Origin: Kudoa neothunni
Taxonomy: Eukaryota; Animalia; Cnidaria
NCBI GenBank assembly: GCA_964304625.1
Contig: OZ199838.1
Coordinates: 15,179,650-15,243,649 of the forward strand
Length of the DNA stretch: 64,000 bases
Direction: 5' to 3'
The position numbers and the translations under genes are program-made. The notes under the pieces were generated by a model that saw only the letters and a list, made by a program, of their open reading frames with translations, was not told the DNA's origin and made no database searches. This document shows, in pieces, positions 1-64,000 of the stretch. Positions within the stretch are counted from its first letter, which is position 1. Each line of letters begins with the position of its first letter.

Positions 1-99
1 CTATTTGATTTTCCATTAAACTTCTCTATGTGCAGAAAAGATGGATTATAAAAATAGGGGAAATTATACAAGTACCGGTTAATAAAAATACAATTTGAC

Positions 100-185
100 T
101 TTCTCGCAGAGCCCACCCTCGCAAGCTGCACGAGGAAAACTCCTAGACAAAATTTGGCCCAGGGAAGGATAGTTGCAAACCCCTG
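100..185. mobile_element. hAT-type MITE right end (partial; left part likely outside window)
   Basis: Ends ...GGCCC...AGTTGCAAACCCCTG, whose reverse complement CAGGGGTTTGCAAC resembles the hAT TIRs at 58406 and 62780; followed by CTTTATTC with TA at positions 4-5. Partner end not seen. Confidence 0.4.
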
Positions 186-228
186 CTTTATTCTCGCTGA
201 TAATAATGACCAATATATCATTAATTAA

Positions 229-1011
229 CCTTCCAAGCATGTCAAATACGATTATACACCTAGCCGTTTTGGGGTCCAGGAAGACCCCAAAAATGATTGG
301 ATGGTTAAGGAAATGTGCATCATTTTGAAATATTTATAATTAACAATAAAACTAATATAACTTTAAAGGTATGCTTTTCAAATAAAATATATTTAAAGGA
401 AGTGACTATTGATACGATACATAATATTCAGTTGTGATTAGTTTTGAGAACATTTGATTACTGGAGGTAACCGATTTCTCTTATTTTTATTGATGATAAA
501 AGAATATACGAAAAATCCATTGTGGAAGATTTTTCATATTTTTTAACTTAAGCGCGAATTGCACAAAATCTATTTAAACTGGCCAGAAAAGTCCGGCCCC
601 ACTCGATTTGATTATAGCAATGAAAAATATTATATAATTTTTTTCTTTTGGATTACGCTAAACCATTCTCTCATAATTCGACAATTTCCTCTTGTTTCGT
701 CACTATTCTATCAAGTGTTAAAATGTTTTACAGGCACAGCTTTAGTTTCCCTCCGTGGAAAAATTTCAAAATATTTAATAACTTCATATTTATTCTTAGT
801 TTATCGGCGTTTATTGATTTGTCCTCCCATTTATAGGGGTAAGGAAAATCCGACAACGGTCAGGAAATTACCCAAAATCCATCGTGAATGATATTTTGTA
901 TTTTTGAAATTAACTTTTATTGAACTAATTTTTTGTAAATCTTAATTCATATTTAACATTATGTAAATATCTCCTAATAGCCTTCCTTCTCTGGAAGAAA
1001 TAAAGTCACGG
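229..1011. mobile_element. piggyBac end remnant / non-autonomous derivative
   Basis: TTAA(225-228)+CCTTCCAAGCA followed by a GGGGTC-N6-GACCCC palindrome; alignable with the ends at 19139 and (reverse complement) 46589. Far boundary (ACGG|TTAA at 1011) is tentative. Confidence 0.5.
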
Positions 1012-1982
1012 TTAAGTTGGAGAGGTCCGAAAAACTGTTGTTATCCACTGTATTTCTACCCTTTAACAGCAAAGCAAATGGCCGGATTAATTAAATATAG
1101 CATAGTCTAAAAAATAAAATCTTTATATATCTTACGAGTAGGAGTTGTTGGGATTAAAATTTTCCACTGCGCATGCTTACATGTTGTGTAAGATTAAATT
1201 TAACGTGTCAATGGCCGCGGTCATTGAAAAAATTTGAGCATATAATGTAAGTTTACACACTATAAAAAACAATTTTATTAATATATCAAGTAGTTTTGTT
1301 AAAAAAGTGCGTACCAAAAATACTCTGTCTTGTGTTACTCGAAGGGAACCAAATTCTGGGGCTAATTAGAATGAAAAAACACTGAAATCTACGTTAAAAT
1401 ATACATGAATGTGTAAATTTTTATTATGTTTACAACATATTATTTATTATCAAAATTAAGTAGTTTACGTTAAACTGTTGCCATGACTCATACAATTTAA
1501 TCTTAATTGATTTTCACGCACGCGCGAATCGGAGTTAAACATCTCCATCTCCAAGTTATAGACTATAGATACAGTTAACTTCTTGGATCTGCAAAGATTA
1601 ATTATTTTTGGTTAATTCAGCTGTTTCTAAGGAGATAAATAAGCAACTATCTTTAATCGACACTTAAAGATTTAACTATTATGGGTGGAGAGACACTTTT
1701 TATTTTTATCATTCGAATTAAGAAGTGAAAATTGATCATTCAAAATCAAAAGATGGGCATTTTTACTAATGATAAACCTCAACGAATTCACTAATCAATA
1801 AAATTAACACAAACAGATTCACGGTAATTTTTTCTGTTCGAAAACCAATCTCAGAACAGGTAAAAAAATCCCGAAAAAAAACATTTATTTCCTCTATTGG
1901 TCGAAAAAAAATTGTGCACAACGAGATACACACATTCCACCTTAAACGATTTCTTACGATAATGAACGTCACTCATAAAACA

Positions 1983-2960
1983 ATGAAGAAAGACTCAGAT
2001 TGCGTTATTAAGAAGGTTTATATAATTCATTTCTTTTATTAATGATTTTCCAAATAAGATACCAATTGTTCTATCAAAAAATGATAATCTACAAATGAAA
2101 ACGCACATTTTCCAAGTAGTTAAGTAATTTTATTCGCATTTTTCTCATCGACTATTAGATGCCGCTGCGATCAAACATTTATCCGGTGAAATTGTCCGAT
2201 GTTTTGTCTATTGAATACAAATCTGAGGCTAACAAAGTAAATAAAATATAACAGATCTTTATTTATTGTTCATATTCGATGAGCAATTATGCTTATATTT
2301 GTTGTATTTAATAAAAAAATAGTTTCAAATCAACACCAACTCCATTCAGTCTTCAGAGCAATACGATGGTGATATAATGCCAGACAATCAAGCAAGAGTT
2401 TTCCGTTCCGATACTGGATTTAATGGCGGAAAACGATTTTTCATTGGAAAACTTATCGATGGTAATTTTTTAGTGGAATCTTTAAATTCTAATAAAATTA
2501 TAATACAAATTAAAAATAGGAAAACTTCATCTCAGAAGAGTTGATAATGTTTACAGTTTTCGACCTTCTTTCAGTGCAATCAACCGAACACTATCATCAA
2601 CAGACGATGCTCCGGCTACCAACCCGGCTTTAGTTGCAAAAAAGAGTATTTTATGGTTCTATAGCGAATTTCTTAATTTGTTATTTAGATGAATCCGATT
2701 TGAAAACAGTAAATACATCGATTGGTGCTTGCTATAGTCCGAATTTTAGATCAAAGCTATGAGAGTTGAAAGCGAAGAAGGCAGGAAACAACGCATGAAA
2801 TCGTATGACTACCTTCACAAGTTGGAAGAGGAGGAGAATTGGACTAGCTTTAATATTGTTCATAATGAGGTAATTTTTTAATGAATTTAGGATCAGTTGG
2901 TTTCATATGTCCATTTAGAGTGAACTTTTTCGTAAAATTCGGTCATCTCTTTTACAGTAG
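1983..2960 (+). CDS. POLR3E: DNA-directed RNA polymerase III subunit RPC5 (Rpc37/Sin-like), 8 exons, about 204 aa
   Basis: Exons 1983-2015, 2059-2115, 2159-2236, 2323-2461, 2520-2645, 2689-2708, 2750-2869 and 2919-2960 join in phase through GT-AG introns. Motifs DCVIKKIPIVLSK..HIFQMPLR, GKLHLRRVDNVYSFRPSFS and ESEEGRKQRMKSYDYLHKLEEEENW parallel RPC5 DPVVQEIDVYLAK..LFQYPVR, GELHLTP..QLRPSFS and ESEQARQRRVQSYEFLQKKHAEEPW. Confidence 0.85.
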
Positions 2961-3624
2961 AGACTAATTATATACATAAATTTTGTTGTTATTATATTTT
3001 GTACGTTTAAAAGTTATTTGAATGAGCGATTTTATGCTTTAAGTGAGACATTTTTTTTTCATGCGAGAATTGATTAAAATTTTTAATCGTGATAAATTTT
3101 AGTATATTCCTCACTTTTCACATAATAAATGAGTTTTATTATTCTATCAAAAGATACTAAAATATTTATATGTATTAAATATTAATGTCATACGTGAGAT
3201 TTATCTCTTCGGACAAAGAAGAGTTTAATGATCTCAAATGGTGTTCCTATCGTACTAATATTAACCCTCTAACGAACTTTGGGGTAAGAATTACTTCATT
3301 CTTTTTTACGAATATAATCGAAAAATTGTTAAAAAATGAGGGGAACATACAGGAGGAAATTTGTCCTTAGAACGTTAAGAAAATTATGAATGTTTCCTTT
3401 GGCTAATATTATGTAATCTCATTTGGCCATGTTCGTATCAGTCGACCGAAAAAATACACCGAATCAAGTAGTACTAGAATAGTGTTAAGCACACTTTCGG
3501 ATTACTGTGGCCACATCAGTACATTATGAGTTGCCCAATGGTCCCAAGTTAAAAAGCCTATAATTAACCCTTATTATAACGCCGCATATAAATAATAAAG
3601 CAGAGAAAACATAAACACAATTAA

Positions 3625-5834
3625 CCCTTAACGGCTTACCATGGAACTGTTACGTTAAGGCTAACCATTGGATCCACGATCCATCGGACTAAAATTTGGG
3701 ATTAATGGATTACAAAATAACCCAATTTATTTTAAATACTCTATGAAGTAGACGCAGAGAGAAATAAACAGCTCAGAAAAGCAATTAATTTTTCGATTCA
3801 CAATTTATACATATAATGTTTTTGGTTGAATGCTCATTGCAAACATATTTGTTGCATGTTGTACAAGTTCGCCTACTTCTCTTGTCAAGAGCAAGGGGAC
3901 AATATTTGCAGCGTTTTCTCACATGTTGGTATACATCCTTTTTAGAGACCACCTCATTATCGAACCTGTATCCAATTACTTCTAATGACCGTTTTACTAC
4001 GGGTTGGTGTGCAATCTTAAGATTAGCAAATCTTCTGTCCTGGTGCTGTTTAATTAGTTCAATAGATAATGTTATTAAAAAAATTTTCTGATGAGTTGAT
4101 TTATCTTTTTTAAAGTACATTGGATTTTTTTGGTTGAAAATCACAAATGCATTAAATGCGGCTACATCTAGGATTTGGGGAAATACAGCGTAAGGCCACC
4201 TTTTACACTTCCTCTTACAGGTGTAAGTGGAAACGCATTGATCCATGATGTCAACACCACACATTTTGACGTTATAATCCAATATCATATCTGGTTTAGA
4301 TTTATAGCCAGAACTTACGCTACCATTGCGGTGATCTGATGAAAGGATTATTACACACTTGCCTTTTTTGGGAATGTACGACATTAGCGTAAACTGTTTG
4401 TAAAATCCAAACATAGATGAATATAGTTATCTGCGCCTATTAGGTAGAAATTCTGACGGGATAAATGCTCGACATTTTCTTACAGTTCCTAGTATAGATG
4501 TGTAATTTTTATGTAAATATTGGGCAAGTTTCCAAGTCGTGAAAAAGTTGCCACAAGTAATACTTCGGCCACAGTTGAGCAAATACTGAGTGAGATCAAC
4601 GACTACTTTAAAACTTGTGGTTGCTTCACGTTGGTTGTTTACTTACCCGCATATGGAATTATGTTGGATACATATTGAGTTTCGCTGTCACAAACTATTC
4701 AAAATTTTATATCATACTTAGATGGCTTCTTAGGCATATAGACTAAAAACGATACTCCCCCTCGAAATGGATATAACTGTTCATCTACGGTTAAGTTTAC
4801 ACCTGGAAAGTAACTTGTTCTGCAGATGTTCATAAATTGATTAAAAATATCCCTTATAGGTTTAAACTTGTCGGTCGAATTATCAGAATTATTTCGATTC
4901 CAATACTCATCAAATCTTAATGAATTAGAGATCTTTTTAAATCTTTCACGGGACATCGTGGCACGAAATAATGGCCTTCCGTGCATTTCATGCCACAATA
5001 TTTCGCTTGTTTCAAAGTTAGGTTTATAAGCACCACCCAGAAATAGCAGCCCAGTAAACGCTTTGAATTCATCCAAGTCGGTAGATTTCCATTTTTCTGC
5101 TAAAACGTCGAAACCTTTTCTATTAGTGTATAAAATAATATCATCCATCATCCTTGAAGTAAAAAAAGGGTGAAAGCGCTGATTGGTGTTGTTGTGTCTA
5201 TTGAATCGATTGGGGGCACCTTTTCGAATGTTAGCGCTTATTATATTGGTGGAGGGGGTTCTTCCAGATCTCGGTTGGGATGACCAGATAATTGATTCGT
5301 CTTTCGAAACAAAGTTATCTTTTAATCTATTATTATTACCATTCTTGTGGAGAATATAAGACTAATTAGTTTACCTGATTTCGTCGTTATCGTTATCGAA
5401 TGCATCTTTATTAACCATAGAAAATCTATTTATTTACAAGTATTGTTTACCATTTATATTGTTTTTCTTCTTCATCGCTATTCAAGTAGGATTCTTCTAA
5501 GTAATTTTCTAACTCAAGCGACGCAATACTTTCATTATCCGATAAAAGAGAGTCACTCGATGAATCAAAACTTGCCATTCTAGCTTTGGAACACACCAGA
5601 GGGATGGTTAATTGTCGTGCATAACCAATATTAGTCAGCTTAATATTGAGGCCAAGAGTTGAAAAAACGGATTAAAATAAGAAAAAATTTCTCCCCTCTA
5701 ATTTTATAAGATGATAGAAATTGTTTTGCTTGTAATTTACGTGAAATTAGAACTAAAATTGCGCGTTATTTTGATCTATGAATGAGATTTATACCTTTAC
5801 ATGGATCGTGGATCCAATGGTTAGCCACAAAGAG
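3625..5834 (-). mobile_element. piggyBac DNA transposon, full length, decayed
   Basis: TTAA at 3621-3624 and 5835-5838; perfect 26-bp subterminal inverted repeat GGCTAACCATTGGATCCACGATCCAT (3659-3684 / 5801-5826); transposase on the minus strand. Confidence 0.95.
3785..5580 (-). pseudogene. piggyBac transposase with stops/frameshifts
   Basis: ORFs 4699-5151 (LTVDEQLYPFRG..YMPKKPSKY) and 3785-4414 (YNVKMCGVDIMDQ, RWP, C-terminal Cys-rich domain CKYC..CTTC..VCNEH..CINC), separated by stops and frameshifts. 5' boundary approximate. Confidence 0.9.
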
Positions 5835-8671
5835 TTAATAATTTAGTTAATAAAAAATTTAAACGTCAAAATCAACAGTTTAATGTAGATATCAAGTGGA
5901 ATACAATGAGTTTTGTATTTTTACGAAAGATACACTCTACCACTTACAACAAATAAATTACACGTTATTATAAATCTATTCCTAGCATTCAATTCAAATT
6001 TTTTAGCCTAATTATAAATTAATAATATATATTACCTAACCAAGTCGTTCCATTTTTAATTATAGAAAAATTTAGAGTTTTATCGAATTGAACTGGAACT
6101 AGCCAAACTCTCTGCGAGTTTATTCTTAATTCTAATTATTTGTTGACTATTATTTAAAAAATAATATTTTTTTATTACTTGTTTTCTTGTAAATTTATAA
6201 TATTTAATTAAATAGATGCAGAAATTATTACAGAGAATATGCGTTTTTAAATGATATCCCCGAATAACGAATTTGATAAACAATATGTATTAATTTCGTC
6301 GAAAAAATTAAAATTTACGAATGTTTAATTAATATAATTGCATATTATAATTATATCATATTCCAAATATTTTTTAGATTTAACGCATCACACACTTTAC
6401 ATTGATAAAAAATTATTGTTATACTTATTGCTTTATATTTATAAATTTTAACTATTTATATATTTTTGTAATATTAGAAATATTCCATAAATTTTTTAGA
6501 AATTCCACTAAAAGCTGACCTAGGTTTGATATAAATGAGTTTTCTAATAATTTCTAGTAGTTCAACTCTAAAAAATGAACCCAATAAAATCTCTGATTAA
6601 ACAATAAAATGATTTAACTGTATGAATATATACTAAATCAAATAAAAATTAATCAAAAACGATGTTCTCAAAAATTAACTTTTTTTAAATTTTGCAAATA
6701 ATTTTTTTAGCTTTTTTTTGCAATTAAATTAAATTTTCATCAATTAACTACCACATGAAATACAGTGATTTATGAGTCGAGCGTAATAAAAAGGGAGATC
6801 GAAATCTTTACACAAGAGCCATAATTAAGCACGACAAATAAAATGCGTAAAAACTATTGATAATTTAATTTTTCTGAATGCAACTTGAGGAAGTATGTTA
6901 TTAATGATATAAAACTTATAGAGAAGAAGTGAAATTTTCCGAATATTGGTTAATTTATGTTTTATTGCGATATTACGTACGACCCATAATTGTGTGCGGC
7001 CGGCCGGCCGGCCCGCCCACGCATAGGTTATTGTATCAAACACATAAACATTTTAATTGTTGTACCGAATCTACTAATCGATACATCAAATAATGATACT
7101 TCATTACAAACCACTTGAATTTAATAATGAAATAACGTTACTTGATGAATAATGATTGATTATAAGCTAATCAATTATAATTATCCAATTAGTAATAGAA
7201 ATAATAAAAAATTCAATTTATAAAAATACATTAATAACGAAAAAAATTTGATACTTTCGCATAATTATGTTTATGGATATTCGATTGTGGGCTGTCATGT
7301 ATGAATGAGATTCATGTTTTTTAATTAACATTCTCATAAAATGATACCTCCAATAGAAGATTCGCGAGTAGACAAGGATTTACTGCATTTAGTGTCTATT
7401 AGAGAAGGGTCACGAAAGTACGGCCCGCAACGTCCTCTCTAACATTCTAATGCGTTTACGCTCCTGCGAAATTGTGTTGACTTACTTGAAAACTATCAAT
7501 ACATTACTTTAATAGATGGGTGTTAATTGTAAATCCTCACTTAGTTTCTTTAACGTTTTCATTTTATCATGATTGAAACAAAAAAGAAAATCGACACACT
7601 AATATAGCAAGATTCGGAATGTACAACGTACGAGTCGGTAAGATACATGTTTCAAGATTTATTTGATTCCAATGCTATTAATAATTTAAAATTCTTAATT
7701 ATTTAAACCTATAAATTAAATTTATTGGCTTTAATTTTAAATCTGATTGAGTTTGATTGATTTGATACTATATATTAAAAATGATGTGACAATAATCACC
7801 GTTCCGTAGATATTTTCTAGCATCATATACAGTATTTTACAAAATGATGTGTTTATCTCCAAACTGTGGTTAATTAAAAAACAATAAAACATTCAAAACT
7901 CGACAAATGAACACTTTATTAGCATCGACACAATTTGAGTATGATCAAATAAATAAACTGCGAATCTTATACTAGGGACAAATTGAAATTATTAATTACA
8001 ACCATAAATATAACAAACTTTGCGAATTTTTTGAATTATACCGTAGAAAATGGATGATTCATAATCCCATTGGAGGCCTCAAAACTGAAACATACTAAAT
8101 CCTGCCACAAGAATCATTTGTATGTTTCACCTTCAAATACAAATTCATTTTTTTTTCATTTTAAAAACTGCTTTCCGAAAAATTTTTTAATCCGGCCCTA
8201 GAAGCTTATGAAAATCAAAAGTTAATACGTTTAATTGGCGGCTATAGATATGAGAATATTTGTTCTATAATTTTTTCTAAAATTCTAGCAAATATTTTCG
8301 AACGTAATTACTGATTTAATCAAGAAATTTTTGATTTCCTATATACTGCGTATACTCACTCTGATATGCGCGATATAGCGCACATTTTTACTCGAAGGTA
8401 GTTAAATTTGACAATTCGAACATTATATATACATATATATATATGTATGAAATAAAATACTCAATAAGAACCTCGCTTTAATTATCTCAGTTAAAAAACA
8501 TCTATTTCAAATGACGAATGTAAAAAATGTTAAATACCTCATTTTTATATTAGAAAATCCCACAATTAAGACAATTTATATTTGTTAATCTAAATAGAAT
8601 TTATTATTAAATAATTTTTTGAACGCTTAAGTATAATTTTGGAGTAAAAATGAATCATCTATTTGAGTAAA

Positions 8672-11265
8672 ATGGCGTACGCAGCCAGTCAAGTTGTAGA
8701 ATTTGGTAGTTATACTCTGCGATGATCTGTAGCTCAGTAGCTTCTATCCGAAATGATCTTTTAAAAAGTATGAAGATATTTGAAGACAGATGTCTAAATA
8801 AATCCGCCCAATGGTACATTGTTTATTATCGTTATTATTATTATTATTATTATTTATGGGTGGGGTTACAAATCAAATATTGTAGGTGTTGTGATTTGGT
8901 GTTATCTTTGGAAAACTCAAAACTGAGCATGACTCAAAAAGAAAATTTTGTAGTAAGTTTTTCGTTGTTCAAATTGTTCCAACGATGAGATGGGAATTAT
9001 TTTTGTAGAATAATGAGAAACCTATGGAAGTAATGGACACCATCAAGTTATCAACAACTAATCGATATAAAATTTTATAATTGTTGGATAGAGTAACTAT
9101 GGCCAGACAATTATTTCACCAAAAAGAATTCAAAAGAGCTGCTTATCATTTACAAGACGCACAATGCGATTTGGCCAAATTTCTATTGGCCTACTCTTCC
9201 TTTATGGTAGTTCTATTTGAATTTTTAACTGAGTTATTGTTATTGCTTGTGTATAGGAATATGATAAAAAGCATTGGGAATTTTGTCTTAAAAATGAGGG
9301 TTAATTTTTTTCATTTGGGCCGGTGTATAATTGTGGTATAAGGAATGATAAAATTTGAACAAACTGTAAAACCTATTGAACTTATCCGACTCCAGGAGAT
9401 GTTGCTTAGTATTGATGAACCAGACAGTTATGTGTTATATGTTTGTGTGAGTTTTTGATTTTTTGCATTGTGGTAATGGAGTGTTGTTTATTTGCGTTCA
9501 ATTAGGCATTAGTACATAAGGAAATGTTGCAGAATTCGATTGCAATAAAATTTTTACTTGATGCTATCGAATTGGATCAATTTAATTGGCCTGCATGGCA
9601 TTTACTGTCTACTCTTATGTATACCTACGAGAGTGTATTTATTGTTTATTGCTTGTTGTTGGGTGGATTTTTATTGAACTGGTTTACTAAGTTTGAAGAG
9701 ACCAAACAAAAACTTCCAGACAATTGGATTAAACCATTTTTTGTGCTCGAGTTTTGTACCAAACAGCACATTTACTATGAACGAGAAGTAGCACAAGCCT
9801 ACGAACAAATTAGTTCGAACCATCTCGATTCGTGCACTTATGTTAAATTGAAATTGACCGAATTAAACAATTTGAGAGGGGGTAATAATGATAGACCGTG
9901 AAATTACAATCTATTTTATTTGTATACAGATCTGAACGCTGCAAAAACCATATATGAAGGTATGCGAAATGAAAATCCTTACATTTTAGACGGCGTTGAT
10001 CTCTATTCAGATATTTTATTTTCGATGGTATTGGATTTATTAGTTTAGAATTGTTGCTAATTTTATTTTTAAGCACGATATTGTCTCTCTATCGAAACTT
10101 GTGAAAGAATTGTTCTCTCATTCCAAGTACAGACCAGAATCTTGCTTTGCGGCAGGTTTTTAGTCATTATATGAGGATTTTATGTTTCAACAATTTCCAT
10201 AGGAAATCTATATAATGCTGCTAATATGCACGTTCAATCTGCAAATTACTTTAAACAAACGCTTTTACTGAATCCCACTTGGGTCCACGCTTGGACTCTT
10301 TTAGGACATGAATTTATTGAGCTTCGAAGATTAGGTTCTGCCATTGGTTGCTACCGAAAAGCAATAGGTAAACAACCGACAAATTGATCACAGCTTATAA
10401 TTTATGATGATTGTTGAGCAGATTTGAACCCTAACGAGTACAGAGCATGGTATGGTTTAGGACTTGTGTATGAGTTGATAAGAAAACCGAGAGAATCTGT
10501 TGTTATGTTTGAGAAAGCGCTCTCTCTTCGGTACCAACCCAATATTGATTGTTACCACTCGTTGACAAAAAAATGATGTACATAGACCAAACGATCCCAG
10601 AGTTCTAAATGCGGTTGGTACTACCAGCGGTAAAATAGGAGACAGTAAAAGAGCGATAAGTGTAAATTTAAGTTGACTACAAGTGAGACTTGCTACTAAA
10701 TTCAAAAAAGGTTCTAAGGAAATGCATCGAGATTGGTGATCGAGAATTAAATGCTTCATTCACTTTAGCTGGGTAAAAACTTGCTCAGTTTTCTTTTAAA
10801 ATTTACTCTTCACATCAACTAATTTCTCATACTGTTGTCGTAGATTGGTAGCACCGACTGATGCGCATGAAGCAGCTGCATTGTATCTACAATTTTTGAA
10901 AAATTATGATGATACCGGCTCGGCTAAGGATGATAACGTAGCGATTGCCACCGTCTACTTGATGCATTACTATTTTAATAACAAGCAATATCAAGAAGCT
11001 GAACTTTATGCGAGAAGAGCCACACGCTACAACCAAGTGATAATTAATTTTCCGTGGTGTTTATTCATTGTTTAAATATATTTGGAAGTGTTTAACCGAA
11101 TCCGAAAACCTTCTTAAACAGCTGGATGTTATCGCCCGAAAGACTACGTACGCGGCTCCTATGCCCACCAGATCTAAACTCTTTCTCGATCGGAGTAGCA
11201 GCCGTTCGGAGCAATCATCTTCCGACCATGATTGTAGCGATGCTATGGATTTGTCATTCACCTAG
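8672..11265 (+). CDS. CDC23: Anaphase-promoting complex subunit 8 (CDC23), TPR protein, about 17 exons
   Basis: Spliced peptides RCLNKSAQWCCDL, ARQLFHQKEFKRAAYHL, DSYVLYVCALV, FNWPAW, KYRPESCFAAGNLY, AWTLLGHEFIELR, EYRAWYGLGLVYEL and RPNDPRVLNAVG match APC8/CDC23 motifs; about 16 short GT-AG introns; stop TAG 11263-11265. Confidence 0.95.
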
Positions 11266-12037
11266 TTGTTAGCTGATTGTGGTGGTGACGGCAGCGGCGG
11301 CGATTTGTTTATAGGTAATGTCACAGATACTCTAATTGTGTAGTTTTTGAAATTTTGCGTATTTTTGTGGTGTTGTTGATTATGCATGACTATTCTGTTT
11401 AAAATAACGTTATTATTGGTTTTTTATAGTAAGATTAGTCTCACTGAAAAATTATGTAATATTTCGCTTTTACTTTGTCTATATATTGGTTTTCTCCAAT
11501 GACAGACTAATTTTTCATCCCAAATCAGTAAAATTAATTTTCCGATATGCAAAAAAATTATCTCCGACACTTTTTCCATAACGAGAACTTATGCTAATAA
11601 TTATAAATAACGAATTTAAATATTACGCATTCAAATAAACTATTTCATGGTGAGAAATTCCTGTTTTTTGACAAATGATACATTATGATCTGATGCGGAA
11701 TTTTGTGGTGTCATTTATTTACGTTTCCTAAAAGAAACTCTGTGTTGGACAGGACTTATTTGATCCTTTGTAATATTGGAATGATGTCTAAATTGTCTAA
11801 ATCGGGGGTAAATTAATTGACATCAAAACTGAATAGGGAAAATTTGTGCATAATGGGGTTCGTGGCATACTTAAGGATTTCTAAAGAATTATATTGCTCA
11901 TGGCTATTAAACTCAATAATAAGTTGGCGGAAATGCTTAAAATGTCTTCTGAAACAAGTATTCACCAACTATTTAAAAACTATCAGTCTCTTTCTTTTTC
12001 TCGTTTACCTTTGTGATGCAGCTTAATAATAATAATA

Positions 12038-12727
12038 CAGTAATGGATCGGTTGTACGCATTACTGGTCCCTGCCGCATAGTATGTACTTTTTAGCGCAA
12101 GCGAACGTAGATATTAAAAACACAAAACTAACTATAACTTAAATATTAAAGAAAAGACAATTATCTTTTTGTTTAAATTACGATTCAAAATTGAATAAAC
12201 ACCTGGAATAGAATCAGATATTAACTTCCACTTCATTGAGACATGATGTTTAAAATAGTTGCCAAGCTCTTCTAAATAAAATAAGGCCATCTTTTAAAGG
12301 TTCAATTTTTTATCAATAAAATCAACTTCTGTTTCTGAATCTTTGGGGAGAGACTGTCATTGTTACTACTATGAATTGGTGAGGACATCATTATGAACTA
12401 CAATACTATTTATCTACAACATGTAGCTATGTTTATCCTTCGGTTTTAACTAGCTGTCACATTAATGTAACTATAAAAACTTATTAACTGTTTAACCATT
12501 GTTAAAAAAAGAAAGAAACCCGTTAATTTAATCACGCAGTCAAAGCAGAGAGATACGTACGACCAATCCTCACGTGACTCTATTTTTCGTTTCGTCGTAC
12601 TAATTAAGTTGATAAATTATTTAATGCGAATAATTCTAACGTCATACAATTTTTATAGTCATTTAAAATATGCGTGAACCATTTAATTTGTAAAATAACT
12701 AATGTACCTACGACCGGTCCATTACTG
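12038..12727. mobile_element. Non-autonomous Tc1/mariner-superfamily element
   Basis: TA|CAGTAATGGATCGGTTGTACG ... CCTACGACCGGTCCATTACTG|TA: about 21-bp imperfect TIR with TA TSD. Confidence 0.75.
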
Positions 12728-14048
12728 TAATACTGAAATGTTTTTTTTCATGATGAATAATATTTAAGTGTCATTATTTTTGACTATTTTTAATTATTTC
12801 CGACTCCTAAGGGTGAGGGAAGGGTCAGAAATAGTTTAATTTGGAAAAGTCAAACAAATTAAATCGGTAGACAGCTTGGGAGTAAGAGTTTCTCGGATTA
12901 AAAATTATCATAACACAGGTCTGCATGACTTTATGAGTAGAATACACCGTGCAAATAGCCTCTGCCTTATCTTAATCAATATAAAGCCTTAAAGTAAATG
13001 TGAATTTGACAACCAAGTTAAAGGGGTAAATTTGAAAAAGCCATAGGGCGTTATACATTTTAAAAAGTGTGAGGAATATTCTTCGATAGACCAGAATTCT
13101 TACATTTTATTATAAAGAATAAAAATTAATACGTACTTAAGAGATTTCTATAAGCTTAAACGATTTCCAGAGATTCTGTAAGATTCTACTGAAGGATTAA
13201 TACAGTAGGCAACCAATAATATACATCAAATATGCGTGCGTAGGCAATTTTTTTGCATTTTCTTTATTTTTCAGCATGGGTATTACACCGTTTATTTAAA
13301 TAGAATAACTAAAAAACATTATTAAGATTATTTGGCCGAAATATAATTTGCAATTTTTATTTTAATAATATTTATTGATAAAATATTTATATCGTTTTAC
13401 ACTGGGATAAAATTTAGTGAATGGTCAGTTCTAAAAAATTTGAAATGTTATTATATGTCTTATTCACTTTTTAGCGCAATATGAAATTTTTATATATTTT
13501 TACCATAAAATCTTTATTTATGTGCATCTATAACATTCTTTAATTGGCAACTAACATTGTCTGGAAATAAAATTTCTTCCAATTTCGTTTCGTTCGAAAA
13601 CTCAACCATAAGAATTAAAATTTTTCCCTCGTTTCCAATAAGAACAATTTAACCTTTTAAAGTGTCCAAAGTGTCTAAAAAACAATCTTCGGAGGTCTTT
13701 TGGGGTTAATTTGACCCCAGATTATTATTTGATAAACTAATTCTAAAAATTGTTACCTATTCAACTTTCTGGTATTTTCGAGTTTTATAGACTAGATTTT
13801 CAGTAAAACGATGTGAAATATAACAACTAATCCTGTTAAATCTTTTACGTAATTGTTACGAAGTTGTTAGAGAATGATCGTAAAATGTAAGCCACTGTTT
13901 AAAAGCTACTTTATTGTTTAAAATAATATTTTGAGGAAAAATATTTCAATTTTCTATAAACAATAACTTAATATATAATCGAAAATTACAATTATTATTT
14001 ATTTTCACGGAGACCGTAATATTTTTTCAGTTAGGTTTTTATCCTAAT

Positions 14049-14078
14049 CTAGCGCGAAACCCCGCCTTTGTCAGGTTA
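14049..14078 (-). mobile_element. Helitron-like 3' terminus (hairpin + CTAG)
   Basis: Minus strand AACCTGACAAAGGCGGGGTTTCGCG-CTAG resembles the Helitron 3' end at 52030; 5' end not located. Confidence 0.4.
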
Positions 14079-14420
14079 CACAAATATTTTGAGTTAAAGG
14101 TTCCCTTGAAAACCATTTAAAAAATACACTTATAGCCTCGGTTAATCCATCGGAAGGACGAAACTAAAATATTTTTAAAGGAAATCGCACAAGTTCTCTA
14201 TCAACCATCTCTCATGGACCGAAATCTACAGAAAGGGAAAATTGTCTTCGAGGAACTGATAAAAAAAACTCAAACCACATGCTCATATTGTAATAAACAC
14301 AATTAATCAGTTAATTCATTGAAGAAATGTAAGAACTGTTCAAATAATTAGATAATTCGGATCAAATTTTTAACAATTTATATAATCTTTTTAAGTATAC
14401 TACTCACATTTTAACTCACT

Positions 14421-14423
<3 letters not shown>

Positions 14424-14467
<44 letters not shown>

Positions 14468-14480
14468 ATATGTATGTATA
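14424..14480. repeat. (TA)n / (TATG)n microsatellite
   Basis: Direct reading of the sequence. Confidence 0.95.
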
Positions 14481-14779
14481 AAAGAGGAAATAAAAAACTT
14501 TCATCATTTCGATAATATTTTTTACAAATTCTACCAACAATAAATCTAATATTTGTTGTTTATTACATTTTGTTAGAAAACAATCACTGCAAAGCTTCAA
14601 ATGTAACAGTTTTTGTACAATACAATTGGTTTAGTGTGACGTAAGAATGGTTTCTCAGGCAGGAATGCAGCGAAGTATTCCGTGTCAATGGACCCATTGA
14701 TATTTTACGGGGTTACGCGTGCGCGTGTATATATATGCTAGCACACCAATGAATCTCTGATCACGTGCTCACGGGCGGT

Positions 14780-15423
14780 ATGGATCTCACGGTACGCTGC
14801 TGTTTTTTGGTCTTTTTCTTTGTAGTCGCATCCACAAATAATAACGTTGAAAATGAATCGACTAATCATAATGAAGACTTTAACGATAAATTCAATCAAT
14901 TCAGTGCACTTTTACTACAGGCATACAACGATGGTCTAATAACCCTTCAACAATATTATCACATGTAAGATTGTTGCTTTTGTAGGACGTTTTATATTGT
15001 GTCGTAGTGCGTACAAAAGTGTGGAACCCACAGTTGCCAAAACTCGAGGTAGAATCTACTTCTAATTATTGTTGGTTACTGTACAGCTAACATATCGCTT
15101 CTTTAGACCAAATGTACGATGCTAGTGAAAAATTGAAACCCTACTTGGGCAATGCCACCCACGAATTGAGTCTACTGCTTTCTAATGGTTATGAGGTTAT
15201 GATGGAAAAAGTGGCTACACTTGAAAAGTCAGAGTTTTACAAGCAGGCCACCAATTTGGATACCTACAAAAATTTTAGTAAACAAGCCACAGAGCTAACC
15301 AAACAATGGTACAATTATATCTATTATTTGAGTTTGGAATTGGCCGATCAATTGTTTGATACCGTCAACACAGGCGTCGATAAAATTAAATCCACTTTCG
15401 ATAAACAAGTCGACGAATTATAA
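14780..15423 (+). CDS. Uncharacterised secretory-pathway protein, 180 aa, with signal peptide and C-terminal VDEL
   Basis: Exons 14780-14964, 15008-15048 and 15107-15423 join in phase (intron 2 has a CTAAC branch point); N-terminus MDLTVRCCFLVFFFVVAST; helical-looking body; ends ...DKQVDEL*. Confidence 0.75.
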
Positions 15424-15862
15424 ACAGCTACGTTAATTATATATAATATGTGTGTTACTATTTAGTCTTGATTTAGCGTATTTTTTGTGCTAGTTATAAT
15501 TAATCGTGTGCTTTCATTTTTGTCCATTAATTCGATTGTTTTTAATGTCATATTATTTTTGTGTGTATATTTTAAATATTTTATTCATGGGGATCCAATA
15601 ATTTATCTATTTTCCATTCACAAATTGTTTACGTTTTTTGCCGACTATATATAGAGGGAAATATTGACGTTTTAATAACTTTAAGAATAATGACTCTAAC
15701 CATAATTACTCGGAATTAACACGAATCTACCTTAAATATATTGCCAAATTGCACAATACCTTCACAATATTAGGAGGAGATATTCTATGGATAACAAAAC
15801 AATATTGATAGTTATAGACAGGCAAGCTCTTAAAGTCTGACAGACTTTTATAATTCGGTGTA

Positions 15863-16260
15863 CAGTGCAACCTCGGACTTCGACCATAGTCCATTCTACA
15901 GGTGTATTTGAATTCTGAATAATTTTTTTCACTGCAAATATAATTAAAATTAATTTAATGCGTTGTGGCGCATCAAATAAATGACTTTTTTTTATTATTA
16001 TTTATGAAAAAACATTCGTACCCTGTGTTTATAAAATATACCAAATAAATATTAAATATAATAATAATGGAATATAGGATAAATATGTTTTGGTTGTCAC
16101 CCAATAGATAATAAGAGTTTCTCTTTCGATGACGTTCGCACAGTTTGATTGAACGACTTTTCTCCTAGAATTTCTTTTCTTCTGTGTCTTTAACACTAAC
16201 TGGATTTGTTCTGAATATCCATTCTATGTGCTCGAATTCAAAAGTGTTTCTGAGTCAAAA
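15863..16260. mobile_element. Tigger/pogo-type MITE (uninterrupted copy)
   Basis: TA|CAGTGCAACCTCG...CGACCATAGTCC start; alignable along its length with 51849-52029 plus 54070-54106 plus 54234-54390. Right boundary approximate. Confidence 0.7.
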
Positions 16261-17394
16261 TTTTGGAAGGAAACACTAACGAAATTTCCTCTTTCGTATA
16301 ATGTAGAAACAAAACATGAACGGACTTTCGTTCATAGGTTACGTATGGGACGATTCAATTTTTAGGATATGTCGAAAATATATATTATTAATAAATCAAT
16401 CCTCAAGAGAACATCAACGAATAATTTACGTTATTTACATTACGAGGCTGAATCTTTAATAGTTTTTTCTATTTCAAATTATATATCATATTCGAATTGT
16501 TCTATTTGGTTCTGAAACTTATTAATCCTGATATAATAATTTCTAAGAATTGTGAACGTGGCGAAAAAGCGTAATGTGTTATATCACATGATGGGAAACT
16601 TCCAGTGCTTGATACTACATGATTAATATCATGGGTTGATAAATGGTTAATTAGTACGAGTTTACAATTAAAAATGTTCTAATTGTGCTTTTATCTAATT
16701 TACAAACAATAAAAATAAAATTACATCAGAGTTCATTCTAATATTAATCTAAATATGATTCTGCAATATAATTCATCATTATATTAAATGTCGATCGTCA
16801 TTCTCAGATTTATATCTCAAAGGTCTTTTGCATTGTAAGGAAACAAACAAAGTCAATTGTCTATTCGAGAGGTCGCGTCTTCATTTTTAGTAAATATAGA
16901 TTAAAAATTGTCCCATTCGTTTAGCCTAACGTTGGACTTTTATATGAGTAAAGATTGTAATTGTAAACATTTTTTAAATCGTCAATATTCCAGGAAGACA
17001 TCTCAAATAGGGGTTTAAAAATGCGAAGTATCGCATAGTCTCGGTACTCAAAAAAGTAAAAAATAAACCGAAATTTCGAAACTGATAGACTCATTGGAAT
17101 TTTTAATGGTTATTTAACACGGCGTACAACTACATCTACCACATATAACTTGGCGCGATTATCTCAGAATAGCCAAATGGGAATATTTTGAATATAAAAA
17201 TCTGTTAAAAATATTTGAAAAGTACATTAATTCTTTCAATTAACCCATAAAAATGTATATTTATAGATTACATATTATAAAATAGTAGACTTTAAAATTA
17301 TAGCCCCAAAACAGCACACACTCTCATTGTGTTAAATAATAAGACAGAAGTGTTATTGTAGACAATCAATAAGAAATGATAATTGGCAGAATGT

Positions 17395-17953
17395 TTAGAC
17401 GCCTTTAGACTCTGATATATAACTTGCGATATCAGCCAACGTGTGAAATTGATCGAGTGAATCGTCCGTCAAATTCTAATCCTATCAAAGACATTAAATT
17501 CAAATTATAACACGTGCGCCATTACCAAAATATTCCTCGGAAATAGCCAATATTTCCATAATATCATAGCTATCAATACCATACTTGGAGAGATCGGTTT
17601 GTAGATCAATCTAGAAAATATATTTCCATACCAATGTTCAGTTTATTTAAAATTAAAGTTTTACCGTTAAATTTGATGACTTGAGCATATCACGGGTGAT
17701 AGTGATCAATTCTTGTTCAATCTTCTCTTTGGTGTAGTCAACCAATCCTTTAACAGACCTTTTATGCAGTATACCGTATGTCGTGACGGTAGATGTGACT
17801 TTTTGATTTGAAATGGCATTCCGGGGAAAAGTCAACAATGTTCTGGTTGAACATTTTGCTATAGATCTAAGGTTTAAATTTAACGTGAGAAACTATTTCA
17901 ATAAATTACGGATACAGAGCAGTAGTCACACAAGCAAACATACGTGATTTCAT
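17395..17953 (-). CDS. NDUFAB1: Mitochondrial acyl carrier protein (NDUFAB1-like), 4 exons, apparent +1 frameshift in last exon
   Basis: Exons 17953-17910, 17866-17665, 17610-17526 and 17481-17395; Arg/Ser/Thr-rich transit-like N-terminus; DLSKYGIDSYDIMEILAISEEYFG (phosphopantetheine GxDS) then ..DDSLDQFHTLADIASYISE. Confidence 0.85.
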
Positions 17954-19138
17954 TCTTGTCGTAACACGTGACTACCCCTAACAGAGATTAAACGGCATTA
18001 ACTCCAGTTTTTTCTATTTATGACGTTTTGATACTGAATAGTGATATGTGCAATTTTGTTATTTTATTTTGGAGATGATATAAAACTTTGGATGTCAGTT
18101 GCGCCAAAATTACGACGAACTTTTGAATTAAAAAAATTTAAACTGTGTTAGTTTAACTTATCTTTTTTAAATGGAAAATCCCTTTCCACAACATAACCAA
18201 GTGTGTATTTTATAAAGATTACTTCGATAAATACTACTTTATCAGAGAAATAATTTAGATTAATTATAATTTGACCCAAAGCATTTCCCTCATTTATATG
18301 GCAGAATGAAAGTTAAATAAAAATACCTGAAATTATTTAACTTCACCAATTGTAATCAAACTACTTTTTGTGCACTTATATTATTTTAAATGTATGTAGA
18401 TACGAAATTATAAATTATCTTGATTTTTACTAGCAAACGCATCAATTTATAGTTAAATTACAGTATTGGTTATTTAATAAATTCATAAGATCATATAATT
18501 AAAATTATTATTATATAATACATTTAGCAAAAAATAAAATAATAAGGAGTTTCACGTAGTTGTAATATTTGCCATATAATTATCTCATAAAAAAATACTG
18601 GAGATGAACTATATATTTTCAAATATATATAATAACGACTAAGTGCATATTATTTTAAACTCATTATTAATAAATTAAAGTTTTTATTACGTTTACTTCT
18701 TTATTTTTAGCGGTAAACTAAAATTAATTATATGTGTTTAGAATGGCGCGATTATTCTGACCGGGTCTTATGTATTTAAATATATTTGCATCAATGTTAG
18801 GTAACTGTAATCATGTTTGCATCGCTTAAGAATGAATGAGTTAAATTCATGTTTGATTTTAATTCAAATTTAAATAACTCTAATAAAGTAGAATTTATAA
18901 AATGGGAAAAATGGAATTTTTGTTAAGAATGCCTTATAACGGTTTATTATTTTACCTACTAATTGCGAACAATTTATTCTATCTAAATTTATTTTATCCC
19001 TGTTATTTTTCAATTTAAATATAATTTGAGCTAAAAGTTTCTGCCGAAATTGTAGCTTATTACACTTTCATTACAATTCATCCATAATAAGCACAATTTC
19101 ATCAAGTTTATTTCCAAGTAATCTTTTTGTTAAGTTAA

Positions 19139-21287
19139 CCTTCCAAGCGCCTGAAAATCGACTTTACACATTCATTCTTTTGGAGACCAATGGACCCCAC
19201 ATTTTTTAGCTTGAATTATGGGGAAAAATGTATAAAGTAATTTAATAAAGTACGAGAGAAAACTATCGATAAAATATTGAAAAATGAAAAATGTTACAAT
19301 TATACTACTGTCGGAAGTTAACGATCATCGCCGAAACACTTAAAAGGTTAAATTGGGCATCAAATTAAACGAGTTTAACTTTTTTTAAATCTAATTGAGG
19401 TTATTAAAAATATATATTATCACACATAAAGAAATCTAAAAAATAGTTTGCTTCTTGCTTAATTTCTCAATAATCACGCCCAATATTAACCGCCATACAT
19501 ATCGCTTCAAAATAGACAAAATGCATATATTTATATTATTTTAGTTTTTAATATTACAAAATATCACGAAAACAACCTTTGAGCTGCTTTAATTACAGTT
19601 GGCTCTACAAACAAAACAAAAAAGTCCTTGCTTTTCTGTCTCGAGAACTCGAACAATAACAACATCGATCGTGACATAGAAATTCTGTTATGCAATTATA
19701 ATGTTTATCAACGAGATTTTTGTTTCTCTGAACACAATCTTTCACCAAATCATCTTCAAGCTCCTCTAGAAACTTAACTCTTGAACAACTGATATCATTG
19801 AAAACAATCTTTAAAGATAAAATGATTTCACCATGCTAATACCAACCAGAATGAAGAATACAGTTGTCGACCATCGATTCATTTACTTATAAATTCGTTG
19901 TAGCAATAATATGATCCACTATTTCCACCCCTCCTTTATAACGATTATTTTCCAGGATAACAACAGGTTTTTTCAGCCTGTATCTTCAACATTTGTAATG
20001 AAACAGAGGCTGTTAGTAGTAAAACTGCTTTGCCTTTTGTATAAACATAAAAGATTACTATTAATTTTTGATTAAACAAAAGTGTACTGAAAGTTCCCAT
20101 TTTGGATTCTTTTTTATGTAATTTGTAATATCCCTTATATTATTTCGGATTTTTCCAGTCATTCCCCGTGAGAGTTTTTGGGCAATGGAAACAGAAGTAA
20201 AGAAATAATCATAGATGATATTTCTTCCAATTTCCACTACTGATGACACAAGATCTAGAACAATATCTTCAAGACATTTTTTGACGTTTCATTATTGTTT
20301 TCATCCAAATACACAGACACAGAAAAGTTATGAGTGTAATTGGGCTCTGGATTGGTAAGGAGAGAATACTTAATTCGGTATATCGCCGACTTGGACGGCA
20401 TATATTAACAGAAGGGAAAATTTCCTCAAAAGAAAAAAGCCGCCCATCAATTGCCAAGCTCTCCTGGGGGGGGGGGGGGCAAGAAAGTACGAAGCGACAA
20501 TCTTTCCAACCCTCAAAAATATCATAAATGGGCAGAACTTTACCTATGATTCTTCGAGTTTCTCTGGTTATGAAATCTTCGTAATGAATAGCTCTAGAAA
20601 TTTGAATAAACCTGTTTAATGGCATAATATTTCAAAATACCCCCTCGCTTTCCAACACTCCAAAGTAATTTGAGTCATTCTAATTTAGATTTAAAAATGA
20701 GAATACAATTGTGGATTCCCAGTGAAGATAATATACCTTGTCATGACCAGCCTTCAAATAATTTGGATAATTACAATCGGAAAACGTGTTAATGTTTGAA
20801 ATAACAGTTGAGAAAATAGATTAACCACAAAATACGAGGAATGATCGGCTAAGACGGCGATTCTGTTTGAAATATAAGAAATTGAACCTGGATACTTTGA
20901 AAAATATTTCGTTTAAAGCTTTTAGTAATTTGAGGTTTCTCAGAAAACCAATTAACATCATCCTTATCTTCGTAAATGTTTCGATATCATTTATTAGCTT
21001 CAAAAATATTAGAATGACATAAATAACCAAACTATCAAAAAATATCTTAAAATTCATTGATATCGGGTTCAAATTCATTCAAAATATTACACTCAGAACC
21101 ACTTATGGCAGCGTTTTACTCATCGATAATGATCGAAATTAAACTTATGCGTGGATTTTTCAATTTTTTTCTCTTTCCTCTCGATAAAATTTTATTTAAT
21201 TCTCAAAATTGTTTTAAAATATTTTTCTTTATTGTTTTATAGAAAAAAAACCTTGGGTCAATTGGACCCCAAAGACGCTCCTGACGG
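19139..21287 (-). mobile_element. piggyBac element, heavily decayed
   Basis: TTAA 19135-19138 and 21288-21291; CCTTCCAAGCG start; GGGTC-N5-GACCCC near the right end; transposase relics (RFIQISRAIHYED..LAIDGRLFSF; GRNIIYDYFFTSV). Confidence 0.9.
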
Positions 21288-21806
21288 TTAAAAAGGATTC
21301 ATAAAAATGTTTCGGTTGAATAAAATTTAGTAGAAAATAAGCTGCGAAAACATAAATTAACAATAATGGTTTTGTGCGTTAATCATTGGTGAATTATCTG
21401 CATAATTATAAAAATTTAACGTGCAATGAATTATGATGGATCCTCACACCCTTTTTAATAGAAGTAGTGATTTATTATTAATGTATTTCAAAGTATATAA
21501 TCTTAAAAAATAAAAAAATTTCAAGTTTAAGTGGAAAAATCTTTAGAAAGTTGAAGTAAAAAAATTTATTCATATTTTATATTGCTTGATAACATTGTTC
21601 ATCAAAATATAAAAAAACTTGTAGCGATAAATAGTATTAGCATATATAAAGACACAGAAAACACATTGAAATTTGTTGCGTTATCAATAATAACCTTCAA
21701 ATTTCACAAAAACTAACTAAAATTAATAAAACTCTCGAATCCTTTTCATTAAAAATTATTTTTTATCATCACAAAAACATATAAGGATATAAAAACATTT
21801 AAATGA

Positions 21807-22237
21807 CCATGTTACCTCGAAAATAAGACCTAATAATTTTCTCGAGCTAATGTTTAGTATAAGACCTAATTATATACTTATAACTTTGATATTCCGAATT
21901 ATATAACAAAATAATTTTATCGGATAACTAATAATAATAAAAATATAAAATAATAATTAAACATGCCAATTTTTGGATTTTACTGCCATTTTATCTTCAT
22001 TTATAGATAAACAAAAATATTTATCAAATTATATTGTCCACGTCTTATTTCACCGTATAAAAATATTATTTTGTCCATCTGAAAAAATGTATTATTTTAA
22101 TTCAGTCATGTGGACTAAATAATGTATAGGAAACCAGGACTGTTCCAAATATAAGACAAACCCCGAAAATAGGACTTGACGCCCCTTATTAAATCTTCAA
22201 AAATATAATACCTGTCTTATATTCACAGGGAACATGG
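21807..22237. mobile_element. pogo-type MITE
   Basis: Imperfect TIR CCATGTTACCTCGAAAATAAGAC vs reverse complement CCATGTTCCCTGTGAATATAAGAC; internal ATAAGAC repeats; TA on the right, GA on the left. Confidence 0.7.
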
Positions 22238-22920
22238 TATTATTAATTCTTCTGTAATCTTATCAAAACATATGTAAGAATAAAAAGTGGATTGGAAGTG
22301 ATCATGACAAATTTTACATAGCCAATCAAATATGCAACACGAACTTTGATAACCGATCAAAGTTTCTCATTTAAAATGGAATAAGATGTTTTACATTAAA
22401 ACTAATTTCCAGAATTAATTTGGAGTAACGATTTATGAGGGGACACAATACTTGAATGATCGTTATTTAAAGTATAATTCAGCAATAAAACGATTGACTA
22501 GAAATAAACATCATCACTATTTCAACTTCTTCTGCATAATACATAAATTGGTATACTTCCAACATTCATATTTACAAATCACCTTTTTATTGTGTACATA
22601 ATCTTTGCACCCTGCGATACGAAGATTAAATTTCGCTTTGTCGCTAATCTGTTCTTCCAAACCGTTAAACAGATCTGCGTTCATTTTGCATCTATTTTTA
22701 TCATATGAACAACAATATTAGTATAAAATTTAATAGGATTATGAAATACAAATTTTTTCGGCTTTAAAAATTGATACAACCATTATAATGGATTAGGGAT
22801 TTCCGGTAAAATGTGATTTTTTAAACCAAAGATTATATTTTCCCCCGAAGATTAGCGTGGGCGCAAATTCCACAAAGGATTATTATTTGCGATCCAATCC
22901 AGTTGTTTCAAGTAGGAATA

Positions 22921-25900
22921 ATGAGTTACTCAGGGAATAACAACGTTGATAGTACTGCAGACAATAAAACAAAGGTGAAGCTTTCTGTTCACTTTACTCG
23001 CCCTCTGATTATACTCTTGTAGGCGTCTAATATAACTGCCAACAATAATTCTCCAACAGATTCATCTGTAATGAATTCGAATAAGAATCCATTGGTATTA
23101 CACATATATGCATGTAGAAATTGAACAATCATATTTATTATGTCTATTTTTCACGTGTAGTCTCGAATTCAACTGCTTCAACAGCGTCTGTTGGAAAGCA
23201 ATACGCCAAAAGACCTTCATAATGATCGATCTAAACGAAATAAGGAGCTCGAAGAGTTGGCATCATATCGGTTAGTGAATTTTGACGAATGCTCCAGTGA
23301 AGTTAGCAAAAACGAAAATAAAACAACCGATTCATCAAATCTGGAACAATTGACAACCGAATTTCCTACTATTCCAAGCGATCTTATTAGTGTTGGTAGC
23401 AACAAGGAAAATACTGACCAAAGTTTGAACTGTGATGACACTGTGGTGAGTAGTGAATGGCGCGACGAAACTCTAGTTGAAACTCCGCACATGTCTCTTC
23501 ATAGGCCAGCTGAAAGTGAGATGCTATTCAGTCCTCCAGCAGAGGATTTTTATATGATTAACGATAACACGGGCGATTATAACAACGCCAATGATGTATC
23601 CATTGATCGAATTCACTCATTGGATCGTACAATGCAGTGTTTGGAAGAGTTGGATCTTTTGCCCAAATCTGACAAAACCAAAATTCAAGCACCAATAGTC
23701 ATTAGCAAAGTCACCGTCAATTCAGAACCTCCGTCACCTGGAAAAATGAATATCAGCAAAAGGGACTTTGAAAATGATAGCTTGTTTTGTTCGTCTATCG
23801 TTGATGTCAACAATAACGAAAGTTTTTCTCAAGTACCATCCTCGTCGCCTCAACCCTCAAACGAGAAGCGCAGAGGGCAACTTGTGAAAACCTCAACAAA
23901 ATTTTTACCGCCCTCATCGAGAAATCTCTTTTCTCGTATGTTTGTTTGGAGTTGTTTTTTTTAATTATGTTATTTTATCCAGCAACATCTAGCAAACCTC
24001 AAACAATTGACTATAATGACAGCTCGTTTACTCGTCACATGGTTACCAGCAAAAACTCTTCCCCACTTATTTCCACTCCATTGAACAACAAAGATGATAA
24101 TCACAACCTTAAATCCACCACAAAAACCTTTACTATTTTTAAGTCAGTTTTAACCGCCAATGATTGCGATCAGGTTGAACTAACAAAACCTATCGCCACC
24201 AATATTCCTAGCAGTTTCAATGATAGTGATAGTTACTGCAGTAAATATGAATCGCCTCAAATTGAAAGACGTAAAGAATACCACGTTAAACGTCGTTCAT
24301 TGAGTGCCACTCAAACTACCATTAGCAACACCGCCTTGTCTTCCAAAGTGAAACCAAATATTGGTTCTTCTGCGACCAACTTCAGCATTGGCTACAACCC
24401 TACATTGAATTCTTACGATCATCCAGATGATATCTCAAGAAATCTTTCTTTTTCTACCGTGGATTCCGCTTGTGCTTTGCATAATAGTGGGGTCAGAGAT
24501 ACTCTCGTCAAAAAGTATTATGCCGCTGCCAAAGTTCAACAACAAATCATCGTACAAAGCGAGAATGTCCTCAATCTTATTTGTGTCAAAGAAGGCAATA
24601 TTAACGATTCTGCTCGTCTTCCGTGTTGTTTGGATGCGGAAAGTCTTCTTCTACTTTCAAGTATGATGAAGCCTGTAGTTATGTGTTTTAGAAATTTTCC
24701 TTAGCGTATCGACGAAACTTATTTCTACACAAAGCGACAAAATTAAAGCGCGGTAATATACCCTGCAAGTGTGATCCTGAAAGCAATAAAATTGCATCTG
24801 TTTCAGTCTCCCTGTCAGGTACGTTATACGGAAATGTGCATCGCGCTGTTTTCTATAGTTGACATTTTTGATTCGAAATTGACCATTTATTTCTATAAAT
24901 AAGTTTAATTCAGTGTTCACGATTAAACATGAGCTTATTTATATAAAAGAGGGTTTGTATGTCTTAGAATTGCGGTTGTTTGAGTTATAAATTTCGTGCG
25001 TGTGCTATTAAGATTAAATTTCGATATGTCAGTCCAATAGAATTAGTTATTGGCGTGATAGAAAACGTTCATATACTTTTATTTATTATTATATTTATTA
25101 GCGTAATAAGTCATATTCAGTAATGATTATTAGACTAAAAGATCTAAGGAGAATATGTTGCTTTTCATCGATTTAATTTTTTGATGACTAAAAATATAAT
25201 TCTGAGAATTTCACGATTAAAAGCGTAAATAAATTAAAATATTTGTCAGTTTTCAATTCGATGGTGTCCAATGGTAATCTTTATTTGAAGGTTGGACTAT
25301 AACGAATCACTCTAATACGAATATACTTTGTGATTGGCTAAAATCAATTGGCCATGTTCAATTATAAAACTAAGCTGTGCCTGTAATCTTTGAATAAAAG
25401 TTGCGGGGATCAAAAATTGGCATTTGCACATCCATCTAAATACTTTAGATTAGATCTGTATTGGTTGATAGTGTCAGCTTTCGAATATAACAAAATTCTA
25501 GGAATTTTGTAAGAATTATTGTGTGAAGTTTTAATGGTGCAAGATTAAAAATTTATTAATTAGCTTAAAGTTATGTTTATACGGAAAATTACGATCAAAC
25601 CGTAGTTTTTTAACTTTCGAATGCCTAGAGGTGGCCAATCAGCGCTTATTATATCAATAACTTTTACAAAATATTTTATTTCTCTTTTTCCCTGTGAATA
25701 TTTTATAATGTAATGATGATTTTATGAATACTTAAATAATGGAGTTTTATGTTTAATGTTTGTGCGTGAAATCAAAAAAAGAAAAAAGTTACACACATAA
25801 CCTTAACATTCCCACCGTGACCACCAAATAAATATTAACGTTTAAATAGTTAAAATATATAAAGATGCTTTGAAGCGATGCATTTTTTTAAAATTCGTTT

Positions 25901-26165
25901 TTAGTTTCTATAACAACATGATTCTGTTAACCCATACGGGACTGACGGGGGTATCTTAGGTCCCCCTTGTGCACACGCGTAAGTTTTTCGAGCTCCGTCT
26001 TCCGAGGGTTAACTGACTTAATCTGGAATGTGAATCGCGCATATTGTAATAATTTTGTTAAAATACGTATAAACAAAAAAATAGTAATTTAAATATAGCT
26101 GTTTAAAGTTTAACTAGGACCATCTTATCGTAACTCAAAGATTCAAAATCTAAAAAACCTTAGCC

Positions 26166-26196
<31 letters not shown>

Positions 26197-28329
26197 TTAT
26201 TTCTTATTCATAAATTAACTTTAATGCCAAATTTCAATTTATAACGTACGAATTTATATATTGAACATATTTCTGTCTATAGGGGAAGAGATTTCATAAT
26301 TAGATCATGGATTTTGAGAATAAAAAATAACCTTGGCTGTTAAAATAATAATAAAAAAATGTGAAAAATGAGGCAATAATAAAACAGTTTATTTCTAATT
26401 TTTCACGCTATTCAAATTCTAAGCAGACGTAATTATTCCGGTTCTTCGCACTTGTGCAAATAAACGTCACATAAATGCGTCACTGATTTATTGTTATCAA
26501 ATTTTTTATATTTTAAAATGTAAAAAATAACGTAAATAATTATTTTCTTAATCTTAAATGCAACGATATTATTTTAATACATTTTTGCGTGTGGTCACAA
26601 TGATCATCTCCGGATTTTCGTGTAACTTTTTTTCCCAGATGTTCGAGGGTTAATTTAATAACGTTCTTTATTGATCATTGATGATCATTTTAATAAATAT
26701 CGAGCGTAGGTCAATTTTTTAATAATCTAGGAGAGAATTTCTGACTTAAGCGATTTGGTACAATAAAGAGATTCTATGATGTGTCAAAAAATCGGAGCAT
26801 GTTTTATAAGCGTGTAGAGTTTTTTCTCTGATTCAGTGGTGATACAAAAATCATCTATATGTCAAATAAGCACATATTTGCAATTATTTCCTAATTTAAA
26901 TAAAGAAGTTCATGATTTAACTCCTTTTCATTTTTTCTGATATTTGAGAATTAATGACACTTTCTCTTAGATATCTATATTCAAATATCTGACGCATTCA
27001 CCAGAAAACTCAAATGTTCTCAACGTATATACGCTTATAGAAGATTACGTACAGTGTTTTTTTAATATGTAATTTAATTTAGCGGATTCATTTTATTATT
27101 TTATGGCTATTGTCACGTTTGGGGACTCTGATATTGTATTTTGTACGACGCCAGTTTCGATCTACGACCTGGGAGCAAAGAATCTTTTGTTACTTCCGGG
27201 AACTTTTTCCAAGTAAAATACATGAACTCATCAACGTACTCATCCATACATCTATAGTGATATGCGTTGCGATGAGTCGGTAAACATAGAGATTTATGCA
27301 CGAACGTTGCATAACAAAAAGGATTCTACCAAACTCAGTGATATCCTCAAAATCAGATTTGTGAGTTTCTGTTACAGTTTCTGACACATTTTTATGTTTT
27401 TTTGTTAGAGGAAACGTCCTATTAAACAACATTCCAATGACTCTAATGGTCCAAATTCTGGTATTTTATGACAGTTAGTTTTTTTTGTAGTAGAGTAATG
27501 ACTGTGTGCTGTAGATTTTAAGAATCGCGAATGTGCATTCAAGTTTGCTGCTTCGTGTGCCATTGCTATCAGCGAAAAAAAATCTGATGTGTTGACACTG
27601 TTCAACGTATTTGTCTGATGGTTGTTACTTTTTTTCCTAATTGGGCGTATGTAGCGTGTTCCAGAAATACCCCTTGGAGGACAACTCTCTGTTGGATTAT
27701 CTTTCCGACCTAATTTTGAATCATACGCACAAGGATTTCTAGTATCAATAACTTGATGCTATAAATGTGATTGATTGATTTCCGTCTTAGAGTATCTACA
27801 AAATGGAGGGTGGTCTTCCTAGTTGGAAACGTTATTGGTGTGTGTTACAACAGGCCTGCCTCAAAATGTGGAATTGGAAAGATGATGATCCCAATGTAAC
27901 AGAAACCGATTTGCCCTGTTCATAGTAAGCATATATTTGATTTAGGATTTTCAAATGTCTGTCGACCTCACATGGGATACCGATTCAACGTGTAAACTAC
28001 TTCCACATCACATTTGTGCAAGATCGAACACCTTGGAAATTAGCTTGATTAACGATTCCAACCCTAAATCCTTAACATCCAAAAATGATTTTATCGCAAA
28101 ACCCACCTCCACTAAGTTAACCTCGAACAGATATAAGTATATTCGCGATTGTTGTGTCGTACCTGAAAAGTAATGTGCGTTTGAATATAGTATTTGGTTG
28201 TCTGCTGATAATAACCAAGAATGTGGGGTGTGGCTGAATGCACTTTCTCTTCATCAAGCTCGCTATAAAGAATGGAAAAAGGCAATCTCTTCAAAACGTC
28301 CCTCCATTCCTTCAAGGCGGCTTATTTAA
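22921..28329 (+). CDS. ANLN: Anillin (low-complexity N-terminus, anillin-homology region, PH domain)
   Basis: QQQIIVQSENVLN..LDAESLLLLSTYRR..KLK (AH region); FYYFMAIVTFG..VNIEIY (C2-like); GFL|SIYKMEGGLPSWKRYWCVL, ICARSNTLEI and IWLSADN..W (PH domain). Exons join in phase, with one 2130-bp intron at 24953-27082; stop 28327-28329. Start codon tentative. Confidence 0.88.
25931..26008. mobile_element. 78-bp minimal piggyBac (left end fused to right end)
   Basis: TTAA|CCC...GGG|TTAA; first half resembles the left end of element 42680, second half resembles its right end (44001-44061); a single central GGGG..CCCC palindrome. Confidence 0.75.
26588..26649. mobile_element. piggyBac-like terminus (orphan)
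   Basis: GGTCACAATGATC decayed palindrome ... TTTTTCCCAGATGTTCGAGGG|TTAA, the same layout as other right ends in the window; no partner found. Confidence 0.45.
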
Positions 28330-29286
28330 ATAGAAAAACACAAACCTTTGTTTGATTGGGTGATGGTTTAACTGTTTTAATTATGATGTTTTTGTTTGTC
28401 ATACTTAATATTATTATCATTGTTATTATTTAATTCATGTATGGCGTATAAACGAAAAGATAATACTATCGCGTATTTTCTTCCAAGTTTCGCGAACGAG
28501 TTGGTGAACAATTTTTTAGGCTAAATTCCATACATTATCATTATATCATTATCGATTTGAAATTTTTATTCTTTATAACACCCTTTGTCCTTATTTCATT
28601 TATCGGAACGATTTTTTAAAATTTACACGAAATTAATGTTTATTTTAAATACAAAATTTATATTAACCGAAACGACATTTTTCTAGGATTTGGCGTGTAA
28701 AGTACATTGAGATCTGAACTAGATCCTGGTTAAAACACCACGAAGATTTATTTTTGTGATAAATTTTAGTTATTTATTCAATTGAAATAATCGTTTTATT
28801 ATTTGAAACAATGCAACATTAATAATATAATGTTTTGAGTTCCAAATACAATCATGTTTATTGAGAACAGATAAATGTTGAAGGGAAGATTAATTACGTA
28901 AAAAATTTCACGGCTAATTTAAGGCAACAAAGAATAAAATTTATGGTCCTGTTGAATCACAAACTATCATTGATTTCGTAAGACAATTTTATTTATGGAG
29001 CTAGTCGAATTCAACAATCATCAGATTTTTGTGGATAACACCCCAACTTTATAAATCTTACCGTGTCGTAATTTTAACAAATTTATATTAACTTTGGAGA
29101 ATAAGGCTTATCTTAGATACAGAGGAAGTATTAAAGATCGTTATGGAAAACTCTGAGGAACTACTCCTTATTTACATTTTAATCATTCGTATTAATCTTT
29201 TTCGAATAATTTTTCAATATCTCATTGGAATAAAAATTGTTAATTTAGTAATAATAATTCATTTCCAAAAATTTTGAAAGTTCCAT

Positions 29287-29362
29287 ACTAATATAGTGCA
29301 ATAGCACTCTGGTCTCAAATATCAGTAGTACGTGCGTACCGGGTTAAAGCTCACCTTAGCCA
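29287..29362 (+). pseudogene. tRNA-Leu(CAA)-like sequence (tRNA pseudogene or SINE head)
   Basis: Anticodon arm CTGGT-CTCAAAT-ATCAG, long variable-arm hairpin GTAC-GTGC-GTAC, degenerate T arm GGGTTAAAGCTC and partial acceptor CTAA/TTAG; D arm and box B decayed. Confidence 0.5.
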
Positions 29363-29641
29363 CATACCTTTCGGTAATGATCGGTACCCGAAATCCGGGC
29401 ATCGTCGTACGATGTAACCAGCCGAATTATAGATTAATTACGTGTAATCCCGCGAAACACTAGTTAACTTTCGATGAAATGCGGTTATCCCTAATTAATA
29501 CGTTCTTGTGGGTTTAGGCCAAACATATGATAACAAATTATTTAATGAATATAATTCTAACAATTTTATTTATTTAATGAGATAACTTAATTATAAATTT
29601 TTGTACGCACAAGCGTTATTTTTATCAACCAAACTAAGATT

Positions 29642-30606
29642 ATGGAATATAATATTGTACAACCGCGTGTTTTCCAGTCGGTGTCACCCATGCTTCCTGA
29701 ATTGTACAATTCCGAAAATATTGATAACCTCAAATTCGAGGATATTGTTTATTTTAAAAATAATCTACAGGAGTTAGTATTATTTCTACAGGGACTTGGA
29801 CTTTTACCCAAAATCAAAATTTGTTCTCGTGGAGATATGAAATTATATCTAACGAAGTCCTCTATCGATGGATATAGCTTCCGTTGCACGAGGAAAAATT
29901 GCCACCGAGAATTCTTATTAAGAACTGAGTCATTTTTTTCGAATTCGCACCTCTCTTTATATTCCCTCATAAAATTTATATATTTGTGGAGTAGAGGTGT
30001 AACGACCCAAGAATTTCTAATGAGAGAATGTGACATTGGGTCTGCCAATACAGTGGTCGATTGGAAAAATTTTCTAAACGATGTGTGCCTCTCTCATTTT
30101 TGGAAAACCCGATCAAAATTGGAAGTCCTGGAATTAAAGTCTAGATCGATGAGAACCTCATTTGTAAAAGGAAATTCGGCGTTGGCAGAATTCTACGAGA
30201 CTAGGGTGTCTGGATTGTAGGTGGCATTGATGAAAATGGAAATGTTTTTATGGTGGAGACTGAAAAAAAGGATTCTGCTACATTAGAAAATATCATCACT
30301 AACCATGTTGAAGGATGGTCCATGATTCACTCCGATGGATGGCGTGGTTACGCACGATTAAACGAACTTGGGTATCTTCATGAGACCGTTATTCATGACA
30401 AAGAATTTGTCTCCTCAACAGGTGTACACACTAACCGGATTGAAGGTATATGGAGTGTCTTCAAACGGAAGTATAGAAGCATCACCAACACAAAAAAAGA
30501 TATGATTTCTTCATATATATCTGAATGGTGCTTTCGAAGAGTCAGCAAAGACATACTCTTAACTAAATTAATTAGACAAATTAATAGCATATATAATTTT
30601 AATTAA
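29642..30606 (+). pseudogene. Merlin (IS1016/IS1595-like) DDE transposase, frameshifted
   Basis: Zn-finger-like N-terminus (C..M.L....DGYSFRC....C), VDW.NF, IDE, WIVGGID, IHSDGWRGY, HETVIH..FVS..GVHTNRIEGIW..KR; frameshift near 30100 plus in-frame stops. TIRs not identified. Confidence 0.9.
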
Positions 30607-30687
30607 TAATTATTTTCTTCTCATAAATTTTCGTGATATTACGAGAATATTTAGCTCTATAAAGGACACAACTTTAAGTGATCTTAA

Positions 30688-32713
30688 CCCTCGTACACAT
30701 GAGCAAAAAACTTACGTTAATCCGAAGTGGGGGTCAAAAATGACCCCCACTAAAAAATAAACACATGAAAACATTTTTGAAATTAAAAAATTCTAATTGT
30801 TATTGTTTAAGTTTAAACGTTCAATGCAAATCATTTCTTCTTTATTATGAAGTTTGCACGCCATTTTATTGCATACTTTGCACTGCACTGACGTTTTCAA
30901 CCTCCTCGAACGAATACAGATTTGGCACCACATTCTAGCATTATTCTGTAAGATTTGTGGCCTTTTCAAAGATAGAATGCCAGTTTCGGGACTTTTAGAT
31001 GATAAAGAGTAATTTTAGAAATTCTCTTTTGACTCGCTTTCTATATTTATTCAAGAATGCAGGATGCTTTTGGCCATACAACAAGTAGGCATTATATGCA
31101 GCGATGTCTAACAAATTATAGAAAAGAGCCATTGGCCACCTTCGTGTTTTTCTTTTTACCGAAAAATATCTTACTATTTGATCAAGAGTATCAACTCCAC
31201 CTTTTGTAGAATTATAGTAAGATATAATTTCAGGTTTTGGATTTTCTTCATCAATATTCGCATCTCTGTAAAGTGTTGACAACATGACAACCGGTCTGTT
31301 TTTCTTAGGGTTGTATTTGACGAGTGTGACCTTATCTTGAAACAGGAACTGACTATTATTTTCATTTCCTTTCGACATTTGAAACTCTGGTATTTATCAA
31401 AAATTTTTTATTTCTTCGAATAGTTCCTACAATTGTCAATTTTTGGCCAAGTAGAAATCTTGCGAGGGAAAGCGTAGTAAAAAAATTATCTGTTGTGATA
31501 TTTCGACCAGATTTAAAAATCGACTCACATAAAGTTTTCACAACATTTTCCCCTTGATTAAACTATACTTCGCCATTTTCTTCTCCAAAATATACCTTTG
31601 CCTTGAATAGGTAGGCAATCTTTGAGTCGCATAAAGCCCATATTTTAACACCATACCGTCCGGGTTTATTTGGTGTATAATTTTTTCGACAATTTCCAAT
31701 AAAGTACTCAAAAACTTCTCTTATTGGAGCTAATTTGTCATCTTGTATTCTGGATTCTCTTTTACCAAACCACATACACGAAGATATTTTTTCAAATAAA
31801 TTAATGGAGATTGACTGATTTATTGTAGGTTGACCATACTTTGATGACCAGAATTCACGAATATCCATATTTTTACCCTTCATTAAACCAATCATTATAC
31901 ATCCACCAATATATTTCATTAGATCATCTTTGATAATCATAGTTAATTGTGATCGATTGTTTTTTATACAATGATTCGTGCATTCAACAATCAAATCAAG
32001 GATCTCGTTGTCAAAAAAGTTCAAAAATGCCATGAGTGGGGTATCCGATCGTTTTAGCACATGTGGTTTGAAACCTGGTTGGCATTTAAAAATATTTTCC
32101 GCTTCAGTTCTTCATTGGTATCTTGTTGGATGTTTAGACTACTTTTCTCCATCTTTCGAAGTCAACGTGGCAATCAATTCAGTGCCAAATTCTGCTCCAT
32201 CATCCGAATCATCATAATCGGGTGTAGGATTGTCTATTAAATAGTCTCTAAACTCAGAATCAGTGTCATCCAATAGAATTTCATGTTCATTTCTTTCCAT
32301 CTCTAAAAGAGACTAACGTTCAGCTGATTTTGAATCTTTATGATCACGTGGCGCACTAAAAACTCATAGATTTATCTCTTCTTCAAAATTATTTTACTTA
32401 TTCTTAGAATTAAATGAATATTTAATCATTGTATTTGGTATTATACATAGAATTAAGAGAATAATTATCATAGATTTTCCAATAAGGAGTGGGGGTCAAA
32501 AACGACCCCCAATGTGGGGAACGGAAGTTTTAATGTTTCGATGATTTAGTAGTGTTTAAAATTCATTTTATTTCTATTTCAGTAAAAATTCTAAATTGAT
32601 AAAATAACAACATAAATTAGGAAAAATTACTTAAAATTCTGTAAGAGAGATTTTAAGAAAATCGCTGATAAAAGGGGCTGAGCCCATTTTTGACCCCAAT
32701 GTGTGTAGGAGGG
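30688..32713 (-). mobile_element. piggyBac element, internally deleted
   Basis: TTAA 30684-30687 and 32714-32717; TIR CCCTCGTACACA / CCCTCCTACACA; GGGGGTC-N5-GACCCCC palindromes near 30730 and 32492; transposase pieces 31563-32060 and 30995-31378 (YNSTKGGVDTLDQ, RWP). The segment with the first catalytic D (VDE) is deleted (NYTP-NKPGRYG join). Confidence 0.95.
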
Positions 32714-35700
32714 TTAAAGGTATTAATTATTATATTCATTGAATTTTGATATTTTTAAATATTTTATGATTAAGTTAAAAAAATATTTCATTACTTAACT
32801 AAAAATGTAATATAAAAGTTAGCATATTCCAATTGTTCGATTTTAGCTTGTTTGAAACTTAAAGCGTTTAATTAAGTTGGATCGAATAATAATTTAACTG
32901 AGAAAGGCTTAGATTGGAGTCTGTAATAGACAGAAAATATACGTTTTTTACGTCGTTAAGTAAGCATATTCATCATCAGTTAACTATTTCACGTTTCCTC
33001 TAACTTACTAGTCTAATATAAATAATATATTTTGCCAAAATAATTTTTTGCTTAAAAAAGTTATTGTATACGAAAGGAAACTTATGAAATCAATTATTCC
33101 AAATTCTAGCTGCAGACATTATTAAGTGTCATGCACTGAATAATGTCACATGATTTCGTTTACAATCTAATTTTAATAATTATTTGTTTTTATAATTTTA
33201 AGCCAACATTTTACATATATGTGTTTAATATTAAAATTTTCTTGAGCGTGCGTAGTTTACAAAATCCAAAACATGTATATTTCTCTTTAATTTAATTAGT
33301 AGATGTAATATGCAGTTTAATATTAAGCCACATTAATAAATTTATAGAATATGACTGTAAATCGAATAAATCCTTGTTATTGCATAATATATAAATCTAG
33401 CATAAATACGTATAAACTTATAATACTTAACAGGCATGCTATTCACAAAATATTATTTGGTGTATTTTTTTATTATTGATATTATTACAGACAAATAAAT
33501 TTCTTATATGGGATGTAAATAAATATTAAATTTTTTTAACACATACTGATAAATATAAACCTAAAAATTATAAATAACTTAACTCAAAAAAAATAAATTG
33601 AAACAATTTTAGTGGAAAAAAAGATAAACTTTTTTTTCAAAAATAAAAAACAGGCACAAAAATTTATAAACTAAAATAGATTATTTTCAGTAATTTTACA
33701 TTTATTAAGTTACATTCAATAAAAAATATGTATCTATAATAAGCGTTTTTCTTGATAATAAATGTTGAACTAAACTTTTATTATTTTGCTTCATACTGTC
33801 TTTAAGATAATTTTAAAAATGTTCTAAGTAGATACATCCTCGAATAACGTACTAAAATTGAAAAAATAATGCTAATTTTAGGATAAGAACCTGAATAATA
33901 GAGATTGCACGTGGTTTCGACATCGCACGAAGCTGATTTTATGTGAAATTTGTTGAGGAAATTTTAAGCTTATTTCTGAATTCTAATACGTAGATGAATG
34001 CATATAATTAAGATATGAAATTGTTAGGCCATAAGCCATCAACAAATGCAATCATTGTGGAAATAAAGGTTTCATCGCTAACGCGAATAATACCCAATCC
34101 GAATTTTTTCGGGAGCCGATTATTACCGAAAGCTATGGGGCTAAAGTAACTTTAACCTCAAAGTTTATATAAGGTAAAACGTTTTATAATATTTTTGTGA
34201 TTGTAAAAAGATAAAAGTCTTAAAAATATTCTTGAATCAAACTAGGAAATTACCAACTGTTATATCACGTGACTAATTGATAATACACATTTTTCGTCAA
34301 AATAATCTTAATAATGTTTTTTCTATTCTAATTAAATAAAGGCGTAACGCCTATGCTGAAAAATAAAGAAAATAACAAAATATTAAATGAGCACGTATTT
34401 GTGTGTGTATTAACGGTTGCAACGTTTAATACCCACTTTTTTTGATGGTCCTGAGGGGATTACGTTGTATTGGCTGCATAATGTAATACATATTATAAAC
34501 TTTTAAATATAAATATATGCTATAAATTCTTTAAAATGCTATTCAATAGTTTCTTTTAAGTAAATAGTTAAATAAATCTAAATATAGCATTAAATAAAAA
34601 TCTAAATTTTACGTTAGGATTCCAATTTTTTGGGCTATATAATTACACGTTCGATAACTAATTTTTGATAAGTATGAGACTACTTGATCACAGTTAAATT
34701 TTAATCATAACTACAGTTTTTAAGGAATACGCATAATCGAGATGAACTTTCCTCGTCTTTAGACAAGATCTACTAAAAGTGTGTTTACTCATGTACGCAT
34801 CTAACATGATGTTATATACACAGTTTTACGGTATTAATTCGGTAATCATATTACAAATTTAACTCTTCAGATTTCTTTAATCCATAAATTGTTAGAAAAT
34901 TCAAAGCAATCCCAGCACAGAGTGAAATATAAAGTTTAAAATAAGATGAATAAAACATCTAAAATAAGCTCCCAGTATGTTTAATCTAATGAGAGAATTA
35001 GAATCAATAATTTGTCTCCTTAAAATTCTCCGAATAAATTTACAACACAAAAACTATCAGACAATAAATATTATTTCCTATTTTTGGTGAGCTTATTTTT
35101 CTCAATGGCTGACACGAATGAAAATCGAAGCAATTCTCCCTCGATGTTTGATGAGACCTCTTTATTCTGGGATAGAGTATGGCTCAACACAATACAACAT
35201 GAATACTGTTCTTTCTTGCTCACAATATGGTCACTTTGCTAATCCAACCCTTAAAATTTTCCTCAAGACGTAACGTCATACCTTTTCAACGTTTTCATAT
35301 ACATATGATGTTTCTACACTGCCACTAGTTATTTTTATCTGAAGAAAAATTAGTGAGAGAATGCCACGCTTAATTTACATCGATAAAATCTTTAAAGCGT
35401 CGACAGATACCTAAAGCTATTTGCACGGCTAGATGAATGTTAGGAGTTGTCGAATGTAATACAACTTGAACCTCCCTAAATAAGTAATATCCAGGATAAA
35501 AAATAAATGGCTACCCTTTATCGAACAGTCTCTGAATTCGTTCAATTTGAGATTTGGAACTCATCTTCTTACATATAAAAATAGTATTACGTCTCATTTT
35601 AATAGGTTTGGTTGAGTTTATTGTAACAAGTTTGTCTAATAAACGATAAAGTGTAACCGAAATGGAAAAAACAAACATTTTTTATCCACTTGAACCATGT

Positions 35701-36657
35701 TGAGTTAATACGCAACTGCGCATGTGAAGCATACTAGTGCGCTTTCCAATGTGATATTTGGTTTAAGGTTCCCAACGACGTTGTCGAGACAAATCGGACA
35801 TCCTTCCAAATATTTATGAAACAAAATCAAACAAATCGGAATTTTTTGTAAAAACCAAGTCAATGTTTAATTATAAGTACAATATTACGTAAATTTATAA
35901 TTGAATTAGAAACTTCAAAGTTTTGGCACCATTTGCTCAGTGTGTTGAAAAATCTCCTGATTGGAATAAGATCAACTAATGTAGAATAAAAAATTATATT
36001 TCTTCTGATCGTTTAGATAGTCTAAATAGAAGGAAATATTCTTTCTGGAAAAGCGTTAATCAGAATTAGTTAATTTAGAGACATGCAATATTTTCCAATG
36101 GAGTGAAAATTATTTCGTTGATAAAAAATTCTTAAATGTGCTACCATTAATAATTGAATTAATTAAAAATTGTTTTTGAGTCTGATTGATTCCTTTTATT
36201 TCGAGAAACTGTGTTACAGCCCTTCGTTCAATGTTTTAACGAAACAAATATATCTAGATGCGGTTTTATTTTTATGCACGAATATTAATCTATTAAAATT
36301 AAAAAAAATAGTCCAATGGAAAATACTGAGTTAAATTTTAATTTATTTAGATATATATATACATAAAATTAAAATTTTTGGAAAATTGATTTACAAACAC
36401 TTGCGATGATACTTAAGAATTGAACATCGCCAACATCAAAGTCTTTAACGAAATTCAAGCATTTAGAATTCTAATTAGCATAACAAGTTTCTTGATAGTT
36501 TTTAAAATGATCCATGATCATGGTAAGATTGTACATCGTCAATAATGATGAAAAATAATCCAAAATGTTGGTCTCAATTATAACATAAAATTTCTGTGTT
36601 TATTTTCGTAAATTTTAGGCATGTTCTTTTTGGCCTGAATATCTGTATTCCTTAGGG

Positions 36658-36727
36658 CAGTGGTGGGCACAACTTTTAAGGGTGTGGGTCATATTAGCGC
36701 GTTACAGAAGCTTGGAGGGCCGCATTG
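36658..36727. mobile_element. hAT (Charlie/Buster-like) MITE left end
   Basis: CCTTAGGG|CAGTGGTGGGCACAAC...GGGCCGCA; a further GGCCGCA near 38785; right TIR not found. Confidence 0.5.
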
Positions 36728-36807
36728 TTGACTACGCGTTTTTTTGATAATTTAAATGCCTGTTAGTGGATTTTCTAACATTTTTGGCACAATAAAAAAA
36801 TTAAGTA

Positions 36808-38716
36808 TAGTCAAACTCCGTTTATCAGGAATTTGTTTAACCAAAAATTCAATAACCACAATCCGAAACAACTTTTTGCTGGAATTTTCGGATAAAGTGC
36901 TCTTCGCTTACGCGCATACCCATATTTATATGTTAAATACGACTAAACGTAACGTTAATAAAACTTTATTTAAGAAGTATTCGGATACGCTCCTAATTAA
37001 TTTACATAAGAAAACTTTAGAATTTTAAACGAATGAATTTTTATTTAAATTTAAGGAATCATTTTTAATTGGTTTGAGTATAAGTCAGTCTAACGTCGCG
37101 CCGTTAAAAAATGTCAACAATGCGTGACCAAAGGCGTTCAAGAATTGTTTTAAAACCAAGTGATAAAGCATCTATCTGTGAAATAAAAGCGAATAGTCAA
37201 AAAATGACTCTATCTGAAATATCGCATGTTTTTTACAAGGAGAAAAGATTGAAAATTGGGAAAAACACTATTGCAGATATTCTACGCAACTCCAATAAAT
37301 GTAATATGATGGAATCTTTGAATCGCATGACATCTCGGGGCGATATACACGACAAATTTTAAAAGGCCCTTTACTTGTGGATAAATCAAGTTAATGCACA
37401 ATACGTGTGCATTAATGGGAATATTATTGTGGAAAAGGTAAAAGAATTCGCCACCAAGTTCGGAATAGAGGATATTTACTTTTCTTCTGGATGGGTTCAT
37501 CGTTTTACGAAACAATATGAAATTTCGTCTAAATATGTTCAGGGAGAAGACGGTTCCGTGGCCATTGAAGATGTTGAGAAAGCAAGAAATGAGCTTAAAG
37601 GCGCCTTAAAATCCTATTCTGAAAGTGATATTCATAACTCGGATGAAACTGGGTTATTCTATCATCTGAGGCCAAACAGAACTCTTTCAAGTTTTCACCT
37701 ATCTTGAACAAAAAATTCGAAAGATCGTATCACCGTACTCCTTTGTGTGAATGCATCGGGTACACACAAATTAAAATCTTTAGTGATTGGGAAATCAATG
37801 AAACCGCGATGTTTCAAACATTTCGATCCAACACATTATGTGACGTACAACTCCAACACAAAGGTATGGATGGCCTCCATTATTTCCGAAGGTTTTTAAA
37901 ATAATTTAAATTACTTGATGAAATCCCAAAACAGGCACATTCTTCTGTTGATCGATAATGCAACAAGCCATAAACATGCTGATCTCTCTAATGTAAAAAT
38001 TATGATGTTACCTTCAAACTTAACATCTCACTTGCAACCTCTTGATGCTGGAATAATCAAGTCATTCATATCAAAATATACAACGTTGGTTATCAACAAA
38101 TTTATTGAGCAAATGGAAAGTGATGATAAACTTAATATAAATTTACAGGATGCAGTAAGATTTACTCATGAATCATGGGATTCTGTTTCTCAGAGTTTCA
38201 TTCAAAATTGTTGGATTCATACTGGAATGGTTTCCGGTAAAGAAGCCATTCCTCCCAATCATTCTACTAATGACGGTTCACTAAATGATCTTCTAAAAGT
38301 TATCTTTACACGCCGTTGCCAATGTGCTTGAGAATACAGAGACTGCAATAAGGAATTAACAACGAGTGAAATTATTACTTAGGAAGAAATTATAGAAATT
38401 ATAAAAGATGATGATAATGATATTAACTCTATATCATCTGAAGATCCTGAAAACCCCTGTTATTAACGATCGAGAAGCTATTACAGCTATTACCACTACC
38501 ATAAAATACATTGAAAACCCCAGAGTTCATGACTTAGAAAATGAGAGAAAATTAAAAGACGAATTATTAACACTACTGACTCGATTCAAACGAAATATGG
38601 AAAGGTCTAACTTCGGAAAAATGAAACAAATACTTATAACCGCTTATCTAAATAAATAAATTATCAGGTATAATCATAAATAAATTAATCTGTCACAATT
38701 TCTCAACATTTGATTG
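36808..38716 (+). mobile_element. pogo/Tigger element with decayed transposase (37111-38659)
   Basis: TA|TAGTCAAACTCCG start; CENP-B-type HTH (FSSGWVHRF) and DDE_1 motifs NSDETGLFY, KDRITVLLC, LLIDNATSH, LQPLDAGIIKSF; several stops and frameshifts. Right end (TTTGATTG) tentative. Confidence 0.9.
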
Positions 38717-41700
38717 TTTCTGAATTATAACTTTTGTATTTTTTTAATTTTATTTAAAATATTTATAACTTCAAAATAAATAAAAGGCCGCAGAATTAAT
38801 TAATGTAGTTTTACAAACGAAATAATATTTAAGTTATGCGTGTGCGTACTCATCGAACCTCGTTTAACCGAAATTTCACTATCCGAAAGAAAAATACTTC
38901 CAATTAGTAAAACTTAATAAGGAATTAAATAGATTTTTCAAATATAAAAATTTAGTGATTGGCATATTATTGTAAGTAACGATTGAAATACTAAGCTTTA
39001 TACTTAATAAACTTTAATTTTAACTGAAGTTATGAAAATTTAATAATACTCTTTAAATAAATCTGAAATATTTAAAAAATGACTCTGATAGAATTATTTT
39101 ATATTCATTTTAAACATAACATTAAATATAACATATTATACTCTAGAAGAGGTCTAAGATATAAATATGAATATAATAAAGTTATCCCAAAAAATTACAT
39201 TTATATTTCAGATTACACCAAATTTTTTGTGACTTAAATATCACCAACGCATAGAAGTAATTTCCTTAAACTTTATTACGAAATATTTTATTTTTAAAGT
39301 ATAATATAAATAACTTTAAATTACAAAAATTGTAATTTTTGATAATTATCAATGTAATATTCATACCTTTTAAGGTTTTGTAAAATGATTTTTCAGAATA
39401 AAAATTTCACCCGACAAATTCATCATAAATTATTATTTGTTACCCTTAATTATTTCTTTCAATTTTACCTATTTCTATCAATAAATACAAGAAATATGTA
39501 TCGTAAGGTTTTAACTCTGAATTGATTGGTGTTATTCTTTATAACTTTTAAAGTATGTTAAGGCCGTTTGTTCTTTATTGTTATCGATGATACTCTCACT
39601 AAATTCCCCATCTTTTAGTCGGTACTGCCGCTTCAAGTTTATTCCTTTAATACAGGAACTGATTCGAGTCAGAGCCAACAGACCGCATTTTTCATCAAGA
39701 CGGTCAAAAATTAATTGCAATCACGACATTTTGTGAAAGCAAATTTCGAATAAAATATAATTTGAATCGAAAATTTTCTGTTATATTTAGGTCATTCATT
39801 TGTATGTGACTTGTTCTGAGAAATGATACCAGATGTTCCAATAGAGTTAAATTTGTCGGCAGATGCGAAAAGGGAAAATATTATTTAGCTGAACTCAATT
39901 TTATCTACAAAAAATATGATGAATTATCTTTTAACGACAAGAGAATATTAATAAATTTCTGAGAGGTTACCATTTAAAAAAGTTCCCTTTAATAATTTTT
40001 GTTCTGCAAAAAGATAACATTTCTTTAACAGGTGCAAAATATTTGTTCAGCGAAGTTATTGAAGATTATATAATATTGTATGAACTCCTGTGTAAAAATG
40101 CAAATATTACACTTTCAGAGAATTTTGAAAACGGCTCAATCAAAATTCAGGAGAGTAGAATTGATGAAATAACTTCTGAAGGGAAACTTGTTGTGTTCAA
40201 CCTAAAATTGATTGAATAAATTTCAATAGAAGGAACTAAGGCGCGTATTAAATCCGATTATTATGCTTTCAATGTCCCAATAAAACGAAAATTGGATAAA
40301 CAATATAAATATCTCATTATATGCACACAGGATTTATTCTGTCATCCTCTAAGCTGGCTGGAGAGTTATTCAGCTTCGCCGATTATACCCTTGACGATTT
40401 CCGCCCAAATTATTCCTCATAAATCTAGAAACGCAAGTATTTCTAAAAGCAACTAAAAGATTATATGGCAAAAAATTGTGTAAACAATTTTTCATAAAAT
40501 TTACAATTTATAGTTAATTCTTCTCTATTTTATCGCTATATTGTTGTATTTAATTAATGATTTTTGACCTAACATAATTAGCTGTTTTGGGGAAATTTTA
40601 AACATATGAAATTTCTATTATTGTGGCCATAAATTTCGTTATTTATGTTTTGTTATGAGCAATGTTAAATACACATTTTAATTTTTTATTAATAAATATT
40701 TCTTTAACTAAAATCCAAATACCAGTCATTATGTTTTAAGCATAAAAACGTCCACCCCATTACCTTCGATTGTACCTAATATGTTTAATCTAGCTCACCA
40801 AATGTAATCTGTTAAAATATGCTTAACTATGTTTTTATAAAATCAAATAATTGTATTTGTTGTATATATATATATACATTTGATTTATAGATTATATTCA
40901 TATCTCTATTATTACATATCTACAAAATATATTACGTGTTACCGCTATTCATGGAAAACGATTAGAGCATTGTGTGTAGTGAATTCTGTAAGTCTTAAGG
41001 TAAATATATTTAAAGTAATGTTTAATTTTATAATTAAAATCAATATAAAAGCTTACTGTTTGCATTTAAATAGCGGTGAGCATAATTCTGTCTTCTTAAA
41101 TGTTATTGCTACAAATATAGATAATTTATTAGTTTTAATAACATAAAAATTATAAAAAATCAAATTTTACTCTAATGCGTAATCTGAAATTAATGTCTAC
41201 AATAGAAGGAAACACGTTTTGTAATCATAATTACAACATACTGTGTGGGAATCTAAGTTTTCATTTCATCGTCATTTGTACGATGGAATCCTCTCCTGGA
41301 TTGAAGGTTGGCTTATATAACTCATTAAAACTCATATTAATCGTTACGAAAATCTTTTTTCCGGCAAATTAAAAATGAGGAAACTGCGTAAAATACAAAA
41401 TTCTAAAATATTTTAATGAAGCTTTGATTTACTACAAAATAACGTTTGTATTCTGTTTAACTCTCTATAAAAAGGAAAGCGTAATGATGAAAAAATCGTC
41501 AACATATAGAGGTAACTGTCTCTTTAGAGTTACTTTTTGTGCTAGTAACGATATGGAAAATTTTTCATAATCATATTCTTAAATGAGATACATAATCATC
41601 TTCCTAGTGTTTCGATATAAAAATTTCTACCTCATCAACTAATAGTCGATTTCTCAGATAATCATCCTTTTGAATTAATATCATTTGGATCTAATAAAAA

Positions 41701-42679
41701 GCGTGTACAAAAAAGGTTTTGCTATGAAACGAATAAAAATATCACAGTGAAATCCCTACATAATATGAAAACAAGAAGAATAACCAGCATAGACGTATTT
41801 ACGACTATCAATATGTTAACTCATAATTTTAATTGTGATGTTAATATTATAAAATTAACAATAATGTTGTTACTTGATTATTTTTGGTTGATCACCTAAT
41901 GCGACTAACCTTTCAATTTCGTTGAAAATTTGTGCTAATGGGGGCAATAAATAAACTTTTTAATTCACGGTGATTATAAATGCAAATATTTTGGTTAAAT
42001 TCCACAATTTATATTCTTATTAGTGCGCCCTTGCATCTAACTGCTGCTAACGATCTTATTTAAGAATTTCGCATAACTTATACATGCATTCTGCATGAAT
42101 TTTTTCAAGCAGACATTGATGATTTCTTGAAACAAATTTTAGAATGCTTCCCTATTTTCAATGAAAAATTATGTATCGTTGTTACTGTTGAGAACATAAA
42201 GTAAGGGGATTTTGGAGAATTGTTTCTTCTAAAACCCACTTTTTACCTGTAAACTTTGTGTAACAAAAAAAATATTTCAAAGGAAGTTAGCACAAAATAA
42301 TGTGAAATAACAACTGATACTCGAAATATACTCATTAAAATATTAACGAATGTTAGTTAAAATTATCATTCCCACCGAGAATGAAAGCAATTAGACGACC
42401 TAAAGAATCTAGGCTAACAGTCATTGTTATTTCTATAAAAAAAACCTACGAAAAAATAATATATTATCAATGTAAATACTAACTTTTTATAAAAAAATGT
42501 TATTTGAACACAAAAATTGTATCATAATCACTCTAATCAATATTTCTAACTCATGCGTTTAATAATTTACCCCTAAGAATTTTCATAAACTAATAATTTA
42601 CTTCCTCACTGTTTTAAATTTTCAAGTTATACAAATATGCCGGTCATTTAAAATAAGTGAACAGTTGCCACAGCATTAA

Positions 42680-44061
42680 CCCTTCCGGGACCAAGCGGGG
42701 TCTATCGTGACCCCATTTTCGATAAATCATATTTTTATGAATGAAGGCGCCATAGGCTTCAGTATAAAATTCACATAATCTTAGAAAATATATTAATATA
42801 CTAAATAAACTCAAATTTTTGAAAAATATTAGAATCTGTCCCAGAAAAAATGCTTATATAATTGAACACGTGTTCTTCATACGTCCACGGACTTCAGACT
42901 ATAACTTCATATTAAAATTATTAATAGATAAAAATAAACAACGACAAATTATCGCAATTAATATATATTAAACGTTCAATAATGGTACAAATTGTATGTT
43001 TTCTTTTTTCCTATCGAAGGATTACGATGACGTCATAAGATTAAATTAAGATTTATCGGCCATATGTATTTTAAACGGTAGGGATAAACAAAGTATATTA
43101 TTTTATTTTAGATGATTGATTTAAGAATAAATTTATATTTAGGAATGCCTTTTGATAATGATATCAATAATTTGGGACTAAATTACAGTGTACGTGTATC
43201 AACTTAGGGGGGAGCACCGTTATTTATTGGTAAATATTTGCGCCAGACTTTCAAGGGTCATTATCATTTGCATTTAAAATATAGTTTAGAACTATTTAAT
43301 AAATGTATTGATATTGTCGAAACGCCTAATTCACAGAATGTATTGATCCACGGAAAAAATCACGATGTGCATTTTGTTAACGAAATATTAATCAAAAAAC
43401 TAATATACGGGGCTATACCTACAAGGGACCTATTTTCTCGTCGCACAGATTCAAAAAAAACTTTCCTTAACGCCAGCCATGTAGTTTAGAAACTGAGTGA
43501 TGTTATCTTTGACAAAAACTTGCTTTCTCTCTAGGAAACTCCGGAATTAATGTGATTTATTCTTAAATAAATCTATTTTAAATTTTCATATTTAATTAAT
43601 TTATTTATTTTGGATGTATAGACATGCTCAAACATTTACAACTATGATCCGTACTTAACTTTACTTTCAATTTTGTGATTAACGATTTATCCCCAAAACC
43701 ATGTCTGATGCCCTGCAAGGTCGCGCGTGTTCATTTCTTTTCTATATTTGTTTGAACCACATTTGTTTATCTCCAGAAACTTTCAACAATGTAAATACAA
43801 TAAAACATATATTTGAAACCTAGAATAACAAGCGTTTTAACGTAGATGTTTATAATATTTAATCGAAGAATTAATTACATTTTTCTCAGCTTTATTCCCT
43901 TTAAAGCGGACTTCTAGTCGGTTAATACAGCGGTGTGGTGAGTAATAATTACAAGAATAACTTTTGGGTAAATTGCACAATACAATAAGGAAATAATTGT
44001 GGGGTCAAGAATGACCCCTATAGGCACATACTGAATTTTTCGACTCGAGGTCCTTCGACGG
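42680..44061. mobile_element. Non-autonomous piggyBac
   Basis: TTAA 42676-42679 and 44062-44065; CCCTTCCGGGACC / GGTCCTTCGACGG ends; GGGGTC-N6-GACCCC palindrome at both ends; no transposase recognised. Confidence 0.85.
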
Positions 44062-44065
44062 TTAA

Positions 44066-46589
44066 CCTTCCGAGCATTTTTGGGGTCCATTGGACCCCAG
44101 CACGAATGTCGAGGGGGTTTTGCGGATCATCCATTGTCTAAAATGCCGACTTTACTATTATTATTCCTCTAAAAATAAATAAATTTTTCGAATATTTTTA
44201 ATTATTTGAGGTTTCCCTCTTATCGAGATTTTCTATCAATTTTGTACATCTAACGTTTTATGGGGTCCAGCGGACCCTACATTTTTTTTATAAGAAATTC
44301 TAAAATTATGAAAAGAAAAATTTCAATTTTATAACAAATTTTATCGTTGCAATCTATTAGATAATTCAAGTTTGTTGGTTTCCGTAGGTGTACGATGTCC
44401 CCGATTGCATCTTTGTCGTGGAATGGAAGAGATTGATCACCAATTTCCTACCACCGATGAATCCAATTTCAGCGAACTTGAAGATGATTATTTGGATGAA
44501 TGTTCATCTTCATCTACTATTGATTCTTCCGATGATTTTGATCACAACAATTTATACGTGGATAAAAATGATGTGTTGTGGACATCAGTTTCCCGACCAC
44601 TACAAAATTTAGAAAAGACAATATGATGACGACAAAGCCAGGCATAACTGCATATGCAAATTCAAGAATTTGTAATATTTATGATCGTTTTACTTTATTC
44701 TTCAATGATAAATTTGATCAAACCGTCATTGCAAATACGAACAAATATGGAGCTTTTCATTAGGGTGAAAAGTGGAAGATGCTAAATATTATTGAATTTA
44801 AAGCGTACCTTGGTATTTTAATTTATATGTCAATATTCAAATCCAAAATGGAATCTCTCAAACAATTATGGAGTATTGATAAAGGGCGTGAGATTTTCCG
44901 AAAGATTATGCTATTGACCAGGTTTACACAGATTAACAGAAGCCTCCATTTTGATGATTATGAGACTAGAGAAATGTGTAAGATCAACGACAAATTCTGC
45001 TACATAAGGGATGTATTTGAAAAATGGAAAAATATTTTACCCATGTGTTTAATTCCCCGTGATGATCTAACTGTTGATGAACAACTAGTTGCATTTCGTT
45101 GTAGATGCTCATTAAAACAGTATATGCCGTCCAAACCAGCTGTGTATGGCATAAAATTTTTTCTTCTAACAGATCCGATCACCAATTTTACTCACAATAT
45201 ATCTGTCTATCTCGGTAGAAACAAAAATGCCCAAAGAGCAAAAAATGTTGGAGAAAATGTCGTTTTGGATCTGTGTCCGCATTTAAAAGAAACCAGTCGA
45301 AACCTCGTATGTGATAACTCTTTCACATCGGTTTCATTGGGGGAAAAAACTTCTTGATCTAAATTTAACATTGTTAGGAACACTCAGACATAATAAAAGA
45401 GACATCCCGCCTATTTTAAAGCCCCCAAAATCAAGAAATGGGTTTTCCTCTGTTTTTGCATTTAATGGCGAAAATATGTTACTATCATATGTACCAAAAA
45501 GGATTGAAGCAGTTATTTTATTAGCTACGTCTTCCAACAACACAAATATTATAGATGATAAAACAAAAAATCCTGAAGTTATTGTGGACTACAACAAAAC
45601 CAAAGGAGGCGTGGATACGATCGATCGAATATTTTCAATGGCGGGTTTAAAAAGATATACCAAAAGGTGGCCAATGGTGATTTTTTACTACATGATTGAT
45701 ATAAGCCTGGTAAATTCCTATTACTTATACAAAGTCATTTTCAAGGACCCCAATATCTCAAGAAATCAGTATTTGGAACAGTTGGCAGATTCATTAATCA
45801 AACCTTTTGTTGGTGGCGATGAATCTATTCCATTCGATGAAAATACTCTCTGCATTGAAGAAAAGGTGCAACATTTGCGCTAGGTTATCTGGTAAGAAAA
45901 ACAAAAACACGCTGTCATAAACGCTCGAAACATTGCTGCAATAACCATTCAAAAATCATTAGTTGTAACTGTGTAGATCAATCTAAACATTAATTTAAGC
46001 TTCCATTTTGTTTATTACTTTGTTCTTATTGATACATTCTTCAGTCATAAATGTAAAATCGCAGTAGATCATAGGGCAAAATGTATATCTGAATAGCCAA
46101 TGTTACCAAAATTAGGTGTCATTGTGATTATTATATCTGAGATGATAGAAATAAAACGGTTGAAACACATTGTAAATATATTTATAACTTGAAGAACGTT
46201 TTATATTTGAAATGGTACGAAAATAACGCAATAAATTCTAATAATACCATAATTTATTAATATTCTACCAGCTGACTTTAAAATATATCAATGTTAATTT
46301 GTTTCTAGTTATAATTTTTAGATATTATTTTTCATTATACGAAGCGATTTAATCGATCTAAATTAGACAAATAACGAAAATAAATCGTAATTTGCCATTC
46401 GGTGATTTCCGGTGTTTATCGGAAGCGCAGTATTTTAGAATTATTATTATTTTTCCCTACGATAGATTTTTTTTAAAACTGAGGAACTTCTTTTTACAAT
46501 TTTTTAAACGGAATAAACGAACAAAAACCTGGGTTCCATTCGACCCCAAAAACGCTTGATGTATAGGCGGTTTTGGCCTGCTCGGAAGG
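44066..46589 (+). mobile_element. piggyBac, full length, frameshifted transposase (about 44423-45993)
   Basis: Perfect TIR CCTTCCGAGCA with TTAA on both sides; GGGGTC-N5-GACCC palindromes; LTVDEQLVAFR..QYMPSKP, NLVCDNSFTS, YNKTKGGVDTID and Cys-rich domain relic. Confidence 0.97.
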
Positions 46590-46621
46590 TTAAAAACGTT
46601 TCTTGGCGAACGTTCATATTA

Positions 46622-47862
46622 TAGGGTTTTCCGAGCTTTAGTGACATCATGCCAAGCATTAGTGACACGTACGTAATTTAAGCTTATAATTAAGTTCACA
46701 TTGTAAATTAATCGGGTAAAAATAATACGAGTGGTATAAATTTAACATTACACGTTAGTTTAATATTTATGAACTTTAAAAACAGATAATAGCGACGATT
46801 CTCAAATGAAAACTCGAACCAAATTTATGAGACAAACAATAAGTGACCGAGATAGGAAAATGATTGCTGATCAGTGCGAATTGGGTTACAGCAACGCCGT
46901 CATCGCTAAAAATGTTGGAATTAAGCGACAAACTGTTGCTTCAATTGTAAAATCATATCTTCTCGATGGGAAAGAAAATTCATTAAAAAGGGGTGGTGAC
47001 TTTTCTTCAAAACTCGATGAAGATCAAGAGTTGCGGATTAGAAGTTGGGTGGATGAGGACGCCACCATTACCCTTAACACTCTTCGTCAAAAACTATTAG
47101 ACGAATGTGGCATGAGTGTTAGCGTTAGCACAATAAATAGATGCCTTAAAGAATTCCATTATTCTTTAAAAATGCTCACCATTGTTCTTGAACGAAGAAA
47201 CTCAGACGATACAGTAGAAAAACGTTTTGTGTACACCCAAGGGTTCAATTCAAAACTGTTTGAGGCAGAAGGCACCAACTTTGTTTTTATTGACGAAGTT
47301 GGTTTTAATGTATCGTCACGTACAAGACAGGGTCGTTCGCTTGCTGGCACATCAGCATGTGTAAACATAAAAGCCGTCAAGTCAAGGGACATATCCGTCA
47401 TCGCAGCGATGAATAAGTATGGCATGGTGCTATATAAAATAAATTGGAGACCAGCAAATGGCGAAGATTTTAAAGAGTTCCTCATTGAGTTGGCAGATTT
47501 GTGCCGTTCTTTGGAAATTGAAGGTCCATGCTTCATACTCGATAATGCAAGGATACATCATTAACGGGGACTTGGCGAAATGAAAGCGACCTTTTAAATT
47601 TAATAGATGATGGTTTCAAAGTTATTACCACCAACGACTTCTCAAGTTATTATCGAAAAATGCTTCGATATATCAGCAGATGTTTGAACCGAGAAATTAT
47701 TCTAGAATAAGTATAAATTATACGATAGTGTTTGAATATCTTTTTCAAATTCCCAAAATTATTATTTTTTGTTCATTCGAAATTTAAAGTAATATTTTCG
47801 CATTTTTTTCCTAATTATATAGCTATCTTAAATACCTTGTCACTAAAGCTCGGAAAACCCTA
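46622..47862 (+). mobile_element. IS630/Tc1-type element with truncated transposase (46806-47564)
   Basis: Perfect 25-bp TIR TAGGGTTTTCCGAGCTTTAGTGACA with TA TSD; HTH region, FIDEVGF and LDNARIHH, then a stop and loss of the segment carrying the catalytic E; C-terminal YYRKMLRYISRCLNREII relic. Confidence 0.95.
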
Positions 47863-48069
47863 TAATAGAAATAAAAATTATTTATTTCATTTGAATATTC
47901 TTAGTAACTAATTTCAATTAAACAATTTTGCATATTAGTTGTATTAATGTTAGAAAGTTGAACTAAAGCTATTTTTTAACCCAAAACTCCTTACATTAAT
48001 GTTGTGTTTTTCACTGGCGTATTTTTCTTTAAAATCGTTAATTGTGTTAGGCCAAAAACCATTAATTAC

Positions 48070-48198
48070 TGTAACATGTGGATTACAAGAGTTGTAATCC
48101 ACCAACCATAAATGCGCGATCAAGAACACTGCGGCGTGGCACCACCGCCTTGAATGCTAAGAACCCAGGTTCGAACCCGGTTCGGACCTTGTGTTAAA
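48070..48198 (+). mobile_element. 129-bp solo-LTR-like element containing a tRNA-like cassette
   Basis: ATTAC|TGTAAC...GTTAAA|ATTAC (5-bp TSD); perfect 11-bp hairpin GTGGATTACAA-GAG-TTGTAATCCAC; box B GGTTCGAACCC; homologous to 54107-54233. Confidence 0.75.
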
Positions 48199-48422
48199 AT
48201 TACAAGTGTGGATTTCAAATTTTAACTGGTGTTATGTACATAATCTCTTCCCAGCCCTGTACACAAACCTGGTAATTAGTTGAGTAATCCATTTAATTCA
48301 TTTTTCATAATCATTGTATTTTTGTGTCAACGTGTTTTCCCTTGCTAACGTTTTGCTAAACTTGGAAACAACAACTGGGTTCTTAGATTTGGAGTTATTC
48401 CCTCCCATAACAATAGACGATA

Positions 48423-50899
48423 GTGTCTATTTGCACAACAAATATGTGTGTGCGAAGATTAAAGGATTAATTATTTTTGGTGTTATTTCTCGCCTTATTC
48501 ATTAGTTATAATAAAAATAAAATAAGTCTAATACAAGAAAACATTTTTTATATGCATATTAAGATATTATGGGTCAGCCATTTTATTATGCTAAAATTTG
48601 TTATATTTAGTAGTGCTCATTATTCGATTCAGTTTATAAACTCATAAAAACAGAATATGCATATGTAAATATATCATGTATTATCAAAACAAAAAATATA
48701 ACGCATTAGCTTCACGCGCAAGATGAATTCTGAGGAGCACGAATTGTTTAAAAATAACTTTTACTCATATTATGATATGAAAGAATCTCTTGATGACTTC
48801 ATTAAGGTATATAAGTGATATGGACGCCTTTTATTGGATTTAGAAATTTGGTTATGCCTATCATGTTGAGAGAAGTATCAAAAATACATCAACTTATTCT
48901 AGTGAATTGAAATATCGCTATGTAAAATATATGTCCTCACGGAAAAGAAATAAAATGTCGTGAAAACATAATCAGATCAAATACTCAGCAAGCTACTGGC
49001 TGCAGGGCATATATAATGGTATCGAGCCTTGATGATTATTTATATGTTTCTAAATATGATTTAAAACATAACCATGGTTCATTCAATATACTGAATTACG
49101 AACATAATCTAAAATTGCCAGAGTGCTCAAGGAAATCTAGAAAAATATCTACAATGGGGATGTGATAATAAGAAAGTCAAGTTATCACTCGAGTCTAATT
49201 TGAATATTCCTGTTAGTCTCAAAAAAGTTCACAACTTGAAATATAAGTCGAAGAAAATACCGAAACTTTCAAACAATTCTGATGAACTATTCAATCTGTC
49301 TGGGAAGAACTTACTATTGGATATTTGTAAAGATGAAGATTACAACCTTAACTTTATTTGTTTAACCAAAAAATCTTTAAGGGGTGTTTATCAATCTTTC
49401 CTTGAGGTTTTACACATTGATGCGACTTGCAAGGTTAATCAACGGTATTATCCATTTTACAATTTTGCTGTTGCTGACGAATAAGGAAGAACCCGTTCCA
49501 TTTTTTTCATTCATTAAAAGTGAACACCAAGTGATAATATCCGGGATTTTTTCAATATTGAACGAACTAATGAAAAGTACTGTTGCCATGAAGGTTGTCT
49601 TCGTGGACAAAGACGCCGCTGAATTAAATTCAATAAAAGAATATCTTCCAAAAAATCGAATTCTTTTATGTTCATTTCATGTGTATAAAGCTATGGGAGA
49701 TAAATAAAATCCCCCACCTCAACGATGCTCACAAATGCTAAAAAGCAACTTTTGGATCTTTATAAGGATTTAATTTATGCAAGTTCGTGTAAATACTTTG
49801 TATATATCTTGGAAAAGATTCGTTAACATGATTCAAACTTATACACTTATCTGAAGAAAAACTGGCTCAACATTCAACCTATGTGGGCAATCTTTTTGAG
49901 GCAAGATGTTACAACCTTTGGGCCAAATACAAACAACCGAATTGAACAAGAACATAGTAAATTAAAAAGATTCCTTAGTAAATCTTCTCTTGTAACTCAA
50001 ATAAATGATGTTCTTAAATTCAGCAAAATTATTGAAAGTGAAAGTTTAATCAAAAACAACGCTACTTGCATGAAGAAAAACCAACTTATTGATCCTGTTA
50101 TAATGCCAATAATGAACAATTTTTGCAACTTTGCGCTAAAAAAATTAAAGAAATATGAAAAATATCAATATACTTTCAATATGGAAATTAAAAAATTTCT
50201 ACTTTGTTCATTTTAATTCAAGTTCAGCTATGGTTACCCTTTGTGATAATAAATTAGTGTGACTGTATCTTTTATCACCAAATTCTTTTGCCATGTGAAC
50301 ACATGTTCGCAATTATCAATAAAGAAAAAATTGATTTGGGCTTTATTCTATTTGGTAGACGGATAATAAAACAATGCGATAGCGATGGCACGTCTATTAT
50401 AGATGATAGTCATGTTCCGTCTTTACCATGGTCTCCTAACGATGGACCACCACATCCTATCGAAATTAATAGAACAACCAACGTTTCAACTTCAATTATA
50501 CCAATAAAATCAAAATTCACAAAAAATAAAGAACTTTGCGACAAACTATTACACCGTCTTAATACACGCGGAGGTCAACAATATAGTCAACTGTTAGAAA
50601 AATTAGAAGATATTTCAAAAGAATATGAAGATATGAATAAATACTCAATTACATTAGATGATAAATTAACATCACCCACTTACAAATTTTCTGTGGAACA
50701 TGTGAAAAGTAAAGGAAAATCTCGACAAGTCAAAAATTATGTTAAATATAACTAAACTAACATTATTACGTATATTAAGTTATTTTTATAATTTATTACA
50801 TTGGTTTTGATTATAACTAATGAATAAGGTGAGAAATAACACCCCAAATAATTAATCCTTTAATCTTCGCGCAAACACATTTGTTGTGCAAATAGACAC
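48423..50899 (+). mobile_element. Mutator (MULE) element with decayed FAR1-MULE-SWIM transposase
   Basis: About 90-bp TIRs starting GTGTCTATTTGCACAACAAAT; motifs GC.A..HNH, LHIDATCK, VDKDAAE..ILLCSFH, NTNNRIEQEH and CDC......PCEH; TSD not recognisable (poly-C on the right). Confidence 0.93.
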
Positions 50900-51740
50900 C
50901 CCCCCCCCCCCCGCATACGGTTATACGGATCCGTAGCAATAGCCATTGTCTTTCTAGTAATTGATTTTGAAAATTTGCAATTAAAATTAATTTATTTTTA
51001 GGATAAAAACTAATTTTTGACCATCCCTGGTTTTCATCATCAATTGTACGCTTACAGGGGGACATTTATGTTTAATTGTACGAACATGTGATGTCAACAA
51101 ATGACGATTAATAAGGGAAGCTTAAGCGCATTATCATTTGAGAAAATTAAGAAGATAAATAGAACACTATGCCTACATTAAGCTGATAAATTTTGATGCA
51201 CCTCTATTATAAACATTTATGATTAAAAACCTGGGGATATCTAAAAAATTATACAGATTACATCGAATTTATGCCTTTTAAAATATAGAAATAAATAATT
51301 TTTTCGTTAATTCATCCTTTGTAATGAAAGATATGTTAATGGTTCCTATTGCGTTAAACATCTAATTTAGATATGAGTATCGCATGCTCACGTTTTTCTA
51401 TCCTTTAGTTACTTTTAGATTTTTTTCGTAAATTGAATCTCAAGTATCGGTCCTTTCCAAAGTTTTTAACCTATTATTTTGTTTTAAGCATGTATTAGAC
51501 CTTATTTTGATCGTTATTGCATACGATAATCATACGCAGGGTGCAAGCTTAGATAAAATGTCAAATCCGTTAACTGAATTGCCTAAAATTAACGTTTATA
51601 AATGTAAAATATTTGTCAAAAAGTTATTTTTTAATTGGTGTATGGAAGAAAAACGCTGTTTGGTGTTAATAGTTTGCGAAAATCGTGTACACCCGCGCAA
51701 TTTTTCAACCTTCCTACTTAATTTCGGATTAGGAGTACAA

Positions 51741-51817
51741 GAACGCCCGGACTAGACTTCGTACTCACAACCTCAAAATATGCAATCTCGACCTAACACC
51801 ACTACACCATATCGTCC
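51741..51817 (-). pseudogene. tRNA-Cys(GCA)-like sequence, possibly a third mini-LTR relative
   Basis: Box A TGGTGTAGTGG, anticodon arm TCGAGA-TTGCATA-TTTTGA, box-B-like GAGTACGAAGTC, GGACG/CGTTC acceptor; flanked by CACCAAT..TATGC upstream and CTTGTA downstream, like 48070 and 54233. Confidence 0.5.
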
Positions 51818-52029
51818 AGGCATACTTGCCATTGGTGAATTACTAATACAGTGCCGCCTTGTACACCGACCATAATCCGTTCTAGAAGCGTGTTCGAATT
51901 CCGAATCAATTTTTCCCATAAAAAATAATGAAAATTAGTTTAATCCGTTCCGCTCATCAAATAAATGACTATTTTTATTCTTATTTATTAAAAAATAAGC
52001 ATACCTTCTATTTATAAATTTATAACAAA

Positions 52030-54069
52030 CTAGCGCAAAAGCCCCGCTTTGCGAAGGCTTCCTCGTCCAACCAAATAGGCTAACACCTGGCGCAGACTAA
52101 AGCCTTTTTGATATTTAAGTAAATAGCGCTAATTCCCAGATTTGCCTGGTATTATGTGATGGAAAACTTTAATTTTTAGTTTTAGTTTTGAATGGAGAAA
52201 TTCTACGGAAGGTTTAATCTAATTAGCACGTTAAACTCTGAAAATTTTATTTTTCTGTTTTAATTGATGCATTTTAAATTTGTCATTATTTTTGCAATGT
52301 GATGATTTAGATAAACAAAATTATGTAAGAATTTTCCATTCAAATATAAATGGAGGTATTGAGGGAAATTAATGAGTATTTTTAGGGTTATTTTACAAAT
52401 TATGACCAAAAATATAATGACCTTAATTTTATAAGCAATTAAATTAACGATTAAAGTTCATTTATCCACTAAACAAAATCATCTAGTAACTTAAATAGGA
52501 CTTTTAGTTCTTTTCAAAATTTTGCGGTAAAAATTAATCCTTCTGATTATAAAATGTATTATCAGTCTACAAACGATAAAAAAAAATAAAATCAACCTAA
52601 GATGCGTCAGAAATAAAAATAATAATTGTTCCACCTTTTTTTGAAATTTTATAAAGGATGTGAATGAAGTTTTAATAATCTGTGAGCGGTAACTTACGTA
52701 TTCACAATTTTAACATAATTTCCCGATTTTTTAATAAATGCAACCTTCTTTTAACAAAAATACTTACTGCTTCAAAAATATACAAATTTAATTAACAAAA
52801 TACGATTAAATCTAAAGTGTAAAGATATTTTCGGTTTGACAAATTGCAGTGATGCTTAAATATCAACTGGTTTTCTCAAAGGAATGCACCCTTTTAAAAA
52901 TAAACGTACTTTTTGATTGTCCTAAAAAAATTTCTTTGTATTGAACTATTCTTAAATTAACGAAAACTTTGTGAAAATATGGTTAGATCGAATAGAACAA
53001 TAATTTCTTATTAACTTACATGGCACGTATTAAGAGTGGACTGCATTTTGTGCAAAAATAATCGTAAATATAAATTCTTAAATTACATATAGAACGCGGT
53101 GTCGCATATATTCATGAAACTATTAAATCATAATGAATTAGTTTTAGCGAAAAGAAAATTATATATTGATTTGAATATTAACCTTAAAGCCTGGGGTAAG
53201 GAATAATTAGGTTACTAAGAACTTAAACATTACTTAAAAAATTGTCTCATCAAATATAGAAACTTATCGAATTAGTCATGTCAGCTGCTTTGCAAATAAG
53301 TTTAGGAAAACCAAAAAATGAGTAACAACTTATCGAAAAGACGAATATAGTTTCAATCTCAATCGATATATTTGATAAAAAGAAATGTTCACATCTCAGG
53401 AATTCCAATGGAGCATAATTTTCATTTAAGTTACCATACAAATTTTAATATTTAAAAACTCTACACAAATTTCATGTCGTTTTTAGGATACATATAGAGA
53501 CTCATATTATTCCAACGTGGCAACAACTCTTTATCTCAAATTATGTGTTTTATTTAAAATGATCATAATCTATTTTGATTAACTATATCCATAACGCTCA
53601 AAAAGAGAAAACACATACCAAATAACTTGTTTATGCTTCAAATTTTAAGGGAAATGCGACAACTTTTGTAAATGTGACGTTAATAGTTTTATTTGTCTCA
53701 AAAGTACTCCGAACAGACATATGTAAAATTTTTAGAACATTCTATATCTTAATTAAGAGACTCTTTTTCTACATAATGAGTAAAAGTTCATTTTATTTGG
53801 CTATCAATCAGAAGTAAACAAATATCAATATAATTCAGATAGTTTTTAATCTGCTATTTGTGAAGACAACCAGAAAATTCCTTACTTCGGACTGTGTTAT
53901 TGACTATATTAATACTTCTAAGTGAATGATCGATTTTCGTTAATGGTTTTATGTATTCAAATACAAACTTAAAGCTATATTTAAAGAAAGTTTCTCCATG
54001 GCACATGCGTACTACTGCAAACTGACACACACTGACAGACATAAGAACTTTATTATGTATATAGATAGA
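52030..54069 (-). mobile_element. Non-autonomous Helitron, 2040 bp
   Basis: Minus strand A|TCTATCTATATACATAATAAAG..GTCTGTCAGTGTGTGTC 5' end; 3' hairpin AAGCCTTCGC-AAA-GCGGGGCTT then CTAG|T; inserted between A and T with no TSD, consistent with the empty site in the 15863 copy. Confidence 0.85.
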
Positions 54070-54106
54070 TAAACATTTAATATAATATTAAAAATGAAAT
54101 ATGAGA

Positions 54107-54233
54107 TGTAATACAAGCTCGGAATTGGGATTCGAAAATGCGTTATTAACATTAAAATCGGTGGTGCCGTCCCGCTCTGCTCTCGATCGCGCATATGATT
54201 GGTAGATTACAATCCTTTAATCCGCATGTTACA
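54107..54233 (-). mobile_element. 127-bp solo-LTR-like element containing a tRNA-like cassette (second copy)
   Basis: TGTAA...TTACA termini; flanks TGAGA/TAAGT (3 of 5 match, decayed TSD); alignable end to end with 48070-48198; absent from the empty MITE copy at 15863. Confidence 0.75.
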
Positions 54234-55538
54234 TAAGTATTTTTGGTCGTCGTACGATACATAATAAAGGTTTTTCTTTCGATGACGTTCGCACTATTTG
54301 ATTGAGCAAATCTCCTTCTAGAATTTCTTTTCTGTTTTTTTCTTCAACTGGGTTTGTTCTGAATACCCTATGTATGTGTTTGAACTCAAAAATATTTTAA
54401 TTTGAAATCAAGTATTACGCCAAGTATAAAAACATCTATTTGAATATTTCTCGTAATAAAATCAACAACGACTATAATTCCATTTTTTGTAAATATGCGA
54501 TGAATTCTTACTTGTGAAATACTATTTTGCAATTATTTAATGTTTCAAAGAATAAGACTAAAAAAATCGAACAAATTTAACAAATTTGTCCGAAATTGGA
54601 CATCATTAGCAAAACTGATAATGAGATCCCCAAGCAATCATTTATTTTTGATACCTAGATAATTTGAATTTAATTCAAATACATATAGTGTGGATTCCAT
54701 CTGAGTATTATTGACAAATAATTTACTTCAGTAAATAGATTAAAGAATAGATGGGAATAAAACATTAAATTACGCAATATCGAGACTTTACTGCATGTAA
54801 AATCGATCATGATGCATTTTGAGCAACTTTTTGAGGTCCCCACGAGATTACGGGACATCGGACTTCAACTACCTATTGTATAATAATCAAGTGTAATTGT
54901 GATTTATTGGTAGTTCAAGAAACCGAGGGGAAATTTAAAGATATACACTCGATTTTAAATATACGTCATAGATGCTATACTCGTTCTTCTGAAATATTTG
55001 AGTTGGAAAATTCAACTTCTAATTAAACAAATTCATGTGCTTGATTTTTTATAGCTACTTTGGGCGTATAATCCCCAATGACCTGAGTTTTATGATAGTT
55101 AACTGCTATAATTATTCGTGCGGATTAAATATTACTTAAAAGTTCCTAATATGCCTTATAGAAATAATTATGGGTATTGTAAAAATTTTTAATCGTTGGT
55201 TCATCGTGGCAATCTTATTCGGTGCAATGATATTCATGTTTGGCGTAGCTCCTCTAAAAACATTTTTGGGGTCCTAGAAATTATAAAGGAGAAAAGTAAA
55301 ATGGGTTTACCCTATTAAGTTATTCAACCTGAATAAAAGTAAATAATTTACAGATATGATGTTTCAATGAATTTCATAGAGCTGCTAAATTTTATTATCA
55401 TGTAATGAGTTTCTACGCTCACTCTATTTTACTTAAAATGCTCATGTCCTTCATTTCTGCAAACAGATAGCTTTTATGGACTCAATAAAAATATCATAAG
55501 AGCTTATAAAATAAAATTATTTCTAACAAGATAAATAA

Positions 55539-57218
55539 TTATCTGCGATTAATTACTATAATTGGAGGACAATATTTTCGAAGGGTCACAAATCATAGGC
55601 CTTTTCTTTACGTTTTATCGCCACATACTTAAATGTTAATGTCGCCGCGGCGCTCATCGCAATAACGAGTAGACATGCTAAAACAATGCAAGCAATAACA
55701 CTTGCCATGTATGCTTCCTTGCTAGGACTTATATCACTTGTAGTGGTCACTAAATTAATTCATTAAAATGTTGATCTAAATGTATTGACAATAAACATAA
55801 ACTACCCGAACTAGATGTTTCTGAAACGCTAGTAGTATCACTCGTTATAAGAGAAGGTACAGTTATTGAGGTAGGAATTTCTTCGGTTGTAATGGGAGAA
55901 GGTACAGTTATTGAGGTAGGAATTTCTTCGGTTGTAATGGGAGAAGGTACAGTTATTGAGGTAGGAATTTCTTCGGTTGTAATGGGAGAAGGTACAGTTA
56001 TTGAGGTAGGAATTTCTTCGGTTGTAATGGGAGAAGGTACAGTTATTGAGGTAGGAATTTCTTCGGTTGTAATGGGAGAAGGTACAGTTATTGAGGTAGG
56101 AATTTCTTCGGTTGTAATGGGAGAAGGTACAGTTATTGAGGTAGGAATTTCTTCGGTTGTAATGGGAGAAGGTACAGTTATTGAGGTAGGAATTTCTTCG
56201 GTTGTAATGGGAGAAGGTACAGTTATTGAGGTAGGAATTTCTTCGGTTGTAATGGGAGAAGGTACAGTTGCTGAGGTAGGAATTTCTTCGGTTGTAATGG
56301 GAGAAGGTACAGTTGTTGAGGTAGGAATTTCTTCGGTTGTAATGGGAGAAGGTACAGTTGCTGAGGTAGGAATTTCTTCGGTTGTAATGGGAGAAGGTAC
56401 AGTTGCTGAGGTAGGAACTTCTTCGGTTGTAATGGGAGAAGGTATAGTTGTTGAGGTAGGAATTTCTTCGGTTGTAATGGGAGAAGGTACAGTTGTTGAG
56501 GTAGGAATTTCTTCGGTTGTAATGGGAGAAGCTACAGTTGTTGAGGTAGGAATTTCTTCGGTTGTAATGGGAGAAGGTATAGTTGTTGAGGTAGGAATTT
56601 CTTCGGTTGTAATGGGAGAAGGTATAGTTGTTGAGGTAGGAATTTCTTCGGTTGTAATGGGAGAAGGTACAGTTGTTGAGGTAGGAATTTCTTCGGTTGT
56701 AATGGGAGAAGCTACAGTTGTTGAGGTAGGAATTTCTTCGGTTGTAATGGGAGAAGGTACAGTTATTGAGGTAGGAATTTCTTCGGTTGTAATGGGAGAA
56801 GGTATAGTTGTTGAGGTAGGAATTTCTTCGGTTGTAATGGGAGAAGGTACAGTTGTTGAGGTAGGAATTTCTTCGGTTGTAATGGGAGAAGGTACAGTTG
56901 CTGAGGTAGGAATTTCTTCGGTTGTAATGGGAGAAGGTACAGTTGTTGAGGTAGGAATTTCTTCGGTTGTAATGGGAGAAGGTATAGTTGTTGAGGTAGG
57001 AATTTCTTCGGTTGTAATGGGAGAAGGTACAGTTGCTGAGGTAGGAATTTCTTCGGTTGTAATGGGAGAAGGTACAGTTGTTGAGGTAGGAATTTCTTCG
57101 GTTGTAGTGGGAGAAGATACATCTCTACCTTGATAAGGTACATAGACTGTAGCTCCGCGACGTGGAGGTCTAGAGATAGAAGGTTTACTTTCGGTGACAT
57201 CATTAGTAGAGTCATCAC
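55539..57218 (-). CDS. Type-I membrane mucin-like protein (3' exons; 5' exons not located)
   Basis: Acceptor AG at 57219-57220; frame ..RDVSS(PITTEEIPTSxTVPS)x28..SETSSS, intron about 55750-55805, then VTTTSDISPSKEAY, TM helix MASVIACIVLACLLVIAMSAAATLTF and a basic stop-transfer segment; TAA at 55539-55541. Confidence 0.8.
55851..57120. repeat. Coding minisatellite, 45-bp unit x28
   Basis: Unit GAGAAGGTACAGTTATTGAGGTAGGAATTTCTTCGGTTGTAATGG; the first nine units on the + strand are identical and the rest are a mosaic of a few variants. Confidence 0.98.
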
Positions 57219-57367
57219 CTAAAAATCAAATTCAACATTCAAAACTAAGGAAAACGGGTCATTTTTAAAATTTATTATATTAGTTATCGTAATTATTGAT
57301 CCTTCAAACGAAGGGGAAATGTTAAGACAACAATTGGTTATAGAAAAAATAAATATTTTTTAATTAA

Positions 57368-59389
57368 CCCTCCAAGTAAATTGGGGTCCATTTGGACCCC
57401 AAACGAGATCGCCATCCTGTTTTCTCAACCATTATATAATAATTAGAATCAAAATTTCTATTCTCATAAAACACGTTTATCTTTAGAGAAATAAATTTAT
57501 TAGAATTTTCATGTCGTAACAAATTTTTAACGAAAATATCTTCAGAGTATAATTGAGGTCCAAATGGACCCCAAAATTTTTGTTGATATTTTAAAAATAT
57601 ATAATTATTTATATTAATTTTTAAATAGAAATTGAATTAAAACTTATTTTACATATCAAAGCCCAAAAATAATTTTGCGCCTCACACGCGCCCATGTGCA
57701 AGTTTCTATTGTGTAAGCATGGATTTCTTTTTGAAAAGTAGCGAGGATAGTATTGACACTAATGAAAATGAAACACCCGACTTAGTGTACTTGAAGGAGA
57801 CTATCGGCAATGAGAGTGATGAAAATGATGATTCGGTTGCAGACGAAAACAACAATTTGTGGAGTGCAATCAAACACAAGAAAACCATGGTGGGGTGGCG
57901 GCAAAAAATAAAATGAATTTTCTTCAAGATGTGACTATGTATGCCCCACCATGGATCTTTAGTATTGCAGGATATTTTCATCATTTCTTCCCAGTAGAAA
58001 TAGTGGAACGAACAATTAAATATACTAATCAGTGCGATAAGAATCATTATGGAAATAACTGGAGGATGTTTATGTTGATGAAATGCATGGTTTTATTGGC
58101 TGTTTATTGTACATAACTGTCCATAAGGATAACCAAGAGCCTATAACTGAAATGTCTAGTTGTGAAGAAGGTAGGAAGATATACAAAAAATTTTTTTCCT
58201 CGTACAGACTCAAGCAACTAACAAGAGCGATCTGCTTTGATAATGCAGAAACTACGGAGGAATGACAGCTAAATGATAAATTTTCCCCAATTAGAGAAAT
58301 ATGGGACAATTAGGTTAATGTGACGAACAAAAATTATAACCACGGAGAAAATATATGTCGTGATGAGCAATTTGGTTTCTTTCAAAGGAAATTGATCTTT
58401 TAGACCAGAGGTCGGCAACGAGCGGCCTGCGGACCAAATTTGACCCGGGAGCTTTCCTCATCTGGCCCGCAAGGGGTGTAATTGAAAAGTTAATTTTTTG
58501 ACGGTGCTTGTATAATTTCCCCAATTTTTAATGTCGATCTCTTCAGCATATAAATATGCTTAATAGCAATGTGAACTATGTTACTTAAGTATTATTCCCT
58601 TTTTCTAAATATAAAAGTGCTTAAAAAAATAATGATTAAAATTTCCCCCAAACAAATTCCTTACTTATTTTTACTAATTGTACGATATTAGTTTTATTGT
58701 AGCTAATGGGAACGTTTAATTATTGTTCTATGCCATTTAGAACCATAATTTGAATATATAAACGTTTAAATTCTGCATCAAAAATATCAGGTAAATTATA
58801 AAATAAAAAATTGTATAAAACCAGTAATTCCCTCATAAAAATGTCGAACTTATACGTTCGTTATATTTCTTTTTCTCGTTAAAATAAAAATGTATCCTTT
58901 GAAATTTCAAAACATAAGTTTACTAATCACATTTTCAATTGTATTTTGAAGAATTCACTACATCTACAGGATTTAAATATGTTCAGGCCTGCCTCCTAGT
59001 TTAGCATGACTATCCGGCCAGACTACCTAAAGGGTTGCCGACTCCTGTTTTAGACACTATATAAAATGTAAGCCAGAAAAATATAGCTTAAAATTGTTCC
59101 TTCGGGTAGATCCAGCATCTATATTATGTGTTTGTGGAGTTACTAACGAATCCCAATATCAGCCTTCTTAAAATAATCAATCGTACTATTTATATATGAA
59201 CATTGCACAGAGGCGCATGTGTTCGAAAAAACAAAACGGAACATTATTAACGGAAAAAACATTTCCTGAAATTATAATTTTGTAGATTGATAGAAAACAC
59301 AATTATTAAACGCAATCATAAACAAAATTCTGTGGTTTAAATGGACCCAGTTATACTCCGAGGGGCCTGATTAATTATTACTTAGAAGG
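57368..59389 (+). mobile_element. piggyBac, 3'-deleted, lying in an intron of the mucin gene
   Basis: TTAA on both sides; TIR CCCTCCAAGTAA / CCTTCTAAGTAA; GGGGTC-N5-GACCCC at 57383; relic DEQFGFFQ/FKG..FR|HYIKCKPEKYSLKLF split by a hAT insertion. Confidence 0.9.
58406..59047. mobile_element. hAT (Buster/Charlie-type) MITE nested in piggyBac
   Basis: Perfect 8-bp TSD TTTTAGAC (58398-58405 / 59048-59055); TIR CAGAGGTCGGCAAC / CAGGAGTCGGCAAC. Confidence 0.93.
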
Positions 59390-59865
59390 TTAAAATACTT
59401 ATGACAACCTAAATTATTTTAGTTATTTTTGGAAATATTTTGAATAGTTTAAGTCAGAAAAATATACAGATGATTCGCTTGGTAAACATTTCCGCAACTT
59501 TCGTTGCTGTTTATAACGCCGTAAAATTGTCTAGCGTGAAATAGGTCTCCCTAATCCTGCTACTGCAAAACGCTCATTCGAATCTTATTAGAAACAAACC
59601 TTAAATTTATTGGATATGCGACTTGTTCAATAACCCCTAAGTAGTTTATATATATGAGTTAATAAAATTAAGGTGTGAGTGGAAGAGTTGAACGGTTAGC
59701 ACCAAATCTCCCAATATATATAGAAGTTGACATTTTTTATAAAAATATAGTTTTTATCGATTAAAGGTATTATTTAATTTGATAATGAACAGCTATATAT
59801 TACGGAAACATCCCCTACTCTATTAAATCACAATTAAATAGCTTCTAGACTGTTTATTTTTACAG

Positions 59866-62660
59866 GAATTAAGAAACTTGGACTAAAATATTTATATAAA
59901 TATATATGATGTTTGAGGTAGTTAAACAACGAAACGAATTATTTTCACGCCAAGGAAGGAATAGTTGATAAAACGTTTTCATTTTATCTACAAAATATGG
60001 CATTAATAAATAATTTAAACAATTATGGAAATGAAATTGATGTATTCGGTCTTTTTAAATGGTGTAATGAGTTTACTAAACTACGAAACTAATTTAGGTG
60101 GACTCACATGGCGGCAGTTCCACTAATTGACCAACTATATTAAATGGAGAGATTAATTATGATTTTACTTCACTATAATTGATGATATTTGTAATAATTT
60201 CTTATAATTACTTTTATTAATAAAAATTTATTATATGACAAGTTTTATTACTTAAAATGCGCTCCGCGCATTAATTAACCATGTTTATTCTGTATGCTTA
60301 TGCGGAGACATATTTAGTATATTATTTATTAAAATTAAATTCTTGCGAAAATTTATTACATTATGAACTTTAATGAAAATATTCGGTAGAGGTTTTAATA
60401 AGTACATAATACTGGTCCGATCTCCAAACTTTGATTGAGGATAAATTTCTAATACTTTTATTTAGCATTTTAAGATTAAAGTTTAATTTAAGCGGAAATT
60501 AAACTTCTATTTTATTAGAGTAAGGTCTCGATATGGCGAGGTTCGATATAGGGCAGTCGACATTTTTTTCAAATTTCTGTAATCAATATTGCAACCTTTT
60601 CGATGTATATTGTCTTCTACTCTAGCGTTATACCCAAAAATACGAAATAATATTTAAAAAATGTCTTTTTGTAAAATTCAGGGTCTTGTCATTGGGCAGT
60701 GGCTATTTCCAATTTTAATCCGATTAATCCACTAAATTACACATTCGAACGTTCGGTATTGCGAAAGGAAAAAGAAACTTTGGTAAAAAATTGGAACTAT
60801 TTAATATTATGATTCATTTACTTTAATTTGAGATGTCAAAAAATTACTCTATAGCGCCACAGAATATCATGAATTCTGTTATTGTGAGTTTTATTCAAAT
60901 TAAATCTAATTATTCTTTTTTGATTAGAATTTTATCTAATAACTCTGATATAGTTAACTCCAATGTTGTTTCTCTCAGTAAAGGAATTATAAATAGAAAC
61001 TACATCCAACTTCAAATTGCGTTATATGGCCGGATTGTGTCGGAACATCAAAATAGACAAATATTCTAGAGTTTTTATCACCGAGAAGGCAAAACTTTTT
61101 GCTGATGCTCTTATATCACTGGTTTAAGTATAACAAAAGGTTTCCTTAAAAATTTTAAGATTCGCTGTTGTTTAAAAATTCACTCTTCGCGGAGGAGAGA
61201 AAATTGATGACAAATCGTTAATGATTAAGTAATCAAATTTTATAAAGTAAAAAGTAGATATGAAAAATAAAACATCAAATCTCGGTGAGACCGCTCTTTC
61301 CTAAGAACAATGCACTCAACGAACATATGATATAAATAGAGCGCGTAATTTTCGACGTTAATAATTACAAAAATTTTCGATTGGAATCGACGGTTTCACA
61401 TAAAAGGGATTGGTGCAACCATTTGGAGGTTTGTTGAAAAGTATGCACATCTAATGTAAAAATTAATCAATGAATTATATTTTTTTGAAACTGAATGCTC
61501 CTTTATTCTATTCTGTTCTGGTGGCTGGTTAACTTTGCAGTATTTGCACACCAAAATATTTTCAATTATTTCAACAAACGATCATTCATCCAAAAAACCA
61601 ATCAATGGTCTTTTTCTCGCCATATGTTTAATGTCGTGAAAATCGGTAAATTTCAAAGAAAGTAAACGTCGAATTGGATCGAAAATTACATGTTATAGAT
61701 TAAAGGAGTTGAATTAAAAAGAAATTAAACAATCAAACAACCTGTAATAGAATTATAGAGCGCTCAATTTATGGGGATAAAATATCCACGTAGTGTCATT
61801 GGTAAATTTAAAGAGACACCCCGTTTTAAAAGAATTTATGAATTTTCTGTTAAATATTAACGATCAAAAAATGGTTGGATGTCTTCAACTATCTTCTTGA
61901 TATTTTAAGAACTCTTGATCAAAAGTTCGCGAAAGATAAAGACTAGTTCGTATAGTATTGGATCGATGTCTCTTACATCTTTAAGTCAATAATACAAACT
62001 GGATAAGTCATTTTTTCATTAAAACATAAAAAGATTATTATAATGGCGACCACGCGAAATCTCGATATTGGGCAGTTAAAGTTCAGGTCCTGATTTAATA
62101 CGCAATATCGAGACCTTAATGTATATGGGTTGTTCATAGGATGAGTGACTTTAAGCGGAAAAACGAATAATAAATTTTGAACTTTTAGTTTAAATATTTG
62201 TAAAGATTTTTCACTAAGCAAATCGTTGAAGGGTATTTATAGAAAGGAAAATGATAAGAAAACAATAATCTTTTTAATTTCTACTAATATTTATCAATTG
62301 ACAAAATTGCATTCCACTTACTGCAAATTTATAATTATAATTAAAAAAATTAAAACGTACTTTATCTATTAAGATAATAAAACAGGGATTCATTAGATGC
62401 AAATGATGTTATCTAGTTAATATGTGAGCAGTAAATTATAGGTTCTCTAGGCTAAGCAAAAGATTCTGGCAACATACAAATAAGATATATTTAATTAATG
62501 AATGTACCTTTGGTGTTTTCACACATGTGAGATAAAATTATGAAAATTATTTCCCATTCATCATAAAAGAATTATTCGATTTATTAAAAAAATTAAGTGC
62601 TTTAAATCTTATATCGATAGCTGAGATCGACTAGTTTATTCTTGTTGAATAATCTCTTTC
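59866..62660 (+). pseudogene. Possible decayed multi-exon gene (weak resemblance to GH89 alpha-N-acetylglucosaminidase)
   Basis: Splice-bounded, coding-like segments (GSCHWAVAISNFNP; ETTSNFKLRYMAGLCRNI; IKGIGATIWRFVEK; FLLNINDQ; SLDANDVI*LI; RFWQHTNK) interrupted by stops; identity is an eye-level guess. Confidence 0.25.
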
Positions 62661-62779
62661 GTATTTGAGATATCGAAAATTTAATATGGAAAGCATATTT
62701 TATTCTTTACAAAAAATATTTTGTAATTGTCTGATTGGACATAAAAAAGGTTATATATTTATACCGGAAACCATTAGAG

Positions 62780-63456
62780 CAGTGTTTTCCAACTTTTTTT
62801 CTATCGCGTCCCGCTTTTTCTCGAAAAAAATATGTCCCACCCCTTTTAAACGTATTGAGTTTTTTACTTAAACGGTTGATAATCTTGTATAAAGCTCTCT
62901 ATCACATTAAAATTTTAGTACAATTAATAGATATTTCTTTTCTCATTAAAGTTAAAATGTGATCGATTAGATCTAACTTAATTTATCGATGGACCTTACA
63001 AATTAAACTCTAGTTCTTCATTCCATTGAAAACGGAATCAAATCAAATTAGTGGTAATCCAACCTTCGTTAGGAAAAACTTTCGTGTTTAGGGAGCTAAC
63101 GAACAGAAAATAAATAATGTAAATACAAAATTAATCAACATTATATTAGATTTAATCAAAAAATGGGATATACGATTCTAAATGAAATAAGATTGAGATT
63201 CAAATCATTCTGATTCTACATGGATGGGCACGTTAAATATTATTATTTATAATTTTTATATAATTAGTCATTGTTTTTTTATGATGTTATCCATCACTTA
63301 AAATAATCTATATCGAAAAAGGCGATGTTAACTTAAAAGTCCGTCATCCTTCCCAATTATCTCATCATTATCCGTGTCACACCAGAGCGGTTTTTTAAAC
63401 GTTCAATAATTTTTGTCTCACCAAAATTCTTCAACGCCGCACGTTGGGAAACGCTG
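62780..63456. mobile_element. hAT (Buster/Charlie-type) MITE
   Basis: Perfect 8-bp TSD CATTAGAG (62772-62779 / 63457-63464); TIR CAGTGTTTTCCAAC / CAGCGTTTCCCAAC. Confidence 0.93.
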
Positions 63457-63770
63457 CATTAGAGTATTATCGAACGAAAACCCGAACCTGGATTGTTTAT
63501 ATCAACGAGTAGACACTATATTAGCACTCTAGATGCAATTATAGGCTGCTGCAAAAGTCAACCGATATGTGAGAGGAACTAAACTTAAGGACAATTATTT
63601 TTCACCAATAGATTATTTATTAAAACAATAAAATATATAAAATATTTCTCTGTTCTTCATCTTATACAAATGCTAAAGTATTAAACGGTATACATCTGTA
63701 TCTATAGTGCTAGTCAATAAATTTTATAATAATAGAACTCTGTAATGATATAATAGTTCCTTTTAATTGA

Positions 63771-63850
63771 ATATATATATCTATATATATATCTATATAT
63801 ATATATATATCTATATATATATATATATCTATATATATATATATATATAT
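63771..63850. repeat. Compound (TA)n microsatellite with periodic C interruptions
   Basis: Direct reading of the sequence. Confidence 0.95.
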
Positions 63851-64000
63851 GCAAACCCAAATGGAATTCAAATATTTTCAATGTTTGTCGTTGAATCAGG
63901 CTGAAATTTGTAAAGAAAATTCCATTAGGGTATTCCATTAAGCAACATGTAATAAAATTTCAAATTGAAACGTTATTCTATAAACATTATTTAAGAAGCG

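Follow-up and report, generated by a model that had tools for sequence, protein, structure and literature searches.

A probable solo LTR of a miniature, Helenus-type retrotransposon with a tRNA-like module in the genome of the cnidarian parasite Kudoa neothunni

Introduction

Which kind of mobile element left the short repeat that begins at position 48070 of a stretch of 64,000 nucleotides from the genome of Kudoa neothunni (here called the window)? A preliminary description, made from the letters of the window, recognized a family of LTR-like mini-elements of about 128 bp, each combining a hairpin with a tRNA-like Pol III cassette, and interpreted them as solo LTRs of a tiny non-autonomous retroelement that was possibly an undescribed lineage. 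A short dispersed repeat with tRNA-like content may also be a SINE, and one with inverted tips and TSDs of a fixed length may be a MITE; within an LTR, moreover, a tRNA-like patch may be a working promoter or a fossil. We followed the element through its own genome with the aims of establishing the boundaries and abundance of the family, finding complete copies from which solo LTRs could derive, identifying autonomous elements that might mobilize them, and assessing how far the tRNA-like module resembles the tRNAs of the same genome. Our analyses indicate that the window copy is very likely the solo LTR of a non-coding TRIM of approximately 0.5 kb, presumably left behind when a complete element's two LTRs recombined with each other.

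Methods

All searches were made in the genome from which the window is taken, which comprises 40.3 Mb in 4 contigs. A sequence-only model of the family (family A) was built on 23 aligned copies and applied with a cut-off of ≥50 bits, while the majority line of the alignment served only as a yardstick. The ends of TSDs were set from the alignment of each copy to the family majority line, together with the alignment of the flanks. The tRNA-like module was compared by local alignment, with 200 shuffles, with the genome's own 39 detected tRNAs; 38 of these genes are found by the Rfam tRNA model, which missed tRNA-Leu(AAG).

Results

Anatomy of the window copy

The positions of the window copy and of related features are given in Table 1. 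The copy begins with TGTAAC and ends with GTTAAA; since other copies of the family end in GTTACA, the right tip represents a C-to-A change. These tips, the TSD ATTAC and the 11-bp hairpin had all been recorded in the preliminary description and are present in the letters. Divergence from the family majority line is about 10% (K2P). The surroundings of the copy are rich in transposons: a piggyBac-type transposase domain (DDE_Tnp_1_7, E 2.7e-15) lies in an ORF fragment at window positions 45311-45883, and an ORF of 252 aa at 46806-47564 contains an HTH and a truncated DDE_3 domain (Tc1/mariner-like, E 2.8e-10).

Table 1. Positions of the mini-element copies, their parts and related elements (plain numbers refer to the window; C1 to C3 denote contigs).
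Feature	Position	Strand	Remarks
Solo LTR, family A	48070-48198	+	129 bp; 108.3 bits to the sequence-only family model
Left TSD copy, ATTAC	48065-48069	.	Identical to 48199-48203
Right TSD copy, ATTAC	48199-48203	.	Directly abuts the element 48070-48198
Hairpin	48078-48102	+	Perfect 11-bp stem, 48078-48088 / 48092-48102; 3-nt loop
Degenerate tRNA-derived module	48127-48188	+	From D-loop-like block to 3' acceptor-like strand
B box motif, GGTTCGAACCC	48168-48178	+	Inside the tRNA-derived module
Second, older solo LTR, family A	54107-54233	-	97.5 bits; K2P 0.158 from the majority line
Empty-site paralogue of the host repeat	16075-16079	.	Single TAGGA where filled copies read TACGA-LTR-TAGGA
Loci with the flanks of 54107-54233	L002, L005, L011/L012, L020, L024, L028, L029, one copy each in L037 and L038		
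Two-LTR element L035	C1:17132860-17133372	-	513 bp; one complete copy found
L035, 5' LTR	1073..937 of L035 locus	-	137 bp
L035, internal part	Between the LTRs		246 bp, non-coding
L035, 3' LTR	690..561 of L035 locus	-	130 bp
TT family, helper candidate	Three sites		GCGTTACA-TT-TGGTGACAGGGG; terminal hexamer, spacer and PBS as in the mini-element (GTTACA-TT-PBS)
TT family, copy	C1:13462281-13466489		RT and integrase in one open frame of 1117 aa
TC family, helper candidate			Spacer TC; at least 8 equal-score copies; same tRNA-Leu(AAG) PBS
Sister family B	L090-L109, e.g. C1:15262897-15263011 and C3:4155612-4155725		LTR-like unit of ~115-127 bp

Extent, boundaries and age of the family

Similarity search with the window element in its own genome returned 40 scored matches of 77-86% identity, and the sequence-only model raised this to 119 matches of at least 50 bits, located on three contigs. 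The unit is approximately 131 bp long and its tips are sharp (TGTAACA...TGTTACA): when 30 copies were aligned with 40-bp flanks, similarity started exactly at TGTAACATG and stopped exactly at TGTGTTACA. Neither an A-rich tail nor a ladder of 5' truncations was found among these 30 copies, their 5' ends being invariant. The TSDs are 5 bp long. Among 22 independent copies they are perfect in 12 (attac, caaat, ctttg, gtaag, caaga, gtaaa, aataa, gtatt, gaaag, gaaac, ataaa and tttat), match at four of the five positions in 5 more and are decayed in the remainder. Variable TSDs, A-rich tails and a lack of fixed TG..CA ends, which the preliminary description had named as arguments against its own LTR reading, were looked for among the aligned copies and none was found.

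Family A is old, with dispersed copies lying at a mean K2P of 0.116 (~12%) from the majority line. For a short variant, approximately 118 bp from end to end, K2P over the first 105 nt is no more than 0.02-0.06 and the TSDs are perfect, from which we take this variant to be the last wave of the family. The hairpin stem is intact in 96% of cells over the 23 copies; compensatory changes in the stem were sought in the same copies and none was found, so that the hairpin gains no support beyond conservation of its sequence. The LTR as a whole folds better than its shuffles (z = -4.6), an excess for which the inverted tips account in part.

Several irregular copies were also seen. At least 9 model hits end at about positions 86-102, breaking just after the anticodon-like TTTTAATG. 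Two such broken copies were read (L040 440-664 and 7317-7586); one holds a MITE of ~96 bp, with inverted ends and a duplication of ~7-8 bp, and the other a replacement of ~170 bp. Because the copies read hold these other insertions, the idea that the breaks are the work of tRNA-targeting non-LTR elements was dropped; other elements seem to land preferentially in the AT-rich loop of the LTR. Pairs of LTR copies with equal scores, 4-50 kb apart, occur at L036 (C1:14020381-14024816), C3:9792965/9837796, C3:8381363/8409449, C1:8996936/9046432 and C2:9457130/9476528. In the pairs that were read (L036, L011/L012 and L016/L017) the flanks are identical as well, which marks them as recent segmental duplications and not as new insertions.

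An older copy in the window, with an empty site

The preliminary description had named a diverged second copy in the window, and this is confirmed as a member of the family on the minus strand. Its flanks recur on both sides at at least 10 further loci, indicating one old insertion that was multiplied along with a larger host repeat; in copies of the host-repeat sub-group the flanking 5-mers are TCCTA and TCGTA, matching at four of five positions. The argument from an empty site, also made previously, holds good. Window positions 16079-16249 match the right flank of the LTR (54233-54397) with 76.6% identity over 171 bp, the alignment ends no more than 1 base from the LTR boundary at 54233, and TAGGA (TCCTA in reverse) stands at this point once only. 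Likeness on the left side of the empty site was judged by eye only, in sequence of low complexity.

A complete element with two LTRs

The preliminary description had predicted copies in which two LTRs enclose a PBS beginning TGG and a PPT, and such a copy exists at L035. It accounts for two model hits (C1:17132860-17132989 and C1:17133237-17133372), which form the sole same-strand pair among the model hits that is separated by a few hundred bases. Its LTRs are direct repeats around a short non-coding internal region, in the order LTR-TT-TGGTGACAGGGGT...GGGGAA-LTR, so that a TRIM architecture is present; after the TT, the internal part begins with TGGTGACAGGGGTTG, and it closes with GCCCGGGGAA. 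The PBS, TGGTGACAGGGGT, is found 2 nt past the 5' LTR and is an exact 13-nt complement of the 3' end of tRNA-Leu(AAG) with its CCA. The genome contains one exact 3' end of tRNA type that fits a pattern derived from the PBS, GGTTCGAATCCCACCCCTGTCA, and the tRNA that carries it was identified by ARAGORN as tRNA-Leu(AAG) at C2:3778286-3778367. The PPT, GGGGAA, consists of only 6 purines and abuts the TGTAAC of the 3' LTR. The outer flanks of the element, tcaaa and ttaaa, match at four of five positions and the flanks of each single LTR are unmatched, as is expected if LTR, internal part and LTR integrated together as one unit.

For a family of about 119 copies in a genome of 40 Mb, we estimated that some 0.07 same-strand pairs less than 400 bp apart would arise by chance, and a 13-nt primer match exactly 2 nt past the LTR is, on our estimate, far less likely by chance than the pair itself. 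The LTRs of L035 are 84% identical (K2P 0.19), which shows this copy to be long dead, and a genome-wide search with its 246-bp internal part found no further copies. The TRIM structure consequently rests on one old locus, and for each complete element, of which there is one, family A has about 117 solo LTRs. Other pairs that might have been taken for full-length elements were rejected: at L036 one solo LTR was copied by a 4.3-kb segmental duplication, its flanks being identical and its TSD aataa; the same-strand pairs L037 and L038 are independent solo copies; and L039 (C2:3736303-3736920, minus strand) is one copy split by an insertion of ~476 bp. At the two junctions of the latter insertion some 13 bp of the LTR are duplicated, which points to a different mechanism with long TSDs.

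Autonomous elements with the same junction signals

Other LTR elements of this genome have LTRs of 78 bp and 129 bp, TG..CA tips, a PBS beginning TGG and TSDs that are also 5 bp long (atcga and tctgt). The pattern ACA followed by 1-2 nt and TGGTGACAGGGG occurs 18 times in the genome, against 0 occurrences of a reversed-pattern control, and leads to two families, distinguished by their spacers as the TT and TC families. Downstream of the three TT sites the LTR-end motif is met again after 4200, 4208 and 3019 bp (that is, 4.2 kb in two copies and 3.0 kb in one), and the copy listed in Table 1 has an RT match (RVT_1, 146 bits) at 13463738-13464220 and an integrase match (rve, 66 bits) at 13465280-13465576. 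In the TC family, open frames reach 1259 aa and include RT and integrase. At least 7 of its copies contain, about 0.5 kb past the integrase, the exact 12-mer GGGGAATGTAAC, in which GGGGAA is joined to TGTAAC; this 12-mer has 10 exact occurrences genome-wide, one of them in the mini-element. In these elements RT stands upstream of integrase, which is the order of Ty3/Gypsy or BEL/Pao and not of Copia.

These two RT/integrase families are candidate helpers of the mini-element, on a comparison of junction motifs alone. The likeness is divided between them, the 5' signal being that of the TT family and the PPT with the start of the LTR being that of the TC family, and neither is known to have both. 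Of the earlier expectation that autonomous elements would share the TGTAAC/GTTACA ends, what was found is GTTACA in the TT family and TGTAAC in the TC family; both ends in one family were not. Near-identical RT/integrase LTR copies with the tRNA-Leu(AAG) PBS and the GGGGAA/TGTAAC junction lie at C1:3345022-3348707 and at least 7 similar loci, and this family looks recently active, to judge from the identity of scores.

The tRNA-like module and a sister family

No tRNA was called in the LTR by ARAGORN on the window, nor did Rfam at E≤10 find a tRNA in any copy in the window stretch and 20 loci. Comparison with the tRNAs of the genome gives a different impression. The best match of family A is the T-arm region of tRNA-His, at 23 of 24 positions (score 43, against a shuffle mean of 20.4 and maximum of 36), and the next is tRNA-Arg(UCU), in an alignment of 52 columns from D-loop to T-loop; both scores exceed all or nearly all shuffles. 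As a likeness between sequences, the tRNA-like module is statistically real. Its T-arm is nearest to tRNA-His and the module as a whole is nearest to tRNA-Arg(UCU). As a source, tRNA-Lys(UUU) was set aside, given that its case is the loop CTTTTAA, weak by itself, and that the loop of tRNA-Arg(UCU), CTTCTAA, is one base away and belongs to the best whole-module match. The majority line has a canonical B box (GGTTC) and a degenerate A box, in which TRGCY..YGG is only partly matched, and its anticodon-like loop, which lies between the two boxes, contains TTTT, a possible early stop for Pol III. The tRNA-like character reported in the preliminary description accordingly stands as regards the B box and a likeness to the genome's tRNAs above shuffles, and fails with the tRNA finders, ARAGORN and Rfam, which reject it.

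Approximately 30 weak model hits (31-45 bits), matching the model from about 9-16 to about 109-130, represent a sister family, B. Its tips are roughly TGTAAT...ATTACA, its hairpin is that of family A with small indels, and its module aligns with tRNA-Arg(UCU) over ~57 nt, with a score of 25 against a shuffle maximum of 18. At least 10 copies of family B are embedded in a larger repeat, conservation of which extends over all of the 700 bp examined. The block from D-loop to anticodon loop is the best conserved between the two families, at 24 of 25 positions, and together with the canonical B box this hints at constraint on master copies. In the youngest sub-group of family A, which is the short variant of ~118 bp, the 3' half of the T-arm is lost and the B box is weakened. 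Families A and B together contribute about 150 tRNA-like LTR patches to this genome, outnumbering detected tRNA genes by approximately 4:1.

Discussion

The preliminary description read the window copy as a solo LTR, and this interpretation is strengthened by a two-LTR copy equipped with PBS and PPT and by elements encoding RT and integrase that display the same junction signals. The life cycle that these features suggest would begin with an RNA running from the 5' LTR into the 3' LTR, which would be packaged by proteins that an autonomous LTR retrotransposon supplies, and we infer such mobilization in trans. tRNA-Leu(AAG) would prime minus-strand DNA at the PBS, two bases past the 5' LTR, and the purine run GGGGAA would prime the plus strand. 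The helper integrase would then recognize the TGTAAC...GTTACA tips and insert the DNA with a staggered cut of 5 bp. Solo copies would finally arise when the two LTRs of a mini-element recombine and one LTR is left.

Two entirely different modes of transposition have been weighed against this. Given a genome rich in MITEs and transposases, a unit of ~130 bp with 7-bp terminal inverted repeats (TGTAACA/TGTTACA) and TSDs of fixed length has the outward form of a MITE, that is, a non-autonomous DNA transposon moved by cut-and-paste with a DDE transposase that leaves 5-bp TSDs. However, the repeats of L035 are direct and not inverted, a tRNA-Leu PBS and a PPT lie exactly at their junctions, the same junction motifs occur in elements that encode RT and integrase, and no transposase-bearing element with the ends of the family was seen; we therefore consider this origin very improbable. 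A SINE of the usual tRNA-derived kind, for which a non-LTR (LINE) retrotransposon does the copying, would explain the tRNA-like content, but it is scarcely credible where there is no A-rich or simple-repeat tail, where 5' ends are sharp and invariant and TSDs fixed at 5 bp, and where the tRNA-like part occupies the 3' side of the unit instead of its head.

What the tRNA-like module does within a solo LTR is a closer question. By analogy with Cassandra and Helenus, the module with its B box may well have acted as an internal Pol III promoter for a short RNA, a reading to which we would give a chance approaching even. Its rival accepts the TRIM solo LTR but regards the patch as a fossil, inherited for example from an old SINE or tRNA fragment, with the RNA being made by Pol II or by read-through; this we hold to be plausible at rather less than an even chance. 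Rejection of every copy tested by tRNA finders, the degenerate A box and the run of TTTT before the B box are all in keeping with a fossil, as is the ability of the ~118-bp variant (K2P 0.02-0.06) to spread with perfect TSDs despite the loss of part of the T-arm and its weakened B box. Conversely, the block shared by families A and B at 24 of 25 positions and the canonical B box in the majority line of family A speak for constraint on master copies. An unlikely extension of the promoter reading is that the ~150 LTR B boxes serve as dispersed Pol III/TFIIIC sites and that TTTT is a leaky terminator, which would set the R region of a Pol III-made RNA; if true, this would add a detail of mechanism that no Helenus-type element has yet had worked out.

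In annotation, the ~150 tRNA-like patches should be listed neither as tRNA genes nor as SINEs. Like tRNA-derived SINEs (SINE2), family A is short and dispersed and contains an A/B-box region that derives from a tRNA, and it differs from them in its TG...CA tips, fixed 5-bp TSDs, lack of a tail and possession of a two-LTR form with PBS and PPT. Its integration chemistry is of the integrase type and not target-primed reverse transcription. The plant TRIM Cassandra resembles family A in having a Pol III promoter module of small-RNA-gene origin in each LTR, no coding capacity and dependence on a helper, although the module is derived from 5S rRNA in Cassandra and from tRNA in family A; Pol III transcripts of Cassandra are stated to exist (PMC10886601), whereas family A is known from sequence alone.

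The closest published counterpart is Helenus/TRIMp3 (Kojima 2024, PMC10886601), a TRIM whose LTRs include tRNA-derived sequence and enclose a PBS and a PPT, which has left many solo LTRs, whose total length is 311-1263 bp and whose TSDs are of 4 bp in animals and 5 bp in fungi and plants (PMC10886601). Gypsy elements are the presumed helpers of animal Helenus families, use of Pol III by Helenus having been inferred and not shown, and the animal hosts are listed in six animal phyla that do not include Cnidaria (PMC10886601). Family A resembles Helenus in its two short LTRs with sense tRNA-derived sequence and a GGTTC B box, in its short non-coding internal part with a tRNA-complementary PBS and a PPT, in a total of 513 bp that falls within the published range, and in its many solo LTRs with TSDs; in neither does the tRNA part work as a tRNA, and for neither is a long similarity of the LTRs to those of the presumed helper known. 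It departs from animal Helenus families in having TSDs of 5 bp instead of 4 bp (PMC10886601), from Helenus more generally in an A box without the full TRGCY..YGG pattern and in the survival of a single full-length copy, and from the listed hosts in that Kudoa neothunni is a cnidarian, outside the six animal phyla. A conserved 25-mer of the family had no match in metagenome contigs, and no paper on such elements in myxozoans was found in the literature.

The suggestion of a novel system was too strong in view of this published architecture (PMC10886601), to which the preliminary description had itself pointed: family A is a new member of the known Helenus/TRIMp3 type and represents no new class of system. 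Its origin is likely to be independent of the known Helenus families, to which it is likened by architecture and not by Repbase sequences. Helpers of Helenus-type elements are mostly unknown (Kojima, PMC10886601), and an explicit, testable pair of helper candidates is useful for that reason. Family A extends the class of miniature LTR retrotransposons with small-RNA promoters, to which Helenus and Cassandra belong, to the very compact genome of a cnidarian parasite.
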